64,000 nt of DNA from an uncultured delta proteobacterium (GCA_963842085.1 CAWJET010000002.1:1440001-1504000), one strand, 5' to 3'. Positions 1-64,000 are shown, counted from the stretch's first letter. Notes: a model not told the origin generated them from the letters alone. Program-made: numbers and translations.

Positions 1-711
1 CAGGAAGCGGCGTAATTCGTCGACATCGCCGCCGCGCTCGGGTGTGGGCAGCGGCCGGGAGCCGCGGGTGCGATTAAATCTCGGCGGCGGTCGATTTACA
101 ATCCGCCACCCGTCGGCGTCGATCTCGACCGCCCGCCAGGCGCGTTCGCAGAGGTCGAGATAAAGTTTGCCTCGGTGATTTGCGACCCGGATATTGATGG
201 GAGATTCCTCGCCGTCAAACAAGGCTTTGGCCTCGAACAGCTCCAGCGTGGCGCGGATGGCTTGCGCGCCGGGACTGTTGCCGGTCTCCCGGTAATAGGT
301 CCGCAGCAGGAAGAGCTGAAAGTGGCGGGAGCGGATGGGGTGATTCTCGAAGTGCCCATCGACCCGAACGCAAGCCCAGCCGTGTTGGTCGGGATCGTGG
401 AAGAACTCGATTCCAGACTCGAGCACAAGTCCGATCAGTCTGTCGGCAGCCGAGCCGCCGTCGCCGTGCTCCACGGGCACCGGACCGCCGAGCATGTGCT
501 CGAGTAGGTCCGCTTTTTCGTATTTCTCGAGAATCCTGCGCCAGTGTTGCCAGGTGAGCGGATCCCCGCGCCTGACCGCGGCAAAGGAGAGTACCGCCTC
601 GGTCGAGACCAGCCGCTCGGGATCTTCCGCGACTACCGGCTCAAGTTCGCGCAGGAACAGCAGGGCCAGCTCGACCGCGATGCTGCGCGATGATTCGCCT
701 GCTGCACTCAT
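1..711 (-). CDS. Phage/plasmid-type replication protein (primase/helicase-associated ATP-binding family), N-terminal part; runs off window edge
   Basis: Not in the ORF track. ATG at 711, 4 nt after the HNH stop, open to position 1: MSAAGESSRSIAVELALLF...GIEFFHDPDQHGWACVRVDGHFENHPIRSRHFQLFL...KLYLDLCERAWRAVEIDADGWRIVNRPPPRFNRTRGSRPLPTPERGGDVDELRRFL. This resembles replication ATP-binding proteins of integrative elements. Confidence 0.65.
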   Translation of the reverse strand, partial: MSAAGESSRSIAVELALLFLRELEPVVAEDPERLVSTEAVLSFAAVRRGDPLTWQHWRRILEKYEKADLLEHMLGGPVPVEHGDGGSAADRLIGLVLESGIEFFHDPDQHGWACVRVDGHFENHPIRSRHFQLFLLRTYYRETGNSPGAQAIRATLELFEAKALFDGEESPINIRVANHRGKLYLDLCERAWRAVEIDADGWRIVNRPPPRFNRTRGSRPLPTPERGGDVDELRRFL

Positions 712-715
712 CTTT

Positions 716-1213
716 TCAGAGCCCGGGTACCAGCTTTCTGGCCTTGGCCCGGTTGCAGCGCCGGCAGAGCGTCTGAAGGTTGGATTCTTCGGTCTTGCCC
801 CCCTTGCTGATCGGAACGATGTGATCCATTTCCAGCTTGATCGCCCGCCTGCATTTCCGGCATCGTCCTCCGTCGCGCACCAGCACTGCCGCGCGCATGC
901 TGTCGGGCACTCGCCGGTTCGCAACGCGGTCCTGCCAGCTCGGCCTCTCCACCGCGGCGAAGTCGACGAAGGCGGCGAACGCGCTTAAGTCCAAGGGTTC
1001 GGTCGCCCCTATCAACCGCTCCAACTTGACCGGACTGTTAGGCAGCAGATTGTTCATGCGCGCCGAGAGCAGCAGCAAACACAGCAGGTGGGCCTTGCGC
1101 GCGTCGGGCAACTGACGGAACCGGATGTCGTTCAACAGCTCGTAGGGCAGCTTGAGCTCTCTGCGGGTGCGCTCGAACTGGCGGAAATTGCGAAAGCCGA
1201 AAAATTCCTGCAT
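716..1213 (-). CDS. HNH endonuclease with phage replication-organiser-like N-terminus
   Basis: C-terminal RDGGRCRKC...EMDHIVPISKGG...NLQTLCRRCN is a canonical HNH motif. The N-terminal LLNDIRFRQLPD..KAHLLCLLLLS resembles phage replication initiator N-domains. Confidence 0.85.
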   Translation of the reverse strand: MQEFFGFRNFRQFERTRRELKLPYELLNDIRFRQLPDARKAHLLCLLLLSARMNNLLPNSPVKLERLIGATEPLDLSAFAAFVDFAAVERPSWQDRVANRRVPDSMRAAVLVRDGGRCRKCRRAIKLEMDHIVPISKGGKTEESNLQTLCRRCNRAKARKLVPGL

Positions 1214-2105
1214 GACGGTCTATTGCCGGCTGGGGTCGATGAAGTTGATCTTCACGACCGCGACCGGTGCGGTAGGGTTCGAGGTTGACGCCGCGGAGCT
1301 CCGGTACCGCCGAGTAATCGACCGCGCCTTTGCGTGAGCTCTTCACGACTTCGACGCCGCAGCCGTAGGTGCGCCGCGCGGTCGCCAGACACGCAAGCGT
1401 TGCGCGCAGCCTGTGCTCCTCGGCTGCTGCGCTTTCCAGCCGGAGTCTGACTTCACGGTAACGGAGTGCGGCGTGACGCCACTTCGGCTCCGCGCTCAGA
1501 TCCAGTTCCTCGTGGGCCAGTTCGGGGGCCAATTCCGGCCAGCGGTTTTCCTGCACCAGCTGCCAGAACGCCGCCTCTGCCTCTACCAGCCGCTTGGTGT
1601 ATTCCCGGTCGGGGCGTATTTCGACCAGGACTCCGTCGGTCCCGTGGAATGACCAGTAGTGCGCCTGTGCTGCTCCGGAGACCTCCAGTTGATGCTGTAG
1701 TTGCGCATGGTACTGGGAAGGGATGCGACCTTGCTCAGCTGATGCGCGATCGCGGGGGCTGAGCGGGCATTTAATCTCCAAAAGCGTGGAGCCGTCGAAG
1801 CTGAGCCCGTCCAACGACGCCCGCATCCACTCGAACTCCCGGTGGACCAGGCACAGTGGCTCGACTTGGATCCCTGTTTGTCGCTCGTACGCGCGACGGG
1901 CGAAACGCTCCAGCTCGCGACCGCGTCGCGCTGCCGGACCTGCGGAAGCTTCCTGCGTACGCCCGGTTTTTATCGACCACAGCGTTCTCGGGGTCTTGAA
2001 CGCGGTCTCGCCCATGATCACCGGAGCGTCGCTGGCTCCAATCCCCTGCCTGCGCCAGCGGTGCCATTCGGGCGTGTTCTGATGCAGCCGCTCAATCCTG
2101 GGCAT
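1038..2105 (-). CDS. YqaJ/lambda-exonuclease-like viral recombinase exonuclease; probable frameshift near 1267, likely native stop about 1220
   Basis: QNTPEWHRWRRQGIGASDAPVIMG, RASLDG, LEIKCP and YHAQLQHQL motifs. An alternative frame PVAVVKINFIDPSRQ* ends just upstream of the HNH ATG. Confidence 0.9.
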   Translation of the reverse strand: MPRIERLHQNTPEWHRWRRQGIGASDAPVIMGETAFKTPRTLWSIKTGRTQEASAGPAARRGRELERFARRAYERQTGIQVEPLCLVHREFEWMRASLDGLSFDGSTLLEIKCPLSPRDRASAEQGRIPSQYHAQLQHQLEVSGAAQAHYWSFHGTDGVLVEIRPDREYTKRLVEAEAAFWQLVQENRWPELAPELAHEELDLSAEPKWRHAALRYREVRLRLESAAAEEHRLRATLACLATARRTYGCGVEVVKSSRKGAVDYSAVPELRGVNLEPYRTGRGREDQLHRPQPAIDRHAGIFRLSQFPPVRAHPQRAQAALRAVERHPVPSVARRAQGPPAVFAAALGAHEQSAA

Positions 2106-3201
2106 GCACCGTCTCCTGATTGCCGCGCTTGGCTAGTTTGCGATTGAGCACTTCGAGCGCGCGCCGGTAGGCGGTCTCGGTCATTTCGCCGAGTGATGCA
2201 ACTTTGTAGTACGCCAGTACCCGTTCGAGCTCGGTCCCGGTATCGTCGATCAGTTTCTTGAGTTCGCGACCTTGTTCGCCGCTGATGAGACGTTCGGGAT
2301 TGGTTGTCGTGAAGCGGGCATCCAGCCGCTCATCTTCCGGGTCATCGCCGGTGGCCAACAGAAACGATTGGAGCAGGGCGTACTTCAACGCCCCGGTCAT
2401 CGCCTTGTACGGCGCCTTGTCGCCGGGGTCGAGTCCCTGGCCCGCGACCTTCGCGATGAGCTCCTCACCGCTGTCGACATCGGCGAAGGTGTAGGCCATC
2501 ACCACCCGCGCCGTCCGGCTCGCCTCTCCCCGGCCCACTGCCGATTCGTAGGAGATGTCTTCGAGTGTGGGGATTACGACGACCCCAAGTTCGGCGAGTA
2601 TGTCGCCGACTGAGCCGGCGATATCGGCGGCGGTGACGTAGCTGTAGTTCTGGCGCTCATTGTGGCCGCGCTTCTGGACGTAGCCGATGCGCCGGCGAAC
2701 TTCGGCGAGCTTTTGCCGGAGATTCAATCGCAGGGGAGCTTCGGAAGGCGCAATATTGGAAGTTGGTGCGCTCGCCTCGACGACAGACGGTCCTTCCGCC
2801 GCACGCGCTTCGGGCTGTGCGGTCACGACCTGTAACGCTTGCTGCTCACGACCGCCGCCGCGATTCTTTTTCAAGAGCCGCTTGGCGCCGCCGTTTTTTC
2901 CCTTTGCCTGCCCTTCCTTCAGCGAAGCCTCCAGTAGCGACTCGAGTTCGGTCTTCTCCGTCCCAGGGAGGTGTTCGACCTCGATTGGCTTCGTCTCGCC
3001 CTTATCCAACAACTGATGCACGTTTCCTTCCTCGTCCACGTAAACTCCCTCCTGTTGATTGACGCTCGTGACCGGTCGGCTGAGCAGCGTTTGAACTTCT
3101 GGATAGTCTGCCCTGCGGACTGGGAACCACTTCTTCGGCTCGACTCCGTTTTCGATGAGCACACAAAGATAACTACAGCGATAGTCCAGGCTAGCCCTCA
3201 T
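2092..3201 (-). CDS. ERF-family single-strand annealing protein with long N-terminal extension
   Basis: KLAEVRRRIGYVQKRGHN...YSYVTAADI...GQGLDPGDKAPYKAMTGALKYALLQSFLLATGDDPE matches the ERF domain. RBS AGGAG upstream of the ATG. Confidence 0.85.
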   Translation of the reverse strand: MRASLDYRCSYLCVLIENGVEPKKWFPVRRADYPEVQTLLSRPVTSVNQQEGVYVDEEGNVHQLLDKGETKPIEVEHLPGTEKTELESLLEASLKEGQAKGKNGGAKRLLKKNRGGGREQQALQVVTAQPEARAAEGPSVVEASAPTSNIAPSEAPLRLNLRQKLAEVRRRIGYVQKRGHNERQNYSYVTAADIAGSVGDILAELGVVVIPTLEDISYESAVGRGEASRTARVVMAYTFADVDSGEELIAKVAGQGLDPGDKAPYKAMTGALKYALLQSFLLATGDDPEDERLDARFTTTNPERLISGEQGRELKKLIDDTGTELERVLAYYKVASLGEMTETAYRRALEVLNRKLAKRGNQETVHAQD

Positions 3202-3283
3202 ATTTATCTCCTTGGCGATGCTCCCTCTTTCACCATTGACGTCATTTCTGTTTAGATTCCGAAATTCCTGCTTACGCTATGGT

Positions 3284-3328
3284 ATATTACTAAAAGGTAG
3301 ACTACGAAGCAATACCTAAAAGTAATAT
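3284..3328. promoter_or_regulatory. AT-rich imperfect inverted repeat (candidate operator) in the divergent promoter region
   Basis: ATATTACTaaaAGGTA ... TACCTaaaAGTAATAT; arms match at 13 of 16 positions. Confidence 0.5.
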
Positions 3329-3360
3329 GTTTCCAACGAGGGTCGGTGGAGCGGGAAAGC

Positions 3361-3513
3361 GTGGCCAAGGTCAAATTGTCAGGTTATCGTTGCGAGCGGT
3401 GCGGACACGAATGGTTGCCGCGAGAAGCTGGCCAAGAACCGCGAGTCTGTCCTCGCTGCAAGTCTCCGTACTGGAACAGGCCTAGGAAGAATCCGAGACC
3501 GTCCGGTAAATGA
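3361..3513 (+). CDS. Small C4 zinc-ribbon protein (50 aa), possible DNA-binding regulator
   Basis: Below the ORF-track cutoff. GTG start after a GGAG-containing purine tract: MAKVKLSGYRCERCGHEWLPREAGQEPRVCPRCKSPYWNRPRKNPRPSGK*, with CxxC...CPxC and a basic tail. Confidence 0.75.
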   Translation: MAKVKLSGYRCERCGHEWLPREAGQEPRVCPRCKSPYWNRPRKNPRPSGK

Positions 3514-3656
3514 CAACACTTGGGATGAGCGCGGGTCAATTGTTCGATCGAGCAGTTCGTCGGCGAAGAAGAGGAATAGGCCTGAGTGGAAGGCGGTTAT
3601 TTTTCTAGCCGGTTTCCACCGTACTGGAGGAGTTCCGCAGGCTACCTCGCCATCAC

Positions 3657-4010
3657 CTACGACGCACCAACACCCGCGCGCTTCGCCGCTGATTCGATCG
3701 CGTCAACGATCCTGGAATAGAGCGCGGTCGGCAGGTCGTGCCCCATGCCTGGAATTTCGATCAGCTCCGCGCCTGCGATATTCGCCGCCGTATCGCGGCC
3801 GCCCTCGATCGGAGCGGATCATCCGCGCCGTGAATGACAACCGTGGGCGCCTTGATCCGATTGAGCGACACGCGGCGATCGCCGTTGACCAGCGCGGCAG
3901 CCATCTGCCGGGAAAAGCCCGCTGGATAATTCGAACGCTTGAAATCCTCGGCCACGCGCCGGCGTATTTCATTTTCGTCATTAGGATAGCCGGAGCTGCC
4001 GATCGACGCG
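3657..4010 (-). pseudogene. Alpha/beta hydrolase C-terminal fragment, frameshifted
   Basis: IKAPTVVIHGADDPL, then a frameshift to GGRDTAANIAGAELIEIPGMGHDLP...GAS*; no N-terminus. Confidence 0.75.
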
Positions 4011-4410
4011 CGGTGCCGACTATCACCGGCACGAGGCCGCCCGCAATTTGCAGCTGCAATGGAATGTTCTCGAATGGACCGCGCGGCCGCAGCGGTCTCG
4101 CGTTGAGCCAATCGAAGGTGAATTCATCCGGGACAAAGACGTTTCCGAATAAGTACGCAATCGTTGCAGCCGGTGCCAAGCATTCCGGCAGTCGACCAAG
4201 CGTCGAGAATTCTCGCCTGCTTGAGCGCACCATCGCGCAGGAGGACTAGCCCTGTCGCCATCAGATAGGTCGCGTGTTCCGAGCCACTCGCCATAGTTGG
4301 CCGTTCCGCTGAAACGCCATCCGCCCTCAACTGGCACCGCCAAGGTTGTCATCGGATTCAGCGAACCGGCGCTTGGTAGCGCCAGCATTGCCACGCGCGC
4401 GAGCATGGCC
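4011..4410 (-). pseudogene. Acyl-CoA-dehydrogenase-fold flavin monooxygenase internal fragment
   Basis: Split over three frames: AVPVEGGWRFSGTANY / SGSEHATYL...DAWSTAGMLGTGCND / NVFVPDEFTF. Confidence 0.6.
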
Positions 4411-4540
4411 GTGATGGCGCTGTGACAATATACTCGCCGTATTCAGCGGGCGGATGTCGCGGCTGCGAAATCCGCTCGGTCAGGCTGCGTCCTTGGTCTG
4501 ACGCGACCTGACCGGACATTTGATCTTCGCCGATGTGCGT

Positions 4541-6172
4541 CTAAGTAGTGCCGATGGGGATCAACCGGGAGACCGTAAGATCGTTCGCGATTTGCTGGAA
4601 GATCTGGTTCAAGGTACCGGTCGATCGAGCATATGAGGCGCAGCCAGACTTGGTAGATGTGACGTCGGTGAAGAAGTTCGAGTTATTCTGCTCGTAGCTG
4701 CCCGACGACGTGGGCGAGTTTGCGATACCCTGCATCGTGCAGACTGGGCTGGAATATGTACCGGTGTCAGTCGTGCATCCCGTTGTCGCCGCGCCATAGG
4801 CGACTGCGTATACCGTGGTTCCCGCTGCCGCAGCGGCTTGGGATGCCGCTACTGCCTGGGCGCACTGCCCCGTCGCTGAGTAAACCTTCGATGGCGCAGG
4901 GTTTGGCGCCTCCATCCCTGCGGTTGGCGTAGCATTTGCTTCGCCATCGCTGACGAGGATCAGCACGTTCTTCGTTTGCACCCCTGCGCTGGCGCGCACG
5001 GTTTGTTGAGCAATGAGCGCGCTTTGTGCCGTATTAATCACGCCCGCGTAGAAGGTTCCCTCACCGCCCGGAGCTCCCAGGCCCGCGCTGCAACCGCCGC
5101 CGGCCGCGATCACGAGGTCGGAGCTGGCATACAGCGAAGTCGCTGTGTCGGAAGTGCGGTAGTCGCTCGAGAACGGAACGATCTGGTAGACGGGCGGGTT
5201 AAGGGTAGTAGCGCAAGTGGTCCCCTTGCCACTGCCTGTGCAACAAGGAACTGGTTTGCCTGAGCCTGTGCAATTGGAGGCATTGAAAAACTCGTTGTAC
5301 GAGGTAATCGGAGGGTTAGTAGTAGGGCATTTTATATCATCCTGAACATTCCCGATCGATGTCCCGCTCGCAGCCAATCCGGGAAACGTAAACAGCGCGA
5401 CTTCATCGACCGGGTTGTTCTCGACGTTGGTCGCAGTTTCGTTGCCACTCGCCGGCGTGGGAACCGCAACGGAGCTGGCTGTGGTCGCGCCGCAGCTTGT
5501 CAACCCTCCGGGACAGGGCGAGAGCGTGCTCAGCAGAACCTGGACGCCTTGCAACGCGCATTGGATTCTTTCTTTACCGCAATTTCCGCTGTCGCTCTGA
5601 GTCATCGAGTTCGTCGTGTCAACGATGATCGCCACGTTGTACGGGCCATTGAATCCGCCCTTTGCGCTCGCCATCGCGGTTGCCGAGAGGTTCCAGGTAT
5701 CGAAGCCGAGCACTCTGGCGAATGTCGTCGGCACTTTGGCTGTCTCCGTCACGGTCATCGCATTCATGCCAATCGAATAGGCGTTACAGGCGGGAACCCC
5801 CATGGCGACGGCGGCTTTGCTCGTCAGGCACTTCGTCGTAGCCGTCACCTTAACATTGGTCAGCGTACTGGAATTGGCGTTTGCATCCCCACTAGCGCCG
5901 CCGTAGCTCGTCGCGGTCGCTTCTGCTTCGCTTGATGTCTCACCGTCATTGGACATCACCGCGCCTCCCGCTAAGGCCGCCGCCTGGGTTTGAACCAGGA
6001 GCTGTTGATAGGCGTAATAGGCACGACCGACGTCGACTACGAACGCGACCGCTGCGAGAAGGCCGACCAAGGCGCCCGCGACCAGCACAATCGACTGCCC
6101 GCGCGGGCTGCCGCGCAGCCAGCGGACGATAAACTCATTGTTTCGGCCAAAAGATCCGTTGTTTTCTTTCAT
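4541..6172 (-). CDS. Tad pilus TadG-like protein (Tad N-terminal domain plus vWA-like domain)
   Basis: RGQSIVLVAG..hydrophobic..VDVGRAYY..QAAALAGG; IIVDTTNSM and ILVSDG MIDAS-like motifs. ATG at 6172 overlaps the TadE stop (ATGA). Confidence 0.85.
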   Translation of the reverse strand: MKENNGSFGRNNEFIVRWLRGSPRGQSIVLVAGALVGLLAAVAFVVDVGRAYYAYQQLLVQTQAAALAGGAVMSNDGETSSEAEATATSYGGASGDANANSSTLTNVKVTATTKCLTSKAAVAMGVPACNAYSIGMNAMTVTETAKVPTTFARVLGFDTWNLSATAMASAKGGFNGPYNVAIIVDTTNSMTQSDSGNCGKERIQCALQGVQVLLSTLSPCPGGLTSCGATTASSVAVPTPASGNETATNVENNPVDEVALFTFPGLAASGTSIGNVQDDIKCPTTNPPITSYNEFFNASNCTGSGKPVPCCTGSGKGTTCATTLNPPVYQIVPFSSDYRTSDTATSLYASSDLVIAAGGGCSAGLGAPGGEGTFYAGVINTAQSALIAQQTVRASAGVQTKNVLILVSDGEANATPTAGMEAPNPAPSKVYSATGQCAQAVAASQAAAAAGTTVYAVAYGAATTGCTTDTGTYSSPVCTMQGIANSPTSSGSYEQNNSNFFTDVTSTKSGCASYARSTGTLNQIFQQIANDLTVSRLIPIGTT

Positions 6173-6690
6173 TGTACAAACACCGCTGTTTGCGCTGTGA
6201 GGGTGCAACTAGGTGCGTAATTGTGTCCGTAGATTACGATGCTGCACGGATAAGTAGTCGTTACCTTGGCAGTTTGGCCTTCCACTAATGAGGCGCTGGT
6301 GCACGACGTCCCCGTATATGCACTCCCGTACTTAATCGGGGATCCGGTGCCCAGTGCAATCGAGAAGGTGAGCTTCGACGACTTGAGATATGGCGCTGCT
6401 TGTTCCACCGCTGCGCTAGTCGTCTGGCATGGGTCTGTGGTTTGCCCTCGGCTAATTGAGAGAAGCTGCGCACCGGCATTCGTAGCATATGTCAGCGTCA
6501 GATAGTTATTGAAAGCAACCCCTAACACCACCAGGGCTATAAGGAGCGTCAGCAGCAGCGGTGCCACGATAGCGAACTCGACCATCGCCTGGCCTTCCCC
6601 GCCGGGAACTCGACCACGGGTCTGCTTATCGCTAGAGCGTGTTTCGACGCGCGCTCGCGGTGAAACAGCAATCCGCCTCCGTCTGTTCAT
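6169..6690 (-). CDS. TadE-like pseudopilin
   Basis: GQAMVEFAIVAPLLLTLLIA...NAGA prepilin cleavage motif. Confidence 0.85.
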   Translation of the reverse strand: MNRRRRIAVSPRARVETRSSDKQTRGRVPGGEGQAMVEFAIVAPLLLTLLIALVVLGVAFNNYLTLTYATNAGAQLLSISRGQTTDPCQTTSAAVEQAAPYLKSSKLTFSIALGTGSPIKYGSAYTGTSCTSASLVEGQTAKVTTTYPCSIVIYGHNYAPSCTLTAQTAVFVQ

Positions 6691-7184
6691 TTCCGTCGTC
6701 TCATGCGTACGGTTCCCGCGTACAGAATGGCTACCTACCCCTAGGATTTGGCGTATCCTTTTTCATAGACGACCTCATATTCATTCGCTCAACAGACTGG
6801 AACGCCCCCCGCTCTCGTGACGCAGCCTCACAGGAGCTCAAAGCCGGGCCCTCCACAAGAAGCAACCTGAATGCCAAAGCGTATAATTCGGGATTTCCCG
6901 CATGGTTACTGGTTTTCATCCACGGATTGTAGGAAAAATTGTATCCCAGCAGTGGCAAATCTGCTACACTTGTAGCGTAAAAGTACCTTGATCTAGCTGA
7001 AGAGCAGGCAAACGTGCACTCGGCCTGCCACATCACGTCAAACGGCGCAGGAATTTTATCGATGACTCTCCGACAGCGGGTTTACCCACGGCGGAACACC
7101 ATCATCTAGCAGAAATCTTATTGAAGTCCTGGGGAAATCGCCGGGAGAGCGGTCCAACGCTCTCCCGATAGGCCGGCCGTCCGT

Positions 7185-7717
7185 CTCACCACCGGCAGCA
7201 GCAACAACTTTGACATCGGCAACGAAGGTGTGGCAGGCGAATCGGGCACCATCGGCATTGGCACCAAGGGCACGCAGACTGCCACCTGCATCACCAGCAT
7301 CTTCGCCACCCGCCTTTCAAAGTCCAGCGCAAAGACGGTGCTGATCGACAGCAGCGGCCATCTCGGCGTTCAGGTCTCCTCGGCGCGCTACAAGCGCGAC
7401 ATACACGACATGGGCGAGGCGAGCGGCGGTTTGATGAAGCTGCGCCCGGTGAGCTTCCGCTACAAGCAGGATCCAGCGGGCACGCTACCGCGGAGGAGGT
7501 GGCGCGGGTCTATCCGGAGCTGGTGACGCACGGCGATGACGGCAAGGTCGAGCGGGTGTCGAGCGGGTGCGCTACGAGTTGCTTCCCGCGCTGCTGCTCA
7601 ACGAGGTGCAGAGGCAGGCGAAGGAGAATCAGCGACAAGCCGACCAAATCAGAATCCTCACGGTGCAGGCCGAGCGAAAGGATGAACAGATTGCTTCGCA
7701 GCAGAAGCAAATCGACG
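7185..7717 (+). pseudogene. Peptidase S74 intramolecular-chaperone (tail-fibre/adhesin C-terminal) fragment
   Basis: SSARYKRDIHDMGEASGGLMKLRPVSFRYK, then frameshifts to EEVARVYPELV..DGKVE and VRYELLPALLLNEVQRQ coiled coil; 11-bp duplication at 7547-7568. Confidence 0.8.
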
Positions 7718-8151
7718 CACTCCGTTCGCTGCCGGGAGTCGGTAGAATCGTAGCGGCTACTATAATCGCGGAAGCGTGCACCGCTCTTACCGAACGAGAT
7801 TATCGTGCTCTGCGTGGCCACGCGGGTATCGCGCCCGTCACCAAACAAAGCGGCAAGCAGCGCATGGTCCTGATGCGCTACGCGTGCAATGGCCGCCTTC
7901 GCCATGCGTTCTATCACTGTGCGCGGGTAGCAGTTATCCGTGACCTGCCGAGCAAAAGTTACTACACCGCGCTGCGCCGGCGCGGCCACACTCGTGGCCG
8001 CTCCCTGCACGCCGTCGCTGATCGGCTCCTACGTATCCTGATTGCCATGCTCACCACTCGCACTCTCTTCGATTGTTCCAAGGCACGAACGCGCGGGATC
8101 GAGACGCTTTCGGAGAAAGTCGCGTGAACTACTTGATCGCGGGTGGGGAGT
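7718..8151 (+). mobile_element. IS110-family transposase C-terminal remnant with short right end
   Basis: LRSLPGVGRIVAATIIAE...GIAPVTKQSGK...NGRLRHAFY...YYTALRRRG...AVADRLLRILIAML; stop at 8127, followed by CTTGATCGCGGGTGGGGAGTC. Confidence 0.85.
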
Positions 8152-8334
8152 CCTCGCGCTCCCCCTGACCACAAACTACCAATCGAATGATGAGTGCAGA
8201 AAACTAGGAAATGAAATGTCGGAGGATGGGCCAAATGTAAATATCAAAGTGGGCCAGACCGCATTGTCAAAAGCAACTGTCTCGAATTCGTAGGGGTCGG
8301 TCAGCACAAGCAAACTCCGGATGCCCACAGGGAT

Positions 8335-8937
8335 ATGCTCGTGTCGGTTTCGCCGCACGTGCTTCAAGCCTTTCGCCTTGTCCATACCACTTCGGCGCTG
8401 ATCGAAATGGCGACGCAAAGAAGTGGCCCGAATTGCGCCGAGCGCGCCCTGATGGCGATCGACCTTAATGGGATGATCGCGATGGAAACTGCCGGCGCGA
8501 CACGAGCGCTCGAGAAATTTTTCCTGAAGCTAAGCAGTCACGGTTTGCCAGAGCAGCTTGCTCAATGGATTTCGCGGTCGGAGCAGACTATGCGAAAGGC
8601 CACCGACGTTCCGGATATTCGCCATCCCCTTGTTATAGAGCGGGACGGCACTCGCCTTACTGTCCATCTGGTTTCGAAGCCCGAGCAGAATTTCCTGGTG
8701 TTCGAAGAGCACCGCCTGGCGATCAATGCTGCGGCGCTCGGAGCCCTTCGGTTGACGCAGCGTGAATCAGAAATCCTGGCTCACGTTGCGGCTGGCAAGA
8801 CCAATCCCGACATTGGGATTATTCTGGGCATAAGTTCGCGAACTGTCTCGAAACACGTCGAGCACATCCTCGAAGCGCTTGGCGTCGAGACGCGAACCGC
8901 AGCAGCAGCGATCGCCCTGGAAACCGCAGACCTCTGA
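8335..8937 (+). CDS. LuxR-family HTH transcriptional regulator (N-terminus probably truncated)
   Basis: LTQRESEILAHVAAGKTNPDIGIILGISSRTVSKHVEHILEALGVETRTAAA. Confidence 0.8.
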   Translation: MLVSVSPHVLQAFRLVHTTSALIEMATQRSGPNCAERALMAIDLNGMIAMETAGATRALEKFFLKLSSHGLPEQLAQWISRSEQTMRKATDVPDIRHPLVIERDGTRLTVHLVSKPEQNFLVFEEHRLAINAAALGALRLTQRESEILAHVAAGKTNPDIGIILGISSRTVSKHVEHILEALGVETRTAAAAIALETADL

Positions 8938-9019
8938 GGTCTGGTTCTACTCAGCAACAAAACGGCGCAGGGGGCATCCCCATCGGAATTGATGAATTGA
9001 TTAGCGCAAATTTCGCCAC

Positions 9020-9250
9020 TTCAGAACGAGGACGAGCTCTTCCTGGTGACGAAGGGGCGGCTTACTGATAAGACTGCGCGACGGCGAGATTCGGCTTGGT
9101 CCCGGAGAATTCGTGGTCGTCCCTCGCGGTGTTGACAATCTGCCGATGGCCGAGGACGAGGTCCACGTCATCTTGATCGAACCCAAAACGACGCTGAACA
9201 CTGGCAACGTCATGGGTGACAAGACCGTAGCCCATCTCGAGAAAGTATAA
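9020..9250 (+). pseudogene. Cupin-domain protein fragment
   Basis: NEDELFLVTKG, then a frameshift to LLIRLRDGEIRLGPGEFVVVPRGVDNLPMAEDEVHVILIEPKTTLNTGNV...*; start missing. Confidence 0.7.
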
Positions 9251-9280
9251 GACGAATCACTCGAGTGATACGATTCCGCA

Positions 9281-10408
9281 ATGCTCGAGCGGCGGACTCT
9301 CTTCATGGTGGTTGCATTCTTCCTGGCGGGCTGCCACGGCCAGGGGAACGCCAGATCGTTCACCTACAGGTTGCGTAAACCACAGAATGAGCAGGGGTAC
9401 TCGACCCTACATACGATGCGCGACGGCGCCCTGCTGGTGGCTACCAAGCGGCTCGAACAGCCCAAGCAAATCTGGACTCTTACGCGCATCGAGGCGTGGG
9501 ACACCTCGCAACCGCGTGAGGATGAGCTGGATATTGACGTAGGGCCGAACGATGAACTGCTCGGATGGTTGTCTCAGAAGGATCGATCGGATCGGAACGA
9601 CCAGCTCTTAATGGACCCAGGAGGGAATTATCTCGTAGTCCGTTTGAGCCAGAACGCAGATACATGGAACTTCCCCGGCTTCCCCGGCCAATCTGCAAAG
9701 CCGCTGTCTGTTCTGAACATTATCGATCTCCACGGGTTCAAGCTTCTCAGGCGCGTCGTGCTCACCGATCCCCTGCTGGCCGCAGGCGACATGGGTTTCA
9801 GCCCCAGCGGAGCCTTCGTAGTGAGCGGCCTTCAGGACTATCGGAGCGCGACGGTCGACGGCAAGGTGACCAAAACGGGCCAGTATGCGGTGGAAACCTT
9901 AACCTTACCCTTCCTCAAGCCTGAAACGGTGTGTACTTACACCATTATCAACAAATTGTATCTCGCCGAGACCGCTTCGACTCCGGAAGAAAAGGCATGC
10001 GGACCGAAACTCGTCCCGTTGGGGTTCTCCTCGCTCGACGATCTGCGTAAAAGTCTCAACTCCCTTGGAATGGCGGAATACAACGCGGACCACACGCCGA
10101 CGAGTCTTGCAGAAAACCTGCCTTCGGGTTGCACATTCGAGGATCTTTCCGCGAACCTGAAATACGCGCTGGTTGATTGCGACGAGAGCCGCGTTCAAAT
10201 GACATTTTTCTCCTGGTACCGCGGGTTCAAGGTTCTCGACCTCGAGGATCGAACCCAGATCATGGATTTGCGGGTGCCGCGCGGTTCACTGGCGTCGCAC
10301 GGTTGGGGCCGCCCCCGGTTCTCCGGTGTGCTTGCCACGAGCCGCGGAGTCACATACGTGGTTCTATTGCATGATGGCGCCGAACTGGAAGGCTACCGCG
10401 TGCCTTAG
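9281..10408 (+). CDS. Hypothetical lipoprotein
   Basis: Long ORF with signal peptide and lipobox FFLAGC. Confidence 0.7.
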   Translation: MLERRTLFMVVAFFLAGCHGQGNARSFTYRLRKPQNEQGYSTLHTMRDGALLVATKRLEQPKQIWTLTRIEAWDTSQPREDELDIDVGPNDELLGWLSQKDRSDRNDQLLMDPGGNYLVVRLSQNADTWNFPGFPGQSAKPLSVLNIIDLHGFKLLRRVVLTDPLLAAGDMGFSPSGAFVVSGLQDYRSATVDGKVTKTGQYAVETLTLPFLKPETVCTYTIINKLYLAETASTPEEKACGPKLVPLGFSSLDDLRKSLNSLGMAEYNADHTPTSLAENLPSGCTFEDLSANLKYALVDCDESRVQMTFFSWYRGFKVLDLEDRTQIMDLRVPRGSLASHGWGRPRFSGVLATSRGVTYVVLLHDGAELEGYRVP

Positions 10409-10616
10409 TCTGCCGAAGTAAAGCGGACCCATCCAGCGCTGTCTGATCATTGGGAGCGCGAGGGCCGTCCTCCTCGCCGCTCCGTTTAGTGCCTGGAGAG
10501 TTTGGAAGGGCGGTGAACAGTCCGGCTTTGCGCTTGTTGCTTGAGCCGGCAGCTATCAATGGATCCAGGTCATGCGCTTCCTTCAATCGAGCCGTTCGGC
10601 ATCTGACCCGAGACGC

Positions 10617-10859
10617 TTACTCCACGCCCTCCTGGAAGATGGCATCGCCGCTCTCTTCGTCTTTCCCGACCTGTGCGGGCGGCGGGGTCAGCGCGATCGT
10701 TACGTTTTCAATCGTGCCCGTGAATTTGTTGTCGCCTTCTCTGTAGTCCTCGGTCACAGGCGTCGCGAGGTCTTCGCCAACGTCTTCGGTCTCGTCGGCG
10801 GAAAAAACGTAGGGGACCGTATTCTCGATTCGGCCCTCAGCCACCTTTTCTCCATTCAC
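10617..10859 (-). pseudogene. Arylsulfatase C-terminal fragment
   Basis: VNGEKVAEGRIENTVPYVFSADETEDVGEDLATPVTEDY...NKFTGTIENVTI; cut at the CTAG at 10860. Confidence 0.7.
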
Positions 10860-11073
10860 CTAGTATCCTGTCCCATAAATAACTTTACTTGTACCGACGG
10901 TTTTCTTAAGCAATCACAGGGTAAAAATGACCAGACGGCCAAAACCTATTTGCGGGACAGGACACTAGTGTCGTGTCCCGCAAATAGGTTTATGTTGTCG
11001 GCGCCATCTGTCCACGAAACTGCTTCAGAAAATCGTCGGTACAAGTAAAGTTATTTATGGGACAGGATACTAG
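10860..11073. mobile_element. Two inverted 105-bp MITE-like units delimited by CTAG, forming a 214-bp palindrome
   Basis: CTAG at 10860, 10965 and 11070. Each unit has terminal inverted repeats TATCCTGTCCCATAAATA / TATTTGCGGGACASGACA. Confidence 0.75.
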
Positions 11074-11420
11074 GGAAGCTCTGCACAGGTCGGTGTGCGG
11101 GGGCAATTTGCTGAAGTGGTCATGACAATCGGGTTCAGAGAGCGGAGGATGAGTGATGATTGGTCCGGCGTTGAGCGCCGCCGAGACTGCTCGCTGCCCG
11201 AAGTTTCTTCACAGCCCACACCTGGCCCCTGCTGGGAGCAGTTGCCTGCGGACTTGGTAGAGGTTGGCCAGGGCGAACATGGTCTGCGCCCGCGCCAGGT
11301 TTTTGGCCAGGCCGCGGTATCTCACTTTGGTGAAACCCCACAGTTGCTTGACCACGCGAAAGGCGTGTTCGCCGCGAGCCGGGTCCGCGAGCGCGCCCGG
11401 TTGATCATCCGCCAGCGCTC
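11074..11420 (-). mobile_element. IS5-family transposase 3' remnant with right end
   Basis: INRARSRTR(frameshift)GEHAFRVVKQLWGFTKVRYRGLAKNLARAQTMFALANLY...* (stop 11209). The end GGAAGCTCTGCACA abuts CTAG, matching the YTAR target of IS5. Confidence 0.8.
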
Positions 11421-11449
11421 CGGTGCGGTAACTATTTCAGGGAAGGGAG
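11421..11449 (+). repeat. 29-bp motif, inverted copy at 14534-14562
   Basis: CGGTGCGGTAACTATTTCAGGGAAGGGAG versus CGGTGCGGTAAGCATTTCAGGGAAGGGAG (27/29). Confidence 0.8.
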
Positions 11450-11476
11450 ACGTGGAGATGGGAGGGCGACGAACGT

Positions 11477-11634
11477 GAAAAAACGGTCTTATCGGTCGCG
11501 CACACACCCCACGACTTGAGTCCGAATTGCGTGATGACGAGGTCGGGTTTTGGCGCCGCCACCGCTTGACCCGCCATTGCGATCGCGGCGATGCCGAACG
11601 TGATTAGTGCGAGTATTTTGGAGTTGGCCTTCAC
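11477..11634 (-). pseudogene. 5' fragment of a secreted protein (signal peptide plus CARDB-like start)
   Basis: RBS AAAGGAG; MKANSKILALITFGIAAIAMAGQAVA-APKPDLVITQF; truncated next to the 29-bp motif. Confidence 0.6.
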
Positions 11635-12071
11635 TATACTTACTCCTTTCGAGCACGGCGCAAGCCTACATCTTTTTGAACGCTAAAAACACTCGCGGTC
11701 GAACCCGGCTAGGCGTTTCCCTCCCTTTTCTGCTCGTCTCAGGCCGGAATAGTTACGCCGTACAGCCGGCAGGCCTGGATGGGGAGCGAGCCTCGAGGTG
11801 ACTGCTAAGGTCCGCTTAAGTAGCGTCAGCGACACATTGTTGCATCGATTCTAGAATTTGTAGCCATCGGCTGATTGATGGCGGGAGCACGCCGCCTTTT
11901 TTCAGGGCTATTGACTAATCGTTAGTGGCGCATTAATTGCAGGGGCGGTTCGGATGAGCGGGATGAAAGGTGTGAATGCACTGTTAGATATTAGCGCTAC
12001 TGGAACATCGGTAGAATTGACCCTTCACGCGCCGGCAGGGTAAACAGCGACTTGGTAATCGCCGGCTCGTA

Positions 12072-14504
12072 TTGAGCGCACCGTCCAGTCTGCTACCAAA
12101 GGGAAGGATCCTCTTGCTTGCTATCGCGGTTGCCTACTCTTGGGGAAAAGCATGGATCGGCGTGATCGCGATTTGTTGTGCGGCCGCACTTGCTATCTTC
12201 GGCCTTCATGGTTCTTCAGGCCGTGCGTACAGCGCGGACTCCACCCCGACGCTCTTCGTTACGGACGGCTGCTCCAGGGCCGTGACAGCTTATCCAGCCG
12301 CAAGCAACGGTGACATTTCGCCGCTGGCCCCCGCCCCTACCGGCCTTGCCCAACCGCAATATGTGGCCGTTGACAAAAATGGGAACATTTACGCCACCAA
12401 CCTTTGCACAAGGACCATCACCATTTACACCGAAGGGAGTAAGGGCAATGCTGCTCCCATCGCCATCATTGGCGGAAGCAACACCGGCTTAAGCAGCCCG
12501 GAAGGCATCGCGGTGGATTCCGGCGGCAACATCTACGTGGCAGATTTAGGTGCCGCCAGCCTGTTCGTCTATCCGCCGCTGGGAAGCAGCACCGGGTCGC
12601 TCAACGAGGCCCCCACCGCTACCATCAGCGGGAGCAACACCGGCCTGAATGCTCCGGTCGGCATCGCGCTGGATTCCAGCCGCAACATCTACGTGGCGGA
12701 TGCAAACGGCAACAGCGTGCTTGTCTATCCGCCGCTGGGAAGCAGCACCGGGTCGCTCAATGAGGCCCCGGCCGCCACCATTAGTGGGACCAACACTAGT
12801 CTGGGCGTACCACAAGGCATCGCGCTGGATTCCAGCCGCAACATCTATGTGGCGGCTGGAAACGGACGCGAAGTGTTTGTGTATTCAGCCGGGAGCAACG
12901 GCAATGCCTCCCCAATCGCCACTATCAATGGGACCGAGACCGACTTGGTCAACCCAGTCGGCATCGCGCTGGATTCCAGCGACCAAATCTATGTGGTGGA
13001 TTCCGGAACCAAAAGCGTGTTTGTCTATCCACCGCTGGGAAGCAACACCGGGTCGCTTAATGAGGCCCCGGCCGCCACGATTAGCGGGACCAACACCGGT
13101 CTTTTCTTACCACAAGGCATCGCGCTGGATACTGGCCGCAACATCTATGTGGCGGACGGAGGCAACTCCAGCGTGACGGTCTACTCGCCCGTAGGAAGCA
13201 GTACCGGGCTGCTCAACGAGGCCCCCAGCGCCTCCATTAGCACGACCATGACCACCGGTCTGATCTATCCAGAAGGCATCGCGCTGGATTCCAGCTCCAA
13301 CATCTATGTAGCGGATTCTGGCGCCGCCGACGTATTTGTCTACCCTGCCGGGAGTAACGGCGACACCGCCACACTCGCCACCATCAGCGGGAGCAACACC
13401 GGCCTGCGGGACCCACAGGGCATCGCGCTGGATTCCAGCGCCAACATCTATGTGGTGGATCTTTTGGGCAGCTTGTTTGTCTACTCGCCGCTCGGAAGCA
13501 GCACTGGGCTGCTCAACGAGGTCCCGACCGCCACGATCAGCGGGGGCAACACCGGCCTGAACGCTCCAGTCGGCATCGCGCTGGATTCCAGCCGCAACAT
13601 CTACGTGTCGGATTCAGGTGCCGCCAGCGTGTTTGTCTACCCGCCGCTGGGACATAGCACAGGGCCACTGAACGAGGCCCCCACCGCCACCATCAGCGGG
13701 AGCAACACCGGCCTGCGGGATCCACAAGGCATCGCGCTGGATTCCAGCCGCAACATCTACGTGGTGGACTGCGGTGAGTGTAACGGAAATGGCACCGGCA
13801 CCAGCGTGTTTGTCTATCCGCCGCTGGGAAGCAGCACCGGGTCGCTCAACGAGGCCCCCACTGCCACCATCAGCGGGAGAAATACCAGCCTGCTATATCC
13901 GATCGGCATCGCGCTGGATTCTAGCGGCGACATCTATGTGGTCGATCTTTTCGGCAGCGTGTTTGTCTATCCCCCGCTGGGAAGCAGCACTGGAGTGCTC
14001 GACGAGTTTCCCAGTGCCGACATAAGCGGACCACAAACGGAACTGGGTGAGCCTCTGTTCATCGCCATTCAGCAGTTGGGAGCTGCCACGCCGACGCCAA
14101 CCGCGAGTCCGACCTTCACCGCGGCGACAGCAACTCCAACGCCGACCGCGATTGCGACGCCGACTCCAACTGCGGCGCCGGTGACGCTTGAGATCAAGCC
14201 GAAAGCGCTCAAGTTCGCGAAGATCACGGTTGGAACGCCGAGCGAACCGAAAACGGTTACGGTGTCCAATCCTAAGGGCACCAAGAAGCATCCGGGGTCT
14301 GCGGTGTTGATCGAGATGATTTCCGATCCGGCGGTCTTCACCCAGACCAACGACTGTCCCGCGAGTCTAGCGCCGGGCACGGGTTGTTCGATCTCGGTGA
14401 CATTTACTCCGAGCGCGCCCACGAATCAGACCGGAGTGCTGACGATTACCGACAATGCGAAGGGTGGTAGGCAGACGGTGTCGCTTAGTGGCACGGGAAA
14501 ATAG
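12072..14504 (+). CDS. Secreted NHL-repeat beta-propeller protein with PT linker and C-terminal choice-of-anchor-D (ASH-like Ig) domain
   Basis: About 12 repeats of ATISGSNTGL..P.GIALDSSRNIYVAD...SVFVYPPLGSSTGSLNEAP; TPTPTA linker; ..CSISVTFTPSA..TGVLTITDNA..QTVSLSGTGK. Start uncertain. Confidence 0.85.
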   Translation: MSAPSSLLPKGRILLLAIAVAYSWGKAWIGVIAICCAAALAIFGLHGSSGRAYSADSTPTLFVTDGCSRAVTAYPAASNGDISPLAPAPTGLAQPQYVAVDKNGNIYATNLCTRTITIYTEGSKGNAAPIAIIGGSNTGLSSPEGIAVDSGGNIYVADLGAASLFVYPPLGSSTGSLNEAPTATISGSNTGLNAPVGIALDSSRNIYVADANGNSVLVYPPLGSSTGSLNEAPAATISGTNTSLGVPQGIALDSSRNIYVAAGNGREVFVYSAGSNGNASPIATINGTETDLVNPVGIALDSSDQIYVVDSGTKSVFVYPPLGSNTGSLNEAPAATISGTNTGLFLPQGIALDTGRNIYVADGGNSSVTVYSPVGSSTGLLNEAPSASISTTMTTGLIYPEGIALDSSSNIYVADSGAADVFVYPAGSNGDTATLATISGSNTGLRDPQGIALDSSANIYVVDLLGSLFVYSPLGSSTGLLNEVPTATISGGNTGLNAPVGIALDSSRNIYVSDSGAASVFVYPPLGHSTGPLNEAPTATISGSNTGLRDPQGIALDSSRNIYVVDCGECNGNGTGTSVFVYPPLGSSTGSLNEAPTATISGRNTSLLYPIGIALDSSGDIYVVDLFGSVFVYPPLGSSTGVLDEFPSADISGPQTELGEPLFIAIQQLGAATPTPTASPTFTAATATPTPTAIATPTPTAAPVTLEIKPKALKFAKITVGTPSEPKTVTVSNPKGTKKHPGSAVLIEMISDPAVFTQTNDCPASLAPGTGCSISVTFTPSAPTNQTGVLTITDNAKGGRQTVSLSGTGK

Positions 14505-14533
14505 CAGAGACAAGCGCCGCCACCGCCTTCTGC

Positions 14534-14610
14534 CTCCCTTCCCTGAAATGCTTACCGCACCGTCCGTGTACCAGTGCACCCTCCGGGAAGTGCACACACA
14601 TCCGCATGTC
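14534..14610 (-). repeat. Second copy of the 29-bp motif, adjacent to a hairpin homologous to the 15638-15677 spacer
   Basis: GTACCAGTGCACCCTCCGGGAAGTGCACACAC versus GTACGCAGCTGCACCCTCCTGGCAACTGCGCATCAC. Confidence 0.7.
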
Positions 14611-14984
14611 GGGCGCGGACATTGGATAATCCTGGACGAAGCAATTTTGCATATCAACATTGACGGGCGCTGTGCTGGTTGGAACTACATCAAAGTCAGC
14701 CATGAGCTGGGGAGGGAATGCCGCTCGTCGCAAACGCGTAGTTGACAACGCTCGACCCCCCGGTGCAGACGCGAAGCAACCCGGTCAGCGCTGGAAAAGC
14801 CTTGGACCGAACCCGCGAAAACACTGCTTGGGAGGTCGTTTAATGTACGAGGCGATTTCAAAATCCGAGAGAAAAGGGAATGTCAGTTCAGATTTGTCAG
14901 TAATATTTTTTGATGATTGTTGACTCGTATTTACGATATAGTTAGTTTTACTGCGCACCACAGAATCGCCAACGAGGGGGGCCG

Positions 14985-15407
14985 ATGAGGGTCGAGGACG
15001 CACTGCGAAAAATCGCACTATTGCGCAGGATCAGCACCGATAAGGGAGCACTGCCGGCGGAGAGAGAGACTGCGCACCGCCTGCAGAAGCTGCTGATGGA
15101 GCGTTACGCGATCAGGCACCAGGAGGTCTCTGAGGCCTCGCCGACGACGACTTTTCGCTTAAACTGGAGTTACTGGCGGGAACTGCTTGAAGATTTCGAC
15201 CTGTGTTTGAACCATTTTGGTGGCCGCGGCAGCGCCAAGGTCGGGAACAACAGTATCGTCTACATCAGGCTTGCTACCAACCAATGGCGGATCGAAGAGA
15301 GGTCCCCGAGCGGTTGGCAACCCACGGTTCGTGATCGGGGTATACGATCGTTGCGCGAATACCTTAAAGTGCACGCGCCAAAGAGCTATTCGCTTCTAAG
15401 GCGCTGA
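14985..15407 (+). CDS. DUF2786-like domain protein
   Basis: N-terminal ALRKIALLRRISTDKGALPAERETAHRLQKLLMERYAI resembles DUF2786; RBS GAGG. Confidence 0.6.
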   Translation: MRVEDALRKIALLRRISTDKGALPAERETAHRLQKLLMERYAIRHQEVSEASPTTTFRLNWSYWRELLEDFDLCLNHFGGRGSAKVGNNSIVYIRLATNQWRIEERSPSGWQPTVRDRGIRSLREYLKVHAPKSYSLLRR

Positions 15408-15546
15408 TCGCCGCGCCGTCAGCGCGGGCGTGATTGGTTTCCGGCTTCGGTCACCTCGGGACCGTTCCTATTCTTTCGCGCATTGTGGAAGCACGGTGCC
15501 AGCTCGCGCGAGTGCCAACCAGGGCCGCCCGTCCCTCCGCGCATCC

Positions 15547-15861
15547 TCGCTGAAATAGTCACGCTCATCCCAGGCTGTGAGCACACATCAGGCATCGATG
15601 GGGGGGAGCCCCTGGCGACCCTGAGATCAGGGTGACCGGTACGCAGCTGCACCCTCCTGGCAACTGCGCATCACGGGCATCGATGGGGGGCGAGCCTCCA
15701 GCGCCCGGATATCCGGGTGACCCATTAACCCTTTTCTGTTCTTGCCCGTCTTCGCTGAAATAGTTACCGTGCTGCTGTCCGACAATGTACCATCCCTCAT
15801 TCAGCACCACTCCAAACATCGATGGGGGGGAGCCCCCTGGTGACCAGAGATCATGGTGACC
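15547..15861. repeat. Structured tandem repeat cluster: three 45-bp repeats, two CTGAAATAGT(T/C)AC motifs, hairpin spacers
   Basis: 45-bp copies at 15593-15637, 15678-15722 and 15817-15861 (CATCGATGGGGGG..GAGCC..hairpin..GGTGACC); motif copies at 15550 and 15755. Confidence 0.85.
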
Positions 15862-16099
15862 AGGAGCGCGCGACGCCGATCGCCGAGAAGGTTGATGGCG
15901 CCTGGCAGATAGGTTCGCCAGATCGAACTGTGCCAGCAGCACTGCGACATCGTCGTCGAGCGCCAGCGAAAGCGAGGCTTGGAGATTGTGGACAAATCCG
16001 TGGTGGTTGTTTGCTGACCGCGCGCAAGATGTGCCATCCAGAGGTCGCTACCAACGCGAGTGCAGATCACTTCGAGAAAAATGCAATGAGGACCCCACG

Positions 16100-16245
16100 A
16101 TGCTTTACTGGATCATAGTCGGCATTATCGCGCGCTGGCTGGCCGGCAAGCTCGTGCATTGCGAAGGTTTCGGATTAATCGGCGATCTCATACTCGGCCT
16201 GATAGGAGGCCTCGTCGGCGGCTCGCTATTCGGCGCGCTCGGCAA
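16100..16245 (+). pseudogene. GlsB/YeaQ/YmgE (transglycosylase-associated) membrane protein fragment
   Basis: MLYWIIVGIIARWLAGKLV..EGFGLIGDLILGLIGGLVGGSLFGALG, then truncated. Confidence 0.75.
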
Positions 16246-16400
16246 GCTGCTTGCGCAGGGAACAGATTCTCGGCTGCGACCGAGCTTCTGGAACGCAACC
16301 CGAGACACACAAAGTGGACCAGATCAGCCAGGATCCGTAACCAACTCAGCCCTGTGCGCATGATGAAGGAAACCCTCTGCCGTCGACGCTGTCTCCTCAA
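16240..16400 (-). mobile_element. Integrase-core-type transposase N-terminal remnant
   Basis: LADLVHFVCLGLRSRSSVAAENLF(frameshift)RKQLA is the typical AENL.LR.QL leader of this family. Confidence 0.6.
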
Positions 16401-16454
16401 GATTCCGAAGAACTATACGGGGTTCAAGGCCGAAACGAATGTTTTTGCGGAGCA

Positions 16455-16613
16455 CAGGTTGAAGAAGCGCGCGCACATCGGCTCTTCCCACCGAAGATCG
16501 AGGTGCGACACCGCGCCGGGAACGTACACGATGTCGCGCGGACCATCGCCAATCACCTGATAGGCGATGTTTATCTCGCCGCTTCTCGCGTATCTGGTTC
16601 GATGCTCTGTCAC
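16455..16613 (-). pseudogene. Alpha/beta-hydrolase (LipJ-like hydrolase-cyclase) N-terminal fragment
   Basis: TRYARSGEINIAYQVIGDGPRDIVYVPGAVSHLDLRWEEP..RFF. Confidence 0.8.
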
Positions 16614-16633
16614 GGTGAGCTTGATGCCCCTGG

Positions 16634-16942
16634 TTATGCGCTGAGCTCATCGAGCAGCGCCCTGGCGTCCTTGAGGTCCGCAGTATCGAACCCTTCGGTG
16701 AACCAGTTATAGATTTCGGCGAGCATCGCGCGCGCTTCGTCGCCACGATTGGTGTCGCGCACAAGACGCGCGAGGCTGGTCGCTGCGCGCAGCTCCCACG
16801 ACTTCGCTTTCTGTCGAAGCGAAACTGCTATGGCACGTCGGCAGGACTGCTCCGCATGAGTATACTTCGAGGGACCGCAAGCACGCTCGAGCTCTCCTTT
16901 CACCCGATAAGCCTCTGCTTCCATCATCCGATGCTCGACCAA
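16634..16942 (-). pseudogene. C-terminal TPR fragment of adenylate/guanylate cyclase-AAA ATPase
   Basis: AEAYRVKGEL...KAKSWELRAATSLARL...EIYNWFTEGFDTADLKDARALLDEL. Confidence 0.8.
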
Positions 16943-17202
16943 CGGAAACGCTTGCTCTATTGTTCTAGAGGCTGGATTTCAAGCGGCCACGATCGGCCTG
17001 CCTCGGCATTTCAATCTGAAGCAGTTGTAACATGAATTTTAATTGACCGAGGCGCAGGACGAAAACCTTCTCGCAATCAGTAATCGCCCGCCACGCGAGG
17101 CGAACTCGTGGGCGATCGAAGCGCCGATTCCGGTGCCGCCGCCGGCGCCGGCTTCTCCGCATGTGCAGCCGATCGGCGACATAGCTGCATTGCCGATCCT
17201 CG

Positions 17203-18282
17203 GGGCGATGTCCCACCGGATGTTGAAATTCGAATTTGAGTAAGTAGCGGCGGCTACGGGCCGACCTGAGAATGGGTCTGGCAAGAACACCGTCCCCGAG
17301 GTGGGAAGAAGGAGCCGCCGATGAAGAACACAGCAAACGCCAGAGTGCCGGCGCAAGTTGGCGCCGGTCTGTTGTTGACAACGCAGCAGCTGCTGCTGCC
17401 GATGATCGAGGGCATCGTCCACAGCCGGCGCGAGCTGTTCGCCTGGGTGCAGCAGGTGGGGGTCAATGCGCTAAAAGAGTTGTTCGAGCTGGACGTGGTG
17501 GAACTGGCCGGACCCCGGGGCAAGCATCGCGCCGAGCGATCTCATTATCGCTGGGGTGCAGCGCCGATCGTGCTGCCGTTCGGTGGCCGGCGGATAGTTG
17601 TACCTTGTCCACGAATACGCGGCGTGGGTGGAGGCGAGGCGCAGCTGAAAAGTGCCTCCCACTTCCGCGCCATAGATCCGGTTCCCGCGCGGGTGCTCAA
17701 CCAGATCCTGCTCGGAGTCTCGACGCGCGGTTACGACCAGAGCCTGGAGCCGGCGCCCGCCGAGATAATCGTCCGCGGAGCCAGCAAGAGTTCAGCGAGC
17801 CGCCACCTGATCGCGCGCATGAGCGACAAGCTGCGCGAGCAACTGAGCCGCCGGCTCGAACAACTCGACCTGCTGGTGCTGATGGTCGACGGCATCGAGA
17901 TCGCGCATCGCACCGTGGTGGTGGCGCTGGGGATTTTGGCCGACGGACGCAAAGCAGTGCTGGGCCTGGGGCTGGACTCGACCGAGAATGCCGCGCTTTG
18001 CACCTCGCTGCTCAACGATCTGCTCGAGCGCGGGCTCAAGGTCGACGGCCGCGTCCTGTGCGTGATCGACGGCGGGCGCGGGATCAGAAAGGCGCTCGCC
18101 GACGTGTTCGGCGATCTGTCGGTGGTGCAACGCTGTAGAGTGCACAAGCAACGCAACATCCTCGACCACCTCCCGCCCAACCGCAAAGCCTACGTCTCAC
18201 GCATGCTCGCCGAGGCCTGGAACAGCGATTCCGCCGCGTTGGCGCGCCGGTGGCTGAAGACCCTGCTGCGCTGGCTGGAGAC
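17203..18282 (+). mobile_element. IS256-family element, 3'-truncated (transposase ORF 17321-18304)
   Basis: GVSTRGY, LMVDG, VVVALGI..DGRKAVLGL...STENA, VIDGGRGI.KA, QRCRVHK.RN motifs; the third catalytic (TN.IE) region is missing. Left-end-like GGCGATGTCCCACCGGATGTTGAA. Confidence 0.85.
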
Positions 18283-18574
18283 CAAGCTTTCTATGATATC
18301 TTAATTTCAACGTAACTATCAATTATTGAGAATTACTCCTCATTAGGGGGATAAAAAGGTTATTTACACTCAAGGCTGTTGGTAAGATGAAGTCGATTCG
18401 TCTCTGCCTAAAGTTAAGCTTAACAAGAAAATCAAAAGGAAAGATCGAATCGCTTAGGAAAGCGTAAAGCTGCTGCAACGAACCCTTACTCAAGGTAAGA
18501 CAAGGTGCTGGACGAGGCATCCTCAGAAGAATTGTCTTGTCGCACAGGCATTTTTCCCGCGTTGGGGATGGCAT

Positions 18575-18820
18575 TCAGTCCAAGATTTCGAAGAACAGCC
18601 CAAGTTCATCCCAAGCTTTGGCCAGCGAGGCTATCAGTGCCTCGACTTCTCCCCGTGTTTCTTGCGAAAAGCAAATTCGCAGATGGTGGCGCACCGGATC
18701 TTCGGTCCGCAGCGTCGCGAGATTGTCGTAGGACTCGACGATCGACTTGAACAGCACAATCTGCCCGGGCGGTATTGCGATCAGCATCGAATCGAGCACC
18801 GGCATTTTATTTTCGCTCAA
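18575..18820 (-). CDS. DUF4911-like protein
   Basis: IPPGQIVLFKSIVESYDNLATLRTEDP motif. Confidence 0.65.
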   Translation of the reverse strand: MSENKMPVLDSMLIAIPPGQIVLFKSIVESYDNLATLRTEDPVRHHLRICFSQETRGEVEALIASLAKAWDELGLFFEILD

Positions 18821-18880
18821 AGCTGAGTCCCTTCGCGCTCACGGTTTACTGCTTCGTCCCCGACCCCTACATTCTAGCCG

Positions 18881-19765
18881 ATGACGCTGCCGCGGGTCTT
18901 GTTCGTAACCGGCAAAGGGGGGACCGGCAAGAGTACGGTCGCTGCCGCGATTGGGCTTGCGCTGTCGCGCCGGCGTCCGACGACGCTCGCCGATCTCGAC
19001 CGGCGCCTGTCCGCGGCCGCGGCGCTCGGCGCGGTACCGGAAGATTCAGCCGCCGTCAAAATCACCGATTCGCTGGACGTGGTTGCGCTGACGGCGCGCG
19101 CAGAGCTCGAGGCGTTCATCGAGCGCATCGTGCCGATTCGCGCCATCTCGCGCCGGATGCTGCGGAGCCGAACCTTCGGCTACGTCACGGCGGCGCTGCC
19201 GGGACTCGAGGCCTTTCTACTGCTGGAACGTCTGCGAATCATAGCGGGAGACGCGGCGCTCGAGGATCGCTACCTCGTGATCGACGCACCGGCGTCGGGC
19301 AGCGCGGTCGAGCTGCTTTCGGTCTCGTCGGGGGTGAAGGGAATCGCGCCGGGCGGGACGCTGAACCGGCTGGCGGGCTCGATCGACAGCTTTCTTGGCG
19401 ACCCGAGGCGATTCGGCGCGGTAATCACGATGACCCCGGAGGATCTGGCAGTGCGCGAGGCGCTTGAGACCGCCGCAACGATTCGCGCGCGCCTCGGCGT
19501 GGTCACGGTCGCGGCGATAATGAACTGCGTGCCCGACCTGCTGTTCGACACCGCCGAACTCGCGGCGCTTAGCCCGCTCGGCGGCCATGCCCGCCTTGCT
19601 GTTCGCCGAAACGCGGCGCACGAACAGGCGGCTCTCGTCGCGCTGCGGTTCGCCGACGCCGGTATCGCGACCGTCAGCCTGCCGATGATGTTCACGCCGG
19701 CTGTCGGGCGCCGCGAGCTCGACAAACTCGGCCGCAAGCTGGATGCGGAACTGCTCGACCGATGA
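18881..19765 (+). CDS. ArsA/Get3-like ATPase, subunit 1
   Basis: FVTGKGGTGKST deviant Walker A; AALPGLE; VIDAPASG. Confidence 0.85.
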   Translation: MTLPRVLFVTGKGGTGKSTVAAAIGLALSRRRPTTLADLDRRLSAAAALGAVPEDSAAVKITDSLDVVALTARAELEAFIERIVPIRAISRRMLRSRTFGYVTAALPGLEAFLLLERLRIIAGDAALEDRYLVIDAPASGSAVELLSVSSGVKGIAPGGTLNRLAGSIDSFLGDPRRFGAVITMTPEDLAVREALETAATIRARLGVVTVAAIMNCVPDLLFDTAELAALSPLGGHARLAVRRNAAHEQAALVALRFADAGIATVSLPMMFTPAVGRRELDKLGRKLDAELLDR

Positions 19766-20904
19766 AGCCCAGGGCGCATCCAAAGCAGTCCGCCCATCCC
19801 CAGCCGCTGGACTTGCACGCGCAGAGCCTGGTCATTTGCCTGGGGCCCGGCGGCGTCGGCAAGACAACAATCAGCGCCGCGCTGGGCGTGCGCGCCGCCG
19901 TTCTCGGATGCGCCGTCGATGTAATGACGGTAGATCCCGCGCCGCGCCTGCTCGACGCGCTCGGCCTCGGGGCGGACTCGTCCGAGCCGGTCGAGGTTTC
20001 GCTCGACGGCATTCGTCATGCGCGCCGCGGCGGCGGACCGAATCGCGCCAGGCTGCGCGCGTTGCGGCTCGATCCGAAGCGCACCTTCGATTCGATCGTC
20101 GCGCGCTACGCACCGTCGAACGCGGCGCGCGACACCATTCTCGAGAATCGAATCTATCGCAATCTCTCGGGCGCGCTGGCGGGCGTGGCGGATTACATGG
20201 CGATGGAAAAGCTGCTCGAGCTGGCGGCCAATCCGTCAACCGACCTGCTGGTGCTCGACACTCCGCCCGCGGCCGAGGCGATCGACTTTCTCGACGCGCC
20301 GCGCCGCCTGCTCGAACTGCTGAACTCGCGCGCGGTGACCCTGCTCGGCGCGCCCGCGGGATTATTCAGGAGCCAGTTGCGGATGGTGGACGTGGCGGCG
20401 CGCGCGGTGCTCGCCGCGTTCGACCGCGTGACGGGACTGAACCTGCTGAGCGACGTGCAATCTTTCGTCCGCAGTTTCGACGGCATGTACGAGGGCTTCT
20501 CGGCGCGTGCCGCGCGCGCCCAGGACAAGCTGCGCGCGCCTGACACGGCAATCGTGCTCGTGACGACGGCGGAGTCGAGCCGAATCGCGCAGGCGCGCCA
20601 ATTTATCGGCGCACTCAAACGCGCCGGCCTGCGGGTCGCCGCGATGGTGGTGAATCGTGTGCTCGCGGAACTGCCCGACGCCGCGGAGCTGGCGTCAGCG
20701 CACATCGCGCCATCGCTCAAAAGAAAATTGAAGCGCAATCTCGCCGATTACGCCGCGCTCAAGACGCGCGAGGAACTGTCGCTCAACGCACTGCGCGATT
20801 CGCTTCCGGCCGGCGCGGTGCTGATGGTTGCGCCCGACCTCGGCCGCGAGCCGCGCACTATCGCGGACCTGGCTGAAATAGGGCGCAGCTTGCGCGCCAG
20901 TTAA
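19762..20904 (+). CDS. ArsA/Get3-like ATPase, subunit 2
   Basis: CLGPGGVGKTT, TVDPAPRL, YMAMEKL, LDTPP, FLDAP.RL; ATGA coupling to the upstream gene. Confidence 0.9.
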   Translation: MKPRAHPKQSAHPQPLDLHAQSLVICLGPGGVGKTTISAALGVRAAVLGCAVDVMTVDPAPRLLDALGLGADSSEPVEVSLDGIRHARRGGGPNRARLRALRLDPKRTFDSIVARYAPSNAARDTILENRIYRNLSGALAGVADYMAMEKLLELAANPSTDLLVLDTPPAAEAIDFLDAPRRLLELLNSRAVTLLGAPAGLFRSQLRMVDVAARAVLAAFDRVTGLNLLSDVQSFVRSFDGMYEGFSARAARAQDKLRAPDTAIVLVTTAESSRIAQARQFIGALKRAGLRVAAMVVNRVLAELPDAAELASAHIAPSLKRKLKRNLADYAALKTREELSLNALRDSLPAGAVLMVAPDLGREPRTIADLAEIGRSLRAS

Positions 20905-20912
20905 CTGGTTGC

Positions 20913-21278
20913 TCAGCTGGGCTTCTTCGCTCGCCGAATCGCTTTCGTGGATTTCGCTTTCGCGGGTTCGTTTTCGGTCTGATCGAGAACCCGATCGAGC
21001 TTGATGCTGAGGTTCAGCAGTTGCGAGCTCAAATGGTCAAGCCGCGCTTTCAGGTCGCGCACGTCGCGTTTGGATGGAATGTTGACGAAGTCGAGCAGCT
21101 GCTCGACGTTGCGATCGAACGACTGCTTGTTGGCCATGAAGCGTTCACCGGCCTTGCCGAAACTCGAGCGCATCCGCTGGTTCGACATGATCTCGTTGAA
21201 AAAGCCCGCGATGCCTTCCTCGCTCATCTGGCGGAGCTTGTTCATCAGGTTGTCGTTTTCGTTGTCGCGGCGTGCCAT
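20913..21278 (-). CDS. Phasin-like / PHA-granule-associated coiled-coil protein
   Basis: FDRNVEQLLDFVNIPSKRDVRDLKARLDHL motif and lysine-rich tail. Confidence 0.6.
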   Translation of the reverse strand: MARRDNENDNLMNKLRQMSEEGIAGFFNEIMSNQRMRSSFGKAGERFMANKQSFDRNVEQLLDFVNIPSKRDVRDLKARLDHLSSQLLNLSIKLDRVLDQTENEPAKAKSTKAIRRAKKPS

Positions 21279-21318
21279 GACCTTCAACTATATATAGAGG
21301 GTCGCGCGGCGCAAACCG

Positions 21319-21606
21319 ATGAGCACTCTCGCCAGCATTCTAAGTCTCGCGTCGGGATTCGCCCTGATGGGGTACCACGAACCGCCAGCGAACCTGATCG
21401 CGACGTCGATCATCGTCGATCTCGCGCTGACTCCGCTGACTGCGATCGTCGCGTCGCGGCGCGGACGCTCGCCTCTTCGATGGACTGTCGCGGGACTCGC
21501 ACTCGGCGCGTGGGCGCTCGCCGCGGTCATGATTATGCCGCCGAGGCGCCCCGCTCCGCCGCGCCCCGAAGCTCCGCAGTATCCGCCTACTTCTGACGCT
21601 GCTTGA
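21319..21606 (+). CDS. Small membrane protein
   Basis: Hydrophobic helices; IVASRRGRSPLRWTVAGLALG motif. Confidence 0.6.
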   Translation: MSTLASILSLASGFALMGYHEPPANLIATSIIVDLALTPLTAIVASRRGRSPLRWTVAGLALGAWALAAVMIMPPRRPAPPRPEAPQYPPTSDAA

Positions 21607-22729
21607 TCCACGCCGCAGTCGGCGCGAACACCTCGCCCGCCGACTTCGTTCCCACCAAAACGTCCAGGTGGCCCCAATTGTCGAGCTTGGTAAATGACGG
21701 GTCGGGCGCGCCGGTCGATTTCGCCGACTCTTCCACCTGGCCGGGCCATTGCGCACCGAAGTTGGTGCTGGCGAAGGCGATCACCGGAATTTTCGAGGCC
21801 TTGAGCGCCGCGAGCAGTTGCGGCGTGAACGGATTCTCGCCGTCCTGAACGGCAGGCCAGTAACGATCGTAGGCGATGAGCAGTTTCGCCAGCACGACGG
21901 CGTCGGAATAGCCGCCCTGGGGATTCGCGAGTCCACCGTGGCCGCCGAAAAATCCGCCGGCGTCGTACACCACGTGCTCGAGGTTTTCGCGCGCGGTTTT
22001 GTACTTGGGAATCGGCGCAGGCTGATCGGGATTTTCGATCACCATCTGCATCAGCTTGTAACGTTTGTCGTAGGTTAGATGCTCGCCGCCGATGTCATCG
22101 GCATAGTGGCCGGGCGTAACGGGCGTCGCGCGCATCGGGTGGGTCGGGATGAATCCGTCGAGCGCGATGATTCCCGCAACGTGCCCGGGATGCACGGCCG
22201 CGTAGAGGTACGCGAACTCGACGCCGCGGCTGAAGCCGGCGACGAATAGTTTGTCGCGGCCGGATTTTTCGCTGACGAATTTCGCGGTCGTATCGATATC
22301 CGATTCGAAAAGATCGTTGGTCCATCCCGCCAACTCGGCGAGATCGCTCTGTGGAGTCTCAGGCGGAATAAAATGCGTGCGATAGTCCATCGACCACACG
22401 TCCACGCCGTGCTCGGCGAGGTAAGCCTGGAACGAGTAGCGCGGATCCTCGAGCGCCACTTCACCGTTCATGTTGGTGCCGGGCAGATAGAGCACGACCG
22501 CCGCCGGATGCGCCGGCGGATTGGGCCCGTTGGCGACGCGATGCAGCGCGATTTTGTCGAACGGCGATTTGCCGACGGTCGCCTGGAACGTCCATTCGTA
22601 AATTCCCGGCGCGCCTTTGAGCTCGCGGGCGGCGCCGACGGCCTGAAAATCAGCGGCCGATGCCACCGTCGCGACGAGCAGAAGCAGGACAGCGAAAAGG
22701 CTAAGCGCAGCGCGTCGTCGAATCCTCAT
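21587..22729 (-). CDS. Secreted alpha/beta hydrolase
   Basis: Signal peptide, LYLPGT, nucleophile GFSRG, C-terminal WGHLD. Confidence 0.8.
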   Translation of the reverse strand: MRIRRRAALSLFAVLLLLVATVASAADFQAVGAARELKGAPGIYEWTFQATVGKSPFDKIALHRVANGPNPPAHPAAVVLYLPGTNMNGEVALEDPRYSFQAYLAEHGVDVWSMDYRTHFIPPETPQSDLAELAGWTNDLFESDIDTTAKFVSEKSGRDKLFVAGFSRGVEFAYLYAAVHPGHVAGIIALDGFIPTHPMRATPVTPGHYADDIGGEHLTYDKRYKLMQMVIENPDQPAPIPKYKTARENLEHVVYDAGGFFGGHGGLANPQGGYSDAVVLAKLLIAYDRYWPAVQDGENPFTPQLLAALKASKIPVIAFASTNFGAQWPGQVEESAKSTGAPDPSFTKLDNWGHLDVLVGTKSAGEVFAPTAAWIKQRQK

Positions 22730-22871
22730 GAGCCTAATCCTCTCCACGATTTCGCGTCGTCGCACAAGCCCGCGCCCCACGCGGCCTCATCGCGGTTGAC
22801 CCTTTGCGGTCTGTCGTGCGAAACAGAGTCGTCAGGTTCTCACGCCAATCACGCACGGGAGTGGAATTTCA

Positions 22872-23792
22872 ATGAGCAAGAAAGTGCAATTCGCCCTGTT
22901 CTCGCCGCAAGCCGGACAATCGTGGCATCAGCTCGAAGAGCGGGCGCATCGATGCGAGAAGCTCGGCTACCATTCGATGTGGCTGGTCGATCATATGTGG
23001 ACGCGCGGGATGCCCGACCTCGACCATCATGAATGTCTCGCACTGATGGCGGGACTGTCGGCGAAGACCGACAAACTTCGCATCGGCACCATGGTCATCT
23101 GCAACTCGTACCGCAATCCGGCGCTGCTGGCGAAGTCGCTGGCGACGATCGATCACATCAGCAACGGCCGTCTCGAAATCGGCTACGGCGCGGGCTGGAT
23201 GGACGAAGAGTACAAAGCTTACGGCTACCAGTTCCCGTCGATGGGCACGCGGCTGAAGATGTTCGAGGAAGGCCTGCACATCATGAAGGCGATGTTCACC
23301 GAGAAGCGCGTGACGTTTAAGGGGCGGCACTACTCGGTCGAAGAAGCGATCTGCAATCCGAAGCCTGTGCAGCAGCCGCATCCACCGATCACGATCGGCG
23401 GCAGCGGCGAAAAGATCATGCTCAAGCTGGTCGCGCGGTTCGCCGACCGCTGGAATTGTCCGGCCGGCTACGAAAGCTTCGAGCACAAGTTCAACGTGCT
23501 CAAGCAGCACTGCAAGGACGTCGGGCGCGACGTGAATACGATCGACGTGTCGGAGCAGTTGCTGGTGTGCATCGGGCAGAGCGAGGCTGAAGTCGAGGCG
23601 AAGTGGAAGGCGGCGCAAATGCTCAAGCCGTTCGTGACCACCGGAATCAAGGGCACGCCGAAGCAACTGATCGAGGAACTCAAAAAGCGCGTGGCGATGG
23701 GAATCACGACGTTCGTGATTTTCTTCAGCGACTTCGCGCCGCCGCCGACGCTCGAGTTGTTCGCGAAGGAAGTGATGCCGGCATTTGCGTAG
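22872..23792 (+). CDS. LLM-class (luciferase-like, probably F420-dependent) oxidoreductase
   Basis: WLVDH, YRNPALLAKSLATIDHISNGRLEIGYGAGW, PKPVQQPHPPITIGGSGEK. Confidence 0.9.
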   Translation: MSKKVQFALFSPQAGQSWHQLEERAHRCEKLGYHSMWLVDHMWTRGMPDLDHHECLALMAGLSAKTDKLRIGTMVICNSYRNPALLAKSLATIDHISNGRLEIGYGAGWMDEEYKAYGYQFPSMGTRLKMFEEGLHIMKAMFTEKRVTFKGRHYSVEEAICNPKPVQQPHPPITIGGSGEKIMLKLVARFADRWNCPAGYESFEHKFNVLKQHCKDVGRDVNTIDVSEQLLVCIGQSEAEVEAKWKAAQMLKPFVTTGIKGTPKQLIEELKKRVAMGITTFVIFFSDFAPPPTLELFAKEVMPAFA

Positions 23793-24495
23793 GACGATCG
23801 GAATCCGCCTGCCGTTCGTGGCCGCGCTGCTGCTAGCGGGATGCGCGAGTCAGCCGTCGTACTATACGACGCAACTCGACACGACCGGCGGGCTGGGACC
23901 GGGCGACCCGATAACGCACGCGTCGGCGACGATTGGGCAGGTGACGGAAGTCTCGCCGATTGGCGACGGCGATTCGGAGATCGCGTTTGAAGTCGACGGC
24001 TCGCACACCGACGAAATTCACTACGATTCGATAATGACGCTGAACAACCTTGGCGCTACGCCCTCGCTCGACGTGTTGAACGTGGATGCGATGAGCCATA
24101 GCGCACCGTCGGGCACGCGGCTGGACGGCGCGTCCAGCATGAACGAGGTGCAGATGTTCATGACGGCGCGAGGGCCCGGGAGCTTCGCACAGGCGCTGGG
24201 AAACGTCGCAGGTTCGTCGACCACGCCCCCGCCCTCGCCCTCGACCGTGCAGATGACGCAGATGCTCGCGCAAATTTCGCGGCAGACGCTGGCGAGCGCG
24301 GTGGCAATCGCGCCGCCAACTCGCGAGCAGCTCGAGCAGGCCAAGCACGAGGCGCTTGGCGTCGAACGGCAACTGATGCGCAACGGCAAGATCGAGCAGG
24401 CGGAACGGCTGCGCGCGTCGATGGGCAGCATGATGGGTGGGATGACGGCGCCGGTGAATCCGACGGCGCTTCCGCCAACCTCGCCGAATCCGTAG
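23785..24495 (+). CDS. MlaD/MCE-domain lipoprotein
   Basis: Lipobox LLAGC; GGLGPGDPITHASATIGQVTEV. Confidence 0.65.
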   Translation: MRRTIGIRLPFVAALLLAGCASQPSYYTTQLDTTGGLGPGDPITHASATIGQVTEVSPIGDGDSEIAFEVDGSHTDEIHYDSIMTLNNLGATPSLDVLNVDAMSHSAPSGTRLDGASSMNEVQMFMTARGPGSFAQALGNVAGSSTTPPPSPSTVQMTQMLAQISRQTLASAVAIAPPTREQLEQAKHEALGVERQLMRNGKIEQAERLRASMGSMMGGMTAPVNPTALPPTSPNP

Positions 24496-24517
24496 CGCGA
24501 AATGGATCGCGACTAAA

Positions 24518-25522
24518 TTGGATCAGCAGCGACTGTCCGAATATCTGAAACGCAAGATGCCGCATGTGCGCGAGCATCGCGTGGTCGGCCTCAAACGAAT
24601 ATCCGGCGGTTCGTCGCGCGAGACCTACGCCTTCGACCTGGAGTGGAGCGAAGGCGGAGAGACGCGCACGCGCCCGCTGATCGGACGGCGCGACCCGACC
24701 GGCGGCTTGCTCAAAACCGAGCGCGAGCGCGAGTTCAAGGTAATTGCCGCGATGTATCGCGCGGGCCTGAAGGTTCCCGAGCCACTGTTCCTGGAACTCG
24801 ACGCGAGCGTGATGGATCGCCCGTTTTTCATCATGCATCGCGCGTCAGGCCGGACCAGCATGGGCGCGTTTCCGGCCGCGGAAGCCGAATCGACGCGTGC
24901 GAAGGTGGCAGACGACTTTGTGAACGAGCTGGCGCGATTGCAAACGCTCGACTACCGCGAGTGCGGGCTCGAGATTCTTGGGCCGCCAAAAAATCTCGAG
25001 GAGCCCGCCCGCATCCAGGCAGCGCATTGGACCGAAGTGTATGAACGCGATCGTATGGGCGAGCACTATCCGATTCTCGACGCCGCCTTCGCGTGGCTCA
25101 AAGCCAATCCCGTCGTGAGCGACCGCATCGTGATCGTGCACGGCGACTATCGTTCGGGAAATTATCTGTACGACGAGAACGGAATCATCGCGATGCTCGA
25201 TTGGGAGATGGCGCATCTGGGCGACCCGATGGAGGACCTTGGTTGGGCGTCGATGATGTTCTGGGGGCGCGACGAGCTGGCAGGCGGCCTGATGGAGCGC
25301 GAAGCGTTTTACCGGCTCTACGAACAGAAGACCGGCCATCGCGTCGACCGGCGGCGGCTGTTTTTCTACCAGGTGCTCGGCAATGCGAAGATGGCCGTGA
25401 TTTGTCTGACCGGAATCCGCGACTTCGTCGAGCGGCGCACGTCCGACGCGGTGATGCCGTTTCTTGAACTCCTACTGCCAGCGTTGTTTGAAGATCTGGC
25501 CAACCAACTTCGATTGGTTTGA
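24518..25522 (+). CDS. Phosphotransferase (APH-like kinase) family protein
   Basis: SGGSSRET, VHGDYRSGN, MLDWEMAHLGDPMEDLGW. Confidence 0.9.
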   Translation: MDQQRLSEYLKRKMPHVREHRVVGLKRISGGSSRETYAFDLEWSEGGETRTRPLIGRRDPTGGLLKTEREREFKVIAAMYRAGLKVPEPLFLELDASVMDRPFFIMHRASGRTSMGAFPAAEAESTRAKVADDFVNELARLQTLDYRECGLEILGPPKNLEEPARIQAAHWTEVYERDRMGEHYPILDAAFAWLKANPVVSDRIVIVHGDYRSGNYLYDENGIIAMLDWEMAHLGDPMEDLGWASMMFWGRDELAGGLMEREAFYRLYEQKTGHRVDRRRLFFYQVLGNAKMAVICLTGIRDFVERRTSDAVMPFLELLLPALFEDLANQLRLV

Positions 25523-25531
25523 GGGGTTGAG

Positions 25532-25984
25532 ATGCTACGGCCAACATTGAATGAACTGATCGGCGGGATGCAGCGGACGATCATGAAGGCGCTCCTACCC
25601 GAGCTGACGTCGCCGTATGCGCAAGGGCAGGCGATGTCGGCAATCGGAATGCTCGCGCACGCGGCGGCAGTGCTCGAGTCGGCGCCCGCGTACGACGCAG
25701 CCGAGATAAGAGATCTGCGCGCGACGTTCGCGGCGCTCAAGCGCCTGGGCGACAAGCACATCTCGAAAAAAAGCGGGCTTCGCGGCGCACTTGCTCGCGC
25801 GACTCGAGCCAGCGCAAAACGGCCGCCAGAGCGACGCACGATGGAAGCAGCAATGGCGGAGTTCGCGAGCGCCGTCGCGCTTGGCAATGCCGACGAACGC
25901 GTCGCTCGGCAAGTACGCAGCTACATCAGGCGCAACCTCGAGCGTACGCGCAATTTGCTCGGCGGTTCGTTACCGAGTGCGTGA
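25532..25984 (+). CDS. Helical partner protein of the APH-like kinase (hypothetical)
   Basis: MLRPTLNELI..LLPEL..Y motif typical of small genes following such kinases; RBS GAGG. Confidence 0.6.
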   Translation: MLRPTLNELIGGMQRTIMKALLPELTSPYAQGQAMSAIGMLAHAAAVLESAPAYDAAEIRDLRATFAALKRLGDKHISKKSGLRGALARATRASAKRPPERRTMEAAMAEFASAVALGNADERVARQVRSYIRRNLERTRNLLGGSLPSA

Positions 25985-26279
25985 CTCATTAGCCGCGCTG
26001 CAATTCGGTTCTAAGCAAAGCTTGTTGCTCGTTTATGCCATCATCTGTCACTTCCAAGCCGACTGATTCGTGTCAGGACCCCTTGCGCATGAAAATCCAT
26101 CGGAGTAGATTGCGTAAAGTTAACTGAGGACACGAGACGGTCCAATAGCTAAGTGTATAAAAGACGCACTAACTGTATGTGGCCCGTTTGCTACAGGTAG
26201 TTAGGAGAGCTAATCTGAATAAAGACGCGAGGCTGAGGTTGCTGGAGGTCTTGCAGAACAAAGCGCTGAGGATGAAACG

Positions 26280-26558
26280 ATGAGCGTCGTAACGATTCCC
26301 ACTCCCGGAATGAGCGGTGGTCCGTGCCGCGGATCCTGCAGTCATGCCAAGTGCCACACGCTGCGCGCGCTTGCGGAAGAACGATGCGGTCACTGCGGCG
26401 TCCGCTTTGGTTTCGGCGCCAAGATAACCGGCGAACCTCCGCTGCATCTGCGGTGCGCGCAGGGCATCGCCGCGCAAAGTGGCGCACCGGCTACGCATCC
26501 GATCAATGATCCTGCGGTGAGTCATCAGCTCGCGGGTCATCGCAGCGACAAGGACTAG
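26280..26558 (+). CDS. Small Cys/His-rich putative zinc-binding protein
   Basis: GPCRGSCSHAKC...CGHC...HLRC; RBS GAGGA. Confidence 0.6.
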   Translation: MSVVTIPTPGMSGGPCRGSCSHAKCHTLRALAEERCGHCGVRFGFGAKITGEPPLHLRCAQGIAAQSGAPATHPINDPAVSHQLAGHRSDKD

Positions 26559-26683
26559 CGCCGCCTCCTCCACTTTTGATTTGGAGTCGCACGCCTCTTC
26601 GGCGTGAGCGGCGACCTGCGCTTGACACCTTTATCGCCCGCGCGCTACCGCTCGTTTGACAGCCAAATCGAGGTAGCTAAAAC

Positions 26684-28120
26684 GTGGACAGCGGAAAAAT
26701 TGCCCAGGTCCGAGCGCTCCGCGACCGGCTCGATCATCCGGTGATCGACGCCGATGGCCATCTGATCGAGCCTGCGCCGCTGTTTAATGAATATCTGGAA
26801 AAAGTCGGCGGAAGCGGGATGCTAGAGCGCTATAATCGTGAGCTTCACGAGCATCCGACCGGTTCACGCGGAAATCGCGACGCCGGCGACATGCGCGGCG
26901 CGTGGTGGGGCGTCTCCAACGACGCGTATAACCTCGCGACTGTGATGGCGCCCCGGCTTCTGTACAGCAGGCTGAACGAGCTCGGCGTCGATTTTTCGGT
27001 CCTGTATCCTACGCTCGGACTCGCGCTGCCGACAATTTACGAAGACGAGGTGCGGAAGATCGCATGTCGCGCGCTGAACACGATGAACGCGGAGATCTGC
27101 GGACAGTTCCGCGACCGGATCGCGCCGGCTGCCGCCATCCCGATGCACACGCCTGACGAGGCGGCGGCGGAACTCGAATATGCGGCGCGTCTCGGCTTCA
27201 AGGTCGCGATGATCCCGCCCGGCGTGGCGCGTCCGATTCCCGCGCTCGAACGCGAGCACTCGGAGGCGTTTCCGTCCGCGGCGTATTTCGACTGCTACGG
27301 GCTGGACAGCTTCTTCGACTACGATCCGGTGTGGCGCAAATTTGTCGAGCTGAAAATCGCGGTCACCTCGCACGGCGGCGTCGGTCTGCGTTATCTGCCG
27401 CTCGGACGGCGCTCGCCGACCAACTACATGTTCAACCACATCGGCGGGCATGCCTATCAGCAGGGCGAGCTGTGCCGGTCGATCGTGATGGGTGGAGTTG
27501 CGACGCGGTTCCCGCAACTGGCGTTTGGATTTCTCGAGTGCGGCGCTGGGTGGGCCTGCGACCTGCTCCATTCGCTCGAAGAGCATTGGGAGAAACGCAA
27601 CACGGCCGGGCTGGCGAATTACGATCCGTCGCGGCTTGATCGCCCGCGACTGCATCAACTGCTCGCGGAGTATGGCGGCCCGGGATTCGTGGCGAAGAAC
27701 TCGGCGCGCGCGGTGCGGGCCTACGACGAAGGACTTCCTCGCCACGATCGCACGACCGATCGCGACGAATGGGCGCTGACCGGGGTGCACGAGGAGCACG
27801 ACTTCGCGCGAATCTTCGCCAACTTCTATTTCGGTTGCGAAGCCGATGACCTCAGCGTTCATCGGGCGCTCGATTCGCGCGCCAATCCGATGCGCGCGCG
27901 GCTTCAGCCGATATTCTCCTCCGACATCGGCCACTGGGACGTGCCGGATATCTCGACCGTGCTGCTCGAGAGCCATCGGCTGGTGGACAAAGGTCTTTTG
28001 AGCGACGCGGATTATCGCGACTTCGTTTTCACGTATCCTGCGCGACTTCATTTGAAAGCCGATCCCGAATTCTTCGCCGGCACCGCCATCGCGGGTTCGG
28101 CCGCCAAGCTCGGTGCATAG
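26684..28120 (+). CDS. Amidohydrolase_2 family protein
   Basis: VIDADGH, LYPT, FLECGAGW, FSSDIGHWD. Confidence 0.9.
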   Translation: MDSGKIAQVRALRDRLDHPVIDADGHLIEPAPLFNEYLEKVGGSGMLERYNRELHEHPTGSRGNRDAGDMRGAWWGVSNDAYNLATVMAPRLLYSRLNELGVDFSVLYPTLGLALPTIYEDEVRKIACRALNTMNAEICGQFRDRIAPAAAIPMHTPDEAAAELEYAARLGFKVAMIPPGVARPIPALEREHSEAFPSAAYFDCYGLDSFFDYDPVWRKFVELKIAVTSHGGVGLRYLPLGRRSPTNYMFNHIGGHAYQQGELCRSIVMGGVATRFPQLAFGFLECGAGWACDLLHSLEEHWEKRNTAGLANYDPSRLDRPRLHQLLAEYGGPGFVAKNSARAVRAYDEGLPRHDRTTDRDEWALTGVHEEHDFARIFANFYFGCEADDLSVHRALDSRANPMRARLQPIFSSDIGHWDVPDISTVLLESHRLVDKGLLSDADYRDFVFTYPARLHLKADPEFFAGTAIAGSAAKLGA

Positions 28121-28136
28121 CGGGCGGTGGCGCTCG

Positions 28137-28310
28137 ATGCTTTCGATTGAACGCAAACGCGAATGGGACGAGCGGGGGTTGTTCGTCCTCCGCGGCTTCG
28201 CGCCGCTCGAGGCGTGTCGCGCGATACATCAGACCAGGGAGAAGTTCGGCCATCATAACCCCTCGCACGATTTCATGAAGGTCGAGCGCCGCCGCGCAGC
28301 CGGAGACTGA
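28137..28310 (+). pseudogene. Phytanoyl-CoA dioxygenase-like N-terminal fragment
   Basis: MLSIERKREWDERGLFVLRGF..LEAC then loses similarity. Confidence 0.5.
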
Positions 28311-28313
28311 ATC

Positions 28314-29858
28314 ATGAATGGAGCTGAGAGTCTGATTCGTACCGCGATCGCGGCCGGGGTCGAAGTGTGTTTTGCGAACCCGGGGACGACCGAGATGCCG
28401 CTGGTGGCGGCGCTCGATTCCGCCGACGGGCTGCGGCCGATTCTCGGATTGTTCGAGGGGGTTTGCACGGGTGCTGCCGACGGTTACGGACGGATGGCGG
28501 AGAAGCCGGCGCTGACGCTGCTTCATCTCGGGCCGGGCTTCGCCAACGGCATCGCGAATCTCCACAACGCGCGGCGCGCGCGCTCGCCGATCGTGAATTT
28601 GATCGGCGACCACGCAACATGGCACGTTGGCGCCGACGCACCGCTCACCTCCGACATCGTTTCGCTCGCGACGCCGGTTTCAGGATGGGTACGAAGCGTG
28701 CGCAATTCAGGATCGCTCGCGGGCGCGACTGCGGAGGCGATTGCGGCGGCCGGCCGCGCGCCGGGGCAGATCGCGACGTTGATTATTCCGTCGGATTGCC
28801 AGTGGGATCCCGCCGAGCGGCACGCCGCGCCGATCGAGCCGGCCGCGCCGCCGGCGGTTGCGGCCGACGCGGTCAAGCGCGCGGCCGAGTCGATGAGCAA
28901 GGGCAACAGGGTCGTGCTCTTTCTCGGCGGCACGGCGCTTCGCGCACGTGGCCTGAAGGCGGCGGCACGCATCGCCGCGAAATCGGGATGCCATCTGATG
29001 TGCGAAACCTTCCCCGCACGACTCGAACGTGGAGCGGGAATGCCGACGCTCGATCGCCTGGCCTACTTTCCTGAACAAGCGATCGAGATGCTGAAGGCGT
29101 TCGATACGATCGTCATCGCTGGCGCCAAAAGACCCGTCGCATTTTTCGGCTATCCTGATTTCCCGAGTCGTCTGATTCCTGAAGGCATCGACGTCGCGAT
29201 GCTGGCCGAGCCGACCGATGACGTTCCGGCTGCTCTGGAAGCACTCGCCAGCGAAATCGCCGCACCGGTCTCGGTCGCGGCGGCGGCGAGAATATCGCGG
29301 CCCGAACGTCCCGTCGGAAAACTCAACGCCATGACCGCAGGCGCCGCGATTGCGGCAGTGATGCCCGAAGGTGCAATCGTGATGGACGAGGCCGCAACGA
29401 CAGGCCTGCCGTTCCTGGCCGCGTCGGCGGCTGCGCCGCCACATACCTATCTTTCACTTACGGGCGGCGCGATCGGGCAGGGATTGCCGTGCGCAACCGG
29501 CGCGGCCGTCGCTTGTCCCGATCGGCGCGTGATCGCCTTTCAGGCCGATGGCAGCGCGATGTACACGCTGCAGGCGCTGTGGACGCAGGCGCGGGAATCG
29601 CTCAACGTCACGACGGTACTGTGCAACAACCACAGTTACCGGATTTTGCAGGTCGAACTTGCGCGCGCCGGCGTGACCGAACCCGGCCGCAAGGCACGCT
29701 CGCTCACCAGTCTCGCCAATCCCGACATCGAATGGACGAGTCTGGCGCGCGGGATGGGGGTGGCGAGCGTGCGCGTGGAGACGGCGGAGGCGCTCACGCG
29801 CGAACTGGAAAGATCCCTCGCAACGCCGGGTCCGATGCTGATCGAGATGGTGCTTTAA
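28314..29858 (+). CDS. TPP-dependent acetolactate-synthase-like/decarboxylase protein
   Basis: [31 protein letters not shown]...NN TPP-binding motif. Confidence 0.9.
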
Positions 29859-30051
29859 TCCCGCATCTCCACGCTTCCTCCGCCGCCAGCATGAGGTTCT
29901 CCGGTTCGGAGTACCCAACGCGGGGTGGGTCAATTTTCAATTGGCGATCCTGGGTCAGTTTTGCATCGGCGGCAACAATGCTTCGGTTGAATCGACCGAA
30001 GTGCCGCAGTATGCTCTCATAAAGGGTCCAAGCACTCAGGAGGCATGGTGC

Positions 30052-30399
30052 GTGGGGTCATCCTTAGCCGTCTCGGCTCCGCTGCTTGGCATAGCGTTCG
30101 TAGCGGGAATCATCATTGGATGGATGCTCGCGAACGTGACGCGCACCACTGAGACGATTCAGCTTTCCGCCATACCACCGGGGACAGACCTGAGCACCGG
30201 CGCCCGGCGGGTCGCGAAGACAAAGGTCCGCACCATGGAGCTGAAATGCAAATGCGGCTCGGTGTTGAAGTTTCGCGATCCCGTGGAACCGGGCTACCAG
30301 CCATACCCCAGCGGCGACTCCTTTAGCTGCTCAGGCTGCGGAAAGGTTTATGACCTTAGAGAGATCCGCAAACTGGAAAAGGGTGCGCAGACTTATTGA
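30052..30399 (+). CDS. Membrane-anchored zinc-ribbon hypothetical protein
   Basis: TM helix followed by CKCG...CSGCG; RBS AGGAGG upstream; start uncertain. Confidence 0.55.
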   Translation: MGSSLAVSAPLLGIAFVAGIIIGWMLANVTRTTETIQLSAIPPGTDLSTGARRVAKTKVRTMELKCKCGSVLKFRDPVEPGYQPYPSGDSFSCSGCGKVYDLREIRKLEKGAQTY

Positions 30400-30481
30400 G
30401 CGGGAATTTCTTTTTTGGCTTCCGAACTTCAATTCCTTCCATAGATCGAAGGGCTTTCCGCGGCAAGGTTTTGGTTAAGCT

Positions 30482-31099
30482 CTACTCAAGGAGTTCGAGC
30501 GCAGCCTGCAGCTCGGCAATCGTCGCGATCATGCGAACGTGCTCGATGCGGCTGCCGACGCCGATAAAGTGCGTGCCCGCACTCGCGGCCGCCTCGCGAT
30601 CGATCCTGCTGTCGCCGACGTATACCGCGCGCGGCGCGTCGACGCCCGCGCGATCCAGACACAGGCGCAGGATGTCGGGCGCGGGCTTGGGACGAACCTT
30701 GTCGAGCGCACTCGCAACTGCATCGAACACGCCGCCAAGGCCAAGATGCTCGACCAACGCGGGCACCGTCGCCGATCGATTGGTCGCCAGCCCGAGCTTG
30801 TAGCGGCGCTTGAGCTCAAGCATGAACGGGCGCAACTCGAACGGCGGCCGCAGCATCTTGAAAAACGGCGTCTGATCCATGTTGCGCGTCACGTCATGCA
30901 TCGCGCCGAGCTTGGCCGTGTCGCCACGCGCGCGCGCCGCAAACACTTCGCTCGCGGCGAACGAAACCGCCGAGATTTCCTCGCCGCGGTCCAGCGGCGG
31001 TTCGCCGACCTTTTCGAAAATCCAATTGTAGTAGGCAACGTTCGATTCAGTGGAATCGAACAGCACTCCGTCCGCGTCGAACATTACCAATTCAATCAT
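30482..31099 (-). CDS. HAD-family phosphatase (phosphoglycolate-phosphatase-like)
   Basis: FDADGVLFDS, LATN, KPAP, YVGDS..D. Confidence 0.9.
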   Translation of the reverse strand: MIELVMFDADGVLFDSTESNVAYYNWIFEKVGEPPLDRGEEISAVSFAASEVFAARARGDTAKLGAMHDVTRNMDQTPFFKMLRPPFELRPFMLELKRRYKLGLATNRSATVPALVEHLGLGGVFDAVASALDKVRPKPAPDILRLCLDRAGVDAPRAVYVGDSRIDREAAASAGTHFIGVGSRIEHVRMIATIAELQAALELLE

Positions 31100-31162
31100 G
31101 TTGACCGAATATTGTGCGCGGCTGACGTGCACGGCGCCAGCGGGCCAAACGCCTGAGCGATA

Positions 31163-31663
31163 TCAGCGCGGGGCGCGCTTGCGCTCGGCCCGCTCGGCTC
31201 GCCGCGCGTGCGCAGGCACTGGCCGGCGCGGAATCGCGACAACCTCGCGTGCCGTCAGATGCTCCCCGCAATGCGAGCAGACCAAATCGGGCGCCGTTTT
31301 GGCGCCGCAGACGCGATGTATCAGTGTCATCGGCGGCCCCGATTCGTCGCCGAGCCAGGTGTCGCCCCATCGCATCATTGCGATCAGCACCGGATAGAGC
31401 TCGAGCCCCTTCCTGGTGAGCCGATACTCGACGCGGCCGCTGTCGCCTTCGCTGCGTGCGCGCTCGAGGATTCCGTTGCGCACCAGGTCGCGCAGCCTCG
31501 AGCTCAGGATGTTGCGCGCGATCCCGGTCCCTTGCTGAAACTCGTCGAACCGGTGGCGTCCCAAAAAAGCCTCGCGCAGGATCAGCATGGTCCAGCGCTC
31601 GCCGACCACCGCCAGCGTTCGCGCCACCGAGCAGTTCATATCCTTGACCGAATCCCATCGCAT
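31163..31663 (-). CDS. HxlR-family transcriptional regulator
   Basis: CSVARTLAVVGERWTMLILRE...EYRLTRKG.EL...WG; C-terminal HxxCG..CSHCG. Confidence 0.9.
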   Translation of the reverse strand: MRWDSVKDMNCSVARTLAVVGERWTMLILREAFLGRHRFDEFQQGTGIARNILSSRLRDLVRNGILERARSEGDSGRVEYRLTRKGLELYPVLIAMMRWGDTWLGDESGPPMTLIHRVCGAKTAPDLVCSHCGEHLTAREVVAIPRRPVPAHARRAERAERKRAPR

Positions 31664-31741
31664 GGGCGTCCGTTACTCTCCTCCCCGAAATGAATTTCAG
31701 GCGCCGCGGCGTTCCCCAACTCCGCGACTATGCGAAATATC

Positions 31742-31791
31742 GTTGCACTTTGAAACTTGCTTTGCTATCAGGTTTAGTTGCAAATTGAAAC
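31742..31791. promoter_or_regulatory. Two candidate HxlR operators
   Basis: GTTGCA-NNN-TGAAAC at 31742-31756 and 31777-31791, between divergent genes. Confidence 0.65.
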
Positions 31792-31841
31792 TGCCAACAC
31801 TTGTGAGCTCACGGATCGGCATTCCTGCAAAAGGAGAAACG

Positions 31842-32423
31842 ATGGCCAAACAAATCGAGTTCTTTTACGATTACCTGAGCCCGTTCAGCTATCTTGCCGA
31901 CACGCAGCTGCCCGCGATTGCGCGGCGCGCCAGTGCTGAGATCGTCTATCGGCCGATCTTGCTTGGCGCGATTATGAAGGCCACCGGCAACTCGGGTCCA
32001 CTCCCGATTCAGGGCAAAGCGGGCTACCACGTCGCGGATTTTCAGCGTTGGGCCAAACGCTACGGCCTTCCCGCCCAGTTCAATCCGCACTTCCCGTTCA
32101 ACACGATTCGGGTGCTGCGCGCCGCGATCGCCGCGCAACTGCACGGCCGCTTCCCGGCGTTTCATTCGGCAGCGTTCCGCGCGATTTGGGAACAAGGACA
32201 GGACCTCAGCAAGGAAGATGCGCTGCGCTGGCTTCTCGACAAGGCGGAAATCGATTCAGCACTCATCGAGGGCGAGGATATCAAGAATCGGCTCCGCGCC
32301 AACGTCGACGAGGCCGTCAGCCGAGGCGCGTTCGGAGCGCCGACGTTTTTCGTCAATGGCGAAATGTTCTGGGGAAACGATCGGCTGGATTTCGTGGAGG
32401 AAGCCCTCATGCGGCAGGCCTGA
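31842..32423 (+). CDS. 2-hydroxychromene-2-carboxylate isomerase / DsbA-like (GST-kappa) protein
   Basis: FFYDYLSPFSY, RGAFGAPTFFV..EMFWGNDRL; RBS AAGGAG. Confidence 0.9.
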   Translation: MAKQIEFFYDYLSPFSYLADTQLPAIARRASAEIVYRPILLGAIMKATGNSGPLPIQGKAGYHVADFQRWAKRYGLPAQFNPHFPFNTIRVLRAAIAAQLHGRFPAFHSAAFRAIWEQGQDLSKEDALRWLLDKAEIDSALIEGEDIKNRLRANVDEAVSRGAFGAPTFFVNGEMFWGNDRLDFVEEALMRQA

Positions 32424-32498
32424 CGCGAGTTTGTTCGTCGCATAATCCGTGAGATAAATTTGAAAATACTCCCATGCGCCCCGAATGAGGTCAGTCAC

Positions 32499-33467
32499 AT
32501 GAAAGCAATCGTATTTGAAAAGATGGGCGGGCCGGAGGTGATGAAGATCGCCGAGGTTCCGAAGCCCGAAGTGAAACCTGGGACCGTGCTGATCAAAGTG
32601 CGCGCAGCCGGAATCAACTTCGCCGACACGCTGTTCCGGCAGGGACAATACCTCATGCAGCCCAAGCTGCCGGACACGCCGGGGCTCGAGACAGCCGGCG
32701 AAGTCGAAGCCGTCGGCGCGGGCGTGACGAACGTCAAACCTGGTCAGCGCGTCGCCGCGCTCGGCAGCAAGATGTACGCCGAGTATGCGCTAGCACCGGC
32801 GGCGCAGGTGATTCCGATTCCTGAGTCGATCAGCTTCGAACATGCGGCGGCGTTTCCAGTGCAAGTGCTGACGGCATGGCACATGCTGCACACCTCTCAC
32901 CAAACCGGACCCGGCCAGACAGTGTTGGTCCATTCCGCGGCCGGCGGCGTCGGGATCGTCGCGGTGCAAATCGCAAAGGCGGCGGGCGCGCACGTGATTG
33001 GAACGGTATCGAGCACGAGCAAGGCCGCGCTGGTGAAAGAGTACGGCGCGGACGACGTGATCAACTATGCAACCCACGATTTCGCGGCCGAGGCGAACCG
33101 CCTGACCGGCGGTCGCGGCGTCGATTTGATTCTGGACGCGGTCGGCGCAACCACGATGGAGAAGGGGCTGACCTGCCTCGCTCCGTTCGGACATCTGATT
33201 CTCTACGGACGCGCCGGCGGCCCGCCCGAGCCGCTTAACTTGTTCAAACTGTTCGAGAAATCAACCAAAGTGAGCGGATTCGTGCTCTACACGGTGGCGA
33301 CCGTGCCCGACGTGATGCGCCGCGGCATCGAGGAGTCGTTCAAGCTGATCGCGGAGCGCAAACTCAAGCTGCTCATCGGCAAATCATTCCCGCTCGCGCA
33401 GGCCGCCGAGGCGCACCGGTTTATGGAATCGCGGCAATCGACGGGCAAGCTGGTGCTTATACCTTAA
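32499..33467 (+). CDS. NADPH:quinone oxidoreductase (zeta-crystallin MDR family)
   Basis: GGPEV, AAGINFAD, VHSAAGGVG, STGKLVL. Confidence 0.9.
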   Translation: MKAIVFEKMGGPEVMKIAEVPKPEVKPGTVLIKVRAAGINFADTLFRQGQYLMQPKLPDTPGLETAGEVEAVGAGVTNVKPGQRVAALGSKMYAEYALAPAAQVIPIPESISFEHAAAFPVQVLTAWHMLHTSHQTGPGQTVLVHSAAGGVGIVAVQIAKAAGAHVIGTVSSTSKAALVKEYGADDVINYATHDFAAEANRLTGGRGVDLILDAVGATTMEKGLTCLAPFGHLILYGRAGGPPEPLNLFKLFEKSTKVSGFVLYTVATVPDVMRRGIEESFKLIAERKLKLLIGKSFPLAQAAEAHRFMESRQSTGKLVLIP

Positions 33468-33673
33468 CGCCGCGTTTGGGTGCGCTGCGTTCGATTCGCT
33501 CATCCGCATTGCGGCCCGTGCGCAGAACGAAGCATGCGCTCTCGCGCTTCGCCCAAGCCCTGGATTAAGGTCCTCGTAGTAGCAATTTGCAACTCTCTTT
33601 CGCCCTCGCGAACAAGTTTTCCGCGCTCCGCGATGGCGCCTGGCTCCTGGCGCTGCTGATGGACAAAATCCCC

Positions 33674-33740
33674 TTGACTCGCCGCCTGGATGGGCTTAAT
33701 TAACTGATTAGTTAATAGCGCTATTAACTGTACGGTTAAC
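33674..33740 (+). promoter_or_regulatory. Promoter with tandem TetR-type palindromic operators
   Basis: -35 TTGACT; ATTAACTGATTAGTTAAT (33699-33716) and ATTAACTGTACGGTTAAC (33723-33740). Confidence 0.75.
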
Positions 33741-33747
33741 GAAAGCC

Positions 33748-34455
33748 ATGGCTGGTCCGCGCACAACCGTCCGCAACCTCAACCGCACGCGCGAGAAGAT
33801 TCTCGCCGCCGCACTCGCCGAATTTTCGGCCCGCGGCTTCGCCGGCGCGCGGGTCGACGCGATCGCCCGGCGCGCCCGCGTGAACAAGCGCATGCTCTAC
33901 TACTGCTTCGGCGCCAAGCAGGACCTCTACCGCGAAATTCTGCGCCGCAAAATCGCCGAGCGCGCTGAATGGCTCGAATCCACGCCCGACGATTTCGCCG
34001 GCGCGCTGGCACATATCTACCTCGCCGGCGGCGCCGATATCGATTTCGTCCGTCTTATGGAATGGGAGGCGATCGACAGCGGCGGTAGAAAGTGTATGGC
34101 GGAAGAGGAGCGCCGAGCGTTGTTCGAGAAAGCGGTCGCGCGACTCGCTGTGCTGCAGCGCCGGGGATCGATCCCCCGCGGCGTCAATCTGACCCAGCTT
34201 TTCATTTCGATGCTGTCGCTCGCCTTGTTCCCGCTGGTCATGCCGCAACTTATCCGCCTCATCCACGGCATGGAGCCTGGCGACCGGCGCTTCATGCGCC
34301 AGCGCGCGAATTTTTTGCGCTGGCTTGGAGAGCGGCTGGCAACGACCACGGGAGCTGTCCGCGTTCAATCTCGTCGCCGGCGCGATCTTGCGGCGCCATT
34401 GCAAACCGCGCTTCATCGCCGCCGATCGTTGAAAAGGCCCGGCCAACTCGCTTGA
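33748..34455 (+). CDS. TetR-family regulator
   Basis: ILAAALAEFSARGFAGARVDAIARRARVNKRMLYYCFGAKQDLY. Confidence 0.9.
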   Translation: MAGPRTTVRNLNRTREKILAAALAEFSARGFAGARVDAIARRARVNKRMLYYCFGAKQDLYREILRRKIAERAEWLESTPDDFAGALAHIYLAGGADIDFVRLMEWEAIDSGGRKCMAEEERRALFEKAVARLAVLQRRGSIPRGVNLTQLFISMLSLALFPLVMPQLIRLIHGMEPGDRRFMRQRANFLRWLGERLATTTGAVRVQSRRRRDLAAPLQTALHRRRSLKRPGQLA

Positions 34456-35444
34456 AGACGCGAATTGTCATTCTGGTTGTGGTTCTGCTGCTTGGAGTTG
34501 GCGCCTGGACCGGCTATTCACTGTTTTTCGAAGCCCGGGGCACTACCGACAGAATGCTCGTTTCCGGCAACATCGAGGCCCACGAAAGTGTCGTCAGTTT
34601 CAAGGCCGTGCAGTCGCGCGTCGTCGAATTGCCGTTCGACGAGGGCCAGTGGGTAAAGGCTGGAACGCTGCTGGCGCGGCTCGACGACGGCGACTATCGC
34701 CAGCAGGTCGCAATCGACGAGGCTGCTCTGCGAGTGCAGCAAGAAATGCTCGCTTCGGCGATGCAAAAGCTCGAAGCCGCGCGCGCGACGCTCACCGACG
34801 ATAACGCCGACCTCGCGCAAAAGAATATCGACTATGTCCGCAGTCAGAAACTCTGGAATCAAAAAATCATCTCCGGCGACCAACGCGACCACACCGAGAC
34901 TGCGCTCAAGCAATCGAAAGCGGCGATGCAACGAGACCTCGCGATGGAACGCAGCGCTCAGCAGGACATCGAGGTCGCCAAGGCGAACATCCGCGACGCC
35001 AGCGCAAGTCTCGAGCTCGCGAAGATAATGCTCGGCTACACCGTTCTGCGTGCGCCGTTCTCCGGCGTCATTCTCACCCGTCAGACCGAGCTCGGCGAAG
35101 TGATGCAACCCGGCACGCCCGTGGTCACGCTGGCCGACCTCGATCACGTCTGGCTGCGCGCTTATGTCGCCGAAACCGACCTCGGCCGCATTCGATGGGG
35201 CCAGGCGGCGACCGTTCACACCGACACCTATCCCGACAAAGCGTATCCGGGACAAATCTCGTTCATCTCCTCCGAAGCCGAATTCACTCCCAAGAGCGTC
35301 GAGACTCACAAGGAGCGCGTGACGCTCGTCTATCGAATCAAAATCGACGTTGAAAATCCGCGTCATGAATTGAAACCCGGGATGCCTGCGGACGCGACAA
35401 TCCATCTCGGGCCACCCGTGCAAAGCGGCAACAGTCGTGGATAA
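34452..35444 (+). CDS. HlyD-family membrane fusion protein (YbhG-like)
   Basis: SGNIEA, EGQWVKAG, LRAPFSG, AEFTPKSVET, LKPGMPAD; TTG start overlapping the TetR stop. Confidence 0.9.
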   Translation: MKTRIVILVVVLLLGVGAWTGYSLFFEARGTTDRMLVSGNIEAHESVVSFKAVQSRVVELPFDEGQWVKAGTLLARLDDGDYRQQVAIDEAALRVQQEMLASAMQKLEAARATLTDDNADLAQKNIDYVRSQKLWNQKIISGDQRDHTETALKQSKAAMQRDLAMERSAQQDIEVAKANIRDASASLELAKIMLGYTVLRAPFSGVILTRQTELGEVMQPGTPVVTLADLDHVWLRAYVAETDLGRIRWGQAATVHTDTYPDKAYPGQISFISSEAEFTPKSVETHKERVTLVYRIKIDVENPRHELKPGMPADATIHLGPPVQSGNSRG

Positions 35445-36378
35445 CAGCACCGTCGTCATCCGCGATCTGGTGAAGGACTTCCCGGGCGTCCGCGCGATCG
35501 ACCACCTGAACTTCGACGCCGCGCCCGGTGAAATCTTCGGCATCGTCGGTCCCGATGGCGCCGGCAAAACCACGATCATGCGCATCCTCGCAGGAGTGCT
35601 GCCGCCGGACGCCGGCACCGCCACCGTGGCGCGATGCGACGTGGTCGCCGATCCTGAAGGCGTCAAGCACCTGATCAGCTACATGCCGCAGCGCTTCGGC
35701 CTCTACGAAGACTTGACGGTTGACGAGAACATCCGATTTTACGCCGACCTGTTCGGCGTTCGCAGACGGGACCGCGAGGCGCGCGCCGCCGAACTGCTCC
35801 GAGCGTGCGGCATGCCGGAGTTCCGCGCCCGCCCGGCCGGCAAGCTCTCCGGCGGAATGAAGCAGAAGCTCGGCCTGGTCTGCGCCTTGATTCACACCCC
35901 GCGCGTGTTGCTACTCGATGAGCCGACCAACGGCGTCGATCCGGTTTCGCGCCGCGAATTCTGGGCGATGCTCTATTCGCTCGCCGGCCAGGGCGTCACC
36001 GTCATCAATTCCACCGCGTACCTCGACGAGGCCGAGCGATGCCATCGGATAGCGCTTCTTCATCAGGGACGTTTGCTCTTCTGCGACGCACCCGCACATC
36101 TCAAGTCGCAGCTCCAGGGCTCGGTCGTGTCGATCGTGTCGTCCGATGCGCGCCGGGTACGGGCTGAACTCGACGCCGCCGACGGCGTCTCGAGTTTGGT
36201 GATGGTCGGCGACGCAGTTCATTTGTTTGTCGATGACGCCGAGCGGCGCATCGCCGAGTTCAGCGCACGGTTGACCCGTGCGCAGATTCCGTTTGACGAG
36301 ATCGTCCGCGTTACACCGACCATCGAAGATCTTTTTGTCGAGGCAGTTCGCGAAGACTCGAGGCACGCGGCGGCATGA
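35437..36378 (+). CDS. ABC transporter ATP-binding protein (YbhF N-half-like)
   Basis: GPDGAGKT, LSGGMKQK, LLDEPT. Confidence 0.92.
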   Translation: MDNSTVVIRDLVKDFPGVRAIDHLNFDAAPGEIFGIVGPDGAGKTTIMRILAGVLPPDAGTATVARCDVVADPEGVKHLISYMPQRFGLYEDLTVDENIRFYADLFGVRRRDREARAAELLRACGMPEFRARPAGKLSGGMKQKLGLVCALIHTPRVLLLDEPTNGVDPVSRREFWAMLYSLAGQGVTVINSTAYLDEAERCHRIALLHQGRLLFCDAPAHLKSQLQGSVVSIVSSDARRVRAELDAADGVSSLVMVGDAVHLFVDDAERRIAEFSARLTRAQIPFDEIVRVTPTIEDLFVEAVREDSRHAAA

Positions 36379-37337
36379 CGCGCGCCAACGGCAATTCGGT
36401 CGAAGTCGAAAACCTGGTGAAGCGCTTTGGCGATTTCACCGCCGTCGATCGCGTTTCGTTTCAGACCCGCGCCGGTGAAGTCTTCGGATTCCTCGGACCC
36501 AACGGCTCGGGAAAATCGACCACGATTCGAATCCTGTGCGGATTGCTGCTTCCGACCTCCGGCCGCGCTATCGTCGCCGGCTACGACGTTGTCCAATCGC
36601 CCGAGCTGATCCGCCGCAACATCGGCTACATGTCGCAGAAGTTCTCGCTCTACGCCGACCTAACCGTGTTGGAGAATTTGCGATTCTACGCGGGCATGTA
36701 TGGCGTGCCCGCGGCTGAGCTGCGCGGCCGGATCGATTGGGCGCTCGAGATGGCCGGCTTGCGCGGCCGCGAGTCGAGCCTGACCGGCACCCTCGCGGGC
36801 GGATGGAAGCAGCGGCTCGCACTCGGTTGCGCCGTCCTGCATCGCCCGCCAATCCTTTTCCTCGACGAACCGACCTCAGGCGTCGATCCGCTCTCGCGGC
36901 GCCTGTTCTGGGAGTTGATTCAGAGAATGAGCGACGACGGCGTCACCATCTTCGTCACGACGCACTACATGGACGAAGCCGAATATTGCAACCGTCTCGC
37001 ACTTATGAATGGCGGCAGGCTGATCGCGCTGGGCACACCCACCGAACTCAAGTTGGGCTCGATCCAGGGCTCGTTGCTGCTGCTCGAATGCGATCGGCTT
37101 GGCGACGCTATCGAACGCGTGCGCCGTATCGACGGCGTTCGCGACGTCGCCGTCTTCGGCAACGCCCTGCACCTGGTGGTATCCGACGCCGTCGTTACTC
37201 CCGCGATTCGCGCCGCGCTCGAGGCCGGCGCAATCTCGGTGGCCGGCTTGAGAGTGATTCGCCCCAGCCTCGAAGATGCGTTCGTCGCATTGACTACTCG
37301 CCGCAGCGCCGATGCCGCGCCGGAGCTGCCGCCATGA
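36375..37337 (+). CDS. ABC transporter ATP-binding protein (YbhF C-half-like)
   Basis: GPNGSGKS, LAGGWKQR, FLDEPT. Confidence 0.92.
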   Translation: MTRANGNSVEVENLVKRFGDFTAVDRVSFQTRAGEVFGFLGPNGSGKSTTIRILCGLLLPTSGRAIVAGYDVVQSPELIRRNIGYMSQKFSLYADLTVLENLRFYAGMYGVPAAELRGRIDWALEMAGLRGRESSLTGTLAGGWKQRLALGCAVLHRPPILFLDEPTSGVDPLSRRLFWELIQRMSDDGVTIFVTTHYMDEAEYCNRLALMNGGRLIALGTPTELKLGSIQGSLLLLECDRLGDAIERVRRIDGVRDVAVFGNALHLVVSDAVVTPAIRAALEAGAISVAGLRVIRPSLEDAFVALTTRRSADAAPELPP

Positions 37338-38467
37338 ACCTTCGCCGGCTGCTCGCCATCTCGCGCAAGGAAGTTTTCCAGGTGCTCCGCGATTCGCGCA
37401 GCCTGCTGATCGTCCTGCTGATGCCGCTGATGCTTATGACGACGCTCGGTTACGGCGTCAATCTCGACACCAAACACATCCGGGTGTTCGCGTACGATCG
37501 CGAAGGCAGCCAGGCAAGCCAGGATCTTCTCAAGCGCTTTCAGTCCTCTGATTATTTTGACCTGGTTGCCACCGTCACTGACTACCGCGCGCTGGCCGCC
37601 GCGCTGGACGACGGCCGATGCCAGCTCGCGATTGTGATTCCGTACGACTTTTCCGCGCGCCTCCACGACGGACGGCCCGTGACCGTGCAGGCGCTTGTCG
37701 ACGGTTCCGACAACAACACTGCCGAGCTCGCGATCGGATACGCGCAAGGCGTGCTTGGCTCTTATAGCGCCGCCGTTCAGGCCGACTACCTTCGTAAGTC
37801 ACACGCGCCCACGGTGAATCCCGTGCTATCGGTCGAAGCGCGAACCTGGTTCAACGAGGATCTCGAAAGCAAGAACTTCATTGTGCCGGGTGTCGCCGCG
37901 ATCGTGATGGCCGTCGTCGGCGTATTGCTCACGTCGCTGACCGTCGCGCGCGAGTGGGAACGCGGCACCATGGAACAACTCATCTCGACTCCGGTAACCT
38001 CGCTCGAGATCATCATCGGCAAGCTGCTTCCCTACTTCGCGCTGGGCATGTTCGACACCGCCATGTGCGCCGCGGTCGCCGTCTGGTGGTTCCGGGTCCC
38101 GTTCCGCGGTTCGCTCGTCGCGCTGTCCGTCGGCTCGGGAATTTATTTGGTCGCGATTCTGGGGCTTGGATTCTGGGTCTCCGTCGCCACCAAGAATCAG
38201 CTCGCCGCGAGTCAGATCGGCCTGGTGACCGCCTTCCTGCCCTCGTTCCTGCTGTCGGGATTCACGTTCCCGATCGACCAGATGCCGCTCGGCGTGCAGC
38301 CCTTCACCTACCTGATCGCGGCACGCTACTACATCGTCATCCTCAAGAGCGTATTTCTGCGCGGCACCGGCCTCGGCCTTCTCACCGAACCTTTGATCGC
38401 ACTAGTTATCTACGCCGTGATCATGGTGTTCCTGGCCAGGCGATCATTCCACAAGTCGCTGGCATGA
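37334..38467 (+). CDS. ABC-2 permease (YbhS-like)
   Basis: KEVFQVLRD, AREWERGTMEQL. Confidence 0.9.
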   Translation: MNLRRLLAISRKEVFQVLRDSRSLLIVLLMPLMLMTTLGYGVNLDTKHIRVFAYDREGSQASQDLLKRFQSSDYFDLVATVTDYRALAAALDDGRCQLAIVIPYDFSARLHDGRPVTVQALVDGSDNNTAELAIGYAQGVLGSYSAAVQADYLRKSHAPTVNPVLSVEARTWFNEDLESKNFIVPGVAAIVMAVVGVLLTSLTVAREWERGTMEQLISTPVTSLEIIIGKLLPYFALGMFDTAMCAAVAVWWFRVPFRGSLVALSVGSGIYLVAILGLGFWVSVATKNQLAASQIGLVTAFLPSFLLSGFTFPIDQMPLGVQPFTYLIAARYYIVILKSVFLRGTGLGLLTEPLIALVIYAVIMVFLARRSFHKSLA

Positions 38468-38476
38468 GAGGCTGAC

Positions 38477-39610
38477 GTGATAGAGCGCCTGCGTCAGATT
38501 CTGATCAAGGAATTCATCCACCTGTTTCGCGACCCGCATGCGCGCTTCTCGCTGCTCGTTCCGCCACTGCTGCAAATGCTGATATTCGGTTACGCCGCCA
38601 CCTACGACGTGAATCGCGTTTCGACCGCCGTCCTCGATTTCGACCACAGCCAGGAGAGCCGCGAGTTCCTCGCGCGTTTCAGCTCCAGCAGCCGCTTCCA
38701 GGTGCGCGACGTCCTGCAGAGTGAATCGCAAATCCCGTCTCTGCTCGATCATCGGCGCGTCGTCCTGGTGCTCCAGATTCAGCCGGGCTTCGCCGAACTG
38801 CTGCGCAAGGGGCAGACGGCGCCGGTGCAGGCCGTGCTCGACGGCACCGACTCGAACACCGCATTGATCGCCGTTGGATACATCAATCAGATCGCAAATC
38901 GATTTGCCCAGGACTATCAACTCCAACTCGCCGACCGGCTAAGGCCAAGCCTCGCGACTTTCGCGCCCGACATCGAGCTCCAGGAGCGCCCCTGGTACAA
39001 CCCGAACCTCGAGAGCCGATGGTTTTTCGTGCCCGGCGTGATCGGAACCCTGGTCCTCGTATCGGTGATGACGCTCACCGCCTTTGCCGTGGTGCGAGAG
39101 CGCGAGATCGGCACCCTCGAACAATTGATGGTTACGCCGATCAGCCCTGCCGAATTGATCGTCGGCAAGACTCTGCCGTTCCTGCTGGTCGGGCTCGCCA
39201 ACGTGGTCGTAGTCGGAATCGCGGGAACGCTGCGGTTCCAGGTTCCGTTTCGCGGAGACGTTTTCGTTCTGCTGCTCGGCACCACGCTATTTCTGTCGAG
39301 CGCGCTCGGCGTCGGACTGCTGATTTCGACGGTCTGCCAGACCCAGCAGCAGGCTTTTGCGATCTCCTTCTTTTACATCTCACCGGCGATCATGCTGTCG
39401 GGTTTCGGCTATCCGATCACCAGCATGCCGACGGCTCTGCAATGGCTAACCAATCTCGATGCGCTGCGCTTCTATCTCGTTGTCCTGCGGGGAACTTTCC
39501 TCAAAGGCATCGGGCTGGAAGTGCTATGGCCGCAGATGGTTGCGATGGCTATTCTCGGGGCGGTCACGCTCTCACTGGCAACGCTCAGATTTCGCAAGAC
39601 CCTCGACTGA
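38477..39610 (+). CDS. ABC-2 permease (YbhR-like)
   Basis: KEFIHLFRD, VREREIGTLEQL. Confidence 0.9.
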   Translation: MIERLRQILIKEFIHLFRDPHARFSLLVPPLLQMLIFGYAATYDVNRVSTAVLDFDHSQESREFLARFSSSSRFQVRDVLQSESQIPSLLDHRRVVLVLQIQPGFAELLRKGQTAPVQAVLDGTDSNTALIAVGYINQIANRFAQDYQLQLADRLRPSLATFAPDIELQERPWYNPNLESRWFFVPGVIGTLVLVSVMTLTAFAVVREREIGTLEQLMVTPISPAELIVGKTLPFLLVGLANVVVVGIAGTLRFQVPFRGDVFVLLLGTTLFLSSALGVGLLISTVCQTQQQAFAISFFYISPAIMLSGFGYPITSMPTALQWLTNLDALRFYLVVLRGTFLKGIGLEVLWPQMVAMAILGAVTLSLATLRFRKTLD

Positions 39611-39614
39611 TTCT

Positions 39615-41885
39615 TCACAGCGGCGGTCGTGTGAGAACCGGTTTGTCGTTGGCCAGGGTTGTCTTGCCGATTCCCTTGACGCCGAATCTCCGGATGACCG
39701 CCGCGAGTTTCGCCGGTGTCTCGATGGGCGTGGCGCAAGCCGTTCCCGCACATACGAATGCGAGCGGAACTCCCTTGGCAGCGCTGGATTCGAACATTGT
39801 GCGCGCCGCGGCCGGCACTTCGGCGCCTCCGTAGTCTGATCCGACCCGCATCACAACTTTCCCCGGACGATAACTCGCCAACGCCATCTTCCATAATGCG
39901 GCCGCGCGCGCGTCGCCGTGCGGCCCGGCTATCGCGACCGTCGCCTGGCCGTTCGCGCGATACTCCAGCGCGAGCCCGACCGTCGCGACCAGGTCGCTCA
40001 TCATCGATCCCGCCATCGCCGGAGCACTCTCCATCAGTTCGTCCGCGATCTTCGAATAACGGTCGTCGCCGGTGATTAGCGCAAGCTTCGCGGTCGCGAT
40101 CGCCATCGTCGCTTGCACGGACGGCATCGACATATCAAGGAACACCTGCCCGCTGGTTTGAGACTGCGCAAGCACCGTGTTCGCGTCTTCGGACTCGCGA
40201 TTCACCAACAAGCTCGAGCCATCGGCACGGAAGTTCTTCACAATGATCGCGACGAGGTTGCGCGCTTCGACCAGGTACTTCTGGTCAGCCGAAAATTGAT
40301 ACGCGTCAATCATCGCATCGAGCAGGTAAACCTGGTCGGCGGCCAGCCCTGCCACCTGCGCGCGTCCATCCGACCAGACATGAAAGAAAGTACCGTCGGA
40401 CGCGCGCATATTCGCCAGGATGAAATCCAGATCGTTGAGCGCGGCGCGTTGAAGACTTTGGTCGGCAAGCGCCGCCGATGCCGACAGGTAAGCGTCCGCC
40501 ATCAGCGCATTCCGATCGGTCATCACGGCGCGATCGACTTGCGGCGCTTTGCGGCGAGCCCGTGCCGCGAGCATCGCGTCCGATGCCCGTTCGATCTTCT
40601 CACGCGCTTGTGCCAGCGGGAGCTTCAGCCTGGCCGCTACCTGCTCCGGGCTCATCGCGCGCCTCAGAACGATTCGTCCGTCGGGCGCGTACGCGGGCGC
40701 GTCTGCCATTCCGTAAAATAAAATCGCGACGCGCGCCTCATCCGGCGGCAGCGCTCGTTTCACTTCGTCGACGGTCCAGGTGTAGTAGCTGCCGTCGTCG
40801 CCCTTGAACGAATCGGCGTCCTGGTGCGAATAAAACGCGCCCGTCTTCGGGTCGAGCAGCTCGCGATTCACGTAGCGAACGATCGACTTCGCCACCCGCG
40901 CGAGGTCGGGGTCGCCGCTCGCTTCGTACGCGTCGCTGTACGCGTGCAATGCCATCGCGTTGTCGTACGCGAGCTTTTCGAAATGCGGCACGCGCCATCG
41001 CGCATCTGTCGAGTAGCGATGAAATCCGCCGCCTAGTTGATCGAACACTCCGCCCGCCGCGATTTTTTTCAGGGTCTCGAGCGCCATCGCCGTATACTCC
41101 GGATGGCCGTAAAAGCCGTGCGCGAGCACGAGCTCCGGCGCCGGGAAATCGCAAAATCGCGGCCCCGGACCCGAGCCGAATCCTCCCGACTCGCGATTGT
41201 ACGATGTCGCCAGTCCCGCCAGTATTTGCGCGCGCAGACCCTCGAGTCCTCCATGCACGGAAGCGTTCCGGCTCGACTCGGATTTCAGCTTCGCCGCAGC
41301 CGCTTTCGCTTCACGCTCAAGCCCTGCACGATCCGCCGCGTACACCTGCGCGATTCGCTTCAGCAACGGCAGCATCGAGGAGTTTTCTCCGCCGCTCCCG
41401 TCAGGTCCGGCGCCCGGCCGCGGTGGCAGATATCCCGCCGCGAAGAACAGCACGCCATCGGGCATCGTGAAACACGTCAGCGGCCAACCGCCCGCGCCGG
41501 TCAGATTCGCCGCCGCATTCTGATAGTACGCGTCGATGTCCGGGCGTTCGTCGCTGTCGACCTTTACCGGCACGAACTCGCTGTTCAGCACCGCCGCCAC
41601 TTCGGGATCGGCGTAAGTCGTCTCGTCCATCACGTGACACCAGTGGCACCACACTGCGCCGATGTCGATCATGAGCGGACGATTCAGCGACCGCGCCAGC
41701 GCGAGCGTTTGCGGGCTCCACGCCTGCCATCGAATCGCGCTCGACGACGCCTCCCGCAGATACATGCTCGGCGACGACTTCAGCGCCCCAGCCGGCAACG
41801 CATTCGCCGGCCCCGCAGCGGCGCCCGCTCTCGCACTGAAGATGCAAAGGATCGCGACTGACGCAAGAATCGCTCGCGTTGACAT
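39615..41885 (-). CDS. Thioredoxin-domain protein YyaL/SSP411 (DUF255) with signal peptide
   Basis: SMYL, WCHWCHVM, ERPDID, GGWPL, GGGFHRYSTD..W.VPHFEKL.YDN; start uncertain. Confidence 0.9.
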   Translation of the reverse strand: MSTRAILASVAILCIFSARAGAAAGPANALPAGALKSSPSMYLREASSSAIRWQAWSPQTLALARSLNRPLMIDIGAVWCHWCHVMDETTYADPEVAAVLNSEFVPVKVDSDERPDIDAYYQNAAANLTGAGGWPLTCFTMPDGVLFFAAGYLPPRPGAGPDGSGGENSSMLPLLKRIAQVYAADRAGLEREAKAAAAKLKSESSRNASVHGGLEGLRAQILAGLATSYNRESGGFGSGPGPRFCDFPAPELVLAHGFYGHPEYTAMALETLKKIAAGGVFDQLGGGFHRYSTDARWRVPHFEKLAYDNAMALHAYSDAYEASGDPDLARVAKSIVRYVNRELLDPKTGAFYSHQDADSFKGDDGSYYTWTVDEVKRALPPDEARVAILFYGMADAPAYAPDGRIVLRRAMSPEQVAARLKLPLAQAREKIERASDAMLAARARRKAPQVDRAVMTDRNALMADAYLSASAALADQSLQRAALNDLDFILANMRASDGTFFHVWSDGRAQVAGLAADQVYLLDAMIDAYQFSADQKYLVEARNLVAIIVKNFRADGSSLLVNRESEDANTVLAQSQTSGQVFLDMSMPSVQATMAIATAKLALITGDDRYSKIADELMESAPAMAGSMMSDLVATVGLALEYRANGQATVAIAGPHGDARAAALWKMALASYRPGKVVMRVGSDYGGAEVPAAARTMFESSAAKGVPLAFVCAGTACATPIETPAKLAAVIRRFGVKGIGKTTLANDKPVLTRPPL

Positions 41886-42062
41886 ACCACCGATGGCGCG
41901 ATAGCTGGGAATTGGAGCGCGGCGGTGACGGGCAGCCGTCGCGTCGCTGCCGGTGAAAGAGGTGGCGCATGCGAACGCCGTTGGTTTAGACTCCGAGTTC
42001 AATTATGGATGCCGTGCAGAGCAACCTGCGCCGACACCGCCGAATTCCATCGTGAGCCGAAC

Positions 42063-42671
42063 ATGAGCGCAAGATCAGCAACGCGCCGCCGCCCGCCCGG
42101 AACCCGCAATGGACCGGCGAAAGTCATCAGGATGCCAACTCCCACAGTGGTCCGCCGCCGCCGCGCGATCAAGGCGGGACTCGGCCTGCTCGTGCTCTCA
42201 CTGCTCGCCGCGATAATCGCCCGCCTGTACTCGATGCACACAGCGCCCCCGTCGCCCGAAAAGCTCTCCGGTTTGACCGAGCAGGAAACCGAAATCCTTG
42301 GGTTGGTAAACCACGAACGCGCTCGCGCCGGACAGCAGCCGCTGAAATTCTCGCCGCGCCTGGCAGTAATCGCGCGCGGCCACAGCTACGACATGGCGAT
42401 GCGCCACTATCTCGCGCATAACAGCCCCGACGGTGTCGCGCCCGCCGACCGCCTCAGGGGAGTCGGCATCGAATACCGGGCCGTCGGCGAGAACATTTAC
42501 ATGGATGACTCCGCCGATTCGGCCGGTATGCCGCAACGCGCGCTCAACGGATGGCTCAGCAGCCCCACCCATCACGCCAACATCATATCGCGGGAGTTCA
42601 CCGAGACCGGCGTCGGCATCGCTCAATCCGCTGACGGCCACACTTACGTTACGCAGGACTTCATGCGCTGA
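42063..42671 (+). CDS. CAP/SCP-domain protein
   Basis: LVNHERA, ARGHSYDM, GENI, WLSSPTHHANI, TGVGI, TQDF. Confidence 0.9.
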   Translation: MSARSATRRRPPGTRNGPAKVIRMPTPTVVRRRRAIKAGLGLLVLSLLAAIIARLYSMHTAPPSPEKLSGLTEQETEILGLVNHERARAGQQPLKFSPRLAVIARGHSYDMAMRHYLAHNSPDGVAPADRLRGVGIEYRAVGENIYMDDSADSAGMPQRALNGWLSSPTHHANIISREFTETGVGIAQSADGHTYVTQDFMR

Positions 42672-42686
42672 AAGGCGGGCGCCGCG

Positions 42687-43685
42687 ATGGACTTCGCCCA
42701 ACTCGCCGCGCTGGCCTCAGGTCACGCCGAAGCGCGCGCGATCCAGACCGCGCTCAAGCTGGGAATTTTCGATATTCTCGAGCCCGCGCCGCTCGACGAC
42801 GCCGCTCTCGCCGCTGCCATCTCCGCCAATCGGCGCGCGACCGCTCTGCTCGCCAACGCGATGGTGGCGCTCGACCTGCTCGACAAGCGCGACCATCGCT
42901 TCGCGCTTAAGGAAACCTCGCGACGCTACCTGCTCCGCTCGTCCCCCGAATATCTCGGCGGCTTGATCCTGTTCGACGAAGCAATCTTTGAAACCTGGAC
43001 GCATCTCGAACAGACCATTCGCACCGGCGCTCCCGCGCGCCCGATCGACATGTTCCAGAGCCGCCCCGCAGAGACCGAACGATTCATCCGCGCCATGGAC
43101 AGCCTGACTCGCGCGCGCGGCGATCCGGCTTACGTCGCCCGCCGGCTTGACCTCAGCCGCGTCTCGAAGCTCGCCGACCTCGGCGGCGGACCGGGTACGT
43201 ACACAGTCGCGATGCTCCACCGATGGCCCCACCTGCGGGCTGCGATTTACGACCTGCCCGCCACTCTCGAGGTCACCCGCAAAATTCTCGCCGAGCGCGA
43301 GCCCGCGGCGTTGGAGCGCATCGAACTGGTCCGCGTCGATTACCTGTACGATGAGCTCCCGGGGCCATGCGGAGCCCTGTTCATGTCGAATATAATTCAC
43401 AGTGAAGATGAAACCGACACCGCCCAACTCCTCCGCAAATGCTTTCGCGCACTCGAACCAGGCGGCATGATGATCATCAAGGACCACATCATGAATGCCG
43501 ACCTGACCGGGCCGAGGGCGGGTGCGATTTTCGCCCTCTACTTGCTGATGGCCTCGCGCGGGCGCGACTATTCGTTTGACGAAGTCTCGCGATGGCTCGG
43601 CGACGCCGGCTTCGTCGACATCGTCCACGAGGCACTGCCAAGCCCTCCGTTCACCTCCTCGATGGTGATAGCGCGCAAGCCGTGA
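42687..43685 (+). CDS. SAM-dependent O-methyltransferase (ASMT/Methyltransf_2 family)
   Basis: Dimerisation domain, DLGGGPG, YDLP, SNIIH. Confidence 0.88.
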   Translation: MDFAQLAALASGHAEARAIQTALKLGIFDILEPAPLDDAALAAAISANRRATALLANAMVALDLLDKRDHRFALKETSRRYLLRSSPEYLGGLILFDEAIFETWTHLEQTIRTGAPARPIDMFQSRPAETERFIRAMDSLTRARGDPAYVARRLDLSRVSKLADLGGGPGTYTVAMLHRWPHLRAAIYDLPATLEVTRKILAEREPAALERIELVRVDYLYDELPGPCGALFMSNIIHSEDETDTAQLLRKCFRALEPGGMMIIKDHIMNADLTGPRAGAIFALYLLMASRGRDYSFDEVSRWLGDAGFVDIVHEALPSPPFTSSMVIARKP

Positions 43686-43705
43686 ACCAGTGAAAGAGTG
43701 AAAAA

Positions 43706-44323
43706 GTGAAAAATTTCGGCGTGCGCAGGAGCGCGTCCCTCGCGGTCGTAATCTTGCTCGCGGCCGCATGCTCGGGATGCGTCGCGGGCGGCGCGGTCGG
43801 CATGGTGAGTACAGTTGCCCCAATGGTCGCCGCTGGCAGTGCGCAGGTCATCGGCTCCCAGGTCGCGATGAAAGAGGCCAGCGGAACCGGAGCTTCGAAA
43901 GAAGACAACGCTGACAAGTGCGATCAACTCCTGCGTATTCCGCCGGGCGTCGAGGAAGTCCGCAAGAACAAGGACGGGGTGATCGAATCGCGCCAGTGGA
44001 AAATTGCCGAGACCAGCGGCGACCCGATCTGGATAGTGGCGCGGACCCAGACCGAGAACACGCCGGAGGCCGCCTGGCAGCCGAAGCCCGGCATCACCAA
44101 GCTGCTTTTCAATCCGCCGCTCTACCAGATGCTCAAGCTGGGCGAGCCGCAATATCTCGCCTACGCTCCAGCCGACGTCGTCAATGTGTCCGACAGCGAA
44201 CAGTTTGACTCGATGACGGGAGCGTTCGGCGCAGGCATCGGAACCTTCCAGTGGCACGGTCGCCCCTACAGTTACGTGCTGGTCAAGGAACTCCCGTGCT
44301 TCAAACCTGCGCCGGAGAAGTGA
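43706..44323 (+). CDS. Hypothetical lipoprotein
   Basis: Signal peptide with AAACSGC. Confidence 0.65.
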   Translation: MKNFGVRRSASLAVVILLAAACSGCVAGGAVGMVSTVAPMVAAGSAQVIGSQVAMKEASGTGASKEDNADKCDQLLRIPPGVEEVRKNKDGVIESRQWKIAETSGDPIWIVARTQTENTPEAAWQPKPGITKLLFNPPLYQMLKLGEPQYLAYAPADVVNVSDSEQFDSMTGAFGAGIGTFQWHGRPYSYVLVKELPCFKPAPEK

Positions 44324-45288
44324 ATTCGATTCCATCCCATCGGTCGCGCCTGAAGCGTTTCCTCCCGCGACTAATCGGCGCCGCCGCGATTTTTTCGCTG
44401 GCGATGTATCCGGCGAGGTCGTACTCTCAGAACGTGAACGCCGCGCCTGGCCACCCGCAACCAAGCCTCGAGCCTGCATCGTGGCCCGACAACTCGCTCA
44501 CTATCGCAAATCTTGGCCACGCCACCCTGCTTATGAACTTTTTCGGCACTCGCGTAATCACCGACCCGAGCCTGTTCTCGCGCGTCGGCATGTCGATCGA
44601 TTCGATCCTTACGATCGGACCGAAACGATTCGTCGATCCGCCGCTGGCCCCCGCGCAGTTGCAGCAAATCGACCTCATACTGATCACGCACGCGCACATG
44701 GACCATCTCGACATCCCGTCGCTCAAGGCCCTGCCCAAGAGCGCCGTCGTGGTCGCGTGCGACAAGTGCTCGACGCTAATCGCGCCGCTGGGTTTCGGCG
44801 ATGTGCGTGAACTCAAGTGGGGCGAGAGTACTGTCGTCAAAGGGCTCACCATCCGCGCGATGGCTGCGCGGCACTGGGGCCGGCGATGGCCTCCGTTCGG
44901 AGAAGAGTACGGCTTCAACAGTTATGTGCTGGAAAAAAACGGCCGCCGGATGCTGCTCGCGTGCGACAGCGCCGACACCGACCTGTTCGCGAGCCTGGCG
45001 TCGACGCCGCCCGACGTTGCTGCGTTCTCAATCGGCGCCTACGACCCGTGGATTTGGAATCACGCTGATCCCGAACAGGTCTGGGCGATGTTCCAGTCTA
45101 CGCACGCGCGCTACCTCGTGCCCATTCACTGGGGCACGTTCAAGCTGTCGAATGAGCCGATGGACGAGCCGCTCAAGCGGCTGATCGCGGCGGCCGGCGA
45201 TCAACAGGACCGAATCGTGATACGTCAAATCGGCGGCACCTGGACGATGCCCGCGTCGGTCGAAACGCGCCAAGCCGCCGGCCGGTAG
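44320..45288 (+). CDS. Secreted MBL-fold metallo-hydrolase (NAPE-PLD/RomA-like)
   Basis: LGHATLL, ITDP, THAHMDHLD, PIHWGTF. Confidence 0.88.
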   Translation: MNSIPSHRSRLKRFLPRLIGAAAIFSLAMYPARSYSQNVNAAPGHPQPSLEPASWPDNSLTIANLGHATLLMNFFGTRVITDPSLFSRVGMSIDSILTIGPKRFVDPPLAPAQLQQIDLILITHAHMDHLDIPSLKALPKSAVVVACDKCSTLIAPLGFGDVRELKWGESTVVKGLTIRAMAARHWGRRWPPFGEEYGFNSYVLEKNGRRMLLACDSADTDLFASLASTPPDVAAFSIGAYDPWIWNHADPEQVWAMFQSTHARYLVPIHWGTFKLSNEPMDEPLKRLIAAAGDQQDRIVIRQIGGTWTMPASVETRQAAGR

Positions 45289-45309
45289 GACTCTCCGACT
45301 ACGCCTCAT

Positions 45310-46119
45310 TTACAAATTTCGAGTTGCCAGGACCTCTCGCGCAGGAGTTCTATCTCCGGTGCAATTGATCATTCGGGGAGCGTTGAGAATCGTGACGGCA
45401 TATCCTAGCTCCCGGTATAGCTGCTGTATTCGGTCGGTAGCTTGATTCGATAGAACGACAGGACCGGAATGGTGCGCCAGCCGTTCGGCCAGTCTTACCT
45501 GTTCGTTCCAGCCAAAGGTCTCCTTCGAGTATTGCCTAAATTCAACGTCATAGGGCGGATCCGCATAGATGAAATCACCGGCCTCCAGTGGGAGCTCTTC
45601 GAAGTCGACACACATAAACTCCCATTGCGCGAAGGCCGAAATGTATTCTGTGAAATCCGTTTTGTAGCTAATCTTCTTGTACTGCCCGAACGGAACGTTG
45701 AACTCGCCCTTACTATTGAACCTGCACAGACCGTTGTAGCAGGTACGATTCAGGTAATAGAAAATACTTGCCGCTTCCTTGCTGTCCGCCTTACCCTCAC
45801 GAACGAGCTGATTGAACCGCGCTCGTTGTGCGTAAAAGTGGGCCTCCTCGTTGCGCATCTTTAGAGAGATACGTAGCCCGCTCTTAAGCCATAGGTAAAA
45901 GTTTATCGCGTGGGGATTGATGTCATTTATGAGGGCTCGATCGGGCACCAAGCCCAGCGATACAGCCAAGCCCCCACAAAGCGGCTCAACCAAGCGAAGA
46001 GAGCGGTGAGGATTCCAGAGGCGAATCAGGTATGGCACAAGCCATCGCTTGCCTCCCGCCCACTTCAAAGGGGGCTTGGGGGCCGCGCGAGACTTCAAGT
46101 ACTCCGCAACGGCTCCCAC
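45310..46119 (-). CDS. dam: Dam-family (D12 class) N6-adenine DNA methyltransferase, orphan
   Basis: LKWAGGK, EPLCGG, NDIN, YLNRTCYNGLCRFNSKGEFNVPFG, YADPPY. Confidence 0.88.
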   Translation of the reverse strand: MGAVAEYLKSRAAPKPPLKWAGGKRWLVPYLIRLWNPHRSLRLVEPLCGGLAVSLGLVPDRALINDINPHAINFYLWLKSGLRISLKMRNEEAHFYAQRARFNQLVREGKADSKEAASIFYYLNRTCYNGLCRFNSKGEFNVPFGQYKKISYKTDFTEYISAFAQWEFMCVDFEELPLEAGDFIYADPPYDVEFRQYSKETFGWNEQVRLAERLAHHSGPVVLSNQATDRIQQLYRELGYAVTILNAPRMINCTGDRTPAREVLATRNL

Positions 46120-46129
46120 TTAGCTTAGT

Positions 46130-47743
46130 TCAGACACGCTTGCGCTTCTTCGAGAGATAATCGACCAGCATGTATTCGCCTAGATGGTCGGGGCGGGTGA
46201 ACAGCGCGCGCCCTCGATTGATCTGCGTCATCTTGTCCACAAACGCGCGCAGACTCGGCGAATCGTCGAGCATGAAGGTGTTAATCGTGATTCCCTTGCG
46301 CGTGATCCGCTCGACTTCCTTCAGCGTCTCCTGCGCCGCGCGCATGCTGATGCCGCCGAACGACAGCGGCCATTCGCAGTACAGCCGCTTGTTCAGGAAG
46401 TACGCGGTCGGCTGTCCGTCGGTGATCACGATGATGTGCTGGTTGCGCGACGGATGCCGCGCGAGCAAATCCGAGGCGAGCCGCAGCCCGTCCTGCAAGT
46501 TGGTGAACGGGTCGCCCATGTTCCACGACGCCTCGGGCAGATCCTTGAGCTTCAACTCGACCGCGCGCGTATAAAAGCCGACGATCGAAAAGAAGTCGCG
46601 CGGGAACTTCGAGCGAATCAGCGTCTCCATCGCCATCGCGACTTTTTTGGCCGCCGCAAATCGCCCTTCCCAGCTCATCGACCACGACATGTCCAGGCAC
46701 AGCACCGTCGACGACGAGCTGGCGTAATCGTTTTCGTAAATCTCGAAGTCTTCCGGCCGTAGCTCGAGCGGCACGCCCGCCTTGCGCGACAACGCATGCT
46801 TCAGCGTCGCCACCAGGTTCAGATTCAGCGGATCGCCGAACGCGTACGGCTTGGTCTGTTCCGGACGCATCTCGGTGATGCCGCGATGGTCCGTCAGGTG
46901 GCCGCCCGAACGATCCTTCAACAGGTTCTGGTAGATGTCGCGCAGCGCCAGTTGCCCGATTCGCCGCACGCCCTTGGGCGAGAGCTGGAAATGATCGCCC
47001 TTCGGCACCATGTAGCCCGATTGCGTCAGCAGTACCATCACCTGCTTGAGGTTCTGAAAATCCTTGCTCGCCTGCTGCCCCAAAATCTGCTGCAGGTCTT
47101 CCATCGAGATGGTGTCGAAGTTGCCCGACATCAAGTCCTGCTCGAGCTGGCGCATCCGCTCCATTTCGCGCATCAGCTCGAGCGCGTCGTCGTAGCCGAG
47201 GCTCTTTTGACCGTGGAACATGTGCTGGTTGCGATCGCGAAAATTCTCGAGGTCGCGAATATTTTCATATTCCTCGAGCAGCTCGTCGAAATCCGCCTTG
47301 GCCTGCGCGTCCTCGAACTCGTGGCTCTCAAGCTTGCGCATCGCTTCCGACAGCCGCCGCGGCATGCGCGACAGCGCGCGCTGTTTTTCCTCGATGCCGG
47401 GTTTCTGCCCCTTGAGCGATTCCAGCTTGGCCCGCTCGCGATTCAAAATATCTTCCAGCTTCTGCTCCATCTCGGACAGCGCGTTCTTCAGGTTGAAGTC
47501 GCGATAGCGCTGGCGCATCTCCTGCCGCAGCTGCTCGATAAACTCCTCGAGCCCCATCACGCGCACGCCGTCGAAATCCATCCCCTGCCGCATCATCCAG
47601 TCCATCGCCTGGCGCACGTCGTCGGTGTACGACAGGTACTCCGCCAGCTTCTCGAACACCTTGTCGGCATCGAGCTTGAGCCGCTGCGTGCCGTCCCATT
47701 GCGTGTAGCGGGTGACGACCGCTGCCATTTGCCTGCGCGTCAT
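46130..47743 (-). CDS. vWA-domain protein (chelatase/AAA+ partner)
   Basis: CLDMSWSM MIDAS, TNLQDGL, ITDGQPT. Confidence 0.88.
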   Translation of the reverse strand: MTRRQMAAVVTRYTQWDGTQRLKLDADKVFEKLAEYLSYTDDVRQAMDWMMRQGMDFDGVRVMGLEEFIEQLRQEMRQRYRDFNLKNALSEMEQKLEDILNRERAKLESLKGQKPGIEEKQRALSRMPRRLSEAMRKLESHEFEDAQAKADFDELLEEYENIRDLENFRDRNQHMFHGQKSLGYDDALELMREMERMRQLEQDLMSGNFDTISMEDLQQILGQQASKDFQNLKQVMVLLTQSGYMVPKGDHFQLSPKGVRRIGQLALRDIYQNLLKDRSGGHLTDHRGITEMRPEQTKPYAFGDPLNLNLVATLKHALSRKAGVPLELRPEDFEIYENDYASSSSTVLCLDMSWSMSWEGRFAAAKKVAMAMETLIRSKFPRDFFSIVGFYTRAVELKLKDLPEASWNMGDPFTNLQDGLRLASDLLARHPSRNQHIIVITDGQPTAYFLNKRLYCEWPLSFGGISMRAAQETLKEVERITRKGITINTFMLDDSPSLRAFVDKMTQINRGRALFTRPDHLGEYMLVDYLSKKRKRV

Positions 47744-49149
47744 GCGTGGTAGGCGAAGCGCCCGCCCTGGCGATCCTTGTTGAGTTTCTGATGCAGATGC
47801 AGGCCCTCGAAAATGAACTCGCTCGCGGCAGCCATCAGGCCCGGCGTCTCGAACGGCCCCAGCAGCGTGATCACTTCGCGCAGGCCGGTGACCTCGCGCA
47901 GCGGCTCCATATATTCCGACGACGGCGCGCTGTCGGAAACCTCGACGCCCCAGCCCTGCTCGAAGTAGCTCGAGACTTTCTTCAAATCATCGAGTTTCAA
48001 GTAGGTGTCAAAAACTTTCAGCACCGCGCGATTGATCAGGCGTTCGATCAGATCGTCTTCCTTCTTGTCCTCGCCGACGTACTCGAGCTCGATCTTCCCG
48101 GCGGTCGACGCGTACAGCGAATGCAAGTCCGAAATCCGCGGCACGATCTCGTTCTCCGCGTTGCGCACGGCGCGCTTCTCGGCGTTGGAAATCGCCGATT
48201 CGTAATTGTTGATCGTAACGCGCACCGATACGCCCGACGACTGGTTGATCTCGTTCGAGGCCCGCGCCTCGAAGGTAATCTGCGCCAGGATATCCTTCAT
48301 GAACTGGGGAATCCGCACATCCATGCCCGACCGCGGCGGATGCGCCGCTTCCTGCTCCATTATCGCAATCTCGTGCTCGATCGTCTTGGGATAGTGCGTG
48401 CGAATCTGGACGTCGAAACGGTCCTTGAGCGGCGTGATAATCCGGCCGCGCGAGGTGTAGTCCTCCGGATTTGCGCTCGCCACGAACACCACGTCGACCG
48501 GAAGGCGAATCTTGTAGCCCTTGATCTGGACGTCCTTCTCTTCCATCAGGTTGAACAGCCCTACTTGCACCTTCTCGGTCAGGTCGGGCAGCTCGTTGAT
48601 GGCGAAGATGCCGCGATTGGTGCGCGGAATCAGTCCGTAGTGGATCGTTTCCTCGTCGGCCAGGTAGCGTCCCTCGGCCACTTTAATCGGATCGATCTCG
48701 CCGATCAGGTCGGCCACCGAAACGTCGGGAGTCGCGAGCTTTTCCGCGTAGCGGCTGTCGCGCCCGATCCATCCGATCTCGAGCGCGTCACCCTTTTCTT
48801 CCTTCAGCTTCACGCATCGCCGGCAGATCGGCGCAAAGGGATCGTCGCTGATTTCGCAGCCCGCGACCACCGGCACAAATTCGTCGAGCAACTCGGCCAG
48901 CGATCTTATTATTCGCGACTTTGCCTGCCCGCGCTCGCCGAGAAAAATCATATGATGTCCCGCAAGCACGCCGTTTTCGATCTCCGGGATTACCGTTTCC
49001 TCGTAGCCCACGATTCCCGGCAGGATTTGCTCCTTGCTGCGCAGCCGCTCGAGCAAATTCTTGCGCATCTCCATCCGCACCGGCATGGTCTGGTAGTCTG
49101 CGCTCTTGAGTTCGCCCAGCGTCCGGATTTTCAGCAGTTTTTCATCCAT
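47740..49149 (-). CDS. AAA+ ATPase, Mg-chelatase ChlI-like
   Basis: LGERGQAKSR, INELPDL, SANPEDYTSRGRIITPLKDRF. Confidence 0.88.
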   Translation of the reverse strand: MDEKLLKIRTLGELKSADYQTMPVRMEMRKNLLERLRSKEQILPGIVGYEETVIPEIENGVLAGHHMIFLGERGQAKSRIIRSLAELLDEFVPVVAGCEISDDPFAPICRRCVKLKEEKGDALEIGWIGRDSRYAEKLATPDVSVADLIGEIDPIKVAEGRYLADEETIHYGLIPRTNRGIFAINELPDLTEKVQVGLFNLMEEKDVQIKGYKIRLPVDVVFVASANPEDYTSRGRIITPLKDRFDVQIRTHYPKTIEHEIAIMEQEAAHPPRSGMDVRIPQFMKDILAQITFEARASNEINQSSGVSVRVTINNYESAISNAEKRAVRNAENEIVPRISDLHSLYASTAGKIELEYVGEDKKEDDLIERLINRAVLKVFDTYLKLDDLKKVSSYFEQGWGVEVSDSAPSSEYMEPLREVTGLREVITLLGPFETPGLMAAASEFIFEGLHLHQKLNKDRQGGRFAYHA

Positions 49150-49179
49150 CGCAAATCCCGCAGATCTGACCGCTCGCTC

Positions 49180-49743
49180 TTAAGATAATTCAGCGCCGAG
49201 ATTTTTGAAAATCGGCCGCAGTTGCCCGTAACTGTCCTCCAAACTCTGTGACAGCACGCGCGTCGAGGCAAGTACCGGCATAAAATTGTTGTCGCCCACC
49301 CAGCGCGGCACGATATGCCAATGCATGTGCTCGGCGATTCCCGCACCCGCCGCGCTGCCGAGGTTGGCGCCGACGTTCAACGCCTGCGGATGCAGCATCT
49401 CGCGCATCATCTTGATCGACCCTGCGACCGCGTCGGCGAGCACCGCGCGCTCCGCTCGCGTCAGCAGCTCCGGCGACGCCACGTGGCTTCGCGGCGCCAC
49501 CAGTATGTGTCCATTGTTGTAGGGATATTTGTTGAGCATCACGAGCACGTCGCGATTCTCGAACAGGAGCAGGCGTTGCCGGCGCTCGGCTTCGGACAGC
49601 TTGCCGAAACAGAAGATGCACGCCATCGGATCGGAGTGGATGGTGCGCAGATACTGGTATCGCCACGGCGCCCACAGCCGGATGCCCTCGGCGGGAACTC
49701 CTTCCGCATCGCGCCGGTTAACGGGCCGCTTCTTCGGCGCCAT
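49180..49743 (-). CDS. HIT-family hydrolase (Ap4A phosphorylase-like)
   Basis: LWAPWR, CIFC, NKYPYNNGH, HMHWHIVPRW. Confidence 0.9.
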   Translation of the reverse strand: MAPKKRPVNRRDAEGVPAEGIRLWAPWRYQYLRTIHSDPMACIFCFGKLSEAERRQRLLLFENRDVLVMLNKYPYNNGHILVAPRSHVASPELLTRAERAVLADAVAGSIKMMREMLHPQALNVGANLGSAAGAGIAEHMHWHIVPRWVGDNNFMPVLASTRVLSQSLEDSYGQLRPIFKNLGAELS

Positions 49744-50014
49744 TTACCTCGATTCGGAGTTCCTTGCCCGCCCGGAAGAACGGAATCTTCTTGGCGTCGA
49801 CGCTGACCAACTGGCCGGTCTTGGGATTGCGCCCTTGCCGCGCGCGCCGTTGCTTCACCGCGAAGCTGCCGAAGCCGCGGATTTCGATTCGCTCGCCGCG
49901 GGTCAACGAGTTGGCCATCGCGTCGAACATCGCGTTCACGATCGTCTCCGACTCGCGATGGGTGAACTGATGCCGGCGCGCCAGCAGTTCTTCGATGATT
50001 TCCCGCTTGGTCAT
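49718..50014 (-). CDS. ihfB: Integration host factor beta subunit
   Basis: MTKREII, RIEIRGFGSF, GRNPKTG; follows rpsA. Confidence 0.9.
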   Translation of the reverse strand: MTKREIIEELLARRHQFTHRESETIVNAMFDAMANSLTRGERIEIRGFGSFAVKQRRARQGRNPKTGQLVSVDAKKIPFFRAGKELRIEVNGAEEAAR

Positions 50015-50063
50015 CGATCTCGCCGCCGTGCGCACCCCGCTTGCCGCCAGCGGCTCTCCTCTT

Positions 50064-51806
50064 CTAGCTGTTTTTGCCGCCGCGCGCCGCGCGCCGCTCG
50101 CCGTCGTCGCGATCGAGCTTGAGCTCTTCCTTAAGGATATCTTCCATCGAGAACCGCGCCGCCTCGTGCTCGCGCTTCAGGTAGGCCTGCATTTCCTCGC
50201 GCTCTTCGTGCTGCTTCACCGCCTTGATCGACAGTCCTATCCGGCGCTCCTTGGGATCGAGCTGCACGACCAACGCATCCAGCTCGTCGTCGACCTTGTA
50301 CAGCGACGACGGCTTGTCCACGCGCTCGTTGCTGAGCTGCGAAATGTGGATCAGCCCTTCGATTCCCTCTTCGATCTCGACGAACACGCCGAAGTCCGCA
50401 ACCGAGCTGACCTTGCCATGAATTCGCGTGTTCAGCGGGTAACGCTCGGCGACGGTGTTCCACGGGTCGGTCGTAAGCTGCTTGACGCCCAGGCTCACGC
50501 GCTCGTTCTCGACGTCGATTCCGAGCACGGTTGCTTCGAGCTCGTCGCCCTTCTTGACCACTTCGCTCGGATGCCGAATTTTCTTGGTCCACGACAAATC
50601 CGATATGTGCACCAGCCCGTCGATGCCCGGCTCGATCTCGACAAACACGCCGAAGTCCGTGATCGACTTGACCTTGCCCTTGACCTGGCTGCCAATCGGA
50701 TGCTTCTGACTGAGCTCTTCCCATGGATTCGCTTCGGTCTGCTTGAGCCCGAGCGAGATTCTGCGATTGGCCTCGTCGACGCCGAGCACCTGCACTTCCA
50801 CCATATCGCCCGGGTTCACGACCTTGGACGGATGCACCGCGCGCTTGCTCCAGCTCATTTCCGAGACGTGGATCAAGCCCTCGACGCCTTTTTCGATTTC
50901 CACGAACGCGCCGTAGTCGGTCACGCTGACGACCTTGCCCTTGATTCGCGTCCCCGGCGGATAGGTTTCCGCCACTTTGGTCCACGGGTCGGGCATGATC
51001 TGCTTCATGCCGAGCGACACGCGCTCGCGCTCAGGATCGTATTTCAGCACGACGACCTTGACCTTGTCGCCGACCTTCAGCACTTCCGATGGATGCTGCA
51101 ATCGGCCCCATGCCATGTCGGTGATATGCAGCAGTCCGTCGATTCCGCCGAGGTCGATGAACGCGCCGTAGTCGGTAATATTCTTCACAGTGCCTTCGAG
51201 GATCACGCCCTCTTCGAGCACTTTAAGCGTCTGCTCCTTCAACGACGCGCGCTCGCGCTCGAGCACGCTGCGCCGCGAGACGACGACGTTGCCGCGCGCG
51301 CGATTGAACTTCAGTATCTGGAAGCGCCCGCGCTGCCCAACGTATCTGTCCAGGTTGCGCGCCGGACGAATATCGACGTGCGATCCCGGCAGGAACGCCG
51401 GCACCCCGATATCGACCTTGAGCCCGCCTTTGACTTTGCCGAGTACCACGCCCTCGACCGGAGTCTCCGCCTGGAACGCCTTGTCGAGCTCGCGCCAGAC
51501 TTTGAACTTCTCGGCCTTCGCGTGCGAAAGCATCACCGTACCGTTCTCGGTCTCGGTGCCTTCGAAGTACACGTCGACCTCGTCGCCCTCCTTGACCGTC
51601 GGATGCCCTTCGTGGTCAAGAAATTCGGCGAGGGGGACCTGCCCTTCGCACTTGTAATTGATGTCGATGATGACGCTGTCGCGCGTGATCAGAAGCACTC
51701 TTCCGACCAGCACGTCGCCGGGACGGGGAGCCTTCAAACTCTCTTCCATCAACGACTCAAAGTCATTTTCTCCTCCGCTCATCTGTTCAGGCAACGCTTT
51801 CTCCAT
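50064..51806 (-). CDS. rpsA: 30S ribosomal protein S1
   Basis: Six S1 domains, e.g. VKNITDYGAFIDLGGIDGLLHITDM. Confidence 0.97.
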   Translation of the reverse strand: MEKALPEQMSGGENDFESLMEESLKAPRPGDVLVGRVLLITRDSVIIDINYKCEGQVPLAEFLDHEGHPTVKEGDEVDVYFEGTETENGTVMLSHAKAEKFKVWRELDKAFQAETPVEGVVLGKVKGGLKVDIGVPAFLPGSHVDIRPARNLDRYVGQRGRFQILKFNRARGNVVVSRRSVLERERASLKEQTLKVLEEGVILEGTVKNITDYGAFIDLGGIDGLLHITDMAWGRLQHPSEVLKVGDKVKVVVLKYDPERERVSLGMKQIMPDPWTKVAETYPPGTRIKGKVVSVTDYGAFVEIEKGVEGLIHVSEMSWSKRAVHPSKVVNPGDMVEVQVLGVDEANRRISLGLKQTEANPWEELSQKHPIGSQVKGKVKSITDFGVFVEIEPGIDGLVHISDLSWTKKIRHPSEVVKKGDELEATVLGIDVENERVSLGVKQLTTDPWNTVAERYPLNTRIHGKVSSVADFGVFVEIEEGIEGLIHISQLSNERVDKPSSLYKVDDELDALVVQLDPKERRIGLSIKAVKQHEEREEMQAYLKREHEAARFSMEDILKEELKLDRDDGERRAARGGKNS

Positions 51807-51863
51807 TAAGTGGGACCTTCCGGGATTCCAGGACTTCGGGGCTGTGCGATCCTTACAACCGGG

Positions 51864-52562
51864 CTACGCTCGTTTCAAGTCCTTGGCGGCGTTGATTCGA
51901 GTGTTAATCTTCGCTTTCATCGCCGCGACCACCGCGTCGATGGAAAGGTTCGTTGAATCGATCACTGTCGCATCGTCCGCGCGCTTGAGCGGCGCAAGCT
52001 CGCGCCCGCTGTCACGGCGGTCGCGCTCGATCAACTGGGCGAGCACTTCGTGCTCGGTGATTGGCGCGCCTTTTTTTTCGAGTTCTTCGAATCTGCGGCG
52101 CGCGCGCGTCTTCACGTCGGCGTCGAGAAAGAACTTGAACTCGGCGTCGGGAAAAATCGCGGTGCCGATATCGCGTCCTTCCATCACCACGCCGCCGTCC
52201 GCGCCCGCCGCGCGCTGCAGCTCGCGCATCCGCGCGCGGACCGCGCCAATCGCGGAGAACCGCGACGCGAGGTCGCCGATTTGCGGCTCGATTATTTTCG
52301 CACTCACATCGCGGCCGTTGAGAAATATATTCTCGCCATCGAACTTTATTTTTATCTTCGCCAGCACCGGTCCCAGCCGTGCTTCGACGTTCGCGTCGTC
52401 CGGACTCACGCCCGCCTCGCGCGCCGCGATCGCGACCGCACGATACATCGCGCCCGTGTTCAGGTAGGCGAAGCCGAGCGCGCGCGCGAGCATGCGCGCC
52501 ACCACGGATTTTCCCGCTCCGACCGGACCGTCGATCGCGATTATTGGCCGGCGGCGCTTCAT
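51864..52562 (-). CDS. cmk: Cytidylate kinase
   Basis: IAIDGPVGAGKS, TGAMYRA, MEGRDIGT, RDRRDS.R..APL. Confidence 0.95.
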   Translation of the reverse strand: MKRRRPIIAIDGPVGAGKSVVARMLARALGFAYLNTGAMYRAVAIAAREAGVSPDDANVEARLGPVLAKIKIKFDGENIFLNGRDVSAKIIEPQIGDLASRFSAIGAVRARMRELQRAAGADGGVVMEGRDIGTAIFPDAEFKFFLDADVKTRARRRFEELEKKGAPITEHEVLAQLIERDRRDSGRELAPLKRADDATVIDSTNLSIDAVVAAMKAKINTRINAAKDLKRA

Positions 52563-52672
52563 CCGAGCCTTTCCGGAATCCGGAGTCTTGCTTTGCAATA
52601 TGCCGTTCCGGGCGTTGCGCCAGCCCACTTACCTGTCATCCCTACCGAACGAGCAGCGCGAGCGCATTCGTC

Positions 52673-52904
52673 TGTCTTCCTGACGACGCGAGCAACGCGA
52701 GCCGAGGAAGGATCTCGGACAGCTTCGCGCCAGCGAAGCCGGTACCGGTTCTGAAATCGCGAAGCGCTCCTATGCTGAAGTCGTCGCGCAAGCCTCCGGA
52801 TTCTCATTGGCTGCAACAACGCAAAACCGGAACCGGCGGCGCTCACGCCCCGCTGTCCGAGATCCTTCCATCCACTCGCGTTGCTCGCTTCTGTCAGGAT
52901 GACA
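52673..52904. repeat. REP/REPIN-like long inverted repeat
   Basis: TGTCTTCCTGAC...GGAAGGATCTCGGACAGC (52673-52723) pairs with GCTGTCCGAGATCCTTCC...GTCAGGATGACA (52852-52904); partial extra copy TGTCATCC at 52634. Confidence 0.75.
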
Positions 52905-52914
52905 CCAAGGCGAT

Positions 52915-53778
52915 TCATCTGAGTTTTCCCCGCATCGCCCGACCGCGATTAAAAATCTTCTCGACGCCTTCGATGTCGCCGGTTTCGATCGCGCGCTGAA
53001 ATTCTGCGAACGTCCTGCCGTAAAGTTTCAGGGCCGCCCCCAGCGCCTCGCGATTGGTCACGAAAATATCGCGCCACATCTCCCATGACGATGCCGCCAG
53101 TCGCGTAGTATCGCGGAGCCCGCCCGCGCCGTAGTCCGCCGCGAGCTTGTCGCCGACCGTCTCGCCCTCGAGCGCTGCCGCCAGCACGCTCGACACCACC
53201 TGGGGCAGATGACTCGAGCGCGCGAGGAGCGCGTCGTGCGTCGCCGCGTTCATCATCTCGACGCACGCACCGGTCTCGTCCCATAGCTGCTCGACCTTTT
53301 CGATCGCCGCGGGCGTGCTCTTCGCCGACGGCGTGATAATCACGCGCCGGTCCCGGAACAGGCCGGGGTCCGCCGCCGACGCGCCGGTAGTTTCCTTGCC
53401 GGCCACCGGATGCGCCGCGACGAGCGATCGCTTGCCTGTGATCAGCGGCTCCAGCTCGCGCACCACGTATCCCTTCACGCTGCCGACGTCGGTCACGACC
53501 GCGTCCGGCGCCGTGTGCTCGATCATTTTTTCCAGCGTCGAGCGCATCGTCTGTATCGGCACCGCCAACACGATCAGGTCCGCGCCGCGCGCTGCCTCGA
53601 CCGGGTCCCGCGTGGCGATATCGATCATGCCGCGCTCGACCGCCACGTCCAGGTTCGCCTGCGACCGTCCCAAGCCGACGACCTTGCCGACGACACCCGC
53701 GTGCCGCGCGATAAGCGCAAACGAGCCACCGATCAGCCCCACCCCGCACACGGTCATTTGCCGAAATAGCTGCGCCAT
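52915..53778 (-). CDS. tyrA: Prephenate/arogenate dehydrogenase
   Basis: GVGLIGGS, TDVGSVK, HPVAGKE, SHLP, GLRDTTRLA, MWRDI. Confidence 0.93.
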   Translation of the reverse strand: MAQLFRQMTVCGVGLIGGSFALIARHAGVVGKVVGLGRSQANLDVAVERGMIDIATRDPVEAARGADLIVLAVPIQTMRSTLEKMIEHTAPDAVVTDVGSVKGYVVRELEPLITGKRSLVAAHPVAGKETTGASAADPGLFRDRRVIITPSAKSTPAAIEKVEQLWDETGACVEMMNAATHDALLARSSHLPQVVSSVLAAALEGETVGDKLAADYGAGGLRDTTRLAASSWEMWRDIFVTNREALGAALKLYGRTFAEFQRAIETGDIEGVEKIFNRGRAMRGKLR

Positions 53779-54242
53779 CAGATTCGGATTCCGCCGCCCG
53801 GCGGCACCGTCTTCGCCATCCTGGCCTGCGACGCTCGCAGCAGCAGATTGGCAACCGCGATCATCATAACCGCGAGCAGCGGGAAGAGTACGTAATTCAT
53901 GTTGACGTTGGATCCGCCAGCGTCGGCGACGATCACGCCGAAGACCCCCGCCATCACCAACACATAGGCAAGCCTGAACCACGACAGCGCACTCATCGCT
54001 TTCCCGTCGAAGTTCTCAGGCCGCATAACAGCAATGAATCCGAGAAGCGCGTATCCCGCCAGCGCGATCGGCGGCATCAGCAAGAGCCCGACAAATTTCG
54101 ACCCGTAGCCGTCGATTTGCCCGGCAATGTTCCAGTGGATCGGAATTTGCGCCGGCGCAGATGGCCACGACCATGCCGCGAGCGCGAACATCGCCGCGAT
54201 TAGCACTCGCGCCAGCCATTGTGCATTTCGATTGCCCCTCAC
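53778..54242 (-). CDS. DUF1648 (SdpI-like) membrane protein
   Basis: PAQIPIHWNIAGQIDGYGSK; TM helices; overlaps both neighbours. Confidence 0.8.
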   Translation of the reverse strand: MRGNRNAQWLARVLIAAMFALAAWSWPSAPAQIPIHWNIAGQIDGYGSKFVGLLLMPPIALAGYALLGFIAVMRPENFDGKAMSALSWFRLAYVLVMAGVFGVIVADAGGSNVNMNYVLFPLLAVMMIAVANLLLRASQARMAKTVPPGGGIRI

Positions 54243-55345
54243 GACTTGGCGCCCATCACTTCACCGAGCGCCGCGACCAGCCGCCGATTCTCCTCGGGCA
54301 GTCCCACGCTGATTCGCACGTGCCGCGGATATCCGTAACCGTTCATCGCCCGCACGATCACGCCCTTGCGCAGCAGCTTGTCGTACACCGCGCGCCCGTC
54401 GCCCACCTCGACCAGGAAAAAATTCGCGTGACTCGGCACGAACGGCAGCTTGAGGCGCGCGAACTCGCCCTCGAGGTAGTCCATCCCCTCGGCGTTGACT
54501 TGCAGCGTCCGCGCTATATGCGCGCGGTCGTCCATCCCCGCGATCGCCGCGACCTGCGCGAGCGACGTGACGTTGAACGGCTGCCGCACGTTATGCAGCA
54601 TCTGAATCATGTCCGGGCGCGCCACCGCGTAGCCGACCCGAATGCCCGCCAGCCCGAAAATTTTCGAAAACGTCCTGAGCGTGATTATCAGCCGGCGGCC
54701 GTCGTGGTCTTCCATCGAGTCCGGGTATTGCGGATCGCGCACGAATTCGAAGTACGCCTCGTCGGCGACGATCACGACGTTCTCCGGCACGCGCCCCAGG
54801 AACCGCTTCCATTCGGCGCGCCGGTAAATCGTACCGGTCGGATTGTTCGGATTGCCGAGAAAGACAATCCGCGTGTTCGCGTCGATCGCCGCCACCATCG
54901 CGTCGAGGTCGTGCGCGAATCCATCGATGGTCTTGACCACGCGATGCTCCCCGCCAGCGGCCGCGGTCGCCAGCGGATAGATCGCGAACGAATGCTCCGA
55001 GTAAACCGAGTTCAGCCCCGGGCGCAAGTATAGGAACGCGAGAAGGTTCAGCACCTCGACCGAGCCCGAGGCCGCAAATACGCGCTCGACTCCAATCTTG
55101 TGGTGCGCCGCGATCTTTTTCCGCAGCTCGTAGCTCGCGCCGTCGGGATATCGATTCAGCTCCGGCAGCGCCGCCTTGATTGCCTCGATCGCGCGCGGCG
55201 ACGGCCCGAGCGGATTCTCGTTCGACGCCAGCTTGACCGGTTCGACGATTCCGAGTTCGCGTTGCAACTCCTCGATCGGCTTGCCCGGCTCGTAAGGAGC
55301 AAGCGCTGCGACCGATGGGAGTACGAGATCTTGAGCTTTGATCAA
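54239..55345 (-). CDS. hisC: Histidinol-phosphate aminotransferase
   Basis: YEPGKP, KLASNENPLG, NPNNPTG, DEAYFEF, RTFSKIFGLAGIRVGY. Confidence 0.95.
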   Translation of the reverse strand: MIKAQDLVLPSVAALAPYEPGKPIEELQRELGIVEPVKLASNENPLGPSPRAIEAIKAALPELNRYPDGASYELRKKIAAHHKIGVERVFAASGSVEVLNLLAFLYLRPGLNSVYSEHSFAIYPLATAAAGGEHRVVKTIDGFAHDLDAMVAAIDANTRIVFLGNPNNPTGTIYRRAEWKRFLGRVPENVVIVADEAYFEFVRDPQYPDSMEDHDGRRLIITLRTFSKIFGLAGIRVGYAVARPDMIQMLHNVRQPFNVTSLAQVAAIAGMDDRAHIARTLQVNAEGMDYLEGEFARLKLPFVPSHANFFLVEVGDGRAVYDKLLRKGVIVRAMNGYGYPRHVRISVGLPEENRRLVAALGEVMGAKS

Positions 55346-55387
55346 AACCGGTGAGCGGCCACTGGAGTACTTTTCAGACTGCCCGGC

Positions 55388-56533
55388 TCAGGCAGCGGCC
55401 GACCTTCCTTCAGGATACGATCCTAAGACCTTCAAGAATAGGGCCTTGCTCGAAAGCGACTTGAGCGCGCGCGCCAGCTTGGGGTCGTCGCGATGCCCCA
55501 TGACGTCGACAAAGAACAGGTATTCCCACGGCCGCGCGCGCAGCGGACGCGATTCGATCTTCGATATATTGATCGCATTGCGCGCAAACAGGTTAAGCGC
55601 CTGGTTGAGCGTGCCCACCCGGTCCGCGACCGCGAACAGCAGCGTGGTCTTGTCCTTCAGCGCCGGTGCCGAGCCCGACCGCTCGACCGGCCGCGTGCCC
55701 ATCACCAGGAATCGCGTCGTATTGTTGGCGACGTCCTGCACGTTCGACGCGATCGTCTTGAGCCCGTAGGCCTCGCCTGCCGCCGCCGACGCGATCGCCG
55801 CGAGCGACCCGTCCGCGGCCGCGCGCTGCGCTGCAAGCGCGTTGGACGCTACCGTCTCGGTCTCGCAACCGGCGAACTTCGCGCTCAAGTATCCGCGACA
55901 CTGCGCCAGGCTTTGCTGATGGGACACGATTCGCCTGACGTCGCCGGCCTTGCCGCTGAGCGACATTAGCGAGTGCCGAATCGGCAGCAGCACTTCGCCG
56001 ATTATCACCAGCGAGGTATCGATCAGGAGGTCGAGCGTCAGGGTCACCGATCCTTCGGTCGAGTTCTCGACCGGCACCACGCCGAAATCGGCACGACCGT
56101 TCTCGATCGCCTGGAACACTGCCGCGAACGACTCCAGCGGCATCAGCTCAACGCTCGAGCCGAACCGGATCCGTGTCGCCTCGTGCGAGTAGGTGTGCTC
56201 GGGGCCGAGGAACGCGACGCGCGGCTCGTGCTCGAGCGCGCGGCAGGCCGAAATTATCTCGACATAAATCCGCTTGAGCTGCTCGCCGGTCAGTGGCCCC
56301 TGGTTCTCGGCGAGCATCTTTTCGATAATTGCGCGCTCGCGCACCGGCTGATAAACCTCGCCGCCCTCATAGTGCTTGAGGCGGCCGATCTCTTTTGCCA
56401 CGCTGGCCCGCGCCGACACCAGCCGCAGGATCTTGAGATTTATCTCGTCCATCCGCGCGCGCAGAGCCTCAATCGACGGCGGCTCAGCGGCGGCGCCGGC
56501 CGGAGCTGATTTTCTGGCAATCCGCGCTGACAT
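55388..56533 (-). CDS. pheA: Chorismate mutase/prephenate dehydratase
   Basis: CM domain, FLGPEHTYS, PVENSTEG, NTTRF, IESRP. Confidence 0.95.
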   Translation of the reverse strand: MSARIARKSAPAGAAAEPPSIEALRARMDEINLKILRLVSARASVAKEIGRLKHYEGGEVYQPVRERAIIEKMLAENQGPLTGEQLKRIYVEIISACRALEHEPRVAFLGPEHTYSHEATRIRFGSSVELMPLESFAAVFQAIENGRADFGVVPVENSTEGSVTLTLDLLIDTSLVIIGEVLLPIRHSLMSLSGKAGDVRRIVSHQQSLAQCRGYLSAKFAGCETETVASNALAAQRAAADGSLAAIASAAAGEAYGLKTIASNVQDVANNTTRFLVMGTRPVERSGSAPALKDKTTLLFAVADRVGTLNQALNLFARNAINISKIESRPLRARPWEYLFFVDVMGHRDDPKLARALKSLSSKALFLKVLGSYPEGRSAAA

Positions 56534-56699
56534 CGAACCAGAATGGCTACCCGATCAACCGTTTCTTTTCAACGATGGTCCCGGCACGGGCATGGGCAGG
56601 CTCGGATGAAGGCAAATCACACCTGGAAGGCGGGTATTTTCCGGTAGGCTTATCGACGCAAGTTTGAATATAATCCGGGTTATCCGGAGGAGCCGAACT

Positions 56700-56837
56700 A
56701 TGGGCGCATTTATCCTCGGTCTGATTATCGGTGCCGGCGGTGCTCTCGCGCTCTTCATCTACGACGAGGGAGAGTTGTTCTTGAGGCTCTCTCGCCAGAT
56801 AAAGCAAACGGCCGAACGCTACCGGCAATCGCCATAG
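56700..56837 (+). CDS. Small single-pass membrane protein (45 aa, YtxH-like N-terminus)
   Basis: Not in the ORF track; RBS GGAGGAG; MGAFILGLIIGAGGALALFIYDEGELFLRLSRQIKQTAERYRQSP*. Confidence 0.65.
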   Translation: MGAFILGLIIGAGGALALFIYDEGELFLRLSRQIKQTAERYRQSP

Positions 56838-56855
56838 CCTGAAGGGTCGAGTGGC

Positions 56856-58340
56856 GTGGTCGATTTCGTCATGCATAGAAGCGGCGCGCGGGTAGCGCGG
56901 AGCGGGTCCGTCCCACGGCTGACTGCCGCGATTGCGGTGCTCGCGATCGTTGCCGTGGTGGTCGGCCAGCGGCAATGCTTCGCACAGGACGCGCAGGCGG
57001 AAGCGCTCGACTTGAGCGACCATGCGTTCGCGATGCTCAACGCAATCAACGCGGCGTCCACCACGGCCGGACCGATCCTGGCTCCGGCCGCCAGCCTGGC
57101 CGGCGATGCGCAAACGTTGTCGACGGCTCTGGGGGCGCATGACAATGCCGGCGCCAGCAGCGCGATGGCGGCGGTGCTGAGCGATCGCGACAAGATAGAA
57201 GCCGCGGCGAAGATTGCGGGCGGGCATTATCCGGAGGAGTGGAGCACTATCCGGCGAACGATCGCGGAGCTGGAAAAGCAGGTTCCGACTGCGAAAGGAC
57301 CTATAGCGCGCAGTGACGTGCCGGAGTCGCACGCATCGGTCGCGCCGCCACCCGGAGAAACGATCCCGGCCGCGCCCAAGATCGAGATCGCCTCGCGGGT
57401 CTTCAAGGGCGGAACGGTGCGGGTGAAGGGCTACCTGGAAGGCACCGACCTCAAGTCGGCTGGAATTTTCGACGGCGACACGAAGAGCAAAGATATCGAC
57501 GTCGCGAGCACGCCGGGTGAGCAGCGGATCAACTTCGATTTTTCGATCGACCAGCCTTCGCCGACACAGTCGATTCGCGTGACCGACTCGTACGGGCGCG
57601 AAGCGCAGGCGATGGTCGCGCCGGACCCGGCGGGAGTCGGCGCAATGAAGGGGAGCGAGGAACTGATCGAGGTCGATCCGGGCGCGACCGCGTCACCGGG
57701 CGAGGCGGGTCCGTTGGCCGAGAGCCCATTGGCGTCGGCGGGTCCCGCGGTTCGTCACAACACGGCCGAGATTCCGCGGCCGGACGATGAACTGTCGCCG
57801 TCGCGCCGTCATATCGACGCAAACTCGTCGGTGGGGCCGCTGACGAATGTGCAGATCAACGTGATCGACGCCGAGGAATTGATGTCGGCGCCGGGAATGG
57901 TCGAAGTAGTCGGGCAGATCGCGGGGCCAGGTGTGCGTCATGCGGGCGTTTACGTCAATGGCCGGCTAGTCAAGCCGATCGGGATAAGCCCAAGCGGCTA
58001 CAGCGCCTTCGACCTGACTTTTCCGATGCCGGCGGGCAGCGACGCGAGGATTCGCGCGTACGGCAACGGCAACGACTTCGTGGAAGCGTCGATTGACACG
58101 GTGGGTGGAGGCAGCGGGATAACGGAGTATCGCAACCCGCCGATGTACGCAGCTCCGTACGGAGCCTACCCCGCGTATCCGGGGGCGCCGTATTACGGAG
58201 CCAATCCATACGCCTACGCGAATCCGTATGCGCCGGGCTACAATCCGTACGCGCCCAATCCGTATCCATATGGATACCCGCCGCCGTACGGCACGACGGC
58301 TCCGGTTAACCGTCCGTGGTACAGCAGACTGTTCCATTAG
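56856..58340 (+). CDS. Secreted hypothetical protein with Tyr/Pro/Gly-rich C-terminal tail
   Basis: Signal peptide, helical region, two beta-rich modules, YGAYPAYPGAPYYGANPY repeats. Confidence 0.7.
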   Translation: MVDFVMHRSGARVARSGSVPRLTAAIAVLAIVAVVVGQRQCFAQDAQAEALDLSDHAFAMLNAINAASTTAGPILAPAASLAGDAQTLSTALGAHDNAGASSAMAAVLSDRDKIEAAAKIAGGHYPEEWSTIRRTIAELEKQVPTAKGPIARSDVPESHASVAPPPGETIPAAPKIEIASRVFKGGTVRVKGYLEGTDLKSAGIFDGDTKSKDIDVASTPGEQRINFDFSIDQPSPTQSIRVTDSYGREAQAMVAPDPAGVGAMKGSEELIEVDPGATASPGEAGPLAESPLASAGPAVRHNTAEIPRPDDELSPSRRHIDANSSVGPLTNVQINVIDAEELMSAPGMVEVVGQIAGPGVRHAGVYVNGRLVKPIGISPSGYSAFDLTFPMPAGSDARIRAYGNGNDFVEASIDTVGGGSGITEYRNPPMYAAPYGAYPAYPGAPYYGANPYAYANPYAPGYNPYAPNPYPYGYPPPYGTTAPVNRPWYSRLFH

Positions 58341-58425
58341 TGCGCGACCGCGAACTTGCCGCGCGCTACGGGCTTGCGTAGAATTCCCTTCTTAACCTTC
58401 GTTCTTTATCGAGAGTGTCCACACG

Positions 58426-58989
58426 ATGCTGATTCAAGCGACGCAACTGCGCCCGGGTATGATTGTCGAATACAACAACGACCTGTGGCGGATCATGACG
58501 ATCACGCATATCACGCCGGGCAACTGGCGCGGGATGGTGCAAACCAAGCTGCGCAACGTGAAGACGGGGTCGCAAACCGAGAACCGCTTCCGCTCGGAAG
58601 ATCGCGTCGAGCGGATAATCCTGAACCAGAGCAAGATGCAGTTCCTGTACCAGGACGGCGACGATTTCCATTTCATGAACACCGAGAACTACGAGCAGAT
58701 CACGATTCCCAAGGAGCTGATCGAGGACGTGGTCGGATTCCTGACGCCGAACCTGGAAGTCGAAGTCGAGTTCTATGAAACGACGCCGCTCAACGTGACG
58801 CTGCCGAAGACGGTCGCGCTCAAGGTGATGCAGACCGACCCGGGAATGAAGACGGCGGCCGTGAACAATACGCTCAAGCCGGCGACGCTCGAGACCGGGA
58901 TGGTCATCAACGTGCCGCATTTCGTGGCCGAGGGCGACACGATCACGATCAACACCGAAACGCACGAGTACCTGTCACGCTCGAAGTAG
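58426..58989 (+). CDS. efp: Elongation factor P (PGN loop variant)
   Basis: HITPGNWRGMVQTKLRNV, FLYQDG, FMNTENYEQ, KPATLETG. Confidence 0.95.
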   Translation: MLIQATQLRPGMIVEYNNDLWRIMTITHITPGNWRGMVQTKLRNVKTGSQTENRFRSEDRVERIILNQSKMQFLYQDGDDFHFMNTENYEQITIPKELIEDVVGFLTPNLEVEVEFYETTPLNVTLPKTVALKVMQTDPGMKTAAVNNTLKPATLETGMVINVPHFVAEGDTITINTETHEYLSRSK

Positions 58990-59000
58990 CGGGTTGAGAA

Positions 59001-60164
59001 TTGACTGGCGCGCGCCAGACGTATCGACCTGCCGGGCGCGTCCGCAGGGCTGCGCCAGAGCGCGCGCAGCCGCATCCTGTCCGGTTCGGGCCAAATCTCT
59101 ACATCGCGCATACGCAGCCCGGGTTCGAAGGAATCGCGGCGGACGAGATAGCTGGACGCGTCCCCGGCGCGCGCGAGATCGCGCGGCGCGCGGTGCCCGA
59201 TCGCGCCGGGATGACGCTTTTCTTCGCGCCGGCAGCCGAGAAGCTCGGTGTGATCCGAACGGCTGAGGACCTGTTCGGGCTGGCCGGCTACCGCTCCGGA
59301 ATCGGGCCGGGGAGCGCGGCACTGGACAAGATTCGCGGCGCGGCGCGCGAAGCGCCGCTGGTCGAGGCGGCGATTCAGGCGCGCGTGAAGGTCTCGCCGG
59401 GGGCGCGCGCGGGCCGCAGGCTCAAGTTCCGCGTGATCGCCAGGATGGCGGGAGCGCACGAATTTCGCCGCGTCGATTTCCAGCGCGCGGTCGAGCGCGG
59501 GATTCTCGAGCGGAGCGATCACACCTGGCGGCTGGAAGAAGCGGACGCCGATCTCGAGTTCTGGGCGACGATGATCGACGCCGAGTTCTTTTTTACGGTG
59601 CGGCTCAGCGACGACCGCATGCGGCATCGCGAGTACAAGACTGCCCATCGCCCGGCGTCGCTGCGCGCGTCGAGTGCGGCAGCGCTCGCGTGGCTGTCTG
59701 AGCCGCGCGACGACGACATCGTGCTCGATCCATTTTGCGGCGCGGGCACCATACTGATCGAGCGGGCACACCTGGGACGGTACGCGATGCTGATTGGCAG
59801 CGATCGCGACCAGGCGGCGCTCGCGGCGGCGCGCGTGAATGTCGGCGCGCGCTACAAGCCAATCCGGCTCGAGAACTGGGACGCGGGAGCGCTGCCGCTC
59901 GGCGACGCCAGCGTGAACAAAATCGTCACCAACCTGCCGTGGGGATTGCGCTACGGCTCGCACGGCGAGAATCGAAAACTCTATCCGCTGTGGATGCGGG
60001 AGTTCGCACGCGTGCTCAAACGCGGCGGCGCGATGGTGATGATTACGGCGGAGTGGCGGCTGATGCGCGAGCTCGAGCGCACCCGCAGGATCGCGCCGAG
60101 CAAAATTATTCGCGTGTCGGTACTCGGCAAATCGGCGGCGATTTACGTGTGCCGCAAAGACTAG
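59001..60164 (+). CDS. THUMP/UPF0020-type RNA guanine-N2 methyltransferase (TrmN/Trm14-like)
   Basis: PGFEGIAADEI, ASLR..SAAAL, LDPFCGAGT, TNLPWG. Confidence 0.8.
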   Translation: MTGARQTYRPAGRVRRAAPERAQPHPVRFGPNLYIAHTQPGFEGIAADEIAGRVPGAREIARRAVPDRAGMTLFFAPAAEKLGVIRTAEDLFGLAGYRSGIGPGSAALDKIRGAAREAPLVEAAIQARVKVSPGARAGRRLKFRVIARMAGAHEFRRVDFQRAVERGILERSDHTWRLEEADADLEFWATMIDAEFFFTVRLSDDRMRHREYKTAHRPASLRASSAAALAWLSEPRDDDIVLDPFCGAGTILIERAHLGRYAMLIGSDRDQAALAAARVNVGARYKPIRLENWDAGALPLGDASVNKIVTNLPWGLRYGSHGENRKLYPLWMREFARVLKRGGAMVMITAEWRLMRELERTRRIAPSKIIRVSVLGKSAAIYVCRKD

Positions 60165-60169
60165 ACGCC

Positions 60170-61528
60170 CTAGTTTGCCGGGGAGAAAAAGGCGAGCACC
60201 GCGTTTGAGACCTCGTGCGGCGCGCTGCCGTCGATTGGCACGATCCACGCCGACGGCGGAGGCGCATAGCCGAGCGAGTGTTCGGGCGATCCCACCAGGC
60301 GCACCCCCGCGTAGACAAATGACGACGAATCGGGCGCCCAGATGGTGTGCGAGACAGCAAGCTGATCGAAGTAGCGGTACGCGGTCGCCTCGTCGGGCGT
60401 CGCGAGAAAATTGCCGAGCGTTTTTTCGGCGCCAGTCTCAACGTCAACCACCGACCACGTGTAGTACGGTTTCTCCTGGGGGACGCCGATGAACGCGACA
60501 TGGCGCGAGTCGGGCGCAAAGAAAAATGCGGCGACATCGTCCTTGGTCAGCCACTTCGAATTCGCGGTGGCGATGTCTACCAGCTTGATGCCGTGATAGG
60601 TAGGATCCTGCGGGTCGATTGCCGTCGAGTAGGCGAGGTGCGCCGAGTCGGGCGCCCACACAAAGCTGTTCTCTCCCACCGGCAGGCTCACGACGGAGCG
60701 CGGATGGCCGGCGTCGGCGTCGGCGACCACGATGTTCGATTCGGCGTGGTAGTTCGCGACGTAGGCGAGATGCTTGCCGTCCGGCGACCAAACGGGGGTC
60801 TTGAACGGCGTGCGCCCGGTCGAGAGCACCTTGACTACGTTCTGGCTGGTGGGCGTCACGCTCATCAGCGAAACCCGTTCGATGTGATCCGGGTCGAGTG
60901 CGAGCGAGTGAATCGCGACCTCGCCGGGCCGCGGGCCCCAATCGAAGTACAGCGGCATCCCGGTGGCAACGATTCTGACCGGCGTTGATTCCTTGACCTC
61001 GGCCAGCACCAGGGTGAGTCCGCGCTGTTCGCCGAGCAGGAATGAAAGATGCTGCCCGTCGGGCAGCCAAAGCATGTAGACGATACGCTCGGAGCGGCTC
61101 TCGAAGATTTGCGTGGACTGGAGGTGGCCGAGCTCGTAAACCCAAACGGCGAACGAATCCTCGGCTTGCTTGTGAGTCTCGGACGAATACGCGATGCGCT
61201 TGCCGTCGGGCGAGAACGTCGGCCATCCGTAATCGGTGGTGTTGCCGCCCGGGCCCGCGTCGCGGGCGGAGCCGGCAACCCGGACAATCGCAGGTTCGCG
61301 CGCATCGTCGCGCCGGACCTGAATCGCGGCGGCCTTGCACGTGATGCACTTTGGCGCCCGGCATTGGGCATCGCAGTAGTAGATGTTGGAATCGGTGCCG
61401 ACGTAGGCGATCATGCCCGGCGGCGGCGCGCCGTGAGCAATCGAGCGGAGTGCGAATAGAAAAATGGCTGCGGCAGCGGCGGAAATTCGCAGGCTTGCAC
61501 GCACGGAGCGCCTCGCAAATATCCTCAT
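60170..61528 (-). CDS. TolB-like/PD40 beta-propeller secreted protein
   Basis: PTFSPDGKRIAY, PVWSPDGKHLAY and WAPDS repeats. Confidence 0.8.
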   Translation of the reverse strand: MRIFARRSVRASLRISAAAAAIFLFALRSIAHGAPPPGMIAYVGTDSNIYYCDAQCRAPKCITCKAAAIQVRRDDAREPAIVRVAGSARDAGPGGNTTDYGWPTFSPDGKRIAYSSETHKQAEDSFAVWVYELGHLQSTQIFESRSERIVYMLWLPDGQHLSFLLGEQRGLTLVLAEVKESTPVRIVATGMPLYFDWGPRPGEVAIHSLALDPDHIERVSLMSVTPTSQNVVKVLSTGRTPFKTPVWSPDGKHLAYVANYHAESNIVVADADAGHPRSVVSLPVGENSFVWAPDSAHLAYSTAIDPQDPTYHGIKLVDIATANSKWLTKDDVAAFFFAPDSRHVAFIGVPQEKPYYTWSVVDVETGAEKTLGNFLATPDEATAYRYFDQLAVSHTIWAPDSSSFVYAGVRLVGSPEHSLGYAPPPSAWIVPIDGSAPHEVSNAVLAFFSPAN

Positions 61529-61660
61529 CGAGCTTAGGATTGCGCCTGCAGGGACGCCAAGGCAAGAACGATCCGCGCAGGAACGGACTCTATCCGGATG
61601 CGGCGACAACCGATAGCAGCGTGTTGACACGACCGCGGCCAATCGCGCAAAGTTGACCAC

Positions 61661-62116
61661 ATGCGCCGAGTTGCAATCATTTTATGCGCCGCGCTCTTCG
61701 TCGCGCTCCCGACAATTTCGCACGCGCAGTACAACGACACCGATCAGCAGCATCCCAAGGAATATCACGACGAGGATTCGCAGCCGCTCGCGATAATCGC
61801 CGACCTGCTCTATCCGATTGGATATGGGGCGGAATGGCTGGTCGCGCGCCCGATGCACTGGCTCTCGACCGACAGTCCCGCAGCGCCGGCTTTCAGTCCG
61901 GTGGGCGGCAACGACACAACGCCACCGCCGCCGGTTCCAATTATTCCCGACAACACGATGGACCAGGCGGCGTCGTCGACCACACCGCAGGATTGGTCTC
62001 CGACGCGCAAGCCCATCACGACGAACGCGACCGTGATCAAGCAGTCGGCACCGCCGCAGTCGGCACCGCCGCCGGCCGCGGCATCGGACTCGGGTGGCCA
62101 GCCGGCGCTTCACTGA
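61661..62116 (+). CDS. Secreted hypothetical protein
   Basis: Signal peptide ..SHA; EDSQPL..LYPIGY..EWLVARP; Pro-rich tail. Confidence 0.7.
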   Translation: MRRVAIILCAALFVALPTISHAQYNDTDQQHPKEYHDEDSQPLAIIADLLYPIGYGAEWLVARPMHWLSTDSPAAPAFSPVGGNDTTPPPPVPIIPDNTMDQAASSTTPQDWSPTRKPITTNATVIKQSAPPQSAPPPAAASDSGGQPALH

Positions 62117-62300
62117 ATTTTCGCGTCCCGCAGAGTAAAGATCATCACTGACGCAATTTCACGGAGCAATCCGGGGTTATTTTCGCTCTTGAATGTTGCG
62201 TGCCTTTAGGTGATAGAATTTTTACGAATCAGATACGTCCAATCCGATATGGATGAGCTAATGCCGGCCCGTCCAGCGCCTGGAGGCTGCGTCATTTAAG

Positions 62301-62912
62301 ATGGCTGTTGCACTCAAAGAGAAGGCTCCGACCGATCCCGCCGAACTTAAGAAGTGGCGCGAAGAGGAGCAGGCAAAAGAGCGCGCGAAGCGCGACAAAG
62401 AGAAATCCGAACTCGGCACATTGTGGAGCCGTCGCGATTTCCTGGGCGTGCTCGGATGGTCGGGTTTCGGCGCATTCTCGCTGATCGGTCTGCTCGCTGC
62501 CGTTCGCTCGGCGTTTCCGCGCGTGCTCTTCCTGCCGCCATCGAAGTTCAAGGCCGGCTTCCCCGACGATTACGTGGTCGGCGAAGTGAGTGAAAAATAC
62601 AAGCAGGATTTCCGTACCTGGATCATCCGCACCAAAGCCGGGTTCTATGCGATCTTTGCCAAATGTACTCATCTGGGATGCACGCCGCGTTGGTTGAAGA
62701 CCGAGCAGAAATTCAAATGTCCGTGCCACGGCTCAGGCTATTACATCAGCGGACTCAACTTCGAAGGGCCGGCGCCACGCCCGATGGATCGATTCAAGAT
62801 TTACCTCGGCGACGACGGACAGCTGGTGGTCGACAAATCGGTCATCTACACGATGGAACCCGGCGTCGATCCCAACGAACAGTATCCCCAGAGCATCCTT
62901 AAGGTCGCCTGA
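62301..62912 (+). CDS. Rieske iron-sulfur subunit (QcrA/PetC-like)
   Basis: Tat motif SRRDFL, TM helix, CTHLGC and CPCHGS, GPAPRPM. Confidence 0.92.
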   Translation: MAVALKEKAPTDPAELKKWREEEQAKERAKRDKEKSELGTLWSRRDFLGVLGWSGFGAFSLIGLLAAVRSAFPRVLFLPPSKFKAGFPDDYVVGEVSEKYKQDFRTWIIRTKAGFYAIFAKCTHLGCTPRWLKTEQKFKCPCHGSGYYISGLNFEGPAPRPMDRFKIYLGDDGQLVVDKSVIYTMEPGVDPNEQYPQSILKVA

Positions 62913-63008
62913 TCGAGGATTTGGATTTTGTACCTGGCGGACGCAGCTCGGTAAGGAGCGGCGTCCGTTTTTGTTTTTCAATTTTCGAACCGGGAGGGAA
63001 TTTTCGCG

Positions 63009-63812
63009 ATGCCACTAATCAAAGCCGGCGACATCAACCTCAACTACGACAGTTACGGCGACGGCGAGCCGCTGCTGCTGATCATGGGATTCGGGATGTC
63101 CGGCGCGGGCTGGATTCCGTCGCTGCCGTTCTTCAACGGTTTCAAGTGCATCTATTTTGACAATCGCGGAACCGGACTCAGCGACAAGCCCGACTGCATT
63201 TACACTGTCGAAGCGATGGCGGATGACGCAAGCAACCTGCTGCGTGCGCTCGGAATCGCAAAAGCGAAAGTGTTCGGCGTATCGATGGGCGGGATGATCG
63301 CGCAGGAACTCACGCTCAGGCATCCCGAGCAGGTCAGCAAGGTGGTGCTTGGATGCACAATGGCCGGAGGACCGACCGCGAAGATGGCGGCGCCGGAGAG
63401 TGTCGAGCGGCTGATCGCGGCGAACAAGATCATGGGCGCCGACGCGGAAAAGGCCTTCGACATGCTGATGCCGCTGCTCATGCCGGAGGAGTTCGTTGCC
63501 GAGCATCCGGAAATCAAACAAATGATGATCGCTGGAGCAAAGATGATGCCGCCGACGCCGCCGGAAACTGCGGACCGCGCGATGGCTGGATTCCAGACAT
63601 TCAACACCTACGACCGGCTCGGGCAAATCAAGTGTCCGGTGCTGATCGTACACGGCGACAACGATGTGCTGGTGCCGGCGGAGAACGCGAACATCATCAA
63701 GAGCAAAATCCCGCAGGCCGAGCTGTATATCATTCCGGGCGCGGGGCACGCGTTCCAAGCGGCCGATCCTGTCGGCATTCACCAGCGAATCGTGGAGTGG
63801 CTGAGGAACTGA
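63009..63812 (+). CDS. Alpha/beta hydrolase
   Basis: DNRGTG, GVSMGG, HGDND, GAGH. Confidence 0.9.
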   Translation: MPLIKAGDINLNYDSYGDGEPLLLIMGFGMSGAGWIPSLPFFNGFKCIYFDNRGTGLSDKPDCIYTVEAMADDASNLLRALGIAKAKVFGVSMGGMIAQELTLRHPEQVSKVVLGCTMAGGPTAKMAAPESVERLIAANKIMGADAEKAFDMLMPLLMPEEFVAEHPEIKQMMIAGAKMMPPTPPETADRAMAGFQTFNTYDRLGQIKCPVLIVHGDNDVLVPAENANIIKSKIPQAELYIIPGAGHAFQAADPVGIHQRIVEWLRN

Positions 63813-63840
63813 ACAAGCTGGCGGAGCCCTTTCGCGCGCC

Positions 63841-64000
63841 CTATTTCCCGGTTCCTTTGAGCTTAACGACCTGCTGGTTGTTGCGCGCGTTGTCTCGAAT
63901 CGTCAGGTTGCCCGACCGCGCGCCGGTGAAGGTCGGCTTGAACATCAGGGCTATCGTGCATTTTTGTCCAGGACTCAGGGTCTCAAACGACCCGCAAGTC
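63841..64000 (-). CDS. C-terminus of a choice-of-anchor-D surface protein (partial)
   Basis: TCGSFETLSPGQKCTIALMFKPTFTGARSGNLTIRDNARNNQQVVKLKGTGK*, similar to the end of the 12072-14504 protein. Confidence 0.8.
   Translation of the reverse strand, partial: TCGSFETLSPGQKCTIALMFKPTFTGARSGNLTIRDNARNNQQVVKLKGTGK

Follow-up and report, generated by a model that had tools for sequence, protein, structure and literature searches.

The locus considered here raises the question of what kind of element is formed by three direct repeats of 45 nt, each preceded by a different small inverted repeat, in the genome of an uncultured delta proteobacterium. The window, i.e. the whole stretch of 64,000 nucleotides that was analysed, corresponds to C2:1440001-1504000 of a two-contig genome (G000, 4.93 Mb). 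In a preliminary description of the window, the repeats had been read as a modular array with structure under selection. The three 45-nt copies were found at positions 15593-15637, 15678-15722 and 15817-15861 with the sequences quoted there, and the difference between CCCTGA/TCAGGG and CCCGGA/TCCGGG in the 3' stem is present in the sequence. A repeat search grouped the copies into a single family; they are spaced by 85 and 139 nt and are 67–78% identical over 54 nt. The exact 12-mer ATCGATGGGGGG is restricted to these three repeats within the 64-kb window; at up to two mismatches it was observed eight times where 7.75 matches are expected, a count that is uninformative in either direction.

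A second conserved motif had been proposed as well, and the corresponding 16-nt box TCGCTGAAATAGTYAC is indeed present in exact form at 15547 and 15752. The lone motif near 11421 and the degenerate motif-plus-hairpin unit near 14534-14610, both mentioned in the preliminary description, were recovered as copies of the box at 11428-11443 on the minus strand (one mismatch) and at 14540-14555 (three mismatches). These four matches compare with 0.53 expected by chance, and none of 100 shuffles reached four. The inverted repeats in front of the 45-nt copies differ from each other as claimed and are visible in both the sequence and the predicted folds, namely GCTCA/TGAGC (15563-15567 and 15578-15582), CGCAGCTGC/GCAACTGCG (15642-15650 and 15660-15668) and GTGCTG/CAGCAC (15769-15774 and 15802-15807). 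With nhmmer and a covariance model the copies reach E-values of 1e-9 to 1e-37, which is far above chance.

The extent of the repeated element was defined by aligning about 20 related stretches obtained by iterated nhmmer searches over G000. The 45-nt repeat is the 3' module (D module) of a larger modular unit of about 125 nt. In the aligned units, a full unit measures 106-139 nt and is composed of four parts: a pyrimidine tract of 25-30 nt that occurs in three versions (CCCTTTTCTGTTCTTGCC..., CCCTCCCATCTCCACGTC... and CACTCCCGTCACTGTGCGCG...), the A-box CTGAAATAsTTA, a variable middle of 32-56 nt with a few alternative versions, and the D module, which reads cATCGAT-GGGGGG-nGAGCC-CCTGGCG-short palindrome-GGGTGACC. 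The most conserved letters of the alignment are those of the A-box, ATCGATGGGGGG, GAGCC and GGGTGACC. The unit starts with (T)CACCCT and ends with GGGTGACC, and its terminal inverted repeat is merely 5-7 nt long (TCACCC...GGGTGA). Units are arranged head to tail in arrays of one to four, and all members of every array point in one direction. Not every copy carries all modules: the A-box is absent from unit 2 of the window, the D module is absent from the copies at 14517-14612 and 11418-11466, and several copies in the genome are partial or have modules missing. The modularity that had been claimed thus holds for the family, the modules being combined differently from copy to copy.

A covariance model (R1) was built from 12 units and used to score the copies of the window. 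Unit 1 (15524..15637, plus strand; 85.6 bits, E 2.7e-22) is made of a pyrimidine tract (15524-15546), the A-box TCGCTGAAATAGTCAC (15547-15562), the GCTCA/TGAGC hairpin (15563-15582) and the D module (15593-15637). Unit 2, the one without A-box (15639..15722, plus strand), scores 62.2 bits with a match limited to model positions 50-133; it contains the CGCAGCTGC/GCAACTGCG hairpin with a ACCCTCCTG loop (15642-15668) and the D module at 15678-15722. Unit 3 (15729..15861, plus strand) is complete, with 117.5 bits (E 3.5e-31), and comprises an CCCTTTTCTGTTCTTGCCCG tract, the A-box at 15752-15767, the GTGCTG/CAGCAC inverted repeat (15769-15807) and the D module at 15817-15861. The partial unit at 14517..14612 (plus strand, 54.1 bits) carries a tract, the A-box variant TCCCTGAAATGCTTAC and a GCACCCTCCGGGAAGTGC hairpin. 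The copy at 11418..11466 on the minus strand (40.5 bits) is a stump with tract and A-box which ends after CCGCACCGG. Directly behind it, at 11278-11415, lies a possible C-terminal remnant of a DDE_Tnp_1-like (IS4/IS5-type) transposase, a weak match below the cut-off (PF01609, E 0.0032, 17.7 bits).

Unit 3 is itself a hybrid according to blastn: its 5' part resembles L001:12325-12384, whereas its 3' part resembles the neighbouring L001:12155-12229. A segment of the window at 15789..16244 (plus strand) is a duplicate of C1:2560228-2559771 (L001:12229-11772) with 93.9% identity over 459 nt. Included in it are the 3' portion of unit 3, a spacer and the 5' portion of a gene for a small membrane protein of the GlsB/YeaQ type; this gene is cut off in the window. 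Three copies of this gene were found, at L001:11483-12058, at L003:6310-6885 and in the window at 15958-16244. The PF04226 family was matched in the L001 copy alone, and tblastn between the window and L001 gave 91% identity over 58 amino acids. The copies on C1 and at C2:1669k encode an identical protein with 99.3% DNA identity, while the window copy stops at 16244. On C1, the gene is followed downstream by 88 extra nucleotides between AGCAC direct repeats.

Searching G000 with R1 yielded 21 matches at five places: C1:467.7k (2 matches), C1:2553.5-2562.9k (11), C2:1262.6k (1), the window (5) and C2:1669k (2). The copies are strongly clustered, with 11 of the 21 inside 10 kb. A sister species (G001) has four matches, all on one contig, and the family is consequently present in 2 of 40 genomes of the genus. 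The search of 38 further genomes of the genus gave no R1 match, nor did that of 24 genomes from other genera of the class. These genomes are a sample, many of the assemblies being fragmented, and G018 and G023 (unpublished) are counted only among those that gave no match. A gapped D-module pattern run on one genome per species (185,579 species) hit 39 loci, that of G001 alone being true according to R1. On metagenome contigs the same pattern hit 60 loci; 22 matches to R1 are distributed over 11 of these, an array comprising four units at most. The homologues whose collection had been proposed were thus found in G000, in G001 and at metagenome loci. A-box counts agree with this distribution: 11 in G000, 3 in G001 and 0-1 in each of the 38 other genomes, i.e. 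the level of the control pattern. The lone A-box hits inspected in other genomes are unlike units and are read as chance matches; the A-box is a property of the unit and not a motif of the host or the genus. A further A-box, missed by the models and followed by a type-iii-like hairpin (ATCCTGAAATAGTTATCGTGTGCTTCACC...), was seen at C2:1406056-1406067 (minus strand) of G000, so degenerate copies beyond the 21 probably exist.

Comparison with known families was negative. Over the whole window Rfam gave no match at the gathering score, and at E<=10 over 9-22 kb it gave five chance-level hits, none of them inside the array, in line with the earlier statement that no known family could be recognised. 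A scan of the window for tRNA and tmRNA genes found none. A comparison of the variable hairpins with phages and plasmids had been proposed; searches with the repeat against phage and plasmid records (blastn) and viral contigs (pattern) returned no match.

Direct repeats of equal length (45 nt) separated by intervening sequence, together with long open reading frames over the array on both strands, could bring to mind a CRISPR-like array, a processed array like those of type III toxin-antitoxin systems, or a protein-coding repeat. The CRISPR reading was excluded, as it had been in the preliminary description: the spacings (85 and 139 nt) are irregular, the repeats are 67-78% identical, and the would-be spacers of 40 and 94 nt recur as repeat versions at other loci and hence are not unique. 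A Pfam scan of 18 ORFs in the 9-21 kb part of the window detected no cas or endoribonuclease family. A conserved coding frame had been named as another possible explanation of the repeats. It was likewise excluded, by indel lengths and by the lack of an open frame: of 3523 relative indel runs between units, just 360 (10%) have a length divisible by three, and every frame is stopped in most of 37 units, none being open across units. The ORFs overlapping the array have no Pfam match. We give readings of this group next to no credence.

The same Pfam scan identified NHL, Mutator transposase and ArsA/ParA-type ATPase families in the surroundings of the array. The NHL/beta-propeller repeat protein (810 aa, 12072-14504) is encoded by a gene with internal repeats whose periods are 156 and 300 nt, the Mutator/IS256-type transposase ORF lies at 17321-18304 (E 1.9e-26), and two adjacent genes for P-loop ATPases of the ArsA/ParA/MinD type (18881-20904) are found about 3 kb downstream of the array, with no link to the repeat detected. 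Further upstream, positions 10859-11074 form a long imperfect palindrome of two 108-nt arms which are 81% complementary without gap and give miRNA-like Rfam hits at chance level; a 27-nt direct repeat occurs at 10942 and 11047.

The claim of selection on single-stranded structure was not sustained by folding. For whole units, the z-scores of RNA folds lay between -2.0 and +1.1 on the given strand, and the opposite strand gave -0.4 to +1.3 (10 units each). The middle region and the D module of 34 distinct units were also folded separately, each against 100 dinucleotide shuffles. Mean z was +0.29 on the given and +0.18 on the opposite strand for the middle region, and -0.17 and +0.31, respectively, for the D module. 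Values below -1 on the given strand were obtained for 3 of 34 middles and 8 of 34 D modules, and this set includes all three D modules of the window and the middle of its unit 3. The window copies are therefore among the best folders of the family, which accounts for the impression of selected structure gained from them. It should be mentioned that the thermodynamic test has little power at hairpins of 4-6 pairs.

Covariation was evaluated in an alignment (A2) of 46 distinct, related rows that had been fitted to the same structure it tests. In the two short hairpins of the D module taken together, 80.7% of cells are paired compared to 76.2% in shuffles, a level reached by none of 500 shuffles, and 7 of 10 pairs show double changes where 3.6 are expected (3 of 500 shuffles). 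In the G-run hairpin (D1), 90% of cells are paired, with G-C, G-U and A-U among the variants; G-U occurs in 45 cells and A-C in 6, 32 of the G-U stemming from one almost invariant pair. The 3' palindrome hairpin (D2) is 71% paired, with 15 G-U, 15 A-C and 42 other mismatches in 199 cells; as G-U equals A-C, D2 displays no strand asymmetry. A pairing between pyrimidine tract and G-run, suggested by RNAalifold and by single folds, was rejected, since it shows just C/U changes opposite G and double changes at shuffle level. In summary, the covariation in the two short D-module hairpins is modest; small hairpins exist, and selection for structure is weakly supported at best.

Genes next to the units were compared across loci. 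Neighbours supported by Pfam are a squalene-hopene cyclase, an XRE regulator, a cytochrome c, GlsB/YeaQ, a sigma-54 activator, a response regulator and DUF924, and further DUF2141, MreB, TPR, a BBE oxidase, a radical SAM protein, SnoaL and an IS110 transposase. They are mutually unrelated and occur in every orientation. Some arrays precede a gene read in the same direction (by about 75 nt for cytochrome c and about 70 nt for MreB of L096), others follow such a gene (GlsB in L003, radical SAM in L136), and others again face the 3' ends of convergent genes (cyclase, response regulator, DUF924, TPR, BBE oxidase), which argues against a dedicated leader or promoter of one gene class. No protein travels with the units, as judged by tblastn of 19 ORFs of the two main loci against G001 and the metagenome loci. 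A DUF2786-like gene had been put forward as a partner. The ORF in question, of 140 amino acids and upstream of the array (14985..15407, plus strand), is outside the repeat family and matches no Pfam family at E<=5. It belongs to a protein family of four members with 63-76% identity (window 14985-15407, C2:1268225-1268644, C2:1284181-1284597 and C1:1532282-1532701). None of the three paralogues stands beside units, the nearest being about 5.5 kb from a partial unit, so that one member of four adjoins units. Next to the C1:467k array, at L002:1800-5520, a gene for a TIR-domain protein and a divergent second copy of the squalene-hopene cyclase gene were observed, the latter with about 72% DNA identity to the genus-wide gene.

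Candidate mobilising enzymes were also sought. The arrays have no recombinase, integrase or transposase gene as a recurrent neighbour. Tyrosine recombinases (PF00589) gave 14 matches in G000, of which the nearest lies about 29 kb from any array if C2 is circular and at least 95 kb otherwise. One weak match to the Y1 transposase family (PF01797, 33 bits) at C1:1118947-1119174 is far from all arrays. The search for Y2 transposases gave none in G000 and also none in all control genomes, and is uninformative.

The units are concentrated in variable parts of the genome, where additional core-gene copies, a tRNA gene and IS fragments are also located. Genes located between arrays are copies, with 76-100% identity, of genes that G000 has elsewhere: the sigma-54 activator is an 87% copy of C2:938785-939968, the version common to the whole genus, the response regulator is a 76% copy of C1:397659-398291, and one block of two genes matches C1:1773383-1775710 as a copy with 86-93% identity. 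The cluster on C1 is bordered by a tRNA-Thr gene and an IS630-like element. At L001:4300-5565, tRNA-Thr(CGT) is directly followed by this element, which has imperfect inverted ends (TGyATAATATAGwTACA). As the element after the tRNA gene abuts a truncated unit, the repeat cluster on C1 has the look of a tRNA-associated island. In total, two units are stumps adjoining IS-like sequence.

Homology was found to break within three bases of a unit edge in four cases: between L096 and two G000 loci, at GTGACC|; between L088 and window 4525-6521, two bases off the 3' end of a unit; between the response-regulator copy and its core paralogue, immediately past GTGACC; and between L003 and L001, where a 576-nt tract with 99.3% identity ends three bases from the first base of the L003 array. 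Furthermore, a 2.1-kb block with the response regulator and the sigma-54 activator is inverted between G000 (L001:12490-14622, i.e. C1:2560489-2562621) and G001 (L030:14112-16254, C7) at 87% identity, while the flanking units keep the same direction; it adjoins the 3' end of the upstream unit in both genomes and is a single case. No empty site with both flanks conserved was found, including 4.25 kb around the C1:467k array in 40 genus genomes; at that array one flank is conserved, which is a 71-73% paralogue of a core gene. Insertion of the units is therefore hypothetical, as are a target duplication and exact ends. In contigs from four public DNA runs, the joints mostly correspond to paralogous copies elsewhere and hold no information on excision.

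From these data, the array is best explained as three tandem members of a young, lineage-restricted, modular family of small interspersed repeats, similar in kind to streptococcal BOX elements and enterobacterial BIME mosaics, a reading to which we assign a probability of about 0.55. The 21 copies, their narrow spread, the lack of a family-wide fold, the non-coding nature of the units, the unrelated neighbours, the breaks at unit edges, the hybrid unit and the islands of paralogues all speak for this reading, and the unit resembles a selfish repeat prone to recombination more than it does a structured RNA or a guide array. The repeats belong to no described family; their kind, small interspersed mosaic repeats, is already known. 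The family would have spread and been reshuffled by recombination between copies: unequal crossing-over could produce hybrid units such as unit 3 of the window, gene conversion may halt at unit edges, and the DNA between arrays would be rearranged along the way. Some enzyme possibly moves the units in trans. The short hairpins would be by-products of small palindromes, and units read through from a neighbouring gene may form incidental 5' or 3' RNA structures. We do not think that the units are a dedicated RNA or guide system required by the host. Several observations fit the interspersed repeat less well. Its terminal inverted repeat is very short, no mobilising enzyme was found near the arrays, the copies are more clustered than those of typical dispersed repeats, an empty site was not found, and some features (the A-box letters, the pairing of D1 and one terminator-like junction) would suit an RNA gene.

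The latter features lead to the possibility that the units are sibling small RNA genes, such as are known in tandem from other bacteria. Each unit would then be its own transcription unit with the A-box as a putative extended -10 promoter; the predicted RNA would start at the first hairpin, bear C/U-rich stretches resembling an anti-Shine-Dalgarno sequence (CCCUCC loop) and end with the two D hairpins, and at abutting units its terminator would be a GGGUGAC..CACCC hairpin with a U-rich tract behind it. In our reading, the conserved A-box letters T28 G29 A31 A32 T36 (TGnAAnnnT) fit the extended -10 pattern TGn-nAnnnT, a hairpin follows 2-4 nt after the A-box in all three versions of the middle, one unit junction (GGGTGACCTTACCC plus TTTTCTGTTC) scores as terminator-like, and the paired variants of D1 with their excess of G-U over A-C, as well as the double changes in 7 of 10 pairs, would be expected of an RNA. 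However, units and their parts fold at shuffle level, D2 is paired in 71% of cells with G-U equal to A-C, and the covariation alignment was fitted to the structure under test. The U-rich version of the tract starts only about 15 of 40 units (hand count), and the last unit of an array has no such tail. A sigma-70 promoter scan, which demands a -35 element, gave no site in the arrays of the window and L001, and no fitting sigma-54 (-24/-12), sigma-32-like or ECF-like motif was seen in the unit by eye. Together with the presence of the family in 2 of 40 genus genomes and the many copies which are stumps cut by IS elements, this makes small RNA genes a doubtful, if conceivable, explanation.

The palindromes of the D module (ATCGAT, GGCGCC, CCCGGATATCCGGG and GGTGACC) might instead be sites at the DNA level, bound or cut by a protein. 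Judged from the sequence, such sites could serve recombination in the capture, loss and inversion of gene copies, integron-like in effect, or form an iteron- or centromere-like array. For the former, one may invoke the four homology breaks near unit edges, the inverted block that lies beside the 3' end of an upstream unit with its flanking units unturned, the one- or two-gene blocks paralogous to core genes between arrays, and the better conservation of sequence blocks than of pairing. Edge breaks are also expected from ordinary homologous recombination and insertion, though, the inversion is a single case, attC core sites are absent from the units, and no recombining enzyme recurs beside the arrays; the five genome places, the many metagenome contigs and the unrelated neighbours are a poor fit to a centromere or an origin. 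Sites of this kind are unlikely on balance. The breaks within three bases of unit ends and the block inverted between sister species would also be in keeping with a more specific proposal, namely that the units are sites of an unrecognised gene-capture system whose islands are built from copies of the host's own core genes, with one or two genes per block. If so, blocks bounded by array ends would be inserted, replaced or flipped by an enzyme other than an integron integrase. We consider this improbable.

With the units, read as interspersed repeats, the Binatia gain a described repeat family; for this class of uncultured bacteria from soil, a limited literature search yielded no described repeat or small-RNA family. 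The family marks those parts of the genome that are variable and rearranging, and recombination breaks fall at the edges of its units. The repeat also breaks short-read assemblies, and it is thus useful for strain typing, assembly checks and studies of genome plasticity. It also calls for caution, as three well-folding copies alone suggested selected structure, a signal which vanishes family-wide. Should transcripts or a binding protein be found, the family would gain importance.

Among known systems, the sibling sRNAs of the cuckoo/CcsR and LhrC types are conserved across genera, with demonstrated transcripts and clear terminators. The present units share with them homologous copies of about 100 nt arranged head to tail, hairpins and CCUCC-like loops, but their transcripts and terminators are hypothetical, their spread is narrow and no Rfam family matches them. 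Integron attC sites are imperfect palindromes with RYYYAAC/GTTRRRY cores between gene cassettes. Here, too, imperfect palindromic sites lie between blocks of one or two genes, with block edges at site ends. In contrast to integrons, RYYYAAC ... GTTRRRY cores are absent as read from the alignments, none of the arrays has an integrase of the IntI type closer than about 29 kb, genes occur in both orientations, and the main palindrome has equal numbers of G-U and A-C mismatches.

MITEs such as Correia, ERIC and RUP possess clear terminal inverted repeats and target duplications and are mostly single. The units resemble them as short non-coding repeats with possible co-transcription with neighbours and promoter- or terminator-like pieces, and differ in their inverted ends of 5-7 nt and in the dominance of tandem arrays; no target duplication was found. 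REP/BIME elements are mosaics of short palindromes and other motifs in intergenic DNA, clustered and known as hot spots for recombination and IS elements. REP units measure 20-40 nt, usually alternate in orientation and are associated with RAYT transposases of the Y1 type. The units described here are likewise clustered mosaics of palindromic motifs in intergenic DNA at hot spots for recombination and IS elements, whereas their length of 106-139 nt and their direct orientation within every array set them apart from REP/BIME. No RAYT gene is nearby, the one weak Y1 match being that at C1:1118947.

The units also resemble BOX elements, known from Streptococcus pneumoniae and S. suis, which PMC3049150 describes as boxA-boxB(n)-boxC modules, modular, clustered, over-represented between convergent genes, tightly folded and with no informative link to the function of neighbouring genes; Correia, ERIC and RUP are mentioned alongside. 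BOX and the present units agree in several respects: modules can be absent or repeated, the elements are intergenic, often clustered, and located between convergent genes and upstream of genes, neighbour functions are uninformative, small palindromes would fold if transcribed, and a mobilising enzyme is known for neither. They differ in that whole units of about 125 nt are in tandem here, whereas one inner module multiplies in BOX, and in copy number, which exceeds 100 for BOX compared to 21 here, concentrated in few variable regions. BOX elements are described as tightly folded, while folding of the present family is at shuffle level. A sequence relation is neither seen nor expected. The host belongs to another phylum. 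The units are nonetheless non-coding modules in variable combinations, found at many intergenic places beside unrelated neighbours, which is what defines the BOX-like class, and the likeness is one of kind and not of homology.
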